DNA of 64,000 nt from Alphaproteobacteria bacterium (GCA_965214705.1 OZ243972.1:2912001-2976000), one strand, 5' to 3'; positions 1-64,000 are shown, counted from the stretch's first letter. Notes: a model not told the origin generated them from the letters alone. Numbers and translations: made by a program.

Positions 1-1396
1 CCTCGACAAGGTCTGCCTCGCCGAGGATGTCCCCCCGCCAGGGCGGCGGCGCGACCGAGACCAGGTCATCGTCCCGTTCTTCACAGGCAAAACCCAGAGC
101 CGAGAGGATGCCGAGCGACTCCGAGGGCTCGCAATCCACGCCGCCAAGCGCCTTGACCCTGGAGGGGCGGAAGGCGATCTCGCGCTGCCACGCGGGCTCC
201 GCGCCGGCGACCACGACCTCGCTCGCCTCGCCGCCGCAGAGCTCCATCACGAGCCGCGTCATCAGCTCCATGCCCGGCCCAGCGAAGGCCGGATCGACCC
301 CGCGCTCGAATCGGTAGCGGGCGTCGCTCTCCAGGTTGAAGGTGCGCCCGGTCGCGGCGGTGCGGACGGGGTCGAAGAGCGCGATTTCGATGAAGACATC
401 CGTCGTCTCCATCGTGCATCCCGTGGGCTCGCCGCCCATGACTCCGGCGAGACTGATCACGCCGCTCTCGTCGCCGATCCCGGTCATCGTGTCGTCGAGC
501 GTGTATTCCTTGCCGTTGAGCGCGGCGAACGTCGCGCCGCCCTGACCCAACCTCAGCCAGATGTCGCCCTTCACCTTGCCGGCATCGAAGACGTGCACCG
601 GGCGGTTGCGGTCGATGGTCAGGAAGTTGGTGAGGTCGACCAGCGCCGAGATCGGGCGCAGGCCGACCGAGGCGAGCCTCTCCTTGAGCCAGCGCGGGCT
701 CTCGCAGTTGCGCACGCCTCGGATGTAACGGCCGAGGAAGAGAGGGCAGGGGCTCGGCCCGTCGCCGGGGAAGTCGAGGATCACGTCGATGGGGCTCGTG
801 AACGTGCCGGCGACGGGCTCGATGTCGGTGCTCTTGAGACGGCCGAGCCCGGCTGCCGCGAGGTCGCGGGCGATGCCGTGGACGCCGAGGCAATCGGCAC
901 GGTTGGGCGTGATCGCGATGTCGAACAACGGGTCGTCCAGGCCCATCACTTCAGCGAAGGGCGCGCCCACCGGGGCTTCGGGGTCGAGCTCGATGATCCC
1001 CTCGTGCTCGTCGCTCAGACCCATCTCGCGCTCGGAGCAGAGCATGCCGCAGCTCTCGACGCCCCTGATCTTCGCCTTCTTGAGGACGACGCCGGTGCCG
1101 GGGATGGTGGTGCCGGGCGGGGCGAAGACGCCCTTCATTCCCGTCCGCGCATTGGGCGCGCCGCAGACCACTTCCACCTGTTCCGTGCCGGTATCGACCG
1201 TGCAAAGCCTCAGCTTGTCGGCGTTGGGATGCTGCCGCGCCTCGACCACGTAGGCGACGGTGAAGGGCGCAAGCTCGTCGCCGGGCCGGCGCACCCCCTC
1301 CACCTCGAGCCCGACGGCGGTGAGCTTGGCCGCGATGTCGTCCAGCGACGCATCGGTCTCCAGATGCGTCTTCAGCCAGGAGAGGGTGAACTTCAC
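1..1396 (-). CDS. pheT: Phenylalanyl-tRNA synthetase beta subunit (N-terminal part; runs off window edge)
   Basis: Not in the ORF track because it has no stop in the window. Manual translation from GTG at 1396 gives MKFTLSWLKTHLETD...QHPNADKLRLCTVDTG...VVCGAPN...GVESCGMLCSEREMG...ITPNRADCLGVHGIARDLAA; GTGA overlap with the pheS stop. Confidence 0.96.
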   Translation of the reverse strand, partial: MKFTLSWLKTHLETDASLDDIAAKLTAVGLEVEGVRRPGDELAPFTVAYVVEARQHPNADKLRLCTVDTGTEQVEVVCGAPNARTGMKGVFAPPGTTIPGTGVVLKKAKIRGVESCGMLCSEREMGLSDEHEGIIELDPEAPVGAPFAEVMGLDDPLFDIAITPNRADCLGVHGIARDLAAAGLGRLKSTDIEPVAGTFTSPIDVILDFPGDGPSPCPLFLGRYIRGVRNCESPRWLKERLASVGLRPISALVDLTNFLTIDRNRPVHVFDAGKVKGDIWLRLGQGGATFAALNGKEYTLDDTMTGIGDESGVISLAGVMGGEPTGCTMETTDVFIEIALFDPVRTAATGRTFNLESDARYRFERGVDPAFAGPGMELMTRLVMELCGGEASEVVVAGAEPAWQREIAFRPSRVKALGGVDCEPSESLGILSALGFACEERDDDLVSVAPPPWRGDILGEADLVE

Positions 1397-2469
1397 GCGC
1401 TCAGCCCCGCGGCCAGGCTCGGCACGTCGAACGGCGCGAAGCCGTAGTGGCGCAGCCAGCGCAGGTCGGCGTCGAAGAAGCTGCGCAGGTCCGGAATGCC
1501 GTACTTCAGCATGGCCGGGCGCTCAACCCCGATGCCGAAGGCGAAGCCCTGGTAGCGCGCGGGGTCGAGCCCCACGATCTCCAGCACCCTCGGGTGCACC
1601 ATGCCGCAGCCCAGAATCTCCATCCAGTCGGCGCCGTGGCCGATGCGCAAGCCGCCGCCTTCCCGCGAACAGCCGATATCCATCTCGGCGGACGGTTCGG
1701 TGAAGGGGAAGTAGCTCGGCCGGAAGCGCACCGGCAGGTCTTCGACCTCGAAGAACGCCCGCGCCAGATCGATCAGGCAACCTTTGAGATGGCCCATGTG
1801 GGTGCTCTCGTCGATCACCAGCCCCTCGATCTGATGGAACATGGGCGTGTGGGTCATGTCGTAGTCGCAGCGGTAGGTGCGGCCCGGCGCGATGATGCGG
1901 TGCGGCGGCGGCTCGGCCTGCATGTGGCGGATCTGCACCGGCGAGGTGTGGGTCCTGAGCAGCATGCGCTCGCCCGCCTGGTCAGCGCCGAAATAGAAGG
2001 TGTCGTGCATCTGGCGCGCCGGGTGCTCGGGCGGAATGTTGAGCGCCGTGAAATTGTGGAAGTCGTCCTCGATGTCCGGCCCTTCGACGACGCGGAAGCC
2101 CATGTCGGCGAGGATCGCGATCAGCTCATCCAGCACCTGGCTGATGGGATGAACCGTGCCCTCCGCCTCGGGACGGGCAGGTAGAGTGACATCCACACGC
2201 TCCGTCGCGAGGCGTTGATCCAGGACCGAGCGTTCCAACGCCGCGCGGCGCGCGTCCACGGCGTCGGCGAGCTTGCGCTTGATCTGGTTGAGCCTGACTC
2301 CCGCTTCCTTGCGGGCGTCGATATCGAGCCCGCCCAGGCCCTTCATCGCTTGTGAGAGAGGCGACTTCTTGCCGAGCGCGGCAACGCGCGCCTGCTCCAG
2401 TGCGGGCAGGTCGCCGGCCGCCTCGATCCCGGCCAGCATCCGCTCTTCCAGGGCGTGAAGGTCTTCCAA
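1393..2469 (-). CDS. pheS: Phenylalanyl-tRNA synthetase alpha subunit
   Basis: HPARQMHDTF, LRTHTSPVQ, HTPMFHQIEG, RFRPSYFPFTEPSAE, GFAFGIG motifs; start placed at TTG 2469 behind GGAG (the ORF track extends to 2577). Confidence 0.97.
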   Translation of the reverse strand: MEDLHALEERMLAGIEAAGDLPALEQARVAALGKKSPLSQAMKGLGGLDIDARKEAGVRLNQIKRKLADAVDARRAALERSVLDQRLATERVDVTLPARPEAEGTVHPISQVLDELIAILADMGFRVVEGPDIEDDFHNFTALNIPPEHPARQMHDTFYFGADQAGERMLLRTHTSPVQIRHMQAEPPPHRIIAPGRTYRCDYDMTHTPMFHQIEGLVIDESTHMGHLKGCLIDLARAFFEVEDLPVRFRPSYFPFTEPSAEMDIGCSREGGGLRIGHGADWMEILGCGMVHPRVLEIVGLDPARYQGFAFGIGVERPAMLKYGIPDLRSFFDADLRWLRHYGFAPFDVPSLAAGLSA

Positions 2470-2512
2470 GGACCCTACTCCGACGGCCGTGCCTCGCTGG
2501 CCCGGCGGCCGA

Positions 2513-2878
2513 TCAGCCGGTCGCGCCGTGCGCGCTCCGCGCCTGCTCCACGACGGCCGCGAACGCCGCCGGCTCACGGACGGCGAGGTCCGCCAGCACC
2601 TTGCGGTCGATATCCACCTTGGCGAGCGCGAGCCCGTGCATGAGCTGAGAATAGGTGAGCCCGTGCTCGCGGGCGGCGGCGTTGATCCGCTGGATCCAAA
2701 GCGCGCGGAAGCGGCGCTTGCGGGTGCGGCGATCGCGATAGGCGTATTGCAGCGCCTTCTCGACCCGCCCGAGGGCCACCCGGTAGCTGGAATGGCCGCG
2801 CCCGCGATAGCCGCGGGCCAGCTTCAGCACCTTCTTGTGCCGGGCGTGGTTGGTCACGCCCCGCTTTACCCGTGCCAT
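2513..2878 (-). CDS. rplT: 50S ribosomal protein L20
   Basis: MARVKRGV...YAYRDRR...[14 protein letters not shown]...[11 protein letters not shown]. Confidence 0.98.
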
Positions 2879-2899
2879 GGGGATGTTCCTCCGACGCGC

Positions 2900-3097
2900 T
2901 CAGAGATAGGGCAGGAACTGCCGCACGATCGCCGCATCCGGCGCGGAAAGCACCTGGGCGCCGCGCTGGTTGCGCTTCACCTTCTTCTCGCGCTTGGTCA
3001 GATTGTGGCGGTGGTAGGCGGCACGCCGACGCAGCTTGCCGCGCCCCGTGGCGGAGAACCGCTTCTTCGCGCTGCTCTTGGTCTTGAGCTTGGACAT
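2900..3097 (-). CDS. rpmI: 50S ribosomal protein L35
   Basis: [21 protein letters not shown]...RHNLTKR; lies between infC and rplT. Confidence 0.97.
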
Positions 3098-3278
3098 AAG
3101 CGTCTCGCGATCGTCGTCGTTTCTCGAAAGGGTGGGGCACGCCGGGCGCGCGCCCTTGTACTCGCAGTGCTGGCCGGATTCAAGGGTAGATGCGCTGGCG
3201 CGGCGTTCGCGCCAGGTCGTCGCAAAATGGAGGCCGTCGCTGTGCTCGGCTACAAGGCGCCGGTGCGGCGCCCGGCGG

Positions 3279-3815
3279 CTACTTGCAGGTCATCACCATG
3301 GTCATCTGGCGGCCCTCCATCTTCGGCATCTGCTCGACCTTCGCCAAATCCTCGAGATCGTCGCGCACGCGCATCAGCACGTTCATGCCGATGTTCTGGT
3401 GCACCATCTCGCGGCCCCTGAAGCGCATGGTCACCTTGACCTTGTCGCCTTCGTCAAGGAACCGGCGAATGTTGCGCAGCTTCACGTCGTAGTCAGCCGC
3501 ATCGATGCCAGGCCGGAATTTGACCTCTTTGATATCGATCGTTTTTTGCTTCTTGCGGGCTTCGCTGGCCTTCTTCTGGGCCTCGTACTTGTACTTGCCG
3601 AAGTCGAGAAGCTTGCACACCGGCGGCTCCGCGTCCGGTGCGACCTCGACCAGGTCGAGCCCCGTCTCGTCCGCGAGCTCTAGAGCCCGCTCCACGGCGA
3701 CGACGCCGACCTGTCCTCCGTTTTGATCGATGAGGCGGACACTTGCCGCCTGAATGTCATCATTGACGCGCGGTCCTTCACGCGTCGGTGGTGCCGCGAC
3801 CGGATGTCTCGCTAT
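3279..3815 (-). CDS. infC: Translation initiation factor IF-3 (non-canonical ATA start)
   Basis: The frame of ORF 3279..3695 stays open upstream: [35 protein letters not shown]..., then [44 protein letters not shown]; GGGAG precedes ATA at 3815. Confidence 0.95.
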
Positions 3816-3880
3816 CCCCCGTCTCCCTTCATCGTGGCGCTAGACGGGCCGACGGCATCGTCATGGATAGTGTCGCTTCG

Positions 3881-5821
3881 TCAACCCGTTCCCTCCTGGG
3901 CGGCTCGCCGGCTGAGCGGACTGGCCGCTTGGTGGCAAAGTGTAGTGACGGCCTCGTCCAGCGCAAGAATTTCTTGATCCCTGGAGCCCAGGCGGCGCAG
4001 GGAGACTGTGCCCTGCTCGGCCTCCCGCGCGCCGACGGCGAGGATCAGCGGGATCTTGGCCGCGCTGTGCTCGCGCACCTTGTAGCCGATCTTCTCGTTG
4101 CGCAGGTCGGCGTCGACGCGCAGCCCGGCGCCCTGCAGGCGCGCCGCCACTGTCTTCGCGTAGGCAGCGTGTTGATCGGTGATGCTCGCTACCACGGCAT
4201 GCGTGGGCGAGAGCCAGAGCGGCAGGTGGCCGCTGTAATGCTCCAGCAGGATGCCGATGAAGCGCTCCAGCGAGCCGAACAGCGCCCGGTGCAGCATCAC
4301 CGGCCGGTGCCGCGCGCCGTCCTCGCCGATGTAACCTGCGTCGAGGCGCTCGGGCAAGTTCAGGTCGACCTGAAGCGTGCCGCACTGCCACTCGCGCCCG
4401 ATGGCATCGCGCAGCACGAACTCGAGCTTCGGCCCATAGAACGCGCCCTCGCCGGGATTGTGGCTGTAGTCGATCCCCATGCTCTCCAGCGCACCCTGGA
4501 GCGCAGCTTCCAGCTGGTCCCATACCTCGTCGGAGCCGATCCGCTTGGGCGGCCGGTCGGCGAACTTGATCTCCACGTCGTCGAAGCCGAAGTCGCGGTA
4601 AATGTCGAGGCAGAGCTCGGTCACGCCCCGGCATTCCTCCTCGGTCTGTTCCGGCGTGCAGAAGATGTGAGCGTCGTCCTGGCTGAAGGCGCGCACCCTG
4701 AGCAGGCCGTGCAGCGCGCCCGACGGCTCGTAGCGGTGGACCTTGCCGAACTCCGAGATCCTGAGCGGCAGGTCGCGGTAGCTCTTGATGCCGCGCTTGT
4801 AGACCTGCACGTGCCCCGGGCAGTTCATCGGCTTGATCGCGTAGTGCCGGCCGTCCTCGGTCTGCGAGACGAACATGTGCTCGCGGAAGGTCTGCCAGTG
4901 GCCGGAGGCCTCCCACAGCACGCTGTCCATCATGTCGGGCGTGCTGACCTCGTGATAACCGGCGGCATCTTGCCGCGCGCGCATGTAGTCGACGAGGGAG
5001 CGGAAGAGCGTCCAGCCCTTGGGGTGCCAGAACGCCGCGCCCGGCGCTTCCTCCTGAAAGTGGAAGAGCCCCATCTCGCGGCCAAGCCGCCGGTGGTCGC
5101 GCTTCTCGGCCTCCTCGAGCCGATGCAGGTAGGCCTTGAGCTGCTTGTCGTCCGGCCAGGCGGTACCGTAGATGCGCTGGAGCATCTCGTTCCGCGCATC
5201 GCCCCGCCAGTAAGCGCCCGCGACCTTGAGCAGCTTGAAGGCGCCGACCCTGCCGGTGGACGGCAGGTGCGGCCCGCGGCAGAGATCGACAAAGTCTCCC
5301 TGCCGGTAAAGGGTGATGGCCTCGTCCTCCGGAATCGCCGCGATCAGCTCCGCCTTGTAGAGCTCGCCCATGTCCTGGAACATCTCGACCGCGTCGTCGC
5401 GCGACCAGACCTCGCGCTTCACCGTCTCGTTCCGGCTCTTGATCTCGGCCATGCGCGCCTCGATCAGCTCCAGATCGGCCGGAGTGAAGGGTTCGTTGCG
5501 GGCGAAGTCGTAATAGAACCCGTCCTCGATGGCGGGGCCGATGGTCACCTGGACGTCGGGGTAAAGCTCTTTGACCGCCTCCGCCAGGAGGTGCGCGGCA
5601 TCATGGCGGATGACCTCGAGCGCGTCCTCATCGCGTGCGGTGACCACGCGCACCGCCGCGTCGTCTTCGATGGGCCGGGAGAGGTCACGCAGCTCGCCGT
5701 CGACCTCGACCAGAAGTGCCGCCTTGGCGAGTCCGGGTCCGATCGACGCCGCGAGGTCGGCGCCTGTCACAGGGGCGTCGAACGAGCGCGCCGCGCCGTC
5801 CGGCAACGAGAGTGTCGGCAT
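3881..5821 (-). CDS. thrS: Threonyl-tRNA synthetase
   Basis: N-terminal TGS domain, [50 protein letters not shown]; ATG at 5821. Confidence 0.98.
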
Positions 5822-5864
5822 GGCGGCGTCGTCGAATCCCTGCTTGCTCGGTGAAAGTCGCGGC

Positions 5865-5892
5865 ACTCTATCCAGGGCGCTTCGCCTGTCAA
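5865..5892 (-). promoter_or_regulatory. Probable sigma70 promoter of the thrS-infC operon
   Basis: TTGACA (5892-5887) N16 TAGAGT (5870-5865) on the minus strand, upstream of thrS. Confidence 0.55.
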
Positions 5893-5910
5893 GCAGAGCG
5901 GCATGTCCGC

Positions 5911-8113
5911 CAGGGCAAATTTGTCCAAGCGGCTGGTAGGCAGTTGAGTTCTGGCCACGGGTTGTGCGGATCGGCTTTGTTGCGGGGTTTGCGGCGGGGT
6001 CTGGCCGAGCATCCGGTTCGGTCAGAGGGTTCTGGCATTACCGTGTGGGCGGTGCGGGCGGTGCCGTCGCGATTTGGCGGTGCCCCGACATGATGGATCG
6101 CGCCACCGGCGTGGTCGGGAGCGAGGGCAGGTACGATCTTTGCGCCCGGCTTGCCGGGCGCCGGGGTTCAGGCCGGCGCGGCGCGCTTTGCGGTCCTCGG
6201 CTGGGTGTTCCCGGTCATTTTCAGGAAGTCGAGGACGGCGCGGACGTTGCGGGCGAGCCTGCGCACGGTCGAGGCGACCTCGAGCCCCCGGCCCTTGATC
6301 AGGCCGATGGCGAAGCGCCGCAGGCGGGTCATGTTCTCGGGGCCGAAGCCTGTGCGTATGCGGCTGCGGTCCTCGTCCCAGGTCCAGTCGAGGCAGTGGT
6401 GCGAGCTGTTCTCGATGCACCAGTGGCCGCGGTTGAGGGCGAGCAGGCTCTGCGCGTTGGCCGTGCCGGGCGTGTGGCTGGAGATCCCGTAGGCGGTCTC
6501 GGTGCCGGTCTCGCCGGTCTTCTTGTCCTGGCGGGAGCGCTCGATCATGAAGACCTGGCCGACGCCCGGGAAGTCGAGAAAGCCGTTCAACTCCGTGCTC
6601 GTCCAGATTGCCCGCTGCTCGATGCGTCCGTGCGACAGCGCGGCCTCCTCCTCGAAGTCGGGCTCACGCTCCGGCGCCTCTTCGAAGAGCAGCGTCACAT
6701 CGTCCCGCATGGTCTTCTGGTTCCCTTTCACGATGAACATGAAGTGCGCGCCCCGGTCGAGCAGGTAGCGGGCGAACTTGCGCTGGGTTAGCAGCGCGTC
6801 CGTCGTGACCGTCTTGCCCGCGATGTTCGGGATCAGGTCCACCAGCGCCGTCACGGTGCCGATCTCGTTGGTGCGCTTTGTCTCCTCGTCGGCCCCGACT
6901 TTCAGGAGAAGTTTTTTTGGGCGAGCGTGGCCTTGGTCTCGTGCCCGACCGCGCTCATGACATGAGCCTGGGTCCCGTCCTCGTCGATGGCCCCCCTCAG
7001 GGTCTTGCCGTCGATGGCAAGCGCCGCGTCGCCTGAGCCGTGGGCCTCCTGCCACTTGCGCAACGCCTCGTCCAACTGGTCCGGGTCCACCCGGATCACC
7101 ACATTGCGGATGGTCGACATCGAAGGCGGCCGGCGCACCCCGTCGCGCAGCCGCACGCCGAAGCGGGCCAGCGCCTTCTCGCCGAGATCGTCGACCCACT
7201 CGGACATGGCCTTCCAGCCTCGCATGCCGCAGAGCGTCGCGCCACTCGCAAGCGCGAGCACGCTGGGCAGCGAATGCCGCCGTCCCTTGCGCGTGCGGGG
7301 GTCGTCGATGTCCTTGAAGTAGGCGTAGAGCGACTCTTGCTGAGCGGCGCTGATCATGGTTCTCGGAACTCCTTTCTTCCACAACTCCCGATCCAGCCCG
7401 GCAGCGGACAGCCGGCGGCAGGCGTCGGGAACCAGGGGGCGCAGCAGCACAAGCTTCGGCGTCGAGCCGGCGACATAGCCCGAGCGGTGGCGCCGGAAGC
7501 CGCGGGTCTGGCCGACCGCCAGCCATCCAGCCGCCCGGTAGACCGTGCCCCGGAACCTCGCCGCGTCCACGAATGTTTCCAGCATCAGCACGGGGTGGCC
7601 GAAGCGGGCCGGCCAGTCGCGCGCCAAGCGCCGCGCGCAAAGCCCCAGCACCCGCGAGCCGAGGTTCGGAACACCCCGTCCCGGCAGGATCAGGAAGCGC
7701 GCGTTGTTCGCGATCAGATGCAGCCGCCCGTGCTGCGTGCGGAAGTCCCAGCCGATCCACTCGTCCCGCGCCCGGCACTTGCGCGCCGCAGCCGAAAACA
7801 CGGCCAGCGCCAGCCACTCGCCGCGCCGATGGGCGACGTACCACGCCGTCGCCCCCACCTTCGCAGACGCACCCAGGTAGTGATGCCCCTCCATCAGCGC
7901 GCGGAACCGGGCCTCGTCCTCCGGCCGGACAGCAGCGACATCGACCTCGGAAAGATCCACCGTAGAAACCGTCCCCCTGCTCGAAGCCGATCCGCAGCAG
8001 AACACCGCGAATCCAGTCGCCTCAATCCATAGCAGGGTTGGCGCGCGCTGACCAGACCCAAGGTCAACTCGTAGCGCAGAACTCAAAAATCAGGCTTGGA
8101 CAAATTCGCCCTG
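5911..8113 (-). mobile_element. Complete ISAs1-family insertion sequence (2203 bp)
   Basis: 20-bp terminal inverted repeats CAGGGCAAATTTGTCCAAGC (5911-5930) and reverse-complemented CAGGGCGAATTTGTCCAAGC (8094-8113); perfect 10-bp target duplication GCATGTCCGC at 5901-5910 and 8114-8123. Confidence 0.95.
6168..7960 (-). CDS. ISAs1-family transposase with N-terminal DUF4338 (DruA-like) domain, split by a -1 frameshift at 6911-6917
   Basis: Frame 1 (to 6902): HHYLG, RDEWIGW, NNARFLILP, ETFVD, GTVYRAAGW, GQTRG, then DPRTRKGRRH, LAIDGKTLRG. Frame 2 (to 6168): NEIG, TDALLTQ, KGNQ, HGRIEQR, RGHWCIEN, LDWTWDEDRSR. Confidence 0.88.
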
Positions 8114-8190
8114 GCATGTCCGCAGCAGTTGGCTGACTCGGATCAGGCAGATATGAGACGGCGCTCAAGCGAGAGGGATGGGAACGCACG

Positions 8191-8297
8191 ATGTCAGACA
8201 ACTACAGAGCACTCGTCGTCGACAAGCAGGACGACGGCGTCGGCGCCGAGATCAGGACGCTCACCGAGGCCGCGTCGTGGTCGACGTCAACAAGTAG
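8191..8297 (+). pseudogene. Short remnant resembling the N-terminus of AcuI/YhdH-type medium-chain oxidoreductase
   Basis: ATG 8191 after a purine-rich leader: MSDNYRALVVDKQDDGVGAEIRTLTEA, then in a shifted frame VVVDVNK*; similarity judged from memory only. Confidence 0.45.
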
Positions 8298-8299
8298 GG

Positions 8300-8770
8300 T
8301 CAACCGTAAAGGACGGCGGTGATCTCGTAAGTGTGGCGGCCGCCGGGGGTTTCAAGCTCAACGGAATCCCCGGTCGAGCGGCCGACCAGCGCCCGCGCCA
8401 ACGGTGAGGTTATGGAGAGCCGGCCCTCGCTTGCGTCGGCCTCGTCGGCGCCGACAAGCTGGTACGTGCTCTCAGCCTCGGTGTCCTCATCGACAATGGA
8501 GACCGTCGCGCCGAACTGCACGCGGTCGCCGGAAAGCGTGCTGGTGTCGATCACCTCGGCGCCGCCGAGCTTCGATTCCAGCTCCAGGATGCGGGCTTCG
8601 GTGAGGCCCTGGCGGTCTTTCGCGGCATGATATTCGGCGTTTTCCGACAGATCGCCGTGCTCGCGGGCCGCAGCGATCTCGCGCACGATACGGGGACGCT
8701 CGGCCTTCAGCCGGCTAAGCTCCTCCTTGAGGCGCTTGTGCCCCTCGGGCGTCATCAAATGTCTGTCCAT
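8300..8770 (-). CDS. greA: Transcription elongation factor GreA
   Basis: MTPEG...AREHGDLSENAEYHAAK...VQFGATV...YQLVGADEAD...SPLARAL. Confidence 0.97.
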   Translation of the reverse strand: MDRHLMTPEGHKRLKEELSRLKAERPRIVREIAAAREHGDLSENAEYHAAKDRQGLTEARILELESKLGGAEVIDTSTLSGDRVQFGATVSIVDEDTEAESTYQLVGADEADASEGRLSITSPLARALVGRSTGDSVELETPGGRHTYEITAVLYG

Positions 8771-8844
8771 CGTCGGACTGCCGCGCACCCGCGTTCGGGG
8801 CCGCGTCCCCTCCCGAGCCTTTCGATGATCTCCCGCTGCCGGCG

Positions 8845-11800
8845 TTAGGCGCCGACGTTCTGATTGGCTTGAGAATAGGACTGCAGCGGAGCCACATCAA
8901 GGCTGCCGCCCTTCAGCGCCTCGACGCCGCGGATCATCGCGCGGCTGCCCGAGAGAGTGGTGAAATAGGGCACCTGATGCTCCAGCGCCGCGCGGCGCAA
9001 CAGGTAACTCGCCAGCCGCTCCTGCGCGCCCTCGGTGGTGTTGACCACGAGCTGGATGGTGCCGTCCTTGATGGCATCGACGATGTGCGGGCGGCCCTGC
9101 TGCACCCGGTTGACGTGCGTAGCCGCGATGCCCGCCCGCGCCAGGGCTGCGCGGGTCCCACTGGTGGCGACGAGGTCGAAGCCGAGCCCCGCCAGGCTGC
9201 GAGCGATGGCCACCGCCGCCGGCTTGTCGTCGTCTCGGACCGAGATAAAAGCACGGCCTGCGACCGGCAGGTGCATGCCGGCGCCGATCTGCGCTTTGGC
9301 GAAGGCGCTGCCGAAGTCGCGGTCGATGCCCATGACCTCGCCGGTCGACTTCATCTCCGGCCCGAGCACCGTGTCCACGCCTGGGAAGCGGGCGAAGGGG
9401 AACACCGCCTCCTTGACCGCGACGTGCTCAGGCGCCGCGCCGCCGTTCAGGATTGCCTCGGGCAACCGCGCGCCCGTCATGGCGAGCGCCGCGAGCTTCG
9501 CGATCGGGGCGCCGATGCTCTTGGCGACGAAGGGCACAGTGCGGCTCGCCCGCGGGTTGACCTCCAGCACGTAGACGGTGCCGGCCTGCACGGCGTACTG
9601 CACGTTCATCAGGCCGCGCACGTCGAGCGCGCGGGCGAGGGCGATGGTCTGGCGGCGCAGCTCGTCCACCGTCTCTTCGCTTAGCGAATGCGGCGGCAGC
9701 GAGCAGGCCGAATCGCCCGAGTGGATGCCCGCTTCCTCGATGTGCTCCATGATCCCGGCGACGGCCACGTTCTCGCCGTCCGCCAGCGCATCGACATCCA
9801 CCTCCACTGCGTCCTTGAGGTAGCGGTCGAGCAGGATCGGCCCGTCGCCGAAGGCCTCCACGGCATCGCGCATGTAGCGATTGAGACCGTCGCTGTCGTT
9901 GACGATCTCCATGGCCCGCCCGCCCAGCACGTAAGAGGGGCGGACCACGACGGGATAGCCGATGCGCTCGGCGATGCTCCGCGCTTCCTCGCTCGACGTG
10001 CAGGTCTCGTTCGCGGGCTGCCGCAGCCCGAGGTCCCCAAGCAGCGTGCGAAAGCGCTCTCTGTCCTCAGCCAGGTCGATAGCGTCGGGCGCGGTGCCCA
10101 GGATCGGCACGCCCGCCGCCTCCAGCGCCTTGGCGAGCTTGAGCGGCGTCTGCCCGCCGAACTGGATGTTGAGCCCGACCAGCTCGCCCGCGCTCTGCTC
10201 GACGCGGACGATGTCGAGCACGGTCTCGGTCGTGAGCGGCTCGAAATAGAGCCGGTCGGAAGTGTCGTAGTCGGTGGAGACGGTCTCCGGGTTGCAGTTG
10301 ACCATGATGGTCTCGAAGCCCGCGTCCTTGAGCGCGTAGGCCGCGTGGACGCAGCAGTAGTCGAATTCGATGCCCTGGCCGATCCGGTTGGGCCCGCCGC
10401 CGAGGATGACGACCTTGCGGCGGAGGCTGGGATCGGCTTCGCATTCGGGCGGCGCGTCGCCGGTCCCCGTCTCGTAGCAGGAGTACATGTAGGGCGTGCG
10501 CGATTCGAACTCGGCGGCGCAGGTGTCGATCCGCTTGAACACCGGGTGGACGCCGAGTTCCGCCCGCTTCCCCGCGACCGTCGCCTCGTCCGTGCCGGCC
10601 AGCGCGGCGAGCCTGCGATCGCCGAACCCCAGCGCCTTCAACCGGCCGAGCGCCGCTGCGCCGTCCGGCACGCCATGCACGCGGACCTCCGCCTCGGCGC
10701 GCACGATCGCGTCGATCTCCCGCAGGAACCAGGGATCGACGGCGCAGGCCTGGTGCACCGCGTCGATGCCGACACCGCGCCGAAGCGCCTCGGCGATCAC
10801 CAGCAGGCGGTCCGGTCTCGGCTGGCCTAGGGCTGCGATGATCGGATCGTGATCGCCTTCCTCGGCGCCGGGAATGGCGATCTCGTCGAGGCCGGTGAGC
10901 CCCGTCTCCATCGAGCGGAGCGCCTTCTGCAGCGATTCGCAGAATGTGCGCCCGATCGCCATTGCCTCGCCCACCGACTTCATCGAGGTGGTGAGCAGGG
11001 GCTCGGCGCCGGGGAATTTTTCGAACGCGAAGCGCGGGACCTTGGTCACTACGTAGTCGATGCTGGGCTCGAAGGAGGCCGGCGTCACGCCCGTGATGTC
11101 GTTCGCGATCTCATCGAGGGTGTAGCCGACGGCGAGCTTGGCCGCGACCTTGGCGATGGGGAACCCGGTTGCCTTGGACGCCAGAGCCGACGAGCGCGAG
11201 ACCCGCGGGTTCATTTCGATGACGACGAGGCGGCCCGTGGCCGGGTCCACGGCGAACTGGACGTTGGAACCGCCGGTCTCGACGCCCACCTTGCGCAGCA
11301 CCGCGATGGCGGCGTTGCGCATGAGTTGATACTCCTTGTCGGTGAGCGTCAGTGCCGGCGCTACGGTGATCGAATCGCCGGTGTGGATGCCCATCGGGTC
11401 CACGTTCTCGATGGAGCAGACGATGATGGCGTTGTCGGCCTTGTCGCGCACGACCTCCATCTCGAACTCTTTCCAGCCGAGCACCGATTCCTCGACCAGG
11501 ATCTCGCCGGCGGGCGAAGCATCCATGCCGCCCGCGGCGAGAGCCACGAACTCCTCACGGTTGTAGGCGATGCCGCCCCCGGTGCCGCCGAGGGTGTAGG
11601 AGGGCCGGATGATGGTCGGCAGTCCCACTAGGTCGAGCGCCTGGCGGGCCTCGTCGAGCGAGCGCGCGATCCGGCTCTTCGGGCATTCCAGCCCGATCTC
11701 TCCCATCGCTTCGCGGAAGGCCTCGCGGTCTTCCGCGATCTCGATCGCCGCCCGCGAGGCGCCGATCAGGTCCACGCCGTGGCGCGCGAGCGTGCCGTCG

Positions 11801-12111
11801 TCGGCGAGCGCAAGCGCCGTGTTGAGCGCGGTCTGCCCGCCCATGGTGGGCAGCAGGGCGTCCGGCTTCTCGGCAGCAACGATCCTCGCCACGATGGCGG
11901 GCGTGATCGGCTCGACGTAGGTGGCGTCGGCAAACTCCGGGTCGGTCATGATCGTCGCCGGGTTCGAGTTCACCAGAATCACCCGGTAGCCCTCGTCCTT
12001 GAGCGCCTTGCAGGCCTGTGTGCCCGAGTAGTCGAACTCGCAGGCCTGCCCGATCACGATGGGGCCGGCTCCGATCACCATGATCGAGCCGATGTCGGTG
12101 CGGCGGGGCAT
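8845..12111 (-). CDS. carB: Carbamoyl-phosphate synthase large subunit
   Basis: [24 protein letters not shown], two ATP-grasp halves, MKSVGE/MKSTGE, C-terminal MGS-like domain; 1088 aa. Confidence 0.99.
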
Positions 12112-12128
12112 GACGCGGAAGCCGGCCG

Positions 12129-13280
12129 TCAGTCCATCAGCCCGACGAACCGCTCGAAGAGATGCTGGGCATCCTGCGGGCCGGGCGACGCTTCCGGGTG
12201 GTACTGGACCGAGAAGATGGGACGATCGTCGACGGCGAGGCCTTCCAGCGTGCCGTCGAAGAGCGAGACGTGGGTAGCCGTGACGCCGGCAGGCAGCGTG
12301 TCCGCCATGACCTCGAAGCCGTGGTTCTGGCTCGTGATCTCGACTCGTCCCGTCGCCAGCTCTTTGACTGGATGGTTGGCGCCACGATGGCCGAAGGGCA
12401 TCTTCTTGGTCTCGGCGCCGAGAGCCAAGGCGAGCAGCTGATGGCCGAGGCAGATGCCGAAGATCGGCAGCCCGCTCGCGATCAGCGACTGAATGACCGG
12501 CACCGCATATTCGCCTGTCGCGGCGGGGTCGCCCGGCCCGTTCGAGAGGAAGATGCCATCCGGCGCGTGGGCGAGAATCGTGTCTGCGTCCGCCGTTGCG
12601 GGCACGACGGTCACGTCACAGCCGGCGGCGGCGAGCGAGCGCAGGATGTTGCGCTTGGCGCCATAATCGACCGCGACCACGCGGTGGCGCGGCGAGGCGA
12701 GGGTGCCGTAGGCGCCGGTCTCGACATCCCAGGTGGTCTCGGTCCAGCCGTAGGCCTGGCGGCAGCAGACCGCCTTGGCGAGGTCCATGCCCTCGAGCCC
12801 CGGCCACGCACGGGCCTTCGCGATGAGCGCGGCCTCGTCGATGGCCTCGGGCTCGGATGTGTGGATCAGCGCGCCGTCCTGCGCGCCGCCGGTGCGCAAC
12901 AGGCGGGTCAGACGTCTGGTATCGATACCGGCGATGCCGATGAGGCCGCGCCTTTCAAGCCAGCCTTCGAGGTGCTGGACCGCGCGCCAGTTCGAGGGCT
13001 CGGTGACATCCGCGCGCAGCACAAGCCCGAGCGCCGCTGGCGTTCCCGCCTCCAGGTCGTCCTCGTTGGTCCCGACATTGCCGATATGGGGGAAGGTGAA
13101 GGTGATGATCTGCCCGGCGTATGACGGATCGGTGAGAATTTCCTGATAGCCGCTCATCGCGGTGTTGAAGCAGATCTCGCCCACGGCCTCGCCGCGCGCG
13201 CCGAGGCCGCGGCCGCGAAAAACCGTTCCGTCGGCGAGCGCGAGCGCCGCAGTTGCGGTCGGCGATCCAGACCCTGACAT
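12129..13280 (-). CDS. carA: Carbamoyl-phosphate synthase small subunit
   Basis: [49 protein letters not shown]; ATG at 13280. Confidence 0.98.
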
Positions 13281-13559
13281 CGAAGTTCCTGCGGACGGGC
13301 CGCGCGTCCTCGCCGCCCTGTCCGACTCGTGGTGCGCGCGGAGTCGAAGGTGCGCGCAGTGTAGTCGGGGCCATGCCGCGGTCAAGCATCGACCCGTCGC
13401 GGTCGGGTATCGACCCCAATTGCCAGTTGCAAGGTAAGCGAAGCGCCCAATTCCGTCGCCGGAAGGCCCCGTCCGGAAACGAGATTCTTGTCAAGGGAGA
13501 ATCGTCGTTGATCGGCGTTTCCGGGCGTCTATAGTCCTCGGCATTCCAAATGACGGGGG

Positions 13560-14024
13560 ATGCCCATGCTGCGACCGCAGCTGGAGGAGGCGCTAAAGCG
13601 TGCCATGAAGGCGCGCGAGCAGTGCCGGGTGGCGACCATCAGGCTTATTCTTGCGGCGCTCAAGGATCGCGACATTGCAGAGCGCGGCAAGGGCAACGGC
13701 GAATTGGATGACAACCAGATTCTGGCTCTGTTGCAGACCATGATTCGCCAACGGCGCGAGAGTATCGAGCAGTATGAACGGGGCGGCCGGATCGACCTCG
13801 CCGAGCGCGAGGCCGAGGAAATCGCCGTGATACAGACCTTCCTGCCGCCGGCGATCGAGGGCGATGATCTGGTCTCAGTTGTGCGCGGCGTCGTGGACGA
13901 CCTGAATGCCAGCACGATCAAGGACATGGGCCGCACGATGGCGTGCCTGAAGCAAAAGTATTCGGGCCGCATGGACTTCGCCAAGGCGAGCGGGCTGGTG
14001 AGGGAACTGCTCGCTTCCGGCTAA
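13560..14024 (+). CDS. yqeY: GatB/YqeY domain protein
   Basis: AMKAR...TIRLI...MIRQRRESIEQY...R.DLA..E..EI..I..FLP...KDMG; usual position between carA and dnaG. Confidence 0.92.
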   Translation: MPMLRPQLEEALKRAMKAREQCRVATIRLILAALKDRDIAERGKGNGELDDNQILALLQTMIRQRRESIEQYERGGRIDLAEREAEEIAVIQTFLPPAIEGDDLVSVVRGVVDDLNASTIKDMGRTMACLKQKYSGRMDFAKASGLVRELLASG

Positions 14025-14161
14025 TCGGAGGCAGCCGGCAGGATTGGTGGGCCGGCGGAGAGTGATCTGCTCCACGGGGATGGGTCGTCCCGTGAGGGAC
14101 AGACAGGCTGGGAAACGGGCGCTGACCGCGCCATGATGAGCGCTCAGCCGGGCGTGAGGGG

Positions 14162-15991
14162 ATGACGTTCCCACCGAGTTTTTTGGACGAGATTCGCGCG
14201 CGCGTTCCGCTGGAAGGCGTGATCGGCAAGCGCGTGCGGCTCGTGCGCCGCGGGCGGGAATCCATCGGCCTCTGCCCCTTCCACAAGGAGAAGACACCCT
14301 CCTTCACGGTGAACGAGGAGAAGGGCTTCTTCCACTGCTTCGGCTGCGGCGCCCACGGCGACGTCATCGGCTTCCTCATGCGGGACGAGGGCCTCCCGTT
14401 CCCGGAGGCGGTGGAGCGCCTGGCGGGCGATGCGGGCCTGGCACTCCCCGCACGCGATCCGCGCGCCGAGGCGCGGGAAAAGGAGCGGCACTCGCTCTAC
14501 GGAGTGACCGAGGCTGCGGCCGCCTGGTTCGAATCCGAGCTGGCGGGGCAGCGCGGCGCGGCGGCCCGGCGCTATCTCGACGCCCGCGGCGTGGATGAGG
14601 AGACCCGCGCGCACTTCCGTATCGGCTTCGCGCCCGACAGCCGCACCGCACTCCGCACCAAGCTGGAGGGCGACGGCGTGCCCGAAGCCATGATGCTGTC
14701 GGCCGGTCTCGTCATCGCGCCGGAGGATGGCGGCACGCCCTACGATCGCTTTCGGGGTCGGATCATCTTCCCCATCTGCGACCGGCGCGGCCGGGTCATT
14801 GCCTTCGGCGGCCGGGCGTTGGGCGAGCGCCAGCCCAAGTATCTCAACTCGCCGGAGACGCCGCTCTTTGCCAAGGGCAGCCTGCTCTACGGCCACCATC
14901 TCGCCGCGCCTGCCGCCCGCAAGGCGAACCGGGTGATCGCGGTCGAGGGCTACATGGACGTGATCGCGCTGCATCAGGCGGGCATCGTCGAGGCGGTGGC
15001 GCCGCTCGGCACTGCGCTTACCGAACAGCAGCTGGAAGCACTCTGGCGGCTCGCGGAGGACCCGGTGCTCTGCTTCGACGGCGACGAGGCCGGCGCCCGT
15101 GCCGCCGCCCGTGCCGTCGAGCGAGCCTTGCCTCAGCTCAGCGCGAAGCGCTCGCTGCGGTTCGCGACGCTTCCCACCGGCCAGGACCCCGACACGATGG
15201 TGCGCGATCGCGGCCGCCGGGCGATGGCCGAGATCGTCGCCGCTGCGATCCCGCTCTCCGACCAGCTTTGGAAGATGGCGGCGGGCGGCCGTGCGCTCGA
15301 AACACCCGAAGCGCGGGCCCGGGTCAACAAGCAGCTCCGGGACCAGGTCGCGCGAATTCCCGACCGCGACCTCGGTTTTCGATATATGGAGGACTATCGG
15401 CAGCGCCTGCGGTTGCCGTGGCAGGGGCGGCGGCAGGGCGGCGCGCCATCGTTTGTTGCCCCCGAGCCGCCGGTGCGACGTGGCGAGGCGCTCGGCGCCG
15501 GCGGGCAAGGCATCGCGCAGCCCCGCGAGCGTGCCTTGCTCCAGATCCTGCTTAGCTTCCCCGCATTGGCGCTGGAGCAGCACGAGGCGCTGGCTGGGCT
15601 GCACCTGGAGACGCCCCGATTCGCGGCCGTCACCGCCGCGCTGATCGACTGGGCCGAGTCTGGGCCCGAGCCAGAGGGCGCGGAACTGCGCGCGACCCTT
15701 GTTGCGCAGGGTCTGGATGGCGTGGTCGAGGAGCTGGTGGGGCAGGACGCCCAATTTCTCGACAGGCCGACCGGTATCGACCACGCGCGTGATTTGTTCG
15801 TGGATGCCCTGAAAAGGCAGTACCAGCGCCTCGAAGAGCAGGCGACGCGGGCCGAGGCCGAAGCTGCCCACACCGACGAAGAGGCTTGGGAGCAAACCCG
15901 CGAGCGGATTCTGCGTCTGCAGGAGACCGCGAAGGCGGAGACGGACATACCCGATTTGGGCGTTTCACCGAGGGCAAGCGGGGCACAGTGA
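14162..15991 (+). CDS. dnaG: DNA primase
   Basis: CHC2 zinc finger CPFHKEKTPSF...HCFGC, KYLNSPET, TOPRIM VEGYMDV and FDGDEAG. Confidence 0.98.
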   Translation: MTFPPSFLDEIRARVPLEGVIGKRVRLVRRGRESIGLCPFHKEKTPSFTVNEEKGFFHCFGCGAHGDVIGFLMRDEGLPFPEAVERLAGDAGLALPARDPRAEAREKERHSLYGVTEAAAAWFESELAGQRGAAARRYLDARGVDEETRAHFRIGFAPDSRTALRTKLEGDGVPEAMMLSAGLVIAPEDGGTPYDRFRGRIIFPICDRRGRVIAFGGRALGERQPKYLNSPETPLFAKGSLLYGHHLAAPAARKANRVIAVEGYMDVIALHQAGIVEAVAPLGTALTEQQLEALWRLAEDPVLCFDGDEAGARAAARAVERALPQLSAKRSLRFATLPTGQDPDTMVRDRGRRAMAEIVAAAIPLSDQLWKMAAGGRALETPEARARVNKQLRDQVARIPDRDLGFRYMEDYRQRLRLPWQGRRQGGAPSFVAPEPPVRRGEALGAGGQGIAQPRERALLQILLSFPALALEQHEALAGLHLETPRFAAVTAALIDWAESGPEPEGAELRATLVAQGLDGVVEELVGQDAQFLDRPTGIDHARDLFVDALKRQYQRLEEQATRAEAEAAHTDEEAWEQTRERILRLQETAKAETDIPDLGVSPRASGAQ

Positions 15992-16037
15992 CACGCGCGG
16001 CTCCATCGACCTTGCTATGCCGCCAGTCAAGGTGCGC

Positions 16038-16066
16038 TTGACACTCGCTCGCGGGTTTTTCAGACT
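16038..16066 (+). promoter_or_regulatory. Probable sigma70 promoter for rpoD
   Basis: TTGACA (16038-16043) N17 CAGACT in the dnaG-rpoD intergenic region. Confidence 0.5.
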
Positions 16067-16226
16067 GGTTGGCGTAGGGGAGGCTTGACCCGGAGGCCTC
16101 CGACCCCACATCACCCCAATCGGGCGCGAGCGGCGCAGGTGCGCCCCGAACCGTCCGCTGGGTCCAGCGCGTGCGCGAGCCCGAGCGGTGCCCGCCCGAT
16201 CCCGAGGTCTGGAAAGGAAGAGCCGC

Positions 16227-18215
<1,989 letters not shown>

Positions 18216-18387
18216 GCGCTGAGGTCAAAGAGGCGCCGCGAAAAATACAAATTTGCAAAACGAACCCAATTTCTCATAACCCATTGATCTGATTGTATAA
18301 TAGGGCGGACGACAGCGCTATGGACTGGCGTTCGGGCCGTCTCCCGGCCGCGTGCTATGGTCTCTCGGCAACGGCATGGTGAGCGAC

Positions 18388-19323
18388 ATGGCGCCCGGTG
18401 AAGCGACGACCGCACCAGAATCGCCGCCGTCGCGTCGTCACCAGCTCGTCTCCTTCGCGCTCCTCATCGTCTGCGGCGGCACCTTCGGGCTGATCTTCTC
18501 GGCCAACAAGATCGCCGTCACCGGGGGCATTCCGTTCTTCGCCTATGTCTTCTGGCAGACGCTCGGCGGCGGCCTCGTGCTGTTGCTGCTTGCCGGCGCG
18601 TTCCGCCGGCGCCCGCGCCTGAGTTGGCCCCATATAAGGGCCTATTTCGTGATCGGCTTCTTCACGCTGGCCTTTCCCTTCGTTCTCATGGCCTTCATCG
18701 CGCCCAAGCTGCCGGCCGGGGTGATCAGCCTGGGCGGCACGCTCAGCCCGACCATCACCTATATCCTGGCGCTGGCGCTCGCGATGGATCGCTTTCGCTG
18801 GCTCCGGATCGGCGGCATCTCGCTCGGGCTCGCCGGCGTTCTGCTGGTGGTGCTGCCGGAGACAAGCCTGCCCGAACCCGGCATGGCCGGCTGGGTGCTG
18901 CTCAGCCTGCTGGTCCCGGTGAGCTACGCCTCCGGTACGATCGCGGCCGCCCGCCTCGCGCCGGCCGACGGCGATTCGCTCACCACGGGGAGCGGACTTC
19001 TCTTCGCCTCGTCCATCATGGTCTTCCCCTTCATGGCGGGGAGTGGGCAGTGGTGGTTCTTCTCCGGCCCGATGAGCGATGCCGACTGGGCACAGATCGG
19101 CGCCGTTCTGATCAACGCCGCGTTCTTCTATCTGCTCCTGGAGATCGTCAGGCGCGCCGGGCCGGTCTTTTTCTCGACGCAGAACTATGTCGCCACGCTG
19201 GCGGGCATCGGCTGGGGAATTCTGATTCTGGCCGAGAGCCACAGCGTCTACATCTGGGGCGCGCTCGCGCTGCTCTTCGCCGGCCTCTTTCTGGTGACCC
19301 GCCGCGCGCCGCGCGCCACGTAG
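18388..19323 (+). CDS. DMT/EamA family transporter
   Basis: About 10 hydrophobic segments in two repeats, with AGPVFFS and LAES-type DMT signatures; start uncertain (18352-18388). Confidence 0.85.
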   Translation: MAPGEATTAPESPPSRRHQLVSFALLIVCGGTFGLIFSANKIAVTGGIPFFAYVFWQTLGGGLVLLLLAGAFRRRPRLSWPHIRAYFVIGFFTLAFPFVLMAFIAPKLPAGVISLGGTLSPTITYILALALAMDRFRWLRIGGISLGLAGVLLVVLPETSLPEPGMAGWVLLSLLVPVSYASGTIAAARLAPADGDSLTTGSGLLFASSIMVFPFMAGSGQWWFFSGPMSDADWAQIGAVLINAAFFYLLLEIVRRAGPVFFSTQNYVATLAGIGWGILILAESHSVYIWGALALLFAGLFLVTRRAPRAT

Positions 19324-19352
19324 TGCGGGCGCGACGACGGGAGGTTTCCGGT

Positions 19353-20111
19353 CTAGGGCTCCGCGACAAGGTCCAGCAGGCGCTGGGTCAGGAGCTCGCC
19401 CTCGGGCCAATCCAGGCCCCGGTCGGCGAGATAGCGGCGCACGGCGCTGTGAGTCTGTTCGCCGGGAATGCCGTCCGCCGGCCCCGGGTCGTAGCCGTGG
19501 GCGGCAAGGCGCCGCTGCAAGGTCTCGACCTGGCGCTCGGAGAGAATCAAGGTGGCTGCCGCCGACCGGACCGGCGCTTCCTCCGGGCTCGGCGTGAAGG
19601 CACTGGCGCGGGCTTGTGCCGCCTCGAGCTCATCTTCCTCGAGCAGTGGCGTCAGTTGGGCGGCGGCGTCGGCCGCTTGCTCCCGCTCCGTACCCTCGCC
19701 GAGTCGCGTCGCGACTTCGAGCCAGAAGAGCGCCTGCGCCACGTCCTGCGCCACGCCGCGCCCAACCTGGTGAAGCAGCGCCAAATTGTACTGCGCCCGA
19801 ACCATGCCCTGCCTAGCGGCCCGTTCGTACCAGCCGGCAGCCTCGGCAGGGTCCTCGGTCACGCCCCGGCCGGTCTCGTGGAGGAGGCCCAGGTTGAACT
19901 GCGCCAGCGCGTCGCCGTCCTCGGCGAGCGGGCGCCAGATTTGTGCCGCCTCGGCATAGTCGCCGGCCTCGAAGGCTGCAGCGCCTTCGGCCAGCAGGTC
20001 GGCCGTCGCCGCCGGCCCCACCGCCGACGCCCACAGAGCTGTGGCCGCGAGGAGCGGAGCAACCGTCGCGAACGCGCGCCTAACGACTCGGATTGCAGGA
20101 TTTGGTGTCAC
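19353..20111 (-). CDS. Secreted Sel1-repeat protein with C-terminal peptidoglycan-binding domain
   Basis: Signal-like N-terminus, two Sel1 repeats (AQFNLGLLHETGRGV, AQYNLALLHQVGRGV), then LQRRLAAHGYDPGPADGIPGEQT. Confidence 0.85.
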   Translation of the reverse strand: MTPNPAIRVVRRAFATVAPLLAATALWASAVGPAATADLLAEGAAAFEAGDYAEAAQIWRPLAEDGDALAQFNLGLLHETGRGVTEDPAEAAGWYERAARQGMVRAQYNLALLHQVGRGVAQDVAQALFWLEVATRLGEGTEREQAADAAAQLTPLLEEDELEAAQARASAFTPSPEEAPVRSAAATLILSERQVETLQRRLAAHGYDPGPADGIPGEQTHSAVRRYLADRGLDWPEGELLTQRLLDLVAEP

Positions 20112-20286
20112 GGCGTCGCAACATTATCCCGATTCTCGCGGCGGGCAATAGAAAGCAGCCCTTCGCCATGCTTACCCGGTCTTATGCCACACCCGTCGAA
20201 CCATGACCCCGAAGAATGGTCCGGGCTAGAATGCGGCGCGCCGTTCGGGCACCGTCCAGCGGCCTTGGGAAGCAAGGGAGAGCAGA

Positions 20287-21858
20287 ATGCCGACAGGTCC
20301 AGTACCGCCGAGCGCCAAGAAGGTTCAGGAGTTGGCCGAGTCGTTCGGCTTTACGATGAGCGACGCCGACGCCGACCTCTACAGCGAGATGATGGCGGGC
20401 ACGCTGCAGAGCTACCGCCGTCTCGACGCGATGCAGGAGACCAAGCCGCCGGTTAAGTATCCACGCGCCGGTTCCTACCGGCCGGGTCCCGAGGAGGACC
20501 CGTACAACGCCTGGTACGTCAAGGGCGAGATCAAGGGCGCGGCGGACGGTGTGCTTGCCGGCAAGCGGGTCGGCATCAAGGATGCAATCTGCGTCGCTGG
20601 CTTCCCCATGATCAACGGCGCCAAGGGGATGGAAGGCTACATCCCCGACATCGACGCCACGGTGGTGACGCGCGTGCTCGATGCCGGCGGGACCATCCTC
20701 GGCAAGACCAACAGCGAGGACTGCTCGTTCTCCGGTGGCAGCCACACCTCGGCATACGGCCCCGTGCGCAACCCGCACAAGCCGACCCATTCGACCGGCG
20801 CGTCCTCCAACGGCAACGGCGCCGCGGTTGCGGCCGGCGATGTCGACGCGACCATCGGCGGCGACCAAGGCGGCTCGATCCGCATCCCGGCGAGCTGGAG
20901 CGGCATCGTCGGCCTGAAGCCGACCTACGGCCTCGTGCCCTACACCGGCGCCATGATGATCGAGATGACCATGGACCACCTCGGCCCCATGGCCGACACG
21001 GTGGAGAATGCCGCCCGCATGCTCACCGCCATCGCCGGCGAGGATCCACTCGATCCGCGCCAGCGGGGGCTGATTCCGCCGGGGTTGGACATGGACTACG
21101 TCACCGGCCTCGATGCGGGCTGCAAGGGCATCAAGATCGGCGTGCTGAAGGAGGGCTTCGATCAGGGCGCCGGCGAGGAGACTTGGGGCGACACCGGGCT
21201 GCCGCCGGGCGACAAGGTGGTCTCGGACAGCGTGCGCGCCGCCGTCGAGCGTCTTGCGGGAGCTGGCGCCGAGGTGACCGAGGTCTCCAACCCGCGCCAC
21301 GAGGATGCCTACCACGTCTGGGTGCCGATGTGCGTGGAGGGCGCGCAGGCGGTCATGCTCAAGGGCAACAACACCGGTACCAACTGGCGGGGCTTCTACA
21401 ACACCCAGCTGCTCGACAACGTGGCGAAGGGCTTTCGCGCCCGGCCCAACGACATGGGCGTGATGGTGAAATACGTGCTGCTCTTCGGCGAGTACATGCA
21501 GTCGGACTATTACGGCCGCTACTACGCCAAGGCGCAGAACATCCGGGGCCAGATCGTGCAGAGCTACGACGACCTGCTGGAATCCTGCGATGTGCTGGTG
21601 ATGCCCAGCACGGCGATCCTGCCGACGCCGATTCCCGACAACGACGCGCCGCTCAAGGAGCGCATCATTCGTACGCTGGACATGATCCACAACACCTGCC
21701 AGTTCGATGTGACGGGGCATCCGGCGATCTCGGTGCCGTGCGGCGTCCGCGATGACCTGCCCATCGGCTGCATGATCGTGGGCCGCCACTTCGAGGACGC
21801 GAAGGTGCTGCAGGTCGCAGCGGCGCTGGAGGCCGCGAAGGACTGGAAGACCTGCTGA
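20287..21858 (+). CDS. Amidase-signature family amidase
   Basis: LAGKRVGIKD, DATVVTRVLDAG, TGASSNG, GGDQGGSIRIPASWSG, GLKPTYGLVP, DHLGPM. Confidence 0.93.
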   Translation: MPTGPVPPSAKKVQELAESFGFTMSDADADLYSEMMAGTLQSYRRLDAMQETKPPVKYPRAGSYRPGPEEDPYNAWYVKGEIKGAADGVLAGKRVGIKDAICVAGFPMINGAKGMEGYIPDIDATVVTRVLDAGGTILGKTNSEDCSFSGGSHTSAYGPVRNPHKPTHSTGASSNGNGAAVAAGDVDATIGGDQGGSIRIPASWSGIVGLKPTYGLVPYTGAMMIEMTMDHLGPMADTVENAARMLTAIAGEDPLDPRQRGLIPPGLDMDYVTGLDAGCKGIKIGVLKEGFDQGAGEETWGDTGLPPGDKVVSDSVRAAVERLAGAGAEVTEVSNPRHEDAYHVWVPMCVEGAQAVMLKGNNTGTNWRGFYNTQLLDNVAKGFRARPNDMGVMVKYVLLFGEYMQSDYYGRYYAKAQNIRGQIVQSYDDLLESCDVLVMPSTAILPTPIPDNDAPLKERIIRTLDMIHNTCQFDVTGHPAISVPCGVRDDLPIGCMIVGRHFEDAKVLQVAAALEAAKDWKTC

Positions 21859-22195
21859 TCGGGGTCGGCTGACACGCTGTCCCCCACCACCCCGACCCTC
21901 TCCGCCCTAGGGACGGAGAGAGTCACAAGGTTGGTTGCGTCTTCGTTGTACGTAGCCCAAGCCGAGCCGTAGCGACCAACTAATCTTGGGATGGCATGGG
22001 ATCTAATGAGATGTAGCGAGGTATAGAGAGACGGCGTTACGTATTGCCCCCACGCGCGACTTCTCTTGGGGTTGCGCAAAGGCTCTGCGTGGTTGTCTTT
22101 GAGTCCTGTATTGGAAACCGAGCACTCTCAAACGACCCGAACCCGAAGACGAGGAAGGATCGGCACCCCCCTCCATAACAGCGCCCTCCTCTTTA

Positions 22196-24291
22196 CCCAT
22201 CTTTGCCACTTTTCGGTCCCGAAGGCCTGATTTTGGGTAGCCTTTGGGATCTAAGGCACTGATTTTGTTGGATTGTGTTTTGGGAAGTCCATTGTAGTGC
22301 CATAATCTTTGGTCTGTGGGCCGGCGCTCCTTGACAGTCCGCAAACTGTCCGTGACCCTGCCGCCATGTTCATTCGCAAAACCCTCACCGGTCGCGGAGA
22401 CGGTGGCGAGCGCTATGCCACCTACCGCCTCGTGCGCAGCGAACGCATCGGCGGAAGGGTGCGCCAGGTCACGCTCCTCAATCTCGGCGCCGACTTCGGT
22501 GTGCCCGAGGAGCAATGGCGCGAATTGGCGCTTCTGATCGAAACCCTTCTCGCCGGCAGCGAGCCGCTGCTGGAGCCGGATGCCGCCTTGCGCCCCGTCG
22601 CCGAGGACGTCGTACGGCGGCTTCACGCCCGCGATCTCGGCGCGTCGCGGCCCGGGGACGAGAGCGACCTGGCCACGGTCCGTCTCGATAGCCTCTCCCA
22701 CGAACAGGTCCGCTCGGTGGGCTGCGAGCGCCTGGCTCTCGCCGCGCTTGACGACCTTCGCTTCATCGAGACGCTGGAGAGGCTGGGCGCAAGTGAGCGC
22801 GACGCACGCATCGCGGCGGCACTGGTGGTCGCGCGCATGATCCATCCCTCCAGCGAGCGCGAGGCCTTCCGCTGGCTGAGCGCGAACAGCGCGACCCTGG
22901 AGTTGCTCGATGTCGACAGCGGCAAGTCGCTCACGCTCAGCAAGCTCTACCGCATCGGCGACCTCTTGTGGCGTCACCGCGCGGCGCTTGAAGAGGCGCT
23001 GTGCGCCCGGGAGCGCGATCTCTTCGGCATCCCCGACACCATCGTCTTCTTCGACCTGACCAACACCCATATGACCGGACGGCCCAGCTCCGCGCTGGCC
23101 CGCTTCGGGCGCTCGAAGCAGAGGCGTGACGATTGTCCGATCGTGACCCTGGCCCTGTCGCTGAACCAGGCCGGCTTTCCGCAGCACAGCGAGATCCTGC
23201 CCGGCAACATCTCCGAGCCGGCCACTCTCGCCGACGCCATCGGGCGGCTGGAATGCCAAGCGCGCGGCAGCAACGCCCCCAGGCCCACGGTCATCATGGA
23301 CGCCGGCATCTCCACCGAGGCCAACCTCGCCTGGCTGCGGGCGGGCGGCTATCACTGGATCACCGTTCGCCGCGGCGTCTCGGCGCCGCCCGGGCGCGAA
23401 GCCGATGCCGCCTTCGAAACCCGGGCCGGCCACGATGCCCGCGCCTGGCGTCTCGCGGCAGGGGACGACGAAGCGCACCTGTGCGTCTGGAGCCATGAGC
23501 GCCAGCAGAAGGACGAGGCCGTGCTCGCCCGTCAGCGTCACAACTTCGAGGACGCCCTGCGCGCCCTGCATGGCGGGCTGTCGAAGAAGAACCACATCAA
23601 GCAGTTCACCAAGGTGATGGAGAAGCTGGGCCGGCTGAAGGAAAGGTACAGGCGCGTCCACCGTCAGTACGACATCGAGGTCGAGCCCGGAGAGAAGGGG
23701 CGGGCCAGTGCGGTCCGCTGGAGGCGCAACGCTCTCCATGCCGAGCGCGACCGCCAAGCGGGCATCTATGTGCTGCGCACCAGCCACGTCGAGTGGGATC
23801 TTGAAACCGTGGTCCGAACCTACTGGAAGCTCACAGAGCTCGAGGCCACCTTCCGCAGCCTGAAATCCGAAATCGGCCTGCGCCCGGTCTGGCACTCCAA
23901 GACCTCGCGCATCGCCGCCCACCTGTTCATCGCCGTCCTCGCCTACCACGCGGTTCATCTGCTGCGAACCCGTCTGGCGGCGCACGGCTTGCATGACCGC
24001 TGGAGTACGATCCGCGACAAGCTCGCGGGCTGGGTGCGTCTCACCTCCACCATCCGGGAGGTGGACGGAAACCGCATCGTCATCCGCCAGGATGCTCAAC
24101 CCGACGCCGAGGCGCGCGTCATCGCGCAGGCGGCGGGCCTCACGGTGGATCCCCACAGGCGCCGGGCGGTGCTCCCGGGAGTGTCGCGATGAGCGCACAA
24201 ACGTAGTGCCATAATCCCAGATGGGCCAGAAAATCAGCCCATCATCGCAACTACTTAGGTCGCAGGCGCGCGCCAAAATGGCAAAGATGGG
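22196..24291 (+). mobile_element. IS1634-family insertion sequence (2096 bp)
   Basis: Terminal inverted repeats CCCATCTTTGCCACTTTT (from 22196) and AAAATGGCAAAGATGGG (to 24291); TTTA on both flanks (22192-22195, 24292-24295). Confidence 0.88.
22366..24192 (+). CDS. IS1634-family DDE transposase
   Basis: MFIRKT...YRLVRSERIGGRVRQVTLLNLG; FFDLTN, FGRSKQRRDD, VIMDAGI, LEATFRSLKSEIGLRPVWH. Confidence 0.92.
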   Translation: MFIRKTLTGRGDGGERYATYRLVRSERIGGRVRQVTLLNLGADFGVPEEQWRELALLIETLLAGSEPLLEPDAALRPVAEDVVRRLHARDLGASRPGDESDLATVRLDSLSHEQVRSVGCERLALAALDDLRFIETLERLGASERDARIAAALVVARMIHPSSEREAFRWLSANSATLELLDVDSGKSLTLSKLYRIGDLLWRHRAALEEALCARERDLFGIPDTIVFFDLTNTHMTGRPSSALARFGRSKQRRDDCPIVTLALSLNQAGFPQHSEILPGNISEPATLADAIGRLECQARGSNAPRPTVIMDAGISTEANLAWLRAGGYHWITVRRGVSAPPGREADAAFETRAGHDARAWRLAAGDDEAHLCVWSHERQQKDEAVLARQRHNFEDALRALHGGLSKKNHIKQFTKVMEKLGRLKERYRRVHRQYDIEVEPGEKGRASAVRWRRNALHAERDRQAGIYVLRTSHVEWDLETVVRTYWKLTELEATFRSLKSEIGLRPVWHSKTSRIAAHLFIAVLAYHAVHLLRTRLAAHGLHDRWSTIRDKLAGWVRLTSTIREVDGNRIVIRQDAQPDAEARVIAQAAGLTVDPHRRRAVLPGVSR

Positions 24292-24380
24292 TTTAGATGC
24301 ACGACGCTTTGAGGGCTGGGTCAACCCGTATGAGACTCGGTCCTCTGAACCGCTGTGGCCCTGGCCCCTTATTCATCTTC

Positions 24381-25961
24381 TTACTGGCTTGCCAGGGTAT
24401 CGGCCGTCGCAGCAGCCAAGACCTCTTCTTCCGTCGTTTCCGCGGTTTTGTAAGTTCCCACCACGGCGCCCGCTCGCAATACAACTATTCTGTCTGCGGT
24501 GAGAAATATCTCCTCAAGGTCCGAAGATACCACCATCACCGCTTTTCCTTCCTTTGCCAACTCGTCGATTACGTCGTAAACCTCTTTCTTGGTGGCGATA
24601 TCGACACCTTGGGTCGGATCATGAAATATGAAGATGTCCGGATCGCTGGCCAGAAGGCGCGCGATCACGACCTTCTGCTGATTACCGCCGCTCAGTTGGC
24701 CGATGAGATCATCCGTTGAGCTGATCTTAATTCTGAATCGATCGACATATGACTTCGCGAGCGTTGCTTCGCCAGATGGCTTCAGCACGCCTCCGGCCGA
24801 AACATCGGAAAGCATGAGCAGCGTAATGTGCTGCGCGACCGTCAATACCGGAAATATCGCGTCCTTGCCGCGATCTGCCGGCACATACCCAATGCCGGCC
24901 CTGATCGCCTCACTAGGAGCTCCGATACTCACAGATTTTTCATCAACGGAAATAGTCCCCGTCGGATGAACATGGCTCATACCCAGCAAGCTGCCAACCA
25001 AAGCGTCGGTTCCAGAACCGACCGAGCCAAATACGCCTAAGATTTCTCCGGCATGAATTGACAGCGTAACCGTCGACAGCTGTGCCGGGCCTAGCCTATT
25101 GAGAGGCGCCAACGATAGGTCCTGGATGGACAGCATTTCCTTGCCGCGCTCATAGCCCGTTCTGCTTTCCAGTTGGACGCTCCGTCCTACCATCGCCCGC
25201 ACGACGCGCTGAGTCACCTCTACCGGGTCGCCACGGTCAAGGTGATCAGCCACGCGACCATCCCGGAGCACGGTAATGCGATCGGCGATACTGGCGATCT
25301 CGTCCAGCCGGTGCGAAATGTAGATGATCGAAATGCCGCGGTTCTTCAGTTCAAGGACGTAATCGAATAGCACTTGTGTTTCCGTTTCCGTCAGCGCCGC
25401 CGTCGGCTCATCCAGCGCAAGCACGCGGACACCACGTGCCATCGCTCTCGTAATAATGACGAGCTTCTGTTTGGCGGCAGACAAGCTCCTCATCGAGTCG
25501 GTGGGGCTGCAATCAATACGAAAATCGTCGATTAGCTTCTTGGCATCGCCGAGCATTCTGTTCCAGTCGACTATGCCGAAGCGGTGCGGCTCGCGATTAA
25601 GGAAGATGTTTTCTGCAACGCTGAGTTCAGACACGACCTGAAGATCTTGCGGAACGAGGAATATTCCTGCGGCTTCAGCTTCCGAGATGTTGTGAGTATT
25701 GAGCCTCTTACCTTCGAGACGAAGTTCTCCGTCATATGTGTTGACTCCGTAAACTCCACAAATCACTTTCACCAGAGTTGACTTTCCTGCACCATTTTCA
25801 CCCACAACCGCATGCACGTCGTGTCGCCGGAATTCAACTGTGACATGGTCCAGGGCGCGGGTCGCTTCAAAGTTCTTGCTGATATCATCCGCGGTCAAGA
25901 TGACAGAGTGCTCGTGACCAGAAACCCGCTCTACTGCTGATTGGTTTTGTGGTTCATACAT
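24381..25961 (-). CDS. Monosaccharide-type (CUT2) ABC transporter ATP-binding protein, two ATPase domains
   Basis: GENGAGKSTL, LDEPTAAL, ISHRLDE, LSGGNQQKV, PTQGVDI; start at ATG 25961 overlaps the upstream stop. Confidence 0.92.
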   Translation of the reverse strand: MYEPQNQSAVERVSGHEHSVILTADDISKNFEATRALDHVTVEFRRHDVHAVVGENGAGKSTLVKVICGVYGVNTYDGELRLEGKRLNTHNISEAEAAGIFLVPQDLQVVSELSVAENIFLNREPHRFGIVDWNRMLGDAKKLIDDFRIDCSPTDSMRSLSAAKQKLVIITRAMARGVRVLALDEPTAALTETETQVLFDYVLELKNRGISIIYISHRLDEIASIADRITVLRDGRVADHLDRGDPVEVTQRVVRAMVGRSVQLESRTGYERGKEMLSIQDLSLAPLNRLGPAQLSTVTLSIHAGEILGVFGSVGSGTDALVGSLLGMSHVHPTGTISVDEKSVSIGAPSEAIRAGIGYVPADRGKDAIFPVLTVAQHITLLMLSDVSAGGVLKPSGEATLAKSYVDRFRIKISSTDDLIGQLSGGNQQKVVIARLLASDPDIFIFHDPTQGVDIATKKEVYDVIDELAKEGKAVMVVSSDLEEIFLTADRIVVLRAGAVVGTYKTAETTEEEVLAAATADTLASQ

Positions 25962-26994
25962 CTTCGGAGTTCCCGCCGCGACTGGTATTGCGCTCCCCGC
26001 CCTGAGCAGGGATCGTTTCAATGCTTGCTGGCGAGGTAAGTTCTTCAAACTGTCGCCGAAGCTCAATTGCCTCTTCGATGCCGATCAGTTTGAACCGCAA
26101 GATCTGTCCGGGCCGGGCCTGACCAATTTTCCAGAGCGACGCAGACACCACCACTACAGGATTTATGAAGCCCCCCATGGTCGGAGCGTCTGCCGGCAGA
26201 ATGATCGGTGTATCGCCGCACAGATTGACCGCCCCCAATGGGTAACCAGCGCTTACGACATTGGTGGGATCGGGCCCATGCTGGGGATCCTTGTCCAGAG
26301 CTCGCCTCGAAAAGGTCAGCTGAGGCCCCTTCAGGCGCATCCCGGTTCGGTCGCTTCGGCCGGTAATCTTCCATGGCCCGTCGAGGAGGGTTTCCTGCCC
26401 GTTCGAATCGAGCCAATCGAAATGAGGACCCACCGTAACCTCTACAGACCACTCGTTCGGATAGGTGGGCCGCCCCGCGGCTTTGACCCGGCATTCGGTT
26501 GCCGCCGCTGCAGTGCCGAAGCTAAGCAGCTCGTCGGCCTTGAGAGGTCCCGCACCGCCGAAACCCGACGGAAATGCGGATTTGCTGCCGAGTATTGTCT
26601 CCGCTTCAAAACCTCCCGCGATGGCGATGTAGAGCCGTGCTCCTGTTCGGGCCCAAGGGCACGCCAAGATCTGCCCCGACCGCGCGCTGACAGTTTCCCA
26701 GAGCGGAATCGGCTCGTCATCCAGAAGGGGCTGCCAGTCTCCGCCCGTCAATGCGATGACTGCATCACCGAGAAACTCGAGTTTTACCCCGACAAATTGG
26801 ACTTCCAATGCCGCGGCAGTTGGCGGATTACCGACCAAGAGATTGGCAAGCTTAAAGGCGGCCGCATCCATGGGGCCCGATAATGGAATCCCTACCCGCC
26901 AGTAGCCGATCCGCCCAGGATAATCCTGGATGCAGGTTTGCAGACCGGGCTCTAAGACGCGGATCGAGTTCGACATCGCTGTGCCATCAATCAT
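25954..26994 (-). CDS. AHS2 / PxpC-like carboxyltransferase-domain protein
   Basis: VLEPGLQTCIQDYPGR.GY, SGPMD, ANLLVGN, GARLYIAIAGG, SDRTGMRL, DAPTMGGF. Confidence 0.88.
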   Translation of the reverse strand: MIDGTAMSNSIRVLEPGLQTCIQDYPGRIGYWRVGIPLSGPMDAAAFKLANLLVGNPPTAAALEVQFVGVKLEFLGDAVIALTGGDWQPLLDDEPIPLWETVSARSGQILACPWARTGARLYIAIAGGFEAETILGSKSAFPSGFGGAGPLKADELLSFGTAAAATECRVKAAGRPTYPNEWSVEVTVGPHFDWLDSNGQETLLDGPWKITGRSDRTGMRLKGPQLTFSRRALDKDPQHGPDPTNVVSAGYPLGAVNLCGDTPIILPADAPTMGGFINPVVVVSASLWKIGQARPGQILRFKLIGIEEAIELRRQFEELTSPASIETIPAQGGERNTSRGGNSEDV

Positions 26995-27920
26995 ATGTGG
27001 TCGGCAGAACGGTCCAAACCTGCAAGCCAGTCTTCATAGCGCGAAAACGAAAAAACCTCGTAGCCCCATATCAAATAGCGGTACGTGCCTGCCTTCACCT
27101 GCGCCTCAATGAACTCGTTTTCCTCGGACGATATTGGGCGAAACTTGATGCGATCGCCGGGCTCCAGGAGCGTTGCCTTCTCCCTGAACGGGACGAGACG
27201 GGTGTCCAAGCTGTAGATCGGAGTTGGCGTCCGGCCGATGATGTAATAGCCCCCTGGTGAGTCCACGGGGTAAATCGACGTGAAACCGCCCCCGACGCCA
27301 ATCGCGCCGGCCACTGTATAAAGTCGCGGCGGATTGTACTTGGGCACTGTCAGCGTGACCCGTGGATCCAGCGGCAGCAATTCAGGAGTTCCGGCATAAA
27401 ACCCGATGCCCGCCACCCAGTGTTGTGTGCTTGAATGACGTCGCACCAGCTCTTCGGGCCCGCTAAGCCCATTAATTCGAGCAACATAGGTTGGGTTATC
27501 TTCCATTGGAGCAATTTGCCTGTTGTATTGCTCGACACATTCCCGAGTGAGCGGATCACGATAGTAAACCGGGAGCTCCATCAGGCGCGAAGCCAAGGTC
27601 ATGTCGACTTCGTCCGCCATTTCGTTCCACACTGTCTCAACAACACTCCTGAGACGAGTCGGAGACAAGGCAAGAGAATCATAGTGAATGAGAACGGAGA
27701 CAAACATCGGGAGGGTCTCGATGATCCCTTCTATCTTTTCGTCCATAATCCGCTTGGCCAGCTGAATGACCTTGATGTTCAACGACAATTCCATCCCTTC
27801 GCCAACCTCGACCAGAACAAAGCGATCCCCACCCAGAAGAAAGCGAATGCCTCCTTCGACAATAGGGGGCGGCATATCGGCAACGCCTGCCTTCGCTGCC
27901 TTCGGGGAGTTCATCTGCAC
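26991..27920 (-). CDS. AHS1 / PxpB-like carboxyltransferase-domain protein (long form)
   Basis: GDRFVLVEV, IIETLP, LPVYY.DP, ARINGL, GF.AG.P, PKYNPPR, GAIGVGG, IYP..SPGGY..IGRTP, GDRIKF. Confidence 0.88.
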   Translation of the reverse strand: MQMNSPKAAKAGVADMPPPIVEGGIRFLLGGDRFVLVEVGEGMELSLNIKVIQLAKRIMDEKIEGIIETLPMFVSVLIHYDSLALSPTRLRSVVETVWNEMADEVDMTLASRLMELPVYYRDPLTRECVEQYNRQIAPMEDNPTYVARINGLSGPEELVRRHSSTQHWVAGIGFYAGTPELLPLDPRVTLTVPKYNPPRLYTVAGAIGVGGGFTSIYPVDSPGGYYIIGRTPTPIYSLDTRLVPFREKATLLEPGDRIKFRPISSEENEFIEAQVKAGTYRYLIWGYEVFSFSRYEDWLAGLDRSADHI

Positions 27921-27961
27921 GCGTTCCTCTATTGCCCGTCAACGAACTCAAAAAGCCGCTT

Positions 27962-29140
27962 TCATCGCCCGGAGGCTCTGCCACGCTTGTCGAGGTAAAC
28001 AGCAACGAGCAAGACCAATCCATTGGCAATCATCTGGTAATTAGTGTCTATGTTCATAAGCCCCATTCCATTGTTGAGGCTTTCCAGGAGCAAGGCGCCA
28101 ATAACCGCCCCCAGCGGTGTACCGATGCCGCCGAAAAGACTGGTGCCCCCGATGACCGCTGAGGCAATGACGGCGAGCTCCAGCGCAATGCCGGCATTGG
28201 GAACGGCAACACCAACGCGGCCATCGAGAATCAGGCCAGCCATTGCATAGAGTGAGCCCATTAGCGTGAACGCGGCGAAGACATTCCACTTGGTATTGAT
28301 GCCTGCATAGATCGCCGCAGAGGGATTGCCGCCAATCGCATAGAGGCGTCGGCCAAAGACCGTGCGCGCCATCAGGAAGGTAACAATGGCTATGACTGCT
28401 CCGAGTATCGCAATCGATACTGGCGTCCCCCGATATGAGAAGGCGATTCCGGTTACGGCGATCGCGAGCAATCCCATCAAAAGCACCGGCAGACCTGCGG
28501 CAGCGAAAAAGCTCAGAGGTCGATTCGGGTCGGCAATGCGAGACCGCGCCCGCCAGTCGAAATACTTGGTTATGCTATAGCCAGAAACGACAACGGCCAT
28601 TGCAATCGCGGTCCAGGACGCGGAAATAAAGTCAGCAGCAAGAAACGTCAGGAGGCCATTATGGGTAACGGTCGAGCCTCCGGTTATGGTCAATGCGGCG
28701 CCGCGAAGCGCGAGGAGGCTTGCTAAAGTCACAATGAAGGCGGGCACACCCATCCAGGCAACCCAAAAGCCTTGCCACATGCCGATGAGCAGTCCAAGTC
28801 CTATGGTAATCGCGCAAATTAACAATGGGTCCGTGGTAAAGCCCAAACCCCTTACGGGATCGACAAGCAACGCCGCAAATACGCCCGTAAAGGCCACTGC
28901 AGAGCCTATGGATAAGTCAATGTGCCCTGGTACCATCACCATGACGATGCCAACGGCTAGAATCGCGGTGATTGCGACCTGGATTGTTAGTGTCGTCAGA
29001 TTTCGTGGAGACAGGAACAGTCCGTCGGTCAGAACTTGAAACACGATCCAGACACCGACGAGGACTCCGACGAGGGTCAGGGCGCGCAGCTGCGCGACTG
29101 GGATCCGTCCGCTTACGAAGAAAAGGCTAGGGAATCGCAT
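27962..29140 (-). CDS. Sugar ABC transporter permease (XylH/GguB-like)
   Basis: FLSPRNL, IDLSIGS, PAFIVTL, T.FGR.LYAIGGN, ELAVIASAVIGGTSL.GG.G. Confidence 0.92.
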   Translation of the reverse strand: MRFPSLFFVSGRIPVAQLRALTLVGVLVGVWIVFQVLTDGLFLSPRNLTTLTIQVAITAILAVGIVMVMVPGHIDLSIGSAVAFTGVFAALLVDPVRGLGFTTDPLLICAITIGLGLLIGMWQGFWVAWMGVPAFIVTLASLLALRGAALTITGGSTVTHNGLLTFLAADFISASWTAIAMAVVVSGYSITKYFDWRARSRIADPNRPLSFFAAAGLPVLLMGLLAIAVTGIAFSYRGTPVSIAILGAVIAIVTFLMARTVFGRRLYAIGGNPSAAIYAGINTKWNVFAAFTLMGSLYAMAGLILDGRVGVAVPNAGIALELAVIASAVIGGTSLFGGIGTPLGAVIGALLLESLNNGMGLMNIDTNYQMIANGLVLLVAVYLDKRGRASGR

Positions 29141-29353
29141 GAAGCCTGCTTGTCCTACTCTTCTAGGTAGGATGTGAGTCGCTTCATGCTAAGTTTGGCC
29201 GGAATTTCGTTCAACGACAATACTTGGAGAGCATGAGCGAATTCGCAAATCGGAAAAGATCGCGGGTCCACTATAGGGAACCCGCGATCCATTCCAAAGA
29301 TCGCCTCAGGTCGGCGAAGCAACCCAAGCGACCGAGTCTTCGGAAACCGTATC

Positions 29354-30451
29354 CTAAATCCCCAGTTCTTCCCGGGTCACCCACCATGGGTTGGCATCCG
29401 CAAACTCGGAAACCGAAATGGAGTCCGGCTCCGTGCCGTCGATCGTCACGTTGACAATGTCGATCTTATCCCAGGGAACGTCGCCCCACCCATTGTTATA
29501 GGTGGAATTGGCACTACTGGGGAGACCTGCCAGCTTCTCATAGAGAAGATCGGCGGCCCGAGAGCCCATCAAGTCAAACTTGGTCCAGGCCGTGACGAGC
29601 GTTTCTTTTGCGAGGACCAGCTTGAGTGCCTGAGGCTCCGCATCTTCACCGGTCACGGGAATCTTGCCGGCCAGCCCTTGCGCGCGCAGTGCCTCGATCA
29701 CGCCGTATGCGCCGCCATCCCAGGAGCACGCGACCGCAGCGATGTTATTGTCGTTTGCGGTCAGTGCCTGCTCGACCTGCTTGCGTGCCAACTCGCCCGA
29801 CCAAGCGCGCATGTACTGGTCGTGGACGATTGTTATGGCCCCACTGTCAACGAACGGCTGAATAATTTCCATGATGCCCTGGTGTTTCAGCCGGGCGATG
29901 TCGGTGCCGATGTCGCCATTGGTGAAAACGTAGTTGCCCTCCGGCGCAGCCGCCGTGGCAGCGCGGCCAAGCATGCGGCCAAGCTCGACTCCATCTCGGG
30001 CGGCGATGCCGGCCAGCTCCACATTCGGGATAATGTAGTTCTCCGAAACGACCGGAACGCCCGCATCATTGCACTTTCGAACGCTGGCGACCGCCGCATC
30101 GATATCAACGGGAACCAGCGCAAGCCCATCGATGCCTTGAGTCAGCATATTTTCTACTTGGCTTGCCTGAAGAATGGGATCGCTATTGGAGGAAATTAGG
30201 GGCAACGGTTCCATTCCCAGCTCTTCAGCACGACGGTTAAAGTACTCTCCATCGGCTGCTTTCCAGCGTTGCTGATCAAAGCTGGGCAGAATAATCGCCA
30301 CCTTGAACTTCTTGGTATCGCCATACGTAATTCGGGGAATGGTCGCCGCAGCAACTGTTGCAGCGGCTGCCCCGGATGCCTTGGTCAAGACCTCCCGCCG
30401 CGTATGCTTCTTGACGCCTTGGTCCTTCTTATTGGTTGTTTTTTCCGACAT
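29354..30451 (-). CDS. Sugar ABC transporter substrate-binding protein (XylF/ChvE-like) with Tat-like signal
   Basis: TRREVL twin-arginine leader; QRWKAD, Q.SQVENM, WSGE.A, VTGEDA. Confidence 0.88.
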   Translation of the reverse strand: MSEKTTNKKDQGVKKHTRREVLTKASGAAAATVAAATIPRITYGDTKKFKVAIILPSFDQQRWKAADGEYFNRRAEELGMEPLPLISSNSDPILQASQVENMLTQGIDGLALVPVDIDAAVASVRKCNDAGVPVVSENYIIPNVELAGIAARDGVELGRMLGRAATAAAPEGNYVFTNGDIGTDIARLKHQGIMEIIQPFVDSGAITIVHDQYMRAWSGELARKQVEQALTANDNNIAAVACSWDGGAYGVIEALRAQGLAGKIPVTGEDAEPQALKLVLAKETLVTAWTKFDLMGSRAADLLYEKLAGLPSSANSTYNNGWGDVPWDKIDIVNVTIDGTEPDSISVSEFADANPWWVTREELGI

Positions 30452-30806
30452 GATCTAATCCTCCCCTGGGTTGATAAAAATCTGTGCAACCGTATCGTAT
30501 CACCTTCAAACCTCTATTGCAAAGCGGCCATCTTCGACTGTGATCGTAAAAGGCATTTGATTACATATGGTTATGTGTCGGCGGTGGCGCTTATCACCGC
30601 AAGCCGGGCCAGGTATGCCGGGGGTGCCTTGGCAAGCCGGGGCATGCTCTTCCGGGAGCTGGTCGCGTTAGCGCAGCACGGCTATGGTATGGGTGGGTGA
30701 CGTCGCAGCGTGGCACGAAGATGCCCTCGTATCTGGTTCCTCAGCCAGCCTGCCGGGATCGATCTCGGGGGCGGCACCAGGAGGGCATTTGAGCGACGCA
30801 CTCTCC

Positions 30807-31406
30807 TTACTTCACTAAACTCCTTACAAAATGCAATATCACCCATAACTTCATGCCCTTCTGATTGGTTTTGATTTCACGCAATTCTACAACGACGTCT
30901 TCAACTTCAAAAGCGATCGATAACTGATTGAACCAATAGGCGTGATCTATGGGTTCACCGCCGTAAAATCCGAATATGATATAGCTGTCGTTTCCGCTAA
31001 CCTTGATTCTCGCGAACGGAACTCGAGCCGATGTAACTTCCTCTTCCAAGCGGAGCCAAGCCTTGCGCTGCTCCATCAGGAATTGTTCCCCGGCTTCATT
31101 TCGAAACACAAACCTTGTTATTTCAGGGCTGCCTGGAATTTCGGCCAGACCAGCAATCGTGTATCCGCGAGGAATTCTAAGCGGACGAACGACATCAAAG
31201 CCTGCCGTCTTGCAAGCCTCTTCAATCAACGCCAGCTCGGCGTCTTCCGATACTTTGCGAAGAGAACGCAAAAGCGGACCACACAATAGTGAAACGATGT
31301 TGGCAACATGTATTCGAACCTTGAACCGCCACTTTTGGTATGCCGTCGCTCTTGATTCCGGAAAAGTGCCGTAACGGCCGCGAGAAAAAGAATCACCTGA
31401 ACTCAT
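30807..31406 (-). CDS. Hypothetical protein (weak resemblance to DUF4367-type domains)
   Basis: 199-aa ORF in low-GC DNA with a GGAT/ATG start context; EEACKTAGFDVVRPLRIPRGY pattern; no firm family. Confidence 0.45.
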   Translation of the reverse strand: MSSGDSFSRGRYGTFPESRATAYQKWRFKVRIHVANIVSLLCGPLLRSLRKVSEDAELALIEEACKTAGFDVVRPLRIPRGYTIAGLAEIPGSPEITRFVFRNEAGEQFLMEQRKAWLRLEEEVTSARVPFARIKVSGNDSYIIFGFYGGEPIDHAYWFNQLSIAFEVEDVVVELREIKTNQKGMKLWVILHFVRSLVK

Positions 31407-31868
31407 GGATGAACGTTAGCCCAAGGAAATAAACGCAGCAATCACATCGGGGAGCCAAGCTGTTGATCGCAATGCTGGGGTGGACCAAGTTCAGCACCGT
31501 CTGCGGTACGCTTTTCGCCACGGGCGCCTCGGTCGGCAGGAATGTGACTGGGGTAGACGGCCAAATCGAAGGTAAGGCTTATCCCTCTGGCTCCGGTTCC
31601 CCAACATGTTGTACCGGCCACCTCGGCGGCGGTATCCGACACGGTCGCAGTTCCTTCCGTGTCTCAATGGGTTGCCCGTAAAGTGCCCAGCGATCCGGCA
31701 CCCCACATATGGAGAAGCCGGATGTAAGGGGATAAGCCTTTCGAAGGTATCATCCCCGGCCTGGTCGCGTTCCGCCGCAGCCCATCTCGTCCTGACCGGC
31801 TGGAGGAAGAGAAGTGGGTATGGGTTCGGCCAGCACGGCCTGACCCAAGCCGCAACGCGTGCGCCACG

Positions 31869-31901
31869 CCAGCGGCCTGTTACCAGCGGCCTGTTACCAG
31901 C
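31869..31901. repeat. 14-bp tandem repeat CCAGCGGCCTGTTA x2.4
   Basis: Units at 31869-31882 and 31883-31896, partial 31897-31901, 40 bp upstream of the aldehyde dehydrogenase. Confidence 0.8.
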
Positions 31902-31940
31902 TTATTGCAGATCGGCTCACGCGCCTCAGCAGAAAGGTAG

Positions 31941-33434
31941 ATGACGATGTCGCAGCTTGAGAAATACCAGATGTACATTGGCGGCAAGTGGGTCGATCCG
32001 CTCTCGGCCGCGTGGCTCGAGTCCGACAATCCTTACGACGGCAAACCGTGGGCGCTTATCCCGCGCGGCAATGATGAGGACGCGAACCGCGCGGTCGCCG
32101 CGGCCAAAGCGGCGTTTACGAGCGGCGACTGGCCCAGCATGAATGCGACGAGCCGGGGTGCTCTCTTGCGCCGTCTCGGCGATCTGGTGGCGCGGGATGC
32201 TGAACGTCTTGCGGCCGTCGAAGTGCGCGACAACGGCAAGCTCATCAACGAGATGAGCGTTCAGCTCAAGTACGTCCCGCAGTGGTACTACTATTTCGGC
32301 GGCCTGGCGGACAAGGTCGAAGGCGCCGTCATCCCCACCGACAAGGCCAACATGTTCAACTACACCCGCCATGAGCCGCTCGGCGTGGTGGTGGCGATTA
32401 CGGCGTGGAATTCCCCGCTTCTCCTGGCAGCCTACAAGCTGGCGCCGGCGCTGGCCGCCGGAAACACCGTCGTGCTCAAGCCGTCTGAATTCACCTCGGC
32501 GTCTGCGCTGGAGTTTGCCAAACTCGTCGAAGAGGCCGGCTTCCCGCCAGGTGTCCTCAATGTGGCCACGGGTTATGGCCGGGAAGTCGGCGAAGCCCTG
32601 ATCTCGCATCCCGACGTGGCCAAGGTCGCCTTCACCGGCGGCAGCGCAACCGGCAAGCACATCTACGAGACGGCGGCGTCCAGTCTCAAACGGGTCACCC
32701 TCGAGCTCGGCGGCAAGTCTCCCAACATCGTGTTCGAGGATGCGGACCTCGAAGATGCGGTGAAGGGGGCGATCTCCGGCATCTTCGCAGCGACGGGGCA
32801 GACCTGCGTCGCGGGTTCACGCCTACTGCTGCATGAGCGTGTTCACGACGAGTTTGTCGACAGGCTCTTGGAGACCGCCAAGACGGCGCGCATGGGCGAT
32901 CCGATGGACGTGGAGACGCAGGTCGGTCCGGTGACAACCCCGCCGCAGTACGAAAAAGTCCTGAATTACATCGATATCGCCAAGGACGAGGGCGCCACCT
33001 GCGTGCTCGGGGGGCACGCCGCTCAGCGGCCGGAATGCGGCGACGGCTGGTTCGTCGAGCCGACCATCTTCGATGACGTGACTAACGACATGCGCATAGC
33101 GCAGGAGGAGGTTTTCGGCCCGGTGCTCTCGGTCATCCGCTTCGGCGACGAGGACGAAGCGGTCGAGATCGCCAACGATGTGATGTACGGCCTTGCCGCA
33201 GGCGTGTGGACGCAGAACGTGCGCCGGGCCATCACCATGGCCGACCGCCTCCAGGCCGGCACCGTGTGGGTCAATACCTACCGGGCGATCAGCTTCATGT
33301 CGCCCTTCGGCGGCTACAAGATGAGCGGACTGGGGCGGGAGAATGGTGCCGACGCAATCCGCGAGTATCTGCAGACGAAGAGCGTCTGGATCAGCACCGC
33401 GAGCGAAGTGCCTAACCCGTTCGTGCTGCGCTGA
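31941..33434 (+). CDS. NAD(P)-dependent aldehyde dehydrogenase
   Basis: ITAWNSP, VLKPSE, FTGGSATG, LELGGKSP, GQTCVAG, EEVFGPV, PFGGYKMSG. Confidence 0.96.
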   Translation: MTMSQLEKYQMYIGGKWVDPLSAAWLESDNPYDGKPWALIPRGNDEDANRAVAAAKAAFTSGDWPSMNATSRGALLRRLGDLVARDAERLAAVEVRDNGKLINEMSVQLKYVPQWYYYFGGLADKVEGAVIPTDKANMFNYTRHEPLGVVVAITAWNSPLLLAAYKLAPALAAGNTVVLKPSEFTSASALEFAKLVEEAGFPPGVLNVATGYGREVGEALISHPDVAKVAFTGGSATGKHIYETAASSLKRVTLELGGKSPNIVFEDADLEDAVKGAISGIFAATGQTCVAGSRLLLHERVHDEFVDRLLETAKTARMGDPMDVETQVGPVTTPPQYEKVLNYIDIAKDEGATCVLGGHAAQRPECGDGWFVEPTIFDDVTNDMRIAQEEVFGPVLSVIRFGDEDEAVEIANDVMYGLAAGVWTQNVRRAITMADRLQAGTVWVNTYRAISFMSPFGGYKMSGLGRENGADAIREYLQTKSVWISTASEVPNPFVLR

Positions 33435-33501
33435 GAGCGATTGCGGCGCTTAGCCTTGGGGCCGGCATGCCCGGCCCGGCAACGCTCAGTGGCCTCCTGC
33501 T

Positions 33502-34437
33502 TTACTCGGCGACCGCGTGAGCTGCCGGCGACAGCTCCACAAGGTCGGCGACAGCGGTTGTGTACCAGCCCTCGGCGCGCTTCTGCCAATAAAGATCGCG
33601 GAGCTGGCTCGTGGTCATGCCGGGCGCGCCGTTGCCGATGGGCTTGTCGTTGAGACGGGTGACGGGCATCAGCCCGCCGGCCGACGAGCAGATGAACATC
33701 TCGTCGGCGTCGTCGAGATCGGCTGGCATGAGGTCGGTGGCTTTCGCCTCCAGACCCGCCTCGGTGCAGAGTTCGAATACCGTCTTGCGTGTGATGCCCT
33801 CGAGCAGATTGTCTCTCGGCGTCAACGCCTCACGCCCCCGCAGGAGCCAGAGATTGAAGCCCGGTCCCTCCGCAATGTAGCCCTCGGTCGAGCAAAGCAG
33901 CGGAGCATCGGCGCCGGCGTTCAATGCCTCGAACTGGGCGCGCGTCAGATCCATGCGGTTGAAGTTCTTCGCCCGTTGGTCGATGGCGGCGTTGGGCGCG
34001 CGGCGTGTTTCCGCGACCCAGAGGTGAACGCCGTTCTGCGCGCAGGATTCCGGCACGGTCGTGTAGTAGGGCACAGCGTAGGCGATGAACTCGTTCTCGC
34101 AGAGGCGCGGGTCGCCCTTGGCGCGGCCATCGCTGAAGCGGCCGCGGGTGCAGAGCGCGAGGACGAGCGCATCCGAGAGACCCGCGCGATCCACGCACTG
34201 CGCCATGATGTGCATCATCTCGGCGTCGGAGTAGGGCGAGGTCATGTAGACGTGGTCGCAGGACGCGCGGAAGCGGGCCATGTGATCGTCGAGGCGGAAG
34301 AAGGCGCCGTCTGTTACCGACACGGCGTCGAAGACGACATCGCTGCAGCTGAAGGCCGGATCGAGAACGGAAATCGAAAGATCCTCGACCGGAAGATACG
34401 CGCCCTCGCGAAACGCGATTCCAGTGTGCTCGCTCAT
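33502..34437 (-). CDS. Fold-type IV PLP aminotransferase, (R)-amine-transaminase-like
   Basis: ISVLDPAFSCSDVVFDAV, FRLDDH..RF, IDQRAKNFNRMDL, AEGPGFN, LEGITR, SSAGG. Confidence 0.88.
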   Translation of the reverse strand: MSEHTGIAFREGAYLPVEDLSISVLDPAFSCSDVVFDAVSVTDGAFFRLDDHMARFRASCDHVYMTSPYSDAEMMHIMAQCVDRAGLSDALVLALCTRGRFSDGRAKGDPRLCENEFIAYAVPYYTTVPESCAQNGVHLWVAETRRAPNAAIDQRAKNFNRMDLTRAQFEALNAGADAPLLCSTEGYIAEGPGFNLWLLRGREALTPRDNLLEGITRKTVFELCTEAGLEAKATDLMPADLDDADEMFICSSAGGLMPVTRLNDKPIGNGAPGMTTSQLRDLYWQKRAEGWYTTAVADLVELSPAAHAVAE

Positions 34438-34451
34438 CGTGCGACTCCTCT

Positions 34452-36275
34452 CTATTCGGCCGCGGCCGCTCTCATCTCTCGGCGGGCCGCTTGCGTCGCA
34501 TCGAGGTCGAGCTCGTACTCAAGCGCCTCCCAGTCGATCTCGCGGACGACCACGCCGTAGTCGTGAAGCGCGCCGTCGATGCTCACATAGCCATCCTTCA
34601 CGTCTTCCATGACGGCGGCAGGGTCTCGTTCCAGCGGATCGCCGTAGCCGCCGCCACCGCCTGACCAGAGGTCGATCTTGTCGCCCTGGCGGACCTTGGC
34701 GCCGGATCGGAACATGCCGATATTGAACTCCTCGGCGCTTCCCATGTTGCGGACCAGCCGCTGGCCGTGGCCGGCCTTGCCGCCAAACAGCCCCCAGCCG
34801 GCGTTGCGTTCGCCATCGCCCATGACCGAGGCCGTGCCGATCTCGCCATCCATGTGGATGACGCGCTCGATTCCGAGCCCGCCCCGATATTTTCCCGGTC
34901 CGCCCGAGTCCGCGGCGAGCTCGTACTTCTCCCAACTGATGGGGAATTGCTGCTCGAACATCTCGACCGGCTGGTTGCGCGTGCCCGACGCATAGAGAGC
35001 GATGAAGGACTTGTTGTCGCGCGTGGCGCGGGCGCCGTAGCCACCCTCGGTCCAGCAGTAGAACACGTAAGGCGTGCCCTTAATGGGCGAGTTCTCCCTG
35101 GTATCGACACCGCCGATCACGACATTGATCAAGCTGGGCGAGGAGGCGATCACCCGCTCCGGCGTTATCTGGGAGAAGCAGCCGAACACGCAGTTGACGA
35201 TCTTTTGGTAGGCCCCCGACTGGCAGCCGACCACCGGTGCCGGGTAGCGGCAGTTCACGACGCTGCCCTCCGGCGCGATGATGTCGATGGCGTCGTAGAC
35301 GCCCTCATTGACCGGAATCTCGGGAAAGATCGCCTTGGTGGCGATGAAGCATGCCGACATCGTCATCGAGATCGGCGCATTGACGCCGCCTGCGGTCTGC
35401 GGGTCCGACTCGCTGAAATCGTAGATCAGCCGACCGTCCTTGATCCTGATCGTGAGCTGAACCTTGATCATCTTCTTGTCGGCCTCGGCGATTCCGGGGT
35501 CCTCGTCGATGTAATCGGTCCAGGTGAAGCTGCCTTCGGGCAACGCACGAATGGCGGAGCGCAGCAGTCGCTCCGAATATCGAATATACTCCTGCATGAC
35601 CGCGGAAACGGTCTCCTTGCCGTATCGGGCGTACAGCTCGTGCAGCCGCTTCTCGCCGGTCTGAAGCGAGGAGATCATCGCCCGGATGTCGCCGCGCGAC
35701 GATATCGGCAGACGCAGATTGGCGAGAATGAGCTTCTCGACGTCCTCCACGACGGCATCATCCGAGGCGATCTTGATCGGCGGGATGCAGAGGCCCTCCG
35801 CGATCGAGTCACAGGCGTCTACCGGGAAGCTGCCGGGTGTCTGCCCGCCCACGTCCGGCCAATGGCCCGAGTTGCTGACGAAGGCCACGATCTGGCCCTC
35901 CCAGAACACCGGCCGGAGCATCCGCACGTCCGGCTTGTGCGTTCCACCTCGGTAGGGATCGTTGCAGATGTAAACGTCGCCGGGACGCATGTCCTCCTTC
36001 GGGCATTCCTTCAGGAAGGCCTTGGTCGACGGCGACATCATGGTGATGAAGCAGGGGAAGTCCTCCTCGCCCTGCATGACGAGCCCGCCGTCCGGCGTCA
36101 GGACCGCAGCGCTGAAGTCCTGCCCCTGATTGATGACCATGGACATGGCGCCCTTCATGAGGACGATACCGGCCTCGTTGCACACCGCCTGCAGGGCGCC
36201 GCGAATCACCTCGAACGTGATCTGGTCGACGCCGGCGGCGGCGTTCTCGCCCGTGAACTGGATTTGCTCTTGCAT
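34452..36275 (-). CDS. Hydantoinase B / oxoprolinase family subunit
   Basis: DFSAA, PGDVYICNDPYRGGTHKPD, GHWPDVGG..PGS, EGLCIPP, DSGGPGKYRGG, GGGGYGDP. Confidence 0.94.
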   Translation of the reverse strand: MQEQIQFTGENAAAGVDQITFEVIRGALQAVCNEAGIVLMKGAMSMVINQGQDFSAAVLTPDGGLVMQGEEDFPCFITMMSPSTKAFLKECPKEDMRPGDVYICNDPYRGGTHKPDVRMLRPVFWEGQIVAFVSNSGHWPDVGGQTPGSFPVDACDSIAEGLCIPPIKIASDDAVVEDVEKLILANLRLPISSRGDIRAMISSLQTGEKRLHELYARYGKETVSAVMQEYIRYSERLLRSAIRALPEGSFTWTDYIDEDPGIAEADKKMIKVQLTIRIKDGRLIYDFSESDPQTAGGVNAPISMTMSACFIATKAIFPEIPVNEGVYDAIDIIAPEGSVVNCRYPAPVVGCQSGAYQKIVNCVFGCFSQITPERVIASSPSLINVVIGGVDTRENSPIKGTPYVFYCWTEGGYGARATRDNKSFIALYASGTRNQPVEMFEQQFPISWEKYELAADSGGPGKYRGGLGIERVIHMDGEIGTASVMGDGERNAGWGLFGGKAGHGQRLVRNMGSAEEFNIGMFRSGAKVRQGDKIDLWSGGGGGYGDPLERDPAAVMEDVKDGYVSIDGALHDYGVVVREIDWEALEYELDLDATQAARREMRAAAAE

Positions 36276-36307
36276 CTCGGCCCTCCGTGAAGGGGTTGGG
36301 CGCCCTG

Positions 36308-38368
36308 CTAGGCTGCGCCCGTCTCCAGGATGAGGTTGAAGTAGTGGTCAACGTCCGCGCTCATGCCAGGCCTGATCAGCACGGTCGAATCCATCTGCTC
36401 GACGATTGCGGGCCCGAGAAGCTGCGCGCCTGGCAGCAACCTGTCGCGGTCATATACCTTGGTCGAGACGAAGCCGCTCTCCTCCTCGAAGTAGACATCC
36501 CGCGCGCCGGTCTCGGCCGCGGCGGCCGTCCCAGTGCGGTCGCTCTGCGTGAGAGACGGCCGGTCGATCAGACCGTGGGCGACGAGCCGGATGAGCTGGA
36601 GCTCCACCGGAATCTCGTCGAGCACGTAGTTGTATTCCCGCTCGTGCTCGGAGGCGAAGCGGGCGAGCGCCGTGTCGAGGGCGGCCTGATCAAACGGCCG
36701 TCCCTCGATCGCGACGGAAAGCGGGACCGCCTCGAAGCCGCCGTAGTACTTGAAGTTCGCGATCCGCTGCAGAAGCATGCGTCCGTCGTCAAAGCCCGAT
36801 GCCCGCAGCATGTCGCGGGCCGTCGCCTCCATCTCCGCGAACTCCGCTTCGATCTCGGCGCAATCCAGCTGATCGGCGCGGCAAATCCGCGTTCTCGAGA
36901 AATCGTAGCGGACATCCGCAAAGAGCAGACCGAGCGCCGAGGTGAGCCCCGGGTTCGGTGGCACGATGACCTTGGGAATGCTCATCTGCAAGGCGAGTTC
37001 GGCGCAGTGCAGAGGCCCCGCGCCCCCGAATGCAACCAACGCGAACTCGCGCGGATCATAGCCCCGCTCGGTGGTCACCTGACGCATGGCCTGGACCATG
37101 TTGGCGTTGGAGACCGTGATGATACCATTCGCAGCCTTGGTGATATCCATGCCGAGGCGCTCGGCGATCCGCTGCACGGCCTCTTGTGCGAGCGCGGGCC
37201 GAAGCTTCATGGCGCCGCCGGCCAGCCCTTCCGGTTTGAGCGCGCCGAGGACCATGTTGGCATCGGTGTTGGTCGCCTCAGTCCCTCCGGCGCCGTAGCA
37301 GGTGGGCCCCGGCGCCGAGCCCGCGCTGGCAGGCCCGCTCTTCAGCACACCGCCTTCGTCGATCCAGGCGATGGTGCCACCACCGGCGCCGATGGTGATG
37401 AGATCGATCGAGGGAAAGACCACGGGAATGCCGAAATCGATCTTGGACTCCTCGGTTGTCCGGATCTCCCCCTTGAAGATCGTCGCGATGTCGGCGCTCG
37501 TGCCGCCCATGTCGAGGCTGATGATGTTGCGGACGCCGGCGAGCTGGCCCAACGCCTTGGCGGCGATAGCGCCGGCTGCCGGGCCCGACATGATCGTCCG
37601 CGCCGCGTTACGCCCGGCGCCCTCGGGCGTGGTCACACCGCCCGAGGACTGCATGACGAGAATTTCGCCGCCGTAGCGCTCGTCGCGGAACTCCTTGCTG
37701 AGTTGATCCATGTAGCGCCGAACGATCGGCTCAAGATAGGCGTTGACCACCGCCGTCGAGGTGCGCTCGAACTCGAAAATCACGGGGATCAGCTCCGACG
37801 AGAGCGTGATCGACGCGTCCGGGCATTCTTCCCGAAGGATCCGCCCCATCGCGCGCTCGTTCTCCGGGTTCAGAAAGGCGTTGAGGAAACTGACCGCGAT
37901 GGACTCAATGCCGCGCTTGCGGAAGGCCCGGCCCGCGGCGCGCGCCTCGCTTTCGTCCACCGTCGTCAGGACGTTACCGAGATAGTCGACCCGCTCGCTG
38001 ACGGTGAGGCGATCCCGGCGCGGCACCAGTGGCGGCGACGGTTCCCACGATACGTCGTACATGCCTTCGCGGGGACGGTTGGCCCGCCTGATCTCGATGA
38101 GATCGCGAAACCCCTTGGTGCCGACGAGGCCTGTTCTCGCGCCGGTGCGTGCGACCACGGCGTTTGTCGCGATCGTCAGACCGTGGAGGAAGATCTCCAT
38201 CTCCTCGAAGGAGACATCGGCCTCGCGCACGGCATCGACCACGCCCCGCTGGTAGTCGGGATACGTGGTCGGCACCTTGGTGAAACGAAAATTGCCGTCC
38301 GCGTCCACCGCCACGAGATCCGTGAAGGTTCCGCCTACGTCAACGGCCACTCGATGTCGCGTGCTCAT
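36308..38368 (-). CDS. Hydantoinase A / oxoprolinase family subunit
   Basis: VAVDVGGTFTD, EFERTST, MQSSGG, SGPAAG, DMGGTS, GAGGG, GPASAGS.PGP.CYG, FGGAGPLH; true start ATG 38368 (TGATG overlap). Confidence 0.94.
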   Translation of the reverse strand: MSTRHRVAVDVGGTFTDLVAVDADGNFRFTKVPTTYPDYQRGVVDAVREADVSFEEMEIFLHGLTIATNAVVARTGARTGLVGTKGFRDLIEIRRANRPREGMYDVSWEPSPPLVPRRDRLTVSERVDYLGNVLTTVDESEARAAGRAFRKRGIESIAVSFLNAFLNPENERAMGRILREECPDASITLSSELIPVIFEFERTSTAVVNAYLEPIVRRYMDQLSKEFRDERYGGEILVMQSSGGVTTPEGAGRNAARTIMSGPAAGAIAAKALGQLAGVRNIISLDMGGTSADIATIFKGEIRTTEESKIDFGIPVVFPSIDLITIGAGGGTIAWIDEGGVLKSGPASAGSAPGPTCYGAGGTEATNTDANMVLGALKPEGLAGGAMKLRPALAQEAVQRIAERLGMDITKAANGIITVSNANMVQAMRQVTTERGYDPREFALVAFGGAGPLHCAELALQMSIPKVIVPPNPGLTSALGLLFADVRYDFSRTRICRADQLDCAEIEAEFAEMEATARDMLRASGFDDGRMLLQRIANFKYYGGFEAVPLSVAIEGRPFDQAALDTALARFASEHEREYNYVLDEIPVELQLIRLVAHGLIDRPSLTQSDRTGTAAAAETGARDVYFEEESGFVSTKVYDRDRLLPGAQLLGPAIVEQMDSTVLIRPGMSADVDHYFNLILETGAA

Positions 38369-39438
38369 CAGCGCTTCCCCGGCTTCATGGGGTGAGATTC
38401 TGCCGGCAGCCCTCTCACGAGGCGCCAACCGGCCCACTCTTTCACCCGATACCATTCTAGCTCCTGCCCGCTCGTGATGCCGCGGGGCCTGAGAATCAGG
38501 ATCGCCAGCATGACGAGCGCAAGCCCTACCTCGCGGAGGTTGAGCACGCCGCTCGCGAGCTCGATGCGGAGCAGAAGCTCCCCGATCGTGGTGACGACAA
38601 GCGTGCCGATGACCGCTCCCCACAGGCTGTTCATGCCTCCGACCACGAGCATGGCGAGCGTCATGAACGTGATCCCGAGGTAGAAACTCTCCGGGCTGCC
38701 GATACCCAAGAAATGAATGTGCAGGCCGCCGCCCGCGCCGACGATGAAGGCGCTGAGGCAGAAGGCGAAGACCCGGTGCCAGACCACGTTCACGCCGATC
38801 GACGCAGCCGCGCCCTGGTCCTCCCGCGCTGCCCGGAGCCTCAGTCCGAAGCGCGAAATCTGGAAAAGATAGGCGACGGCGATGGCCGCGAGCGCCCAGA
38901 CCAGCGTCGACCAGAGACCGGTCGTGCGCGGCACGCCGGGCATCGAGGCCGCCCCGCCGGTCATGTCGTTCCAATTGCTGGCGACGACGTAGGTGATTTG
39001 CAGCACCGCGAGCGAGGCGATGCCGGCGGCGAGGCCCGAGAGCTGCATCAGCGGAATCGCGACGATGAAGGCGACGACGGCTGCGACTGCCGCCCCCAAT
39101 ATGACCGCCGGCACGGTGGGCAGCAGCTCGGTGCCGAGAGGCCCCGGCAGGTTGGGCAGCAGCACGTTCCGCATGGTGAGCGGGATGGTCAGTGCGCCCG
39201 AGATGTAGGCGCCCACCGCCATGAAGCTCATCTGCCCGAAGGACAAGATGCCCGAGTTGCCCACGAAGGTGTAAAGGCCGACCACCAGGATCAGGTTGAC
39301 CAGACCGAGCGTGGCAATGCGGTTGAGCCCGGCGTCGCCGACGCCGGCCACGATGGCCACGACGACGACGACCAACAGGCTCGGACCCGCCACGGGCGTG
39401 AGCCCCGCCATTATCTGGTCGTGCTTGCGGACGGACAT
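38368..39438 (-). CDS. Branched-chain amino acid-type ABC permease (LivM-like)
   Basis: G.LSFGQ..F..VGAY, SRFG..LRA.RED..AA.S.GV, LVVGG..S..GA. Confidence 0.9.
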   Translation of the reverse strand: MSVRKHDQIMAGLTPVAGPSLLVVVVVAIVAGVGDAGLNRIATLGLVNLILVVGLYTFVGNSGILSFGQMSFMAVGAYISGALTIPLTMRNVLLPNLPGPLGTELLPTVPAVILGAAVAAVVAFIVAIPLMQLSGLAAGIASLAVLQITYVVASNWNDMTGGAASMPGVPRTTGLWSTLVWALAAIAVAYLFQISRFGLRLRAAREDQGAAASIGVNVVWHRVFAFCLSAFIVGAGGGLHIHFLGIGSPESFYLGITFMTLAMLVVGGMNSLWGAVIGTLVVTTIGELLLRIELASGVLNLREVGLALVMLAILILRPRGITSGQELEWYRVKEWAGWRLVRGLPAESHPMKPGKR

Positions 39439-40316
39439 CAGAGAATCTGCCGTCGGCTGTGGCGCTGCAGAAGGCCCTGCGGGCGGAGCAGCAGGATCGC
39501 GATGACGATGGTGAACACGAAGGCATCCCGGAACGGCGAGAGTTCCAGGGGCAACGCGATCTGGAAAACGACCGTCATGACACCGAGGAGGAAGCCGCCG
39601 GCGGTCGCGGCCGACAGGTTGCCCATGCCGCCCACGACGGTGCCGACAAAGGCCACGAGCGTGATGCTGATCCCCGTCGTCGGCACCACCGCGCCGACCT
39701 GCGAGAGGAATATGAGCGACACCGTGCCTGCGAGGAATCCACTGATCGCGAAGGAGACGGCGATCACCCGGTTCGCGCGAACGCCGAGCAACCGGGCCAT
39801 CCGAAAATCCTCGGCCGCCGAGCGCATGTGAAGCCCGATCGAGGTCCATTTCAGACCCATCGCCAGGGCCGCAACGAGCAGGATCGTCACCGCAACGGTG
39901 ACGACGCCGAGCTTCTGAATCCGCACGTCGCCGATCTTGAACAGCTCGAGCACGAACATCGGCATCATCACCGGCCGCGCGTTCGAGGTGAGCGTTGCCG
40001 ACATGATGTTTTGCAGGAGATAGCTCACAGTGAAGGACGTGATCAGCAGGGTGGCCGCGCTTGCGCCGCGCACGGGGCGGAACGCCGTCCGCTCCATGAG
40101 CAGCGCAAGCAGGGTCGTGGTGGCGAGCGTGCCGAGAATGAGCAGCGGCCACGGGTAGGGGCTGAGGGCCGCCATCGAATAGCCGCCGACCATGATCAAG
40201 TCGCCGTGGGCGAAGTTGATCAGCTTCATCACGCCGAGGATCAGGGCGATGCCGAGCACGGCGAGCGCATAGAGGCTGCCAAGGCTGATCGCATCGACGA
40301 AGTGCTGAGCGATCAT
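39438..40316 (-). CDS. Branched-chain amino acid-type ABC permease (LivH-like)
   Basis: GSLYAL..LG, INFAHGD, G..MR..AED...A.LLGV, VVGGMG, RPQGL. Confidence 0.92.
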   Translation of the reverse strand: MIAQHFVDAISLGSLYALAVLGIALILGVMKLINFAHGDLIMVGGYSMAALSPYPWPLLILGTLATTTLLALLMERTAFRPVRGASAATLLITSFTVSYLLQNIMSATLTSNARPVMMPMFVLELFKIGDVRIQKLGVVTVAVTILLVAALAMGLKWTSIGLHMRSAAEDFRMARLLGVRANRVIAVSFAISGFLAGTVSLIFLSQVGAVVPTTGISITLVAFVGTVVGGMGNLSAATAGGFLLGVMTVVFQIALPLELSPFRDAFVFTIVIAILLLRPQGLLQRHSRRQIL

Positions 40317-40336
40317 CGTGCGACGCTCGGGGGCAC

Positions 40337-41854
40337 CTAGGCTGCCGACGTGGTCTGCACGTCGAGACCGAGTTGATCGATGTAGGACTTGACGATATCG
40401 GCCCTGATCGTGGCGTCGGTGCCCTCGCCCTCCAGCGCGATCTCGCCGCGCCGGAGAACGTAGATGCGGTCGCTCATCTCGATGGTCGCCAGCGCGTTCT
40501 GCTCGACGAGGAGGATGGAGACGCCTTCGTCACGCAACGCCGCGAGGGAATCGAATACGCGCTCGACAAGGATCGGCGCGAGGCCGAGGGAGGGCTCGTC
40601 CACCAGCAGCAGTTGCGGGCGGGTGAGCAGGGCGCGGGCGATCGCAAGCTGCTGCTGCTGACCGCCGGAGAGATTCCCGCCGCGCGAGGTACGGCGCTCA
40701 CCGAGTATTGGAAACCGTTCGTAGAGCTCCTCCAGATCGCGCGTCGTTTGCTGCTTTTCGGTTCGGGTAGCGGCCGCCACCTTGAGATTCTCTTCGACTG
40801 TAAGCTGCGCGAAGATGTGCCGCCGCTCGGGCACCAGGGAAACGCCCTTGCGCACGATGTCCTCCGGTGCTTGACGCACCAGCGACTCATCGCCGAGCTG
40901 CACGCCTCCCTGTGTCGGCCGCAACACGCCGGCGATCGTGAGCAGCAGCGTCGACTTGCCGGCGCCGTTGGGCCCGACGACGCCCACCATCTCTCCTCGC
41001 CGGACCTTGAGCGATACGCCTCTGAGCGCCGGCACCCGGCCATAGCTGACATGCAAGTCTGCGACCGAGAGAAGCTCAGGGGCCTCTTCACGCTCGCTCG
41101 GCACTGGAGCGGGGGTCTGATCCGTGACCTGCGCCCCGAGCTTTCTGGTGCCCAGATACGCGGTGATGACCGCGTCGTTCTTTTGAACCTCATCCGGCGA
41201 GCCGGTGGCGATGGTTTGCCCGTTGTCCAGCACGTGAATGCTGTCGCAGAGATTCATCACGAGCCGCATGTCGTGCTCGATGATCAGAACGCCGCAGCCC
41301 TCGCTCTCCCTGATCCGCGAGATCAGGGCCACCAGTTCGTCGCCCTCCGCTTCGTTCAGGCCCGCCGCCGGTTCATCGAGGAGGAGAAACTGCGGGCGCG
41401 TCGCGATGGCGCGGGCGATGCCGACACGCTGCTCCTCCCCGAAGGAGAGCTTCTCGGTGGGCAGATGCGCCCTCGGCAGGAGACCGACCCACTCGAGCAC
41501 CTCGGAGGCGCGGCGCTTGGCCTCGCGTCGCCCGAGGCCAACACCGACGGCTGCGACCTCTACGTTCTCGGATACCGTCAGGCCGCGAAACAGACGGACA
41601 TTCTGGAACGTCCGCGCCAATCCGCTCTTCGCCAGTCGATTGGGCGACCATATCGTCACCGTCTCTTCGCCGAGCGTGACCGATCCGCTCCTGAGCGGCA
41701 CGAAGCCGCTCAGCGCGTTCATGAGTGTTGTCTTGCCTGCGCCGTTCGGGCCGATCAGGCCGAGGATTTCGCCGGGATCGAGCTTGATATCAACGCCGTC
41801 TACGGCCTTGACACCCTCGAAGTAGACTCGAAGGTCCTCGCCTTTCAGGCTCAT
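40337..41854 (-). CDS. Fused LivG-LivF-like ABC ATPase
   Basis: Two NBDs: GPNGAGKTT...RTFQ...LDEPAAG...EHDM and GPNGAGKST...LSGGQQQ...DEPSLGLAP...VEQN. Confidence 0.92.
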   Translation of the reverse strand: MSLKGEDLRVYFEGVKAVDGVDIKLDPGEILGLIGPNGAGKTTLMNALSGFVPLRSGSVTLGEETVTIWSPNRLAKSGLARTFQNVRLFRGLTVSENVEVAAVGVGLGRREAKRRASEVLEWVGLLPRAHLPTEKLSFGEEQRVGIARAIATRPQFLLLDEPAAGLNEAEGDELVALISRIRESEGCGVLIIEHDMRLVMNLCDSIHVLDNGQTIATGSPDEVQKNDAVITAYLGTRKLGAQVTDQTPAPVPSEREEAPELLSVADLHVSYGRVPALRGVSLKVRRGEMVGVVGPNGAGKSTLLLTIAGVLRPTQGGVQLGDESLVRQAPEDIVRKGVSLVPERRHIFAQLTVEENLKVAAATRTEKQQTTRDLEELYERFPILGERRTSRGGNLSGGQQQQLAIARALLTRPQLLLVDEPSLGLAPILVERVFDSLAALRDEGVSILLVEQNALATIEMSDRIYVLRRGEIALEGEGTDATIRADIVKSYIDQLGLDVQTTSAA

Positions 41855-41967
41855 GTGTTCCCGCAGTTCCGGGTTGATTGGCGTTCCGCGTGGTCGACCG
41901 CTCGATCGTTACGCGCGTAGACGCCGGCTGCGCGAACGGCAGCCGGCATCAATCGCAAGCCCGAAAC

Positions 41968-43155
41968 CTAGAACACCACTGGCGGAGGCTTCTGGATCTT
42001 CCACCGCTCGACGAACCGGTGCTTCCCGTCCTTTACTTCGACGATCACCATGGGCCGCCAGATGTCGCCATGGCGCTCGCTCGTGAACGTGGTCGGCCCC
42101 ACCAGCAGCGGCACCTCGTTGAAGTTCTCGAGCGCTTCGCGAACCGCATCCGTGTCGAAGCTGCCGGCCCTGTTCACGGCCTCGGCGTAGGCCTGGATCT
42201 CGCTGTAGCCGATCACCGCGAATGCGCGCTGGGTGATGTCAGGATCGGCCTCGATTTGCCGCCGGACGAACGCGTTCACGTCCTCCCAGGGATCATCGAG
42301 ATAGGTCGAGATGTAGGCCGCGTTATAGAAGTTGTCCAAGCCCGGCACGGACTCGAGCCAATAGTCGCCGTCACCGCACACGCCGGTCACGATCGGCGTC
42401 TCGATGCCGGCCGCCCTGATCTGCCGCGCCGCGACGGAGAGTCCCGGATTGCAGCTCGGCACGAACAGGAAATCGGGCGCGGTCTCAAGCCCCCTGATGC
42501 GGCTGACCTGTGAGGCAATGCTGGTGTCGGTCAGCAGGAAGGTATCCCGTCCGACAACGCTGTCTTCGCCCTCGAGCTCGACCCAGCGCGTCTCGAAATA
42601 CTGCGAGCACGTCTTGGTGTAGTCGATGAAGGTATCGGTCAGCAGATAGACCGTCTTCCACCCCTTACTCATCGACGACCACTCGGCGAGCGAGCCACAC
42701 TCATCGGGCGTCTGCGTGTCGAGGCTGAAGGCGTTGGGGCCGACGCCCTGCGCGCCGAAGCGCGGCGAGCCGGCGCAGCCGAGCGCGATCATGCCGTTTT
42801 CCTGAGCGACCGAGGCGGACGGGCCTCCATAGTCGAAGTCGCAGCTGACACTCAGGATGTCCGCGCCTTCGTCGATCAGCTCTTGCGCGGCGATCACCGC
42901 CTGAGCCTTGTCGGTCTTGGTATCGCGCCAGATCGACGTCAGTTTGCGGCCGAGCAACCCGCCTTCGGCATTGATGTCGTCAATGGCGAATTCGATACCC
43001 AGCTTGGCTGGCATGTCATAGGCCGACATGAACCCCGTGCTGGACTTCGCAATGCCGATGACGAGCGGATCTTCGTCAGCGCGCGCTTGTGACCCGGCGC
43101 ATACGACCAGCGCCGCGGCCCCTGCGGCGAGCACCACATTTGTAAGCAATCGCAT
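41968..43155 (-). CDS. Branched-chain amino acid-type ABC substrate-binding protein
   Basis: Signal peptide MRLLTNVVLAAG; AIDDINAEGGLLGRK, A..AGS.D..AVR.AL; ATG 43155 after GAGGGAGG. Confidence 0.9.
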   Translation of the reverse strand: MRLLTNVVLAAGAAALVVCAGSQARADEDPLVIGIAKSSTGFMSAYDMPAKLGIEFAIDDINAEGGLLGRKLTSIWRDTKTDKAQAVIAAQELIDEGADILSVSCDFDYGGPSASVAQENGMIALGCAGSPRFGAQGVGPNAFSLDTQTPDECGSLAEWSSMSKGWKTVYLLTDTFIDYTKTCSQYFETRWVELEGEDSVVGRDTFLLTDTSIASQVSRIRGLETAPDFLFVPSCNPGLSVAARQIRAAGIETPIVTGVCGDGDYWLESVPGLDNFYNAAYISTYLDDPWEDVNAFVRRQIEADPDITQRAFAVIGYSEIQAYAEAVNRAGSFDTDAVREALENFNEVPLLVGPTTFTSERHGDIWRPMVIVEVKDGKHRFVERWKIQKPPPVVF

Positions 43156-43400
43156 CCCAGAACCTCCCTCTCGTGTTGATTTCGTTGGGCCAGGCCAAGG
43201 CGGAGCGCAGCCTTCGAGCACGGCCGCAGGAATGCTACTTGAGCGCCTGAACCGAGACAACCAGCCCAACACAGCGCGGGCTTGCGCCCTTTTCACGCTG
43301 GCCCGCGCGCCCACTTAGGGGTGTCCAGGAGACAGCGGGAGGTGGGGATGGTGGGCGGGGGACGGCCCCCGCAGAGAGGAGCGTCAGACTTCCCTTCGCC

Positions 43401-45488
43401 CTAGTTCGCCGGCCGGGCCCAGATGGCGGTGTCGTGGAACACTGCGCCGCCGTTGGGATAGCCGGGCTCGGCCGAGGTCAGCGTGTTGATCCCGAGCCCT
43501 TCCTCGAAGGCCGTGTTGGGCCAGATGCTCTCGACGATGACGGTGCCGCGTTGCTGGCCATGGGTGGTGCCGTTGGCCCTGCCGTTACCGTTCGCGATAC
43601 GCGCGTGGAGCAGGACCGAGCCGCGCCGGTTGCCGATGCGGATGCGGTCGCCATCCTCGAAGCCGAGATCGCGGGCGTCGCCGGGGTGGAAGAGGGCGGA
43701 GGGCCTGGTCTCCTTGGCTATGCTGGTGGGCGTCTCGGTAAAGCTCGAATTGAGGTAGTTGTGCGCGGGCGCGGTGACGAGGCGGAAGGGATGCTCAGCG
43801 TCCGGTGCCTCCGTCACTGCCATGTGGTCGGGGAAGGCCGGCATTTCGGCGCCGCGCGGGTTCATCCTGACCCAGTCCGGCTTGAAGCGGAACCGTCCGT
43901 CCGGCCAGCCGAAGCCGTTCAGATGATGGGCGCTCTCGAAGTCCGGCATGCAATCCTTCCAGCGCTTAGCCCTGAGTGTCGCCGCATCGGGGTGGCCTGA
44001 GCGCTTCAGCGTCGCGTCGATCAGCTCCCACGCTGTCATGTCGAAGCCCGGATGCTCGGCGCCGAGCCGCTTGGCGAGCGCGCGGATCACGTCGTGGTTG
44101 GAGCGCGTCTCGGCATAAGGCTCGATCACCTTGGCGCCCATCAGCAGGTAGCTGTGGCCGCCGCCCACGTAGATGTCGTCATGCTCCAGGAAGGTGGTCG
44201 CCGGCAGCACGATGTCGGCATAGCGCGCGGTGTCGGTCATGAACTGCTCGTGCACGGCGAGGAAGAGGTCCTCGCGTAGCAGGCCCTCGCGCACCTTGGC
44301 CGATTCCGGTGCCACCGCCGCCGGGTTGACGTTCTGCATGACGATGGCGGTGACCGGCGGGCCGTCGCCGAGGTCGCCCGGATCCCCGGTGAGCACAGGG
44401 CCGATGCGCGACATGTCGAGCAGCCGCACCGAGCGGTCTCTGGCGTCGAGCCCTTCGATCAGCGTGGCATCGACGCCGTAGACGCTCTTGTTGGTGTGCA
44501 TCGCGCCGCCGCCCTCGTGCTGCCAGGCGCCGGTGACAGCCGCGATGCAGGTGGCGGCGTGCATGTTCGCGGCCCCGTTGCGCGAGCGCGTGAAGCCGTA
44601 GCCGAGGCGGATGTAGGTGCGCTTGATGCGGCCGATCATGCGGGCGAGCGCCACGATCTCGGCCGCCGGAATGCCGGTGATGGCGGATGCCCACGCGGGG
44701 TCGCGGCTCGCGAGATGGGTCTCGAACTCGTCCGGACAGTCGGTGTAGCGCGCGAGGTAGTCGCGGTCGGCGAAGTCCTCGGCGAAGAGCACGTGCATGA
44801 TGCCGCAGGCGAGCGCGCCGTCGGTGCCCGGCCGCAAAGCCACGTGATGATCGGCGACCTTGGCGGTGCGCGTCTCGTAGGGGTCGACCACCACGAGCGC
44901 TGCGTCCCGCGACTTCCGCGCCTTCGCGATGTGGGTCATCACGTTGACCTGGGTGGAGGCCGGATTGCAGCCCCAGACGACGATCAGATCCGCCTTCGCC
45001 ATCTCGCGCGGGTCGGAGCCCACGTACGTGCCGACCCCGGCCCACCAGCCGTCGCTGGAAAGCCGCGAGCAGATGGTCTCGTCCTGCCGCGAATACTTCA
45101 TGACGTGGCGCAGGCGGTTGATGCCGTCGCGCTGCACCAGGCCCATGGTGCCGGCGTAGTAGTAGGGCCAGACCGCCTCCGGGCCGTGCTTCTGCTCGGC
45201 GCGAACGAAGGCGTCGGCGATCTGGTCGAGTGCGTCGTCCCAGCCTATGGGGCGGAACTCGCCGGCGCCCTTCTCGCCGGTGCGCTGCAGCGGCTGCGCG
45301 AGGCGCCCCGGATGGTGCACGCGCTCGGCGTAGCGTGCGACCTTGGCGCAGATGACGCCCGAGGTGTAGTCGTTCTCCCGCGCGCCCCTCACTGCGCCGA
45401 TCCTGTCCGGCGCGAGCCGCTCGACCTCCAGCGCACAGGTCGACGGGCAGTCGTGGGGGCAGGCGGTGGCAACGAACTCGCTCGACAC
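43401..45488 (-). CDS. Molybdopterin (bis-PGD) oxidoreductase, single-subunit family
   Basis: ACPHDCPSTC...CAKV Fe-S motif, RPGTDGALA, HEQFMTDTARYADIVLPATT, C-terminal molybdopterin dinucleotide-binding domain. Confidence 0.92.
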   Translation of the reverse strand: MSSEFVATACPHDCPSTCALEVERLAPDRIGAVRGARENDYTSGVICAKVARYAERVHHPGRLAQPLQRTGEKGAGEFRPIGWDDALDQIADAFVRAEQKHGPEAVWPYYYAGTMGLVQRDGINRLRHVMKYSRQDETICSRLSSDGWWAGVGTYVGSDPREMAKADLIVVWGCNPASTQVNVMTHIAKARKSRDAALVVVDPYETRTAKVADHHVALRPGTDGALACGIMHVLFAEDFADRDYLARYTDCPDEFETHLASRDPAWASAITGIPAAEIVALARMIGRIKRTYIRLGYGFTRSRNGAANMHAATCIAAVTGAWQHEGGGAMHTNKSVYGVDATLIEGLDARDRSVRLLDMSRIGPVLTGDPGDLGDGPPVTAIVMQNVNPAAVAPESAKVREGLLREDLFLAVHEQFMTDTARYADIVLPATTFLEHDDIYVGGGHSYLLMGAKVIEPYAETRSNHDVIRALAKRLGAEHPGFDMTAWELIDATLKRSGHPDAATLRAKRWKDCMPDFESAHHLNGFGWPDGRFRFKPDWVRMNPRGAEMPAFPDHMAVTEAPDAEHPFRLVTAPAHNYLNSSFTETPTSIAKETRPSALFHPGDARDLGFEDGDRIRIGNRRGSVLLHARIANGNGRANGTTHGQQRGTVIVESIWPNTAFEEGLGINTLTSAEPGYPNGGAVFHDTAIWARPAN

Positions 45489-45834
45489 GGTGCGTCCTCC
45501 TCGGGGCTGATGCCGGCCGCCCTCACCGATCACATCCCAACGGCTCGGCAGCCCCCTCGATCCGATTCCTCATTTTAGCTCGGAATCATTAGCACGGTCA
45601 TGGCCCGCCCGCGCAACCCGCTCAGACTGAAGCCGGCCCCGAATTGCCGCCAATCGGTCCACTGCAGACCGGGTCGGCCTTCGGGCGACGTTCGGCAGTT
45701 GACCGATTGTGGGTGAGGCAGGTCCAAACCATACTTTGCGGGCTGCGACATTCTCTCGCCGAAATTCCATGCGCAGGTTCGTCTGTGTTTCGGCGATTGT
45801 CGGCTTCAGGCGATGAATGCGGAGACCGCGACCA

Positions 45835-46800
45835 ATGAATGCCGCCCCCAAAATCTTCTGCATTGCGCTTGCTCTTGCGCTGGCCGCCTGTTCCAGCGGG
45901 TCGATGGAAAAAGTCGAATCCGGACACAGCACCAGCTTCGACGGCGAGGTGCTGCGCATCGAATTCGAACGAGAAGACGGCGGCAAGGAACGGTTCAGCG
46001 CACTCAGGGACCGTTGGTACGCCTGGTCCTGGGTGCCCTTCCTGCCCAACCATTCGGGGCGGCGCTGGGTAATGGGAAAGACCAACCGAGAGGGCACCTC
46101 GATCGCCTATGCCCTGGTGAGCTGGGACAATGACGAGCCCACCGACTACCTGGCCGCTGGGTACTGGATGCGCTTCGACGGATTCCGTCGCGACTACGAC
46201 CTTCCCATCGCAGCCGCCGATCTCGTCATGTTCATCGACGGAACGGAGATCGACCCCGCAACTCCGCCCGAACTCCCGGTCTCGGGGACAGCGCGCTACA
46301 CCGGCCAGGCAGGCGGAATCTACACCTACAGCTACGGCGGCGGCTGGACGGGGTACGATGAGCCCGACGCGGGGGAGGAGTTCTACGGCCCGATGACCGT
46401 CGAGGCGAATTTCGACGACATGACCATCGCCGGCTGCATCGGCTGCGCCGGCGACCTCTGGATCGAGCGCGAGCACCTCTACTCGGTTCTTGGTCGGAGA
46501 GTCGCCGAGCCGCTCGCCATGCCCACCGACTACGAAATTCAGTTCGCCCCGACGAAGATCGAGTCCGAAGGCGATTTCCTGGGAGAAGACGTGACGGTCG
46601 CCCATCCGACGCGGACCGTCACGCATTCGAGTGGAGAATGGGACGGAAGCTTCTCCAATCGGCCGGCGGACGCCGGCAACCCGCGCTTCGTTGCCGGCAT
46701 CGCGAGCGCCGAGTTCATGGAGGCCGATGGCAGCGAGGGCGCGTTCAAGTCGATCTTCATCACGGTCCACCCGTCGCTGCTGCCCCCCGAGCAGCCCTGA
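45835..46800 (+). CDS. Lipoprotein with probable TbpB/fHbp-like beta-barrel
   Basis: Lipobox LALAAC; LPVSGTARYTG.AGG, VEANFDDMTI.G, GEWDGSF, GAF..IF pattern of transferrin-binding-like barrels. Confidence 0.6.
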   Translation: MNAAPKIFCIALALALAACSSGSMEKVESGHSTSFDGEVLRIEFEREDGGKERFSALRDRWYAWSWVPFLPNHSGRRWVMGKTNREGTSIAYALVSWDNDEPTDYLAAGYWMRFDGFRRDYDLPIAAADLVMFIDGTEIDPATPPELPVSGTARYTGQAGGIYTYSYGGGWTGYDEPDAGEEFYGPMTVEANFDDMTIAGCIGCAGDLWIEREHLYSVLGRRVAEPLAMPTDYEIQFAPTKIESEGDFLGEDVTVAHPTRTVTHSSGEWDGSFSNRPADAGNPRFVAGIASAEFMEADGSEGAFKSIFITVHPSLLPPEQP

Positions 46801-46929
46801 AGGCGGGTCTCTACGACCGTCACCCCCGTAGCCGCGCGGGGGCGGGGTGCGTGCGCACCGCTGCGGTCGGCAAGGAAATTCGTGCGAATTTGTGGTATTG
46901 AGACGCAAATTCGGAGGTTGGGGCTCCAG

Positions 46930-47391
46930 ATGACGGCACTGCCTGAGAGCGACGCTGCGGCACGCCTGCGCGAAGCCGGGCTCAGGCCCACGCGCCAGCG
47001 CATCGTCCTCGCCCGCCGCCTCTTCAGCGGGCCGCACAGGCATGTCACCGCCGCCGAGCTTCATGCCGAGGTGCTGCGGGAGGAGGCGGGGGTCTCCCTC
47101 GCCACGGTCTACAACACCCTGCACCAGTTCACGAAAGCCGGGCTGCTGCGCGAGCTGGTGGTGGACGCGGGGCCCTCCTTCTTCGACACCAACACCACGC
47201 ATCACCAGCACTTCTTCCTGGAGGAGACCGGGCGCCTGGTCGATGTGCCGGGTGATCGCGTCTCCGTGAGCGACCTGCCGCCCGCGCCGCCGGGGACCAA
47301 GGTCTCGCGCATCGACGTGATCATCCGCGTGACCGGCGACGGGGCAGACGAGGGCTCGAAGGCCGCGCGCGGCGCTCGCACCCTGGAATGA
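46930..47391 (+). CDS. irr: Fur-family iron response regulator
   Basis: LREAGLRPTRQR, HVTAAEL, SLATVYNTLHQF..AGLLRE, FFDTNTTHHQHFF, IDVIIRV. Confidence 0.88.
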   Translation: MTALPESDAAARLREAGLRPTRQRIVLARRLFSGPHRHVTAAELHAEVLREEAGVSLATVYNTLHQFTKAGLLRELVVDAGPSFFDTNTTHHQHFFLEETGRLVDVPGDRVSVSDLPPAPPGTKVSRIDVIIRVTGDGADEGSKAARGARTLE

Positions 47392-47398
47392 TTCCAAT
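47382..47398. promoter_or_regulatory. Irr box (iron control element) upstream of the rubrerythrin promoter
   Basis: CCTGGAATGATTCCAAT matches TTTRGAAYNRTTCYAAA at 14/17; followed by TTGACG (47402-47407) N17 CATATA. Confidence 0.75.
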
Positions 47399-47513
47399 CC
47401 GTTGACGGCGGCCGTGCGCTGCGTCATATAGAGTGCCGAATGCACCGGCCGTACTCGTGTCCTGCGATGCGGCGGTCAAGCATCTCGAACCATGAGTTAG
47501 GGGGAACAAGACC

Positions 47514-47933
47514 ATGCCAGCATTGGGTGGAAGCAAGACCGAGCAGAACCTCAAGGACGCCTTCGCCGGCGAGTCACAGGCCAACCGCCGCTACCTCTAC
47601 TTCGCCCGCAAGGCGGACGTGGAGGGCCACAACGACGTCTCGGCGCTCTTCCGCTCGACCGCCGAGGGCGAGACCGGCCATGCGCACGGCCATCTCGACT
47701 ACCTGGTGGAGACCGGCGATCCGGCCACCGGCCTGCCGATCGGCCAGACCAGCGAGAATCTTGCGGCGGCCGTGGCCGGCGAGACCCACGAATACACCGA
47801 CATGTATCCGGGCATGGCGCGCACCGCCCGCGACGAGGGCTTCGACGAGATCGCGGACTGGTTCGAGACCCTGGCGAAGGCGGAAAAATCCCACGCCGGG
47901 CGCTTCCAGAAGGCGCTCGACGGCCTCGACTGA
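47514..47933 (+). CDS. rbr: Rubrerythrin (short form without rubredoxin domain)
   Basis: [48 protein letters not shown]. Confidence 0.93.
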
Positions 47934-47981
47934 GCGCCCTTCAAGAATGACCGCCGGCCTCGTCTGAGCGTGCTTCAGCGC

Positions 47982-49007
47982 TCAGGCGGGTGCTGGCGCG
48001 CGCATGTATCGGCTCGTCTCGCCGGGCGGGGTCGCGAGCCGGATGACGCCGCTCTCGTTTAGCTCCCGCAGATAGCGAAAGCCCTTGGCGTATTCCGAGA
48101 GGATGTGCTCGCCGGAGCGGAAGCCGCGATAGCGTGACGGCCGCTCGGCCGTGACGAAGGGCGCAAACGGCTCGACCCAGGCATCGAAGTTCGCGGCGAA
48201 GAAGAGCGGCAGCGAGTAGCGCTCCTCGCCGATTCCCACCACGCGATGCGGGCCCGAGGTGAAGAGCCCGTTGGTCCAGGTCTCCAGCGTGTCCCCCACG
48301 TTGACGACGAAGCTGCCGGGCAGGGGCGGCACATCGATCCACTCGCCGTCCACGCTCATCACCTGCAGCCCCGGCTTGGTCTGGTGGAGGATGGTGAAAC
48401 ACTCCGAATCGGTGTGTGAGCCGATCCCGAGGCGCAGCCGTTCCGAGCCGGTGCCCGGCTCCGGCGCGGGGTAGTGGAGGAGCCGAAGGTTGGACGTGGG
48501 CTTCGTGAACATCGGCGCGAACGTGTCTTCCGGCAGGTCGAGAGCGCGGGCGAAGGCAGGGAGCAGCCGGCGCCCAAAGGCCATGACCGCCTCGTAGTAG
48601 CCCCCGACAGTCTCGCGAAAGCCGGGCAGGTCGGGCCAGACGTTGGGGCCGAGGAAGCGATAGCCCGCGACGTAGTCCGGGTCGTCCGCCGGCAGGTCGG
48701 CGGCGAGGTCGAAGGATGCCTTCCGGCCCACGCCCGGCTCGTCGCCGTAGTCCTCTTCGCCCGGTGGCACGTAGCCCCGGTGGTTACGCGACTTCGCGAT
48801 GTGGTAGCGCCGCTTCTCCTTGTCCGGCAGTGCGTGGAAGCGCGCGGTCTGCTCGTAGGTGGCGGCGATCAGCGACTCGGGCACGCCGTGTCCGGTGACG
48901 TAGAAGAACCCGGTTCCCCGGCAGGCCTCGCCGATCGCGTCGCAGAGCGCGCGTCGGGCGGCGCCCTCTCCATTACCGAGAGCACCCGCGTCGATGACCG
49001 GGATCAC
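47982..49007 (-). CDS. Isopenicillin N synthase-family 2OG-Fe(II) oxygenase
   Basis: IPVID, AC..TGFFYV..HGV, GPNVWP, LRLLHYP, SHTD (HxD), HRV, RYS; GTG 49007. Confidence 0.9.
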   Translation of the reverse strand: MIPVIDAGALGNGEGAARRALCDAIGEACRGTGFFYVTGHGVPESLIAATYEQTARFHALPDKEKRRYHIAKSRNHRGYVPPGEEDYGDEPGVGRKASFDLAADLPADDPDYVAGYRFLGPNVWPDLPGFRETVGGYYEAVMAFGRRLLPAFARALDLPEDTFAPMFTKPTSNLRLLHYPAPEPGTGSERLRLGIGSHTDSECFTILHQTKPGLQVMSVDGEWIDVPPLPGSFVVNVGDTLETWTNGLFTSGPHRVVGIGEERYSLPLFFAANFDAWVEPFAPFVTAERPSRYRGFRSGEHILSEYAKGFRYLRELNESGVIRLATPPGETSRYMRAPAPA

Positions 49008-50062
49008 GCGCCGGCCAGGCGGAAGATCTCGGCGAAGGCCGGGTGGATGCCCGCCGCGCCGAATGCCTCGAGATCGCTCGAGCACGAGTTCTGGCTGAGC
49101 ACGGCGGTGATCCCGCTCGGCGCGTGGTGGCCGGCCATGGTGACGTGGCCGCGTAGCTGGCCGAGATGGCCCTCGATCGTGAGGTCGCCGAAGCGGGAGA
49201 CCAGCACCCCGTGGCCGCAATGGGTGATGTTCGTGCCTGGGAAGGAGGCTGGGAGCCGCGGGCCGCGCAGCATGGCGAGGGCGTCGCTCTCCAACACCTG
49301 CCCGGTGAAGAGCGCGTGGAAGCCCCGCGCAAGGTCGCGCGGGGTCGTGACCAGATCGCCCGCAGCCCCGATGCCGGAGAGCGGGAACCAGTTCGATGAA
49401 TCCTCCGGCGGCACCTCGGGCTTGGTGGAATCGAAGACGTATTGGCGGGCCAGCCGTTCGCGCGGGAAGGCTTCGTCGCCTCCGCTCCAGGTCTCGACCA
49501 TGCCCGCCGGCTCGAACACCGCGCGCCCGAGCCACTGGGAGAGCACCTCGCCCCGCTCGCTGGCGACGATCTCGCCCGCCAGCACGTAGCCGGGGTTGGA
49601 ATAGATGAAGGCCTCGCCGGGCGCGATCGGTGTGCCGTTGGCGAGGGCGAAGTCGACGATCCGCTCGGGCGTCCAGTCGTCGGCCGCGCCCCTGGGCATG
49701 AACGCCTCGTACTCGGGCAGGCCGCTCCGGTGACTGAGCAGGTGGCGCACGCGGATCTCGTCCGCGCGCGGCAGGTGTGGGAACCACCCCTCGATGGTCT
49801 GGTCGAGGCCGATCCGCCCTTCGCTCACCAGCGCGAGCACGGCAACCGCGGTCCAGGTCTTCTTGGTGCTCGCGGTCTTGAACAGGTGGTCCGGGGTGAG
49901 CGGCGCTCCCGTCGCGCGGTCGGCGCAGCCGGCGGCGAGCGTCAGCACCTCTTCGTCCGGCCGGACGAGGCCAAGGGAGGCGCCGACGATGCCCCGCCCC
50001 ACGTGCTCGCTCAGCACGCGGTCGAGCTGCGATACCAGAACGTCGGTCTCCGGTTTCAGCAT
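49004..50062 (-). CDS. Serine hydrolase, beta-lactamase/AmpC-like fold
   Basis: SxxK (ASTKK), LLSHRSG, YSN, AAGDL, GHLG; ATG 50062. Confidence 0.88.
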   Translation of the reverse strand: MLKPETDVLVSQLDRVLSEHVGRGIVGASLGLVRPDEEVLTLAAGCADRATGAPLTPDHLFKTASTKKTWTAVAVLALVSEGRIGLDQTIEGWFPHLPRADEIRVRHLLSHRSGLPEYEAFMPRGAADDWTPERIVDFALANGTPIAPGEAFIYSNPGYVLAGEIVASERGEVLSQWLGRAVFEPAGMVETWSGGDEAFPRERLARQYVFDSTKPEVPPEDSSNWFPLSGIGAAGDLVTTPRDLARGFHALFTGQVLESDALAMLRGPRLPASFPGTNITHCGHGVLVSRFGDLTIEGHLGQLRGHVTMAGHHAPSGITAVLSQNSCSSDLEAFGAAGIHPAFAEIFRLAGA

Positions 50063-50299
50063 CCTCGCCCCCGTTCCGTTGCGCCTGCGCTCACCATAGC
50101 ACGGGCCCGCCCCGCGGACGGAAGGCGGGACTGGGCGGGACGACGTGGAGTTCCGCAGCCCAGCCCATGGCCGTGTTCGGCAACGGCGGGTGTGCGCTTG
50201 CTCTTGCACTTCATGGCGCGATACTGCCCCGAGCGGCACGCGCCCTGCACCCCACCATGGTCCGGGGCGTTAGCACGCTGCAGCGAAGGGGGAGCACGC

Positions 50300-52660
50300 A
50301 TGGCGCACGTCGGCGCGGCGCACACACGCCTTGAAGACGATCGCTTTCTGACCGGCCGGGGCCGGTTCGTGGACGACATCCGCCTGCCGGGGGAGGCGGA
50401 TGCGGCCTTCGTCCGCAGCCCCCATGCCCGCGCCCGCATCGGGACGATCGACACGGGCCGGGCGCGCGCCATGCCGGGGGTGCTGGCGGTGCTCACCGGC
50501 GAGGACTGGCGCCGCGACGGCGGCGGCGAGACCGACGTGCTGTGGGACATCAACTCCCACGACGGCACACCGATGAACATTGCCCGCCGGCCGATCTTCG
50601 CTTCCGGCGAGGCCCGTCATGTGGGCGACACGGTGGCCCTCGTCGTCGCGGAAGACCCGCACGCCGCCGCCGACGCTGCGGCCGCCGTCGAGGTCGCGTG
50701 GGAGCCGCTCCCCTCCATCACCGAACTGGCGGCGTCGGTGGAGCCGGACGCGCCGCTGGTCCACGAAGGGTTCGGCAGCAACGTCGCTTACGACTGGCGG
50801 CTCGGCGATGCCGAGGCGACGGAGGCTGCGTTCGCCGCCGCCGCCCACGTCACGTCGCTCACGCTGAACAACAATCGCCTCGCGCCTTCCGCCATGGAGC
50901 CGCGCGCGGCCATCGGCGCGTACGATCGTGCCGACGGGCGCTACACCCTCTGGTCCACCACGCAGAACCCGCATCTGGTCCGCCAGTGGCTCTCGCGCGA
51001 CACGCTGCGCGCGCCCGAGCACGCGATCAGGGTGGTGGCGCCCGATGTCGGCGGCGGCTTCGGCCAGAAGACCTATCACTACCCCGAGGAGGCGAGCCTG
51101 CCCTGGGCCGCGCGGCTGGTGGGCCGGCCGGTGCGCTGGACCGCGACCCGTGCTGAGACGCTCGCGGTGGACATCCACGCCCGCGACCACGTGACCGAGG
51201 CGCGCATGGCCTTCGACGCCGACGGCCGCATCGCCGCCGTCGAGGCCACCATCGTCGCCAATCTCGGCGCCTATCAGAGCCAGTTCGCCGCCTGCATCCC
51301 GACGCTCTTCTGCGTCACCATGTTCTCCGGCCAGTACGCGATCCCCGCGCTGCACTGCCGGGTGCTCGGCGTCTACACCAACACCACGCCGATCGACGCC
51401 TATCGCGGCGCCGGCAATCCCGAGATCACCTACGTCATCGAGCGGCTGATCGAGAACGGGGCGCGGGAAATGGCCGGCGATTCGGTCGAGGCCCGCGCGC
51501 GCAACCTCGTGCCTGCCGCCGCCATGCCTTATGCGAGCGCGACCGGCGTCACCTACGACGTGGGCGACTTCCCGGCGGTGCTCGGCAAGGCCCGCGCGCT
51601 GGCCGATCTCGACGCGCTCAGGGCCGAGCAGGCGAGGCTCCGGGAAGACGGCGTGCTGATGGGGGTCGGCATGGCCGCCTTCATCCGCTCCGGCGGCGCC
51701 GGGCCGAGCCGGCTTGCCGCAGCCCTCGGCAGCCGCATGGGGCTTTGGGATGTCGCCACCGTGCGGATCCATCCCAGCGGCAAGATCACCGTTCTCTGCG
51801 GCAGCCACAACCACGGCCAGTCCCACGCCACGACCTACGCGCAGATCGTCGCGGACCGCTTCGGCTGCGACATGGCCGATATCGAGGTCGTCGAAGGCGA
51901 TACCGACCGGATTCCCCACGGCCTCGGCACCTGGGCCTCGCGCTCGATCACCGTGGTGGGTTCCGCGCTGGCCGTGGCCTCCGATCGCATCATCGACAAG
52001 GGCCGCCGCCTTGCCGCCCACCTGATGGAATGCGCGGTGGACGATATCGACTTTGGCGCCGGCGCCTATTCCGTGCGCGGCACCGACCGGCGCATGACCT
52101 TCGTCGAGATCGCCGATATGGCCTATCGCGGCGCCGACTACCCGGATGGCTTCGAGCTCGGGCTGGAGGAGGCGGCGTTCTTCGATCCCGACGACTTCAA
52201 CTATCCCTACGGCACCCATGTCGCCACCGTCACCGTCGATGCCGAAACCGACGCAGTGCGGCTCACCGGCTACTACTCGGTGGAGGACATGGGCCTCGTG
52301 ATCAACCCGCTGGTGGTGGACGGCCAGCGCCACGGCGCCGCCGCCCAGGGCATCGGCCAGGCGCTGCTGGAGGACGTGCGCTACGAGCCGGAGTCGGGCC
52401 AGTTGCTCACCGGCTCCTTCATGGACTACACGATACCCCGCGCCGACGATCTGCCCGACTTCACCCTGGACGGCCACGTCACGCTGACCAAGACCAACCC
52501 GCTCGGCGTCAAGGGCGTGGGCGAGCTCGGCACAGCCGGGCCGCCGGCCGCGATCGGCAACGCTATCCTCGACGCGCTCTGGCACCTCGGCGTCCGCCAC
52601 GTGGAGATGCCGTTCACGGCGGAGCGCGTCTGGCGTGCGATTCGCGCGGCCTCGGCGTAG
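50300..52660 (+). CDS. Xanthine dehydrogenase family / CoxL-like molybdopterin-binding large subunit
   Basis: RLEDDRFLTGRG.FVDD, RSPHA.ARI, DVGGGFG.K, AYRGAGNPE, HGQSH.T, GQLLTGSFMDY, GVKGVGE. Confidence 0.92.
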   Translation: MAHVGAAHTRLEDDRFLTGRGRFVDDIRLPGEADAAFVRSPHARARIGTIDTGRARAMPGVLAVLTGEDWRRDGGGETDVLWDINSHDGTPMNIARRPIFASGEARHVGDTVALVVAEDPHAAADAAAAVEVAWEPLPSITELAASVEPDAPLVHEGFGSNVAYDWRLGDAEATEAAFAAAAHVTSLTLNNNRLAPSAMEPRAAIGAYDRADGRYTLWSTTQNPHLVRQWLSRDTLRAPEHAIRVVAPDVGGGFGQKTYHYPEEASLPWAARLVGRPVRWTATRAETLAVDIHARDHVTEARMAFDADGRIAAVEATIVANLGAYQSQFAACIPTLFCVTMFSGQYAIPALHCRVLGVYTNTTPIDAYRGAGNPEITYVIERLIENGAREMAGDSVEARARNLVPAAAMPYASATGVTYDVGDFPAVLGKARALADLDALRAEQARLREDGVLMGVGMAAFIRSGGAGPSRLAAALGSRMGLWDVATVRIHPSGKITVLCGSHNHGQSHATTYAQIVADRFGCDMADIEVVEGDTDRIPHGLGTWASRSITVVGSALAVASDRIIDKGRRLAAHLMECAVDDIDFGAGAYSVRGTDRRMTFVEIADMAYRGADYPDGFELGLEEAAFFDPDDFNYPYGTHVATVTVDAETDAVRLTGYYSVEDMGLVINPLVVDGQRHGAAAQGIGQALLEDVRYEPESGQLLTGSFMDYTIPRADDLPDFTLDGHVTLTKTNPLGVKGVGELGTAGPPAAIGNAILDALWHLGVRHVEMPFTAERVWRAIRAASA

Positions 52661-52685
52661 TCCAGGCGCTGCCCGCCGCGCCCCG

Positions 52686-54206
52686 TTACCACAGGAACAG
52701 GCGGTAGGCGGGATTGTCGGTCTCCTCCCGGTAGTCGTACCCCACCTGCTCCAGGAACGACTGGAAGTCGGCGCGTTCCTCCTGCGGCACCTGCAGGCCG
52801 ATCAGCACCCGGCCGTAATCCGAGCCGTGGTTGCGGTAGTGGAACATGCTGATGTTCCAGGGCCTGCGGCCCATCTGCGTGAGGAAGTGCATGAGCGCGC
52901 CCGGCCGCTCGGGAAAGTCGAAGCGATAGAGCACCTCGTCCAGCTCGCCCGGCGCGTGGCCGCCCACCATGTGGCGCACGTGGAGCTTGGCCATCTCGTT
53001 GTCGGTCAGGTCCAGGACGGGATAGCCGTCGCGCTCCAGCGCGTCCATGAGCGCGCGCTTGTCGGCGCCGGCATCGCTGATCTCCACGCCGACGAAGATG
53101 TGCGCCTCCGCCTCGTCGGCGTAGCGGTAGTTGAACTCGGTGATCGAGCGGTTGCCGATCAGCTCGCAGAAGCGCAGCAGGCTTCCGGGCCGCTCGGGGA
53201 TGGTCACCGCGAGCAGGCTCTCCCGCTGCTCGCCAAGCTGCGCCCGCTGGGCGATATGGCGGAGGCGGTCGAAGTTGACGTTGGCGCCGCTCACAACCGC
53301 CGCGAAGCGCCCGCCATCCGTTCCGCCCTCCCGCTCGACGTAGCGCTTGAGGCCCGCCACCGCGAGCGCACCCGCCGGCTCCGCGATGGAGCGGGTGTCC
53401 TCGAAGATGTCCTTGATCGCCGCGCAGATTTCGTCGGTGGAGACCAGCACGACCTCGTCGACGCATTCGCGCGCGATGCGGAAGGGCTCGGCGCCGATCT
53501 GCCTCACCGCGACGCCGTCGGCGAAGATTCCGACACTCTCCAGCACCACCCGCTCGCCTGCCGCGAGCGCCGCGTGCAGGGTCGGCGTCTCCTCTGGCTC
53601 CACGCCGACGATGCGCGTCTCCGGCCAGAGCGCCTTGATGTAGGCGGCGATGCCGGCGATCAGGCCGCCGCCGCCGACACTGACGAAGATGGCATCGAAG
53701 GGCTCGCCCTGCTGGCGCACGATCTCCATCCCCACCGTGCCCTGGCCTGCGATGACGTGCTCGTCGTCGTAGGGCGGGATCAGCACCATGCCTCGCTCGG
53801 CGGCGAGGGCCTCCGCCCTCTCCTTCGCCTCGTCGTAAGAGGAGCCGGCGAGCAGCACCTCGGCGCTGAGCCGCTCGACCGCGTCCACCTTGATGCGGGG
53901 TGCGGTCTCCGGCATGACGATGAGCGCCCGGATGCTCAGCCTGCGCGCGGCCAGCGCGACCCCTTGCGCATGATTGCCGGCGGATGACGCGATCACCCCC
54001 CGCGACCGCTCCTCGGGCGCGAGCGAGGCGAGCTTGTTGTAGGCGCCCCGCAGCTTGAACGAGAAGACCGGCTGCAGGTCCTCCCGTTTGAGCCACACCT
54101 CGCAACCGAGCCGGGAGGAGAGTTTTGGCGCACGCTCCAGAGGCGTCTCGCGCGCCACGTCGTAGACGCGCGCCTTCAGGATCTTCGTCACGTAGTCTTG
54201 GGACAT
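52686..54206 (-). CDS. ilvA: Biosynthetic threonine ammonia-lyase
   Basis: KREDLQPVFSFKLRGAYNK, SAGNHAQG, GGGGL, SGANVNF, two ACT-like domains (PERPG), FHYRNHG. Confidence 0.97.
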   Translation of the reverse strand: MSQDYVTKILKARVYDVARETPLERAPKLSSRLGCEVWLKREDLQPVFSFKLRGAYNKLASLAPEERSRGVIASSAGNHAQGVALAARRLSIRALIVMPETAPRIKVDAVERLSAEVLLAGSSYDEAKERAEALAAERGMVLIPPYDDEHVIAGQGTVGMEIVRQQGEPFDAIFVSVGGGGLIAGIAAYIKALWPETRIVGVEPEETPTLHAALAAGERVVLESVGIFADGVAVRQIGAEPFRIARECVDEVVLVSTDEICAAIKDIFEDTRSIAEPAGALAVAGLKRYVEREGGTDGGRFAAVVSGANVNFDRLRHIAQRAQLGEQRESLLAVTIPERPGSLLRFCELIGNRSITEFNYRYADEAEAHIFVGVEISDAGADKRALMDALERDGYPVLDLTDNEMAKLHVRHMVGGHAPGELDEVLYRFDFPERPGALMHFLTQMGRRPWNISMFHYRNHGSDYGRVLIGLQVPQEERADFQSFLEQVGYDYREETDNPAYRLFLW

Positions 54207-54320
54207 GGGGCGTGCTCGTTCGCATGGGTGCGGACGCGACCGCCGGCAACCGCCTGCGTCCGCGCCGCGACGCATTCACATGGGAACGCAGCGGAATCAA
54301 ATCAATCCACGAACTCCGTC

Positions 54321-54390
54321 ATGCCCGGTCATGCCCGGTCATGCCCGGAAATGCCCTGACTCGTTCCGGGTATCCGGGTATCCGGGCATC
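54321..54390. repeat. Short tandem arrays: ATGCCCNNNN x4 (10-bp period) and TCCGGG(T/C)A x3 (8-bp period)
   Basis: atgcccggtc atgcccggtc atgcccggaa atgccctgac at 54321-54360; tccgggta tccgggta tccgggca at 54365-54388. Confidence 0.85.
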
Positions 54391-54412
54391 CCTCTCCACC
54401 AACGACCACATC

Positions 54413-54444
54413 GTCATGCCTGGCCCCCGGATCAAGTCCGGGGG
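54413..54444. repeat. REP-like palindrome / possible terminator
   Basis: GTCATGCC followed by the perfect 8-bp hairpin CCCCCGGA-TCAAG-TCCGGGGG (54424-54444), resembling alphaproteobacterial extragenic palindromes. Confidence 0.6.
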
Positions 54445-54458
54445 TGTTCCGCGCATCT

Positions 54459-55160
54459 TTATCCGCCGGGCATTCCCTCTGACATGCCATGAGACGGGAA
54501 CGAATTATTGGAGCGGGACTCGCTGGGATCAGCTGGGATTGGTGGGTATAGGCGGGCTTCGGCAGGGTTCCACGGGTCCACCGGCACCGACGTGACGGTG
54601 CGGGGAGGCGGCGGGGGCCTGCCCTCCACCTCCGCGCGGATGATGGCGACCGCCTCCGGCGAGAGCCCGCCCTGGCCCTTGGCGCGGTCTGCGTCGTTCG
54701 CCGCCTTCTTCGCCGCCCGCTCCCGGTTCAGGCGCAGCTTGTCGGTGCCTTCGATGCGCTTGAGGGTGAGGGCGAGGCGGGCGAGCTCCTCCGTCGACAC
54801 GGGCTCTTCCCGTGCGCTGAGATTGGCCATGGTGGCGAGCACCATGGTCCGCAGGGCCTCGATCAGGATGAGCGCCGTGCGACCCTCGGGCCGCTCGCCC
54901 AGCGCATCCACCCACGCCTTGATGGTGCGGTCGGTCTCCTGCTGCTGGCGGATCATGTCGCGCATGTTCTTGGTGTAGCGGCCGACGGCCGAGCGCGAGC
55001 ATGTCTCGCCCTCGGCCCGGATGCGGGCGGTGATCTCGTCGATGGTGTCGCCGTCCGCGATGGCCTGATCGACGGCCTCGCGCAGCTTGGCCGGCAGGCG
55101 CTTGATGGAGGAGCGGCCGAACGCCGCGGCCGGCGTGCTCTTGGGGGTTTCGTTCTGCAT
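54459..55160 (-). CDS. DUF3486 family protein (Mu gp27-like, putative small terminase)
   Basis: GRSSIKRLP..LRE..D, TIDEI, SRSAVGRY, LIE.LRT, LARLA..L, GLSPEAV..IR; low-complexity tail; start 55160 or 55196. Confidence 0.75.
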   Translation of the reverse strand: MQNETPKSTPAAAFGRSSIKRLPAKLREAVDQAIADGDTIDEITARIRAEGETCSRSAVGRYTKNMRDMIRQQQETDRTIKAWVDALGERPEGRTALILIEALRTMVLATMANLSAREEPVSTEELARLALTLKRIEGTDKLRLNRERAAKKAANDADRAKGQGGLSPEAVAIIRAEVEGRPPPPPRTVTSVPVDPWNPAEARLYPPIPADPSESRSNNSFPSHGMSEGMPGG

Positions 55161-55535
55161 GGCGTGGCTGTGCTCGCGGGATGGTTTCTGGCTCATCCCG
55201 CGATGCTGCCCCGCCCCGCCCACACTTTGCACCGCACCATGGTCCGGGGCACGTTCTCGACAACCGACGAGCAGTCGATCAGGAAATGCCGGGCCGCGCA
55301 GCGGCCCGGAGCGCGCGACCGCGCGCCACGCCGTCAGGCGCGTAGACTTACGAGTATATGTATCGTTAAGCGCGCATGAGAGGACATAGAAGGACATTAT
55401 ACGAATATTTGCAATGGTTTGCTGGAATTGCGCGAAGCATTCTCCCTTTGCGAGGCGACATGAGATGACTTTCAGTCCCTTTCACGTGTTGGGCAGTGTG
55501 TTGACAGCTCGACAGCCCTATGGTCCAATGTCCCC

Positions 55536-56825
55536 ATGAAGACGACGAAGCCCGGAAAACGTGTCGCCAAGACCAAGATTACCATCAACAAGCGTGCCGT
55601 CGATGCCCTCAAGCCCGGCGACAAGCCCTGGATCGCGTGGGATGACAGGCTCACCGGCTTCGGCGTCAGGGTGCACCCCACCGGCGCCAAGTCCTTCATC
55701 GTCAACTACCGTGCGGGTGACGGCGGCAGGAAGGCGCCGAACAAGCAGGTCGTGCTCGGTCGATATGGCAAGATCGCGCCCGGTCAGGCCAGGCGCCTTG
55801 CCCAGACCACCCTCGGCAAAGTAGCCAGCGGCGAGGACCCGGCTGAGGAACGTTCGCAGGCGCGAGGGATGCCGACCCTGGCGGATGCGCTCAAGGACTA
55901 CCTGGCTGCCAATCCCAACCGCTCCGAGAACACCAACAAGCTCTACCGCTACGAGGCCGAGCGCTATCTCGGTGACTGGCTCATCCGCCCACTCGATTCC
56001 ATCACACGGCGCGAGGTGGAGGCGCGCTTCAACCGCATTACCGTGGACCACGGCTGGTCACCGGCCAACCACGCGATGTCTCTGCTGCGTTCCGTCTTCC
56101 GCCGTCCGTGCGTCGATCTCGAAGGTCTGCGCAACCCGGTCGACCTCTGGCTCGCCGCAGGCGGGAAGTTCCATCGCAAGACGCGACGCAAGATCTCCAC
56201 GCCCGCCGAGGTGCTGCCCTGTTGGCGAACCGGCATCGAGGCCGAGGTCAAGATGCCGGCCATGAGTGACGCGCTGTGGTTCGGGCTTTACACCGGCATG
56301 CGGCTGAGAGAAGTCCTGACACTACGCTGGGAGCGAGTAGACATGGCGTCGCTCACCTTCCGCGTCGAGCAGACCAAGACCCGAGTCCCTCTTGAGCTTC
56401 CGATCACCCGACAACTGGAACTTATCCTTGAGAGGCGTCGGGCGGCGAGGTCGGCGATGCCGGTCACCGTGCGGGACTGGGTATTCCCTTCTCCGGCCAG
56501 CAAGTCCGGGCATGTCGAGGACCCGCACTATCTTTACCCGCGCATCACGAAGACGGGCGGTGCGAAGTTCTGGTTCCATGCGTTCCGCAACTGCTTCATC
56601 ACGGTGGCCGAACGGGACTTGATGCTTCCCTCGCCGTTGACCAAGCGCCTTGTGAACCACGCCAGACCCAACGACGTGACGGAGGGTTACGCTGCGGACT
56701 GGACGATCGCCCAGCTCCGAGAGCCGGCTCAAAGGGTTGCCGATCGGATAGAGGCACTGATGAGCCAAGCGCCGGAGGGCACCGCCGAACAGGATGGGAT
56801 TTCAGTCGGCGCCGGGTCTGGCTGA
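55536..56825 (+). CDS. Tyrosine recombinase/integrase with N-terminal arm-binding (DUF4102-like) domain
   Basis: WDDRLTGFGVRVHPTGAKSF...LGRYG...AR..A...GEDPA; catalytic R (YTGMR), K (TKT), HAFR, NH and Y (TEGY) all present. Confidence 0.93.
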   Translation: MKTTKPGKRVAKTKITINKRAVDALKPGDKPWIAWDDRLTGFGVRVHPTGAKSFIVNYRAGDGGRKAPNKQVVLGRYGKIAPGQARRLAQTTLGKVASGEDPAEERSQARGMPTLADALKDYLAANPNRSENTNKLYRYEAERYLGDWLIRPLDSITRREVEARFNRITVDHGWSPANHAMSLLRSVFRRPCVDLEGLRNPVDLWLAAGGKFHRKTRRKISTPAEVLPCWRTGIEAEVKMPAMSDALWFGLYTGMRLREVLTLRWERVDMASLTFRVEQTKTRVPLELPITRQLELILERRRAARSAMPVTVRDWVFPSPASKSGHVEDPHYLYPRITKTGGAKFWFHAFRNCFITVAERDLMLPSPLTKRLVNHARPNDVTEGYAADWTIAQLREPAQRVADRIEALMSQAPEGTAEQDGISVGAGSG

Positions 56826-57124
56826 GACGCGGCCGGCAAGCAATTAGTTTTCGCCCAGCGCTCTCCCTCGCAACTCGATCCTGGGTCGTCGTGGTCCGGC
56901 CCTGCCGGTCACGCCGGCCAACTCCGCGACGCCGGTCTCCGGGAGGATGCCCTCTCGCGGCCGAGCGCACGATCGCCTCTCGTATACGCCCTTCGGAGCA
57001 AGGGATCGGTGAGCCGTCCCACGCGCTGGGCAGCTCTCGGTGCCATCGCGCCTGCTTGCGATCATTGACGAAGCCGCATTGCGGGAGGGGGTATCCCGCT
57101 CCGGACTCATCGCCTGCGCGGCAC

Positions 57125-57484
57125 TCAGTTTCGTGGAACGGCGGGCGAGGGAGCGATAGAAGCGCGTGCGTTCGCCGGAGCGGGGTTGTCCGGCGGCCCG
57201 CTTCGGACCTCCCGCCACAGACGGAGGGCCAGGTCAAACTCGCCATCGACGAGCGCGACCGCGGCGCGCACGGAAACGGACGCATGGCAGCGGTGGAGTG
57301 CGCAGGCCCTGTCCGCAAGGGCGCGCGCCCGGTCGACGCAGCCGCTTGCGAGGGCGGCCGCCGCGCGGCGCCGGCACTGTGCAGCGGCCTGCTCGACGGC
57401 CAGCACCTGGCGCAGGTCGGTCCGGCAGCGGTGGCAAGATGGGCCCTCGATCCCCCTGGCGCCGCAGGTCGGGCAGTTGAGCAC
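57125..57484 (-). CDS. Small Zn-ribbon + helical (TPR-like) protein
   Basis: GTG 57484 after GGAG, 4 nt behind the Hsp70 stop; CPTC...CHRCRTDL followed by Ala-rich helices ending FDLALRLW. Confidence 0.75.
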   Translation of the reverse strand: MLNCPTCGARGIEGPSCHRCRTDLRQVLAVEQAAAQCRRRAAAALASGCVDRARALADRACALHRCHASVSVRAAVALVDGEFDLALRLWREVRSGPPDNPAPANARASIAPSPAVPRN

Positions 57485-57488
57485 CGGC

Positions 57489-59258
<1,770 letters not shown>

Positions 59259-59263
59259 CAAGA

Positions 59264-59935
59264 TCACTCCTGCCTCTCGTTGCGGTTCACGGCCACCTCG
59301 GCGAGGCGCAGAATGTCGCCGCCCCGGGTGTAGCCGCTGAGCAGCTCCTCGACCACCATGCCGCTCCCGACCCCCGCGACCCGGCGGACCTCCGCCGCGT
59401 GCATGGTGCGCGCATCGAACGGCTGGCCTGCGGTCCGCAGGCGCTCGACCCCGAACCCGGACAGCATCCGGTCGAAACGCCTGAGTGCGATCTCGTAGCC
59501 CTCGGCGACGCCGCGGATACCCCGCGGCGGGCGGCGGAACAAGCCGGGGCGTTCGCGCAGCACCGTCGCTGCCTCCAAGCCCCGGACCAGGGCGTTGCGC
59601 ACCTCGAGAGCAGAGCGCAGGCAGCGGTTCTCGGCCTCGCGCGAGACCCGCGTCTCGAATGCCGCCAGGTCGTCCTCGCGGCGCTTCATCAACGCCGCAG
59701 CGCCGTCGTAGCGTGCCGCCGCCTGGGCAAGCTCCCGGCCCGCCTTCGACTGCTCGCGGTTTTGCAGCCGGACCTCCTGGCGCAGCGCCGCAAGCTCGGC
59801 GAACAATTCGCGCAGATCTGGCTCCGGCGCTATACCGGTCCCGCCGTCGCCGCTGTCCTCCTCCTCCAGTTCGTCGAGCCAGTGCCCGAAATCCTCCAGG
59901 GCGCGGCGCTTCCAGTCGTTGTCAGGCTCACTCAT
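59264..59935 (-). CDS. GrpE-like nucleotide exchange factor with N-terminal extension
   Basis: Coiled coil ELAALRQEVRLQ; C-terminal GQPFDARTMHA...VVEELLSGY...ILRLAEVAV beta domain. Confidence 0.85.
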   Translation of the reverse strand: MSEPDNDWKRRALEDFGHWLDELEEEDSGDGGTGIAPEPDLRELFAELAALRQEVRLQNREQSKAGRELAQAAARYDGAAALMKRREDDLAAFETRVSREAENRCLRSALEVRNALVRGLEAATVLRERPGLFRRPPRGIRGVAEGYEIALRRFDRMLSGFGVERLRTAGQPFDARTMHAAEVRRVAGVGSGMVVEELLSGYTRGGDILRLAEVAVNRNERQE

Positions 59936-60233
59936 CCTCTGCGCCTTCCGCCGCAATCAGCGCCTGCAGGCCCGGGGTGGCACGCCCGCGTGGCCGCGCC
60001 TGCACCAGCGCGTCCAGAGCCAGCTCGAAATCGCCGTGCCGGGACATCCCGAACATCGCCGTCTCCACGCGCGAGCGATCGTCCTTCAGGGCTTCGTAGG
60101 CGGCCACGATCCGCTCGCTGTACGCCGGCTCCCGGCTCGGCGGATGCGCCCGGATCAGCTCGAGGTAGCGCCGGCGAACCTCCTCCCGCGAGGCGGAGGA
60201 GGAAAGCCCCAGAGCAAGATAGTGAGCCAGCAT
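59928..60233 (-). CDS. Small J-domain-like protein (HPPS in place of HPD)
   Basis: HYLALGLSSSAS.EEVRRRY..L...HPPSREP....I..AYEALKD..SR; 101 aa. Confidence 0.85.
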   Translation of the reverse strand: MLAHYLALGLSSSASREEVRRRYLELIRAHPPSREPAYSERIVAAYEALKDDRSRVETAMFGMSRHGDFELALDALVQARPRGRATPGLQALIAAEGAEDE

Positions 60234-60236
60234 CGC

Positions 60237-62972
60237 CTACGCCCTCCGGCGACCCTGCTTGCGGGGAAAGAGGAAGATGCGCGCCTCCCGGCTCAGCCCG
60301 CCGCGAAGCCCCGCCTCCTCGCACGTGCGGGCGCTGCGGTCCAGGTTGTGCCGAATCTCAGGCTCCGCCCTGGCCACCTCCGCCACCTCCCTCAGCAGCG
60401 GAGAGGGAACCCCGCGCAGCCAGTGCCGGTCGATCAAGCCTTCCAGCGTCTCCAGCTCGCGTGACGCCTCGTCGTCGTCGAACAACGAGGTCTGGCAGGG
60501 CTGGCCCGGCAATCCCGCCTGCAGGCCGACTCGCAGCGCATCCAGGAACGCGTCGAGAGACGGCTCTTCGCCGGACGGCTCTTCCTCGGGTCCCAGCATA
60601 TCGCCCAGCAGGTTCGAGAGCGGTCCCGGATCGTCCCCGCCGAACAGCGGCTCGGGCGGGTCCAGAAGCCCGAAGTCGAATGTGTGAAGCGCCTCGCGCA
60701 GGATGCCCGCGGTGACCCGGGCAAGCCGCCCGGCTCCCGCCCGGAGCCGCTCGCGCTCGGTCGGGGCTGCCGATTGCAGCGCCTCAACGAAGCGCCTGGA
60801 ATCGTCGTCGTCACCTTCCTGGTAGCGGATCGCCGCAAGGTACAGGAGCAGCAACGGATCCCGCTCCGCCTTGCTCGTTCCGGCCAGGCGAAGCCCGATC
60901 TCGGCCCGCACAGCAGCCCGGTCGCCGCAGTCCATCAGGATGTCGAAGACATCCAGCAGGCCGTCGTCCCGCTGGCCGCGCATGATCGCGCTCCACCAGT
61001 CGGCCAGGACCGGGGCGACATGGAGACGCCCGTATAGGATCCCAAAATCCGCAGGAAGCGGAGCGAGAAGACCGACCGCCTCCTCCGCATCGATGTCATC
61101 GATCATGGGCGCCCTGAGAGCCAGAAGACCTAGCACGGCATGCGTCATCTCGGGCGTGACGTTCTTGACGGTGCTGTTCGCTTCCAGCTCGTGAAGCAAC
61201 AGCGCCAGAGTCCTGATCTGCCCAGCAGGAGGCAGGGCGGAAAGACGGGGAGCCACGACCGCGGCGGCATCCCCGCCCGACGACACCAGGTCCAGCAGAA
61301 GCCTCTTCACCGGCACGATGTCTGTCAGCCGGGAGCCCCCCAGCGCCTCGGCCCGCTGCAAATCCCGGGCCGCCAGCTCGAACCGTCCGCTCTTGCGGCT
61401 CTGGTCCGATGACTTGAGGAAGCCCACGGCCTGCAGGCCAACGATGCGCTCGTCATGCGGAGCGCGCCGCCGGGCCTCGGCAAGAGCCTCCTCCGCCCGC
61501 CGGTACGCATTGCCGGCGTAGTGAAGCTCGGTCAACTCAAGCCAGGGCTCAGCATCCTCGGGAAATCGGGCCGCCGTGTCCTCCAGCACCCGCCGCAGAC
61601 GGTTCCTGTCCTGCCTGCGGCCCCGCAACAGCTCCGCCAGGAAGCGATAGCCGTCGCGGTTGCCGGGATCGGCCAGCAGGCTCTCCTGCATCAGATCGGC
61701 AAACACCGTCCCGGCCTCGAAGGACCGCCCATCGAGAAGCAGGATCAGCTCCCGCACCTTCGGGGTCGGCAGCAGCTCCGGCTGCACGCTCCGATGTCCG
61801 ATCCTCGCCAGCGCCTCGTATACGCGGCCCCGAACCAGAGCATGATCCCCGGACCGGGGGAACTCCTCGCGAAGGCGGCCCAGCAGGGATCCCGCCGCCC
61901 CGGGGTTCCATGCGCCCAGGGAGGCCTGCTGAAGAACCAACCCGATCCTGGCGATCAGGCCCGGAACCCGCCTGGCCGGCAGAAGGTGCTGTGCCAGCCG
62001 CTCCACTGCGCCCATGGAGAGGTGGCTGCGCGCGGTGGCCAAGCCCGCAATCTGCACCAGATCGACAAGCGCCGGCAGGGGATCGTCGGGGCTGAGTGCA
62101 TCGGCCAGGCGGCTCATCAGTCGCTCGATGACCCGCTCGCGCTCGTTCCTGCGAAGAGCCTGGCGCAACTCCGCGCCCAGCTCCGAGACCGTCGTGCCGT
62201 CCGTCCCCAGGGCCCGCTGAACCCTGGACGAGCCGCCCTTGCCCCCGCCCCCGCCAGCCCGCCGCAACTCGGCGACGATGCCGGCAAGCGCGAACTCCCC
62301 GGGCAGAAGGTCCGCCGCCCGGCGCAGGCCCTCGTCGTCGCCGGCACCGAAACACGCCATCGCCTTGCAGAACACGCGCCAGGCCGCGAACGGCGAGCGC
62401 CGGTGCAGCCCGCGCAGCAGATCCGCCGCACGCTCCCACTCTCCCGCGTCCATCGCGTCGAGGCCGCGCATGACGTGATCCGCGTCGCGGCGAAGCGCAT
62501 GGCTCGCATCGAGGGCGTCCAGACTCGCCCAGCACCGCCGGGTCACCAGCCTGTCGGCGAGCAGGCGCTCAGCCCCGGCGATCGGCGATCCCCCCTTCAG
62601 GTATGCCGCGTAGGTTGCGACCGCCTCGCCAGGATCAAGATGGCGGAGGTAGCACACCAGATCCTCCTCCCCCAGCGCCCCGGCAGGGATGGATGACCGC
62701 TGTTCGGCGGCCCGCGCGCGCATGGCGGCCGACTCCTTCTTCTGACCTCTCCGCGCCAGTTGACGGGCCCGCTGCGTCAAGGCGCAGAAGTGCAGGCACG
62801 CCTTGCCCGCCGGGTCGTGCTCCCCGTCCGGCACCCGCTTCAGGAGATCGAGGGCGCCGCGGGCGTCCCCGCTGGCCAGCCGCCGACGGGCCTGATTCAG
62901 CTGCTGGACGGCGGTGACCTTGCCAGGCCGCTTGCGCCTGCGCCCCTTGCGGCTGTGCTTCCTCGACGCCAT
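60237..62972 (-). CDS. Large alpha-helical TPR-like protein (about 910 aa)
   Basis: Basic N-terminus MASRKHSRKGRRRKR; TPR-like repeats (ARFPEDAEPWLELTELHYAGNAYRRAEEALAEARRRAPHD); SPFAAW..F.KA motif; acidic C-terminal region. Confidence 0.8.
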   Translation of the reverse strand: MASRKHSRKGRRRKRPGKVTAVQQLNQARRRLASGDARGALDLLKRVPDGEHDPAGKACLHFCALTQRARQLARRGQKKESAAMRARAAEQRSSIPAGALGEEDLVCYLRHLDPGEAVATYAAYLKGGSPIAGAERLLADRLVTRRCWASLDALDASHALRRDADHVMRGLDAMDAGEWERAADLLRGLHRRSPFAAWRVFCKAMACFGAGDDEGLRRAADLLPGEFALAGIVAELRRAGGGGGKGGSSRVQRALGTDGTTVSELGAELRQALRRNERERVIERLMSRLADALSPDDPLPALVDLVQIAGLATARSHLSMGAVERLAQHLLPARRVPGLIARIGLVLQQASLGAWNPGAAGSLLGRLREEFPRSGDHALVRGRVYEALARIGHRSVQPELLPTPKVRELILLLDGRSFEAGTVFADLMQESLLADPGNRDGYRFLAELLRGRRQDRNRLRRVLEDTAARFPEDAEPWLELTELHYAGNAYRRAEEALAEARRRAPHDERIVGLQAVGFLKSSDQSRKSGRFELAARDLQRAEALGGSRLTDIVPVKRLLLDLVSSGGDAAAVVAPRLSALPPAGQIRTLALLLHELEANSTVKNVTPEMTHAVLGLLALRAPMIDDIDAEEAVGLLAPLPADFGILYGRLHVAPVLADWWSAIMRGQRDDGLLDVFDILMDCGDRAAVRAEIGLRLAGTSKAERDPLLLLYLAAIRYQEGDDDDSRRFVEALQSAAPTERERLRAGAGRLARVTAGILREALHTFDFGLLDPPEPLFGGDDPGPLSNLLGDMLGPEEEPSGEEPSLDAFLDALRVGLQAGLPGQPCQTSLFDDDEASRELETLEGLIDRHWLRGVPSPLLREVAEVARAEPEIRHNLDRSARTCEEAGLRGGLSREARIFLFPRKQGRRRA

Positions 62973-63024
62973 GCCCGCTTGCTCGATGGTCAGGGTAGCC
63001 GGAGCCCTGGGAGCCGGCAGGCGA

Positions 63025-63330
63025 TCATATCCGCGACGTAGGCTTAGCGGTAGCCCGTGCATCCGCAGTGTCCTCCGGGATTGCCTCGGCCGCGGCGAGA
63101 GCCGCCGACATGGCTTCGGTCACGCGCGAGGCGTCGCTCGCCTTGTGCAAGGCCTTGGAGATCGCAGCGAGCGCCTCGACCCGACTGGCGGGATCCTCGA
63201 TACCGTTTGCAACCCGCGATGCTTTCACCAGTGTTGCAATCGGGCTCGGCGGGGACACAGCCTCGTCTATGGAATCGGACAAGACGGTAGGCTCAGCGTC
63301 GAGATGGCTCGGACTCATTCCGGGTGCTGA
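63025..63330 (-). pseudogene. Probable truncated helical-repeat gene fragment
   Basis: A..IEDPASRVEALAAISKAL...ALAAAEAIPE resembles one unit of a TPR/HEAT-like repeat; its 5' end runs into an inverted repeat at 63328-63372. Confidence 0.4.
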
Positions 63331-63453
63331 CTCAGTCTGAAAACTGAACTGGATTGATTTCAAACAGAGTCACTCCGTTTCACAGTTGACACGAGCGGTA
63401 AAGTTCGATCACACTTTACCGATAACTAGCGACATACGCCGAGGGAATAAGTG

Positions 63454-63684
63454 ATGCCGATAGGACCGAACGGAGAGAAACGACCGCAGTCGTCCCATTC
63501 CGCAGCCATTATGGTTGCCAAGATCGCTACCGGCGAAATCGAGGAGGAATACGCCGAGGGTGATGCGGGGGGTTCTAAAGAAGGACCGCTCAAGAAGTCG
63601 GTGGGGCCGGTGTTTCTACGAGTGGCGAAAGATGACCGGGCCGCTCGGGGTACGCGGGGTATGAGGCTTCAAAGGGCTAAGTAG
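63454..63684 (+). CDS. Small hypothetical protein of the MP.GP.GEKRP...IATGE type, recalled as IS/transposon-associated
   Basis: MPIGPNGEKRPQSSHSAAIMVAKIATGEIEEE after GAGGGA; TTGACA upstream at 63386. Confidence 0.65.
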   Translation: MPIGPNGEKRPQSSHSAAIMVAKIATGEIEEEYAEGDAGGSKEGPLKKSVGPVFLRVAKDDRAARGTRGMRLQRAK

Positions 63685-63687
63685 TGG

Positions 63688-63864
63688 TCAATTTTGGTAC
63701 AGAGGAGGCCAGCGTACTCGTCCGGTCTTCAAATTCACGACAGCTCCTTGTTGGAGCAGAACCTTTAGGGCATAAAAATTACGTCTCGCCTCGCCGAGAG
63801 TACTAACGAACACCTTTATTTCAGCTTTGGTCATAGTTCTTTTCGAGGATTGTGGCCGGGTCAT
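63688..63864 (-). CDS. Small hypothetical protein (58 aa)
   Basis: GGAG-N7-ATG at 63864; upstream TTGACA (63958-63953) N16 TAGAAT (63936-63931); convergent with 63454..63684. Confidence 0.5.
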   Translation of the reverse strand: MTRPQSSKRTMTKAEIKVFVSTLGEARRNFYALKVLLQQGAVVNLKTGRVRWPPLYQN

Positions 63865-64000
63865 TTGCTCACTCCATGAGGTTGAATGACTCTCTTGGGC
63901 CTGAGTGGTCGCCGCCACTCAGGCCCATCTATTCTAGGCCAAGCCTTAGAAATGTCAAGCCGTCTCGCTGAACGGCTCAAGATTCCCAAAGAACTTCCAC

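Follow-up and report, generated by a model that had tools for sequence, protein, structure and literature searches.

A five-gene bacterial cassette encoding a candidate accessory Hsp70 machine with its own co-chaperones and TPR scaffold protein

Five adjacent genes in an alphaproteobacterial genome probably form a single operon encoding a self-contained accessory Hsp70 machine that works on, or from, its own TPR scaffold. The cassette occupies positions 57125-62972, on the minus strand, of the window, the whole 64,000-nt stretch of DNA analysed here (Alphaproteobacteria bacterium, GCA_965214705.1 OZ243972.1:2912001-2976000). Taken together, ORF calling, Pfam searches and structural models bear out the five products described in an earlier sequence-only reading, namely a TPR-like protein, a J-like protein, a GrpE, a full Hsp70 and a CxxC..CxxC helical protein. 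The features of the locus are as follows.

54459-55397, minus strand: phage Mu Gp27-like protein (Pfam Phage_Mu_Gp27, 92.8 bits)
55536-56825, plus strand: intact tyrosine integrase, 429 aa (Pfam Arm-DNA-bind_3 and Phage_integrase)
56941-63060/72, no strand assigned: repeat unit shared by three cassette copies (blastn against the genome)
57125-57484, minus strand: four-Cys Zn-ribbon protein, 119 aa, GTG start
57489-59267 (GTG start, 592 aa) or 57489-59258 (ATG start, 589 aa), minus strand: Hsp70 (Pfam HSP70)
59264-59935, minus strand: GrpE, 223 aa (Pfam GrpE), its start overlapping the J-like gene by 8 nt
59928-60233, minus strand: J-like protein, 101 aa (Pfam DnaJ below threshold; family profile)
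60237-62972, minus strand: TPR-like protein, 911 aa from the ATG chosen in the sequence-only reading (ORF; Pfam TPR_19)

The five genes are co-oriented, and ORF calling on the minus strand returns the same gaps as were first reported (3, -8, 5 and 4 nt). Use of the GTG start of the Hsp70 gene turns the third gap into a 4-nt overlap with the GrpE gene, and an alternative frame of the TPR gene extends to 63062 and encodes 941 aa. As first noted, the cassette has no CIRCE element: the consensus gave 0 matches in the whole window at up to three mismatches. No sigma-70-like site was found in 56700-63500.

Distribution of the gene order and movement of the cassette

All five genes stand in the order TPR-J-GrpE-Hsp70-Zn at 57 of 60 genome loci, which come from at least six phyla. 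The full order recurs at 36 of 41 metagenome loci, these being the members of a set of 73 loci on JGI contigs (GC 0.30 to 0.69) that have room downstream to be counted, and identity of the TPR protein there is 22-46%. The association of the TPR and Zn genes with this Hsp70 clade, which the sequence-only reading had named as a check on its proposal, holds almost without exception in both surveys. Of another 400 genomes sampled from the phylum, 2 carry a still more distant version with J-GrpE-Hsp70-Zn in place, and some distant TPR homologues (loci L106 and L111) are solitary and lack the other four genes.

Among relatives of the host, the cassette is present in 3 of 20 same-genus genomes and in 0 of 40 further relatives. 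A given flanking gene is common to 9 of 68 loci at most. In the Hsp70 tree, five phylum groups have more than one row; four of them each form a single clade, and the fifth, Binatota, needs two changes. The site of the cassette is stable within lineages, except in the host genome and in one Vicinamibacterales MAG, which has five full and two broken copies of the cassette, in a repeated unit of about 6.2 kb. The cassette was not found in the plasmid, phage and IMG/VR collections searched. Contigs of one metatranscriptome run fell on 22 of 30 bins, a hint of expression to which DNA carry-over may contribute. Overall, the cassette looks like a sparsely distributed accessory module with the appearance of horizontal acquisition.

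The repeat unit of the host genome ends 184 nt past the stop of the Zn gene and about 100 nt upstream of the TPR start. A second copy (C1:3384822-3390944) is 97.0% identical over 6123 nt by blastn. The third (C3:1312022-1317803) is 99.97% identical, and its Zn gene is split by a 2750-bp IS66 insertion. Copies A and B are both intact, and dN/dS values of 0.18-0.54 across the five genes suggest that they are under selection. The integrase belongs to a separately repeating unit of 1.65 kb (55288-56940) that abuts the cassette and has four more copies at 92-99.7% identity, and the Mu Gp27-like unit has five further copies in the genome at 86-91% (blastn). The DNA just beyond the right-hand end of the window is low in GC and contains an IS-type HTH+DDE transposase frame, and the host genome is rich in IS elements, one transposase being present in 66 copies. 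The 429-aa integrase frame and the transposase frame past the right end bear out the earlier placing of the cassette between an intact integrase and IS-like DNA. The accompanying idea that the cassette is mobile cargo fits the host genome, where three copies at 97-99.97% identity lie beside integrases and IS elements, but does not carry over to most other lineages, where the chromosomal sites are stable.

In both the host and the unrelated Vicinamibacterales MAG the repeated unit consists of little more than the five genes and short ends, which would favour an autonomous mobile element moved with the help of its own proteins. We regard this as very improbable: no recombinase, transposase or nuclease fold is found in the five proteins (Pfam, AF2 models), no terminal inverted repeats or target duplications are visible by eye at the ends of the repeat unit, the site is stable in most lineages, and the unrelated flanking IS elements and integrases of this IS-rich genome can account for the movement.

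Contigs with about 93% identity across as much as 4.2 kb occur in two runs labelled 'sponge metagenome' (X13 and X17, from two studies), and another run, labelled 'coral metagenome' (X10), contains further pieces. These occurrences would suit a host-interaction module of animal-associated symbionts, in which the TPR scaffold and Hsp70 act on or mimic host proteins. The N terminus of the scaffold is polybasic in both clades (median K/R count of 10 among the first 25 residues) and could in principle be a targeting signal. Yet the same cassette, polybasic N terminus included, is found at the 36 complete JGI loci across their broad range of GC, no secretion-system gene or recognisable export domain was detected by Pfam in the cassette or the flanks examined, and an intracellular Hsp70 cycle requires ATP and the co-encoded GrpE. 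A role in host interaction thus appears decidedly improbable.

The Hsp70, J-like and GrpE proteins

The cassette Hsp70 matches Pfam HSP70 with 470.5 bits, and its best solved relative is a DnaK (2v7y, 382 bits). In an alignment with the genome's own DnaK, the ATPase motifs of the nucleotide-binding domain (NBD), the interdomain linker and the substrate-binding domain (SBD) are intact, and the segment matching DnaK 76-101 is absent (a 24-column gap after KRLMGSGER). Loop L1,2 of SBD-beta carries an 8-aa insertion just past the linker strand, and the lid is short. The protein misses the cut-offs of the DnaK equivalogs NF001413 (499.5 bits versus 648) and TIGR02350 (494.2 versus 822.55), and that of the HscA equivalog TIGR01991 (397.9 versus 708.55). 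An HscA/HscB-type Fe-S chaperone was rejected on the TIGR01991 score and because the neighbouring frames scanned with Pfam gave no match to an Fe-S assembly (isc) family.

Elsewhere in the host genome, at C1:184725-187275, lie another dnaK (932 bits to PF00012) and, next to it, a grpE (172.6 bits to PF01025), and a housekeeping DnaK is present in each of five other carrier genomes. The cassette Hsp70 is thus not the only DnaK of its genome, a possibility that the sequence-only reading had raised against itself. The separate dnaK-grpE locus and the scores under the DnaK and HscA equivalog cut-offs agree with its proposal of a dedicated, non-housekeeping Hsp70 circuit.

As a single sequence, the J-like protein scores slightly under the Pfam DnaJ (PF00226) cut-off (26.9 versus 27.8 bits). 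A J-domain fold is supported because the family profile matches solved J-domains: 48 solved chains are matched at E<=0.01, nearly all of them J-domain proteins, with a best value of 3.8e-10. In this profile T-P-E aligns under the H-P-D of solved J-domains, and the HPD motif occurs in 0 of 121 family members. The triplet at this position is PPS in the window protein, PPS, RPG or similar across its clade, and TPE, PPE or SPE in the distant clade. A C-terminal extension of about 40 aa is conserved, and the protein looks soluble, with no membrane segment found by eye. Lacking HPD, the J-like protein may not stimulate ATPase activity at all, so the Hsp70 cycle could differ from the model given below.

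The GrpE matches Pfam GrpE with 62.5 bits and falls under every NCBIfam GrpE equivalog cut-off. The extra N-terminal region once ascribed to it proves not to be unusual, Pfam GrpE spanning residues 61-224 of a 230-aa frame. By its sequence, this protein is a dedicated GrpE-type nucleotide exchange factor.

The cassette resembles the housekeeping DnaK system in having a DnaK-type Hsp70 (NBD, linker and SBD), a GrpE-family exchange factor and a partner of J-domain fold. It differs in that the J protein is only 101 aa long and lacks HPD, a G/F region and a zinc-finger domain, in its obligatory TPR scaffold and Zn protein, in the lack of CIRCE, and in that both Hsp70 and GrpE lie under the DnaK and GrpE equivalog cut-offs. 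Housekeeping DnaK-DnaJ-GrpE identity was rejected on the other dnaK in the genome, PPS in place of HPD, the lack of CIRCE and the sub-cut-off scores.

The cassette might still be a spare general-purpose DnaK-DnaJ-GrpE set that supports bulk folding when the cell meets a particular stress, the TPR and Zn proteins being minor accessories. Such a role would be in keeping with the retained NBD motifs, linker and SBD, with best solved relatives that are true DnaKs, and with the presence of a GrpE, which, in the excerpted account of PMC8215388, the specialised HscA and HscC seem to do without. We nevertheless consider it improbable, given that none of the 121 J-like proteins has HPD, that the cassette contains no class A DnaJ, that the strict link with the 911-aa scaffold and the Zn protein persists where TPR identity is down to 22-46%, that the window has no CIRCE, that the Hsp70 lies under the DnaK equivalog cut-offs, and that its SBD loop, short lid and tail are all distinctive.

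Related Hsp70 systems and a possible role in conflict

The accessory Hsp70 of E. coli, HscC, has tail-anchored J partners (DjlB and DjlC) and works without GrpE; it has lost the DnaK 76-101 segment, carries an L1,2 insertion of 4-8 aa and has a shortened lid (PMC8215388, excerpts). The cassette Hsp70, compared with that description, shares the 76-101 loss, an 8-aa L1,2 insertion and the short lid, and like HscC, as described there, it is an accessory Hsp70 that appears to be horizontally acquired and has its own J partner. Unlike HscC as described there, the cassette carries a GrpE (57/60 and 36/41 loci). HscC is not known to have TPR or Zn partners. Its J-like protein, unlike the tail-anchored partners described there, is small and soluble by eye.

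In the GAP1-N2 GTPase conflict systems, HSP70 and GrpE are encoded with a DnaJ- or TPR-bearing protein (Kaur et al. 2020, PMC7159879, excerpts), an arrangement in accessory neighbourhoods that the cassette resembles. The same excerpts define these systems by the presence of a GAP1-N2 GTPase together with an FNIII-repeat protein, and report them chiefly from actinobacteria and firmicutes. Membership was rejected for the cassette: among the five proteins and their immediate neighbours Pfam detects neither a GTPase nor an FNIII domain, and there is no lineage-wide flanking gene. CnuD of the CoCoNuT systems combines an Hsp70-like NBD/SBD with HEAT-like repeats, accompanies McrBC-type GTPase/nuclease genes and has ATPase motifs that are degenerate; RNA binding has been proposed for it (PMC11090510, excerpts). 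It likewise pairs an Hsp70-type module with alpha-solenoid repeats in an accessory prokaryotic system; unlike CnuD as described there, the cassette has an Hsp70 with intact ATPase motifs, a GrpE, and no McrB or McrC genes by Pfam. For bNACHT25, phage sensing is reported to be mediated by DnaJ (PMC12169576).

GAP1-N2 systems, CnuD and bNACHT25 are published precedents for a conflict or anti-phage system, in which the solenoid would sense an invader protein and the Hsp70 cycle would act as an ATP-dependent threshold switch, a role already suggested for other immune systems that contain an Hsp70 or Hsp70-like protein. The setting of the three host copies in mobile DNA rich in IS elements and integrases points the same way, as do the patchy presence among relatives and the multiple full and broken copies in the Vicinamibacterales MAG. 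Defence-type hits among 116 flank proteins comprise mad3 (3), mad8 (3), SoFic (2), PtuB (2) and a DpdE/ZorD-like helicase (1), and an AAA_21/AAA_15 ATPase lies downstream in locus L047. These hits are scattered, however, and the nearest genes at 36 other loci encode mainly metabolic, transport or unrelated proteins, the commonest Pfam families among the 116 being PhyH (6), Amidohydro_2 (4) and Creatininase (4). No effector-type domain, be it nuclease, protease, TIR, pore or another kind, turns up in any of the five proteins (Pfam, AF2 models). PADLOC-DB 2.0.0 has no family for the TPR, J, GrpE or Zn protein and matches the Hsp70 only to PDC-M61B (E 8.5e-4, 16.1 bits). The cassette was not found in the plasmid, phage and IMG/VR collections, and its largely phylum-wise Hsp70 clades and stable sites are unlike fast-moving defence islands. 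The anti-phage role suggested from the sequence therefore finds no support in the PADLOC models, effector domains or neighbours, and we consider a conflict system unlikely, though less so than the other alternatives above.

No characterised system was matched in Pfam, NCBIfam, PADLOC or the literature, in line with the initial impression of novelty. No published functional description of the five-gene cassette was found in the literature searched, the supplementary neighbourhood tables of Kaur et al. excepted. On sequence grounds, the cassette is distinct from the known Hsp70 systems compared, and very distant bacteria share its gene order.

The TPR scaffold, the Zn protein and possible tail docking

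The only Pfam match in the TPR protein is TPR_19 (33.9 bits, aa 491-545). Its AF2 model (mean pLDDT 83.9) is helical throughout and contains no strand-containing or enzyme-like domain. A polybasic N terminus is followed by a solenoid (about aa 20-770), an acidic disordered linker (774-832) and a C-terminal helical bundle (835-901). The best Foldseek rows are long TPR scaffolds (Ski3, Ctr9, Naa15, IFT-A and APC; TM 0.13-0.20). One search returned 181 family hits and another 214 cluster representatives at E<=1e-30; Pfam, NCBIfam and PADLOC contain no dedicated model.

The Zn protein is 119 aa long here and about 100 aa in most relatives, and C4, P5, C7, C17, R19 and C20 are invariant in 43 sequences. 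Its AF2 model (pLDDT 89.4; helices 24-46, 50-63, 67-79 and 83-95) places four TPR-like helices after a predicted four-Cys zinc ribbon at the N terminus. The family profile matches consensus TPR proteins (E 5.8e-11) and Hop (2.1e-4), Foldseek gives no row at E<=0.001, and no family for the protein exists in Pfam, NCBIfam or PADLOC. Its best weak fold and profile matches are small TPR domains of Hsp70/Hsp90 co-chaperones, a class of domain that dominates the small TPR structures in the PDB. Judging from the model, the Zn protein is a possible receptor for the Hsp70 tail.

Eukaryotic Hsp70 docks by its EEVD tail on TPR co-chaperones such as Hop, CHIP, SGT and PP5. The window Hsp70 ends in ...LDEILFYLE, and the motif ..EL[DE][DE]ILFY[ILM][GE] closes 92 of 93 family sequences, the remaining one having ILFYVE. 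As in the EEVD system, the extreme C terminus is acidic-hydrophobic, conserved family-wide and co-encoded with TPR proteins. Unlike that system, the motif is ILFY[ILM][GE] and the partner is a solenoid of about 750 aa rather than a three-repeat clamp; no carboxylate-clamp residues were identified, and the resemblance is one of mechanism, not homology.

Complex prediction with the C-terminal 89 aa of Hsp70 as partner gave a score of 0.35, against 0.00 for the best of three controls, which include a swap of the TPR chain with the Zn chain retained. At least 46% of contacts agree between runs, and partner pLDDT is at least 60. When the tool was calibrated, the mark was reached by 58 of the 80 solved complexes and by 2 of the 110 mismatched pairs; at scores of 0.60 or less, 7 of the 80 solved complexes and both mismatches did so. 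By this calibration a pass at 0.35 will more often be false than true if the guess was not already a probable one, and the docking job, run with custom alignments and three chains, differs from the calibration set-up. The prediction lends weak support to tail-to-TPR docking.

The TPR and Zn proteins, first read as client or sensor, may each be a client, a sensor or a co-chaperone. We propose that the solenoid, probably with the small Zn-TPR protein, would form the platform and perhaps the main client of the machine. The J-like protein would bind this platform via its conserved C-terminal extension and position the Hsp70, which would dock through its near-invariant acidic-hydrophobic C-terminal tail. 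Cycles of ATP use, reset by the dedicated GrpE, would then act on the scaffold assembly, or on a single specific protein that it carries, so that the output would be the remodelling of a particular protein, not general folding. A comparable case is the dismantling of the clathrin solenoid lattice by Hsc70 and auxilin.

A bolder extension, argued from these analogies and in our view unlikely as a whole, is that bacteria independently evolved tail docking of Hsp70 on a TPR protein and packaged it as a portable five-gene machine. An HPD-less J adaptor and a private GrpE would drive ATP-dependent assembly or disassembly of the solenoid, and the state of the scaffold would be a switch that senses foreign or damaged protein and alters cell behaviour. 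On the more probable reading, an accessory machine acting on or from its own TPR protein, the cassette would give some bacteria a second, specialised Hsp70 with its own helpers and a large repeat-protein scaffold.

Composition and conservation of the cassette

The five co-oriented genes claimed in the sequence-only reading, with gaps of 3, -8, 5 and 4 nt, are all present as open reading frames (ORFs) on the minus strand at the following window positions.

60237-62972, minus strand, TPR-like protein (ORF, 911 aa)
59928-60233, minus strand, J-like protein (ORF, 101 aa)
59264-59935, minus strand, GrpE (ORF)
57489-59258, or to 59267 from an upstream GTG, minus strand, Hsp70 (ORF)
57125-57484, minus strand, CxxC..CxxC (Zn) protein (ORF with GTG start, 119 aa)

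The proposed identities of Hsp70 and GrpE are backed by Pfam (HSP70, 470.5 bits; GrpE, 62.5 bits). The J-like protein scores 26.9 bits against Pfam DnaJ, slightly below the cut-off of 27.8, the TPR-like protein has a single Pfam match (TPR_19), and the Zn protein matches no family in the Pfam scan. The Hsp70 falls under the NCBIfam cut-offs for DnaK (499.5 versus 648) and HscA (397.9 versus 708.55), the GrpE is far under all GrpE equivalog cut-offs, and neither the TPR nor the Zn protein found a model in the NCBIfam scan. None of the five proteins has a model in PADLOC, where the sole match is that of the Hsp70 to PDC-M61B at 16 bits. In line with the sequence-only reading, a search of the whole window found no CIRCE element. 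Scanning of the cassette region gave no sigma-70-like promoter and a single terminator-like site inside the Hsp70 gene. Upstream regions show no conservation between the window's clade and a distant clade of metagenome relatives.

The 7.92-Mb genome, assembled in three contigs (C1 to C3), also carries a strong housekeeping pair, found by genome profile search, in which dnaK (932 bits) adjoins grpE (172.6 bits) at C1:184725-187275. The cassette Hsp70/GrpE pair is present three times besides this locus, so that the cassette Hsp70 is not the only DnaK of the genome and its proposed non-housekeeping status holds. The assembly has a contamination figure of 8.72.

Relatives of the TPR protein at E<=0.001 number 181 among 8000 candidates scored, nearly all of about 900-940 aa and named in their sources solely as 'hypothetical protein'. 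A motif scan, with one genome per species, gave 68 loci, which by record titles belong to Alpha- and Gammaproteobacteria, Binatia, Latescibacterota, Vicinamibacterales/Acidobacteria, Spirochaetia and one 'Syntrophobacterales' MAG; the cassette appears to have spread among unrelated phyla. A profile search of 1.84 billion cluster representatives returned 1074 proteins at E<=0.001 and 214 at E<=1e-30, and an alignment of distant full-length TPR relatives found 73 loci on JGI metagenome contigs with a GC content of 0.30-0.69. Identity to the window's proteins in this set is 22-46% for the TPR protein and, as a median, 53% for the Hsp70.

A conserved gene order, with TPR and Zn genes co-occurring with this Hsp70 clade, is found in both sets. 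The full order is present in 57 of the 60 genome loci with at least 3.7 kb downstream and, despite the low TPR identity, in 36 of the 41 metagenome loci with room downstream, and no flanking gene is common to more than 9 of the 68 loci. Judging by this strict linkage, it is the cassette Hsp70 and not DnaK that has the TPR and Zn proteins as partners or clients. The genome exceptions are L036, L080 and L081, the latter two being partial matches to the TPR query. Among the metagenome exceptions, L106 and L111 have a TPR match only, L107 is rearranged, and the query did not detect the J gene in L115 or the Zn gene in L155. A more distant version of the cassette occurs in 2 of 400 further genomes sampled from the phylum, with J-GrpE-Hsp70-Zn in place and the TPR protein detected only in part.

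Several loci depart from the common arrangement. In the Vicinamibacterales locus L036 (9944-15712), the 944-aa TPR gene is followed, in place of the J-like gene, by a convergent 945-aa ORF that may be a tail-to-tail inverted TPR duplicate. L106 (7938-10271) and L111 are contigs of GC 0.30 that carry a distant scaffold homologue of about 777 aa without the other four genes, which indicates that solo TPR-family members exist; in L106, the one of the two that was viewed, the genes after TPR are on the opposite strand. One metagenome contains 16 different cassette loci (contigs Ga0272440_*, within L114-L149; GC 0.30-0.40), perhaps multi-copy in one organism. Their TPR proteins align only to about residue 780 of the window's, with about 500 nt preceding the J-like gene, and these cassettes are a distinct subfamily.

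Protein features and candidate docking of the Hsp70 tail

The 911-aa TPR-like protein, hereafter the scaffold, was modelled with AF2 from a 62-row alignment (mean pLDDT 83.9). The model contains helices only, arranged as follows.

aa ~20-770, solenoid (AF2 model)
aa 774-832, linker of low confidence (AF2 model)
aa 835-901, helical bundle (AF2 model)

Foldseek returned only generic long TPR scaffolds (Ski3, Ctr9, Naa15, IFT-A and APC subunits; TM 0.13-0.20), which supports the predicted fold class and no more. Look-alikes in the ESM Atlas are confined to 'hypothetical protein' and generic TPR clusters. Residues 1-25 contain a median of 10 Lys/Arg in both clades.

The J-like family profile matches solved J-domains (E 3.8e-10), with a family consensus T-P-E aligned beneath their H-P-D, and HPD itself occurs in none of 121 J-like sequences. 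Across these sequences the triplet is PPS (33), RPG (25), PPG, RVG, RPA or RTG in the window's clade, and TPE (30), PPE (16), SPE (8), PPS (1) or PPG (1) in the distant clade. An alignment with the genome's DnaK shows that the cassette Hsp70 retains the SBD, the phosphate-binding motifs and the linker (VLVDITP). Its differences are the loss of 24 alignment columns corresponding to DnaK 76-101, an insertion of eight residues in loop L1,2 and a short lid. The arginine preceding IINEP is also retained, which we take to be the DnaJ-contacting R167 of E. coli DnaK.

The Zn protein has invariant C4, P5, C7, C17, R19 and C20 (n=43 sequences), and its model (pLDDT 89.4) consists of a small ribbon and, after it, four helices. 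A search with its profile found consensus TPR proteins at E 5.8e-11 and Hop at E 2.1e-4. Foldseek gave zero rows at E<=0.001; its best matches, which are weak, fall on small TPR domains of Hsp70/Hsp90 co-chaperones, the predominant class among small TPR entries of the PDB.

The Hsp70 C terminus reads [ED]xL[FLY][FY][ILM] plus 0-3 residues in 92 of 93 sequences, the remaining one having ILFYVE. Such a conserved tail suggests docking on a TPR surface. This was tested once by complex prediction with three chains, scaffold 18-775, Zn protein 1-100 and the C-terminal 89 aa of Hsp70 as the partner. The prediction scored 0.35 (runs 0.35, 0.15 and 0.38; rated 'weak support'), the runs sharing at least 46% of contacts with a partner pLDDT of at least 60, and the best of three controls, among them one with a substituted scaffold and the original Zn chain, scored 0.00. 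In calibration of the tool, its mark was reached by 58 of 80 solved complexes and 2 of 110 mismatched pairs, scores of 0.60 or below comprising only 7 of the 80 solved complexes and both mismatches. The prediction proves nothing and nudges the odds towards the scaffold as receptor of the Hsp70 tail.

Because the cassette encodes no enzyme besides the Hsp70 ATPase, its output must be protein remodelling or holding. We favour a dedicated Hsp70 cycle acting on, or from, its own scaffold. The C-terminal extension of the J-like protein would serve as a tether, GrpE would reset the Hsp70 cycle, and the scaffold linker or assembly state might be the target remodelled.

Copies, mobile surroundings and history

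Comparison of the cassette with its own genome by blastn identified a sharply bounded repeat unit (window 56941-63060/72) that comprises the five genes, 184 nt downstream and about 100 nt upstream. Two further copies accompany the window's own, copy A.

copy B, C1:3384822-3390944, 97.0% identity to the window cassette
copy C, contig C3, 99.97% identity to the window cassette

Copy A and copy B are both intact, and dN/dS across their five genes is 0.18-0.54. In copy C a 2750-bp IS66 element splits the Zn gene, and the integrase unit that adjoins the window cassette follows this copy too. Copy B sits between two unrelated DDE transposases (27% mutual identity) with two integrases nearby; one of these transposases has 66 genomic copies, which marks the genome as IS-rich. 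The suggestion that the cassette is mobile cargo is thus borne out in this genome by three copies flanked by IS elements and integrases. Self-mobility is unlikely, as inspection of the unit ends by eye revealed neither inverted repeats nor target duplications, no recombinase fold was found in the cassette proteins, and the IS elements and integrases flanking its copies are unrelated. The repeat unit corresponds to the cassette in two genomes, the other being a Vicinamibacterales MAG with five full and two broken copies (repeat unit about 6.2 kb). Carriage on plasmids, phages or viral contigs was dropped as an explanation, as searches of plasmid, phage and IMG/VR collections gave no cassette match.

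The surroundings contain further repeated material. The 66-copy transposase (>80% identity across this 7.9-Mb genome) is a DDE_Tnp_1 protein, for example at L082:14640-16406. Pieces of the cassette 3' end, 94-99.7% identical to window 56941-57587, lie at C1:4107313-4107682, C1:4115744-4116004 (about 8 kb apart) and C3:1733396-1733724; they contain the Zn gene end with the downstream 184 nt, and the Hsp70/Zn junction, and look like relics of additional broken copies. The integrase unit (window 55288-56940) has four further genomic copies (92-99.7%) and a Mu Gp27-like unit (window 54515-55247) has five (86-91%, one on C2). Each being separately multi-copy, the cassette's left flank is a mosaic of repeated mobile modules. 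Directly past the cassette, GC falls from about 0.70 to 0.565 (window 63000-64000 and beyond). This low-GC stretch (L085:1062-4559) holds an IS-type HTH+DDE transposase frame (326 aa), an HU-like DNA-binding protein and otherwise short frames without Pfam matches. Upstream of copy C, L083:6075-8087 encodes a 670-aa transposase-like protein (DDE_Tnp_1 and DDE_Tnp_1_assoc) with a weak match to DruA of Druantia (30.4 bits).

A patchy distribution was found among 60 relatives of the window's genome, with the cassette in 3 of 20 same-genus genomes and in none of 40 others. In an Hsp70 tree (FastTree, with six distant cassettes as the root), single supported clades are seen for Acidobacteriota (23 rows), Latescibacterota (7) and Spirochaetota (7), and Pseudomonadota and Binatota group together. 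Compared with five carriers, the window's cassette Hsp70 shows 78, 78, 69, 74 and 71% identity to theirs, and the housekeeping DnaK of its genome 76, 71, 67, 66 and 62% to theirs. An accessory Hsp70 as alike as, or more alike than, DnaK, together with the patchy distribution, fits horizontal acquisition per lineage followed by descent, on small margins and with paralogue rates that may differ.

Contigs of close relatives, about 93% identical to the window cassette, occur in runs labelled sponge metagenome (X13 and X17), the longest being 4215 nt with 275 differences. Additional pieces are present in a coral metagenome run (X10), and contigs from a coral metatranscriptome run (X20) fall on 22 of 30 cassette bins, leaving 8 uncovered, which is no more than a hint of expression.

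Cellular role and relation to known Hsp70 systems

A role in anti-phage defence, one of the suggestions made from the sequence, is backed neither by PADLOC nor by the neighbourhoods, and it stays a less likely reading because chaperone-type switches have been published for conflict systems (PMC7159879; PMC11090510). The Pfam families seen most often in 116 nearest-flank proteins, taken from 36 loci, are PhyH (6), Amidohydro_2 (4) and Creatininase (4), there are two integrases and two HNH proteins, and PADLOC matches are scattered (mad3, 3; mad8, 3; SoFic, 2). At many loci a large co-oriented ORF ends just before the TPR start. A sixth, variable 'effector' gene was rejected, as the ten such ORFs scanned are unrelated ordinary genes: Sortilin/BNR (two), AcrB, DUF3604, a TonB receptor, M3 peptidase, Fic, hydantoinase B, ASPIC/TPR/redoxin and RRXRR-HNH. 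The upstream genes conserved in Vicinamibacterales (DegT aminotransferase, GNAT, cytochrome c and TPP enzyme) are ordinary metabolic genes that reflect lineage synteny and not parts of the system. In a Paracoccaceae MAG, the gene immediately before the cassette (L017:8315-9913) encodes a 532-aa RRXRR + HNH protein, and a second protein of this family is among the 116 flank proteins.

The cassette counts as a specialised Hsp70 system of the kind represented by HscA/HscB, HscC/DjlBC or cyanobacterial DnaK1/DnaJ3 (PMC9239167 for the last), and it fails the defining features of every family tested. According to Mayer's review (PMC8215388), HscC shares with the cassette Hsp70 the loss of DnaK 76-101 and the insertion in loop L1,2. 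Among published themes, the closest is that of the GAP1-N2 GTPase systems in their HSP70+GrpE variant (PMC7159879), and the GTPase that these systems require is missing from the cassette. In agreement with the sequence-only reading, searches of the main text of papers gave no description of a TPR-J-GrpE-Hsp70-Zn cassette and no matching characterised system.

The cassette is of good interest to chaperone biology, being a clean test case in which all partners of an Hsp70 are encoded side by side. It offers clear handles in its sequence (a J domain lacking HPD, the invariant tail of the Hsp70, the four-Cys ribbon and the polybasic end of the scaffold) and relatives diverse enough for co-variation and structural work. 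The occurrence of close relatives in animal-associated metagenomes adds ecological interest. Two testable questions follow: how an Hsp70 cycle can be driven or gated when its J domain lacks the canonical HPD, and whether tail-to-TPR docking operates in bacteria too.
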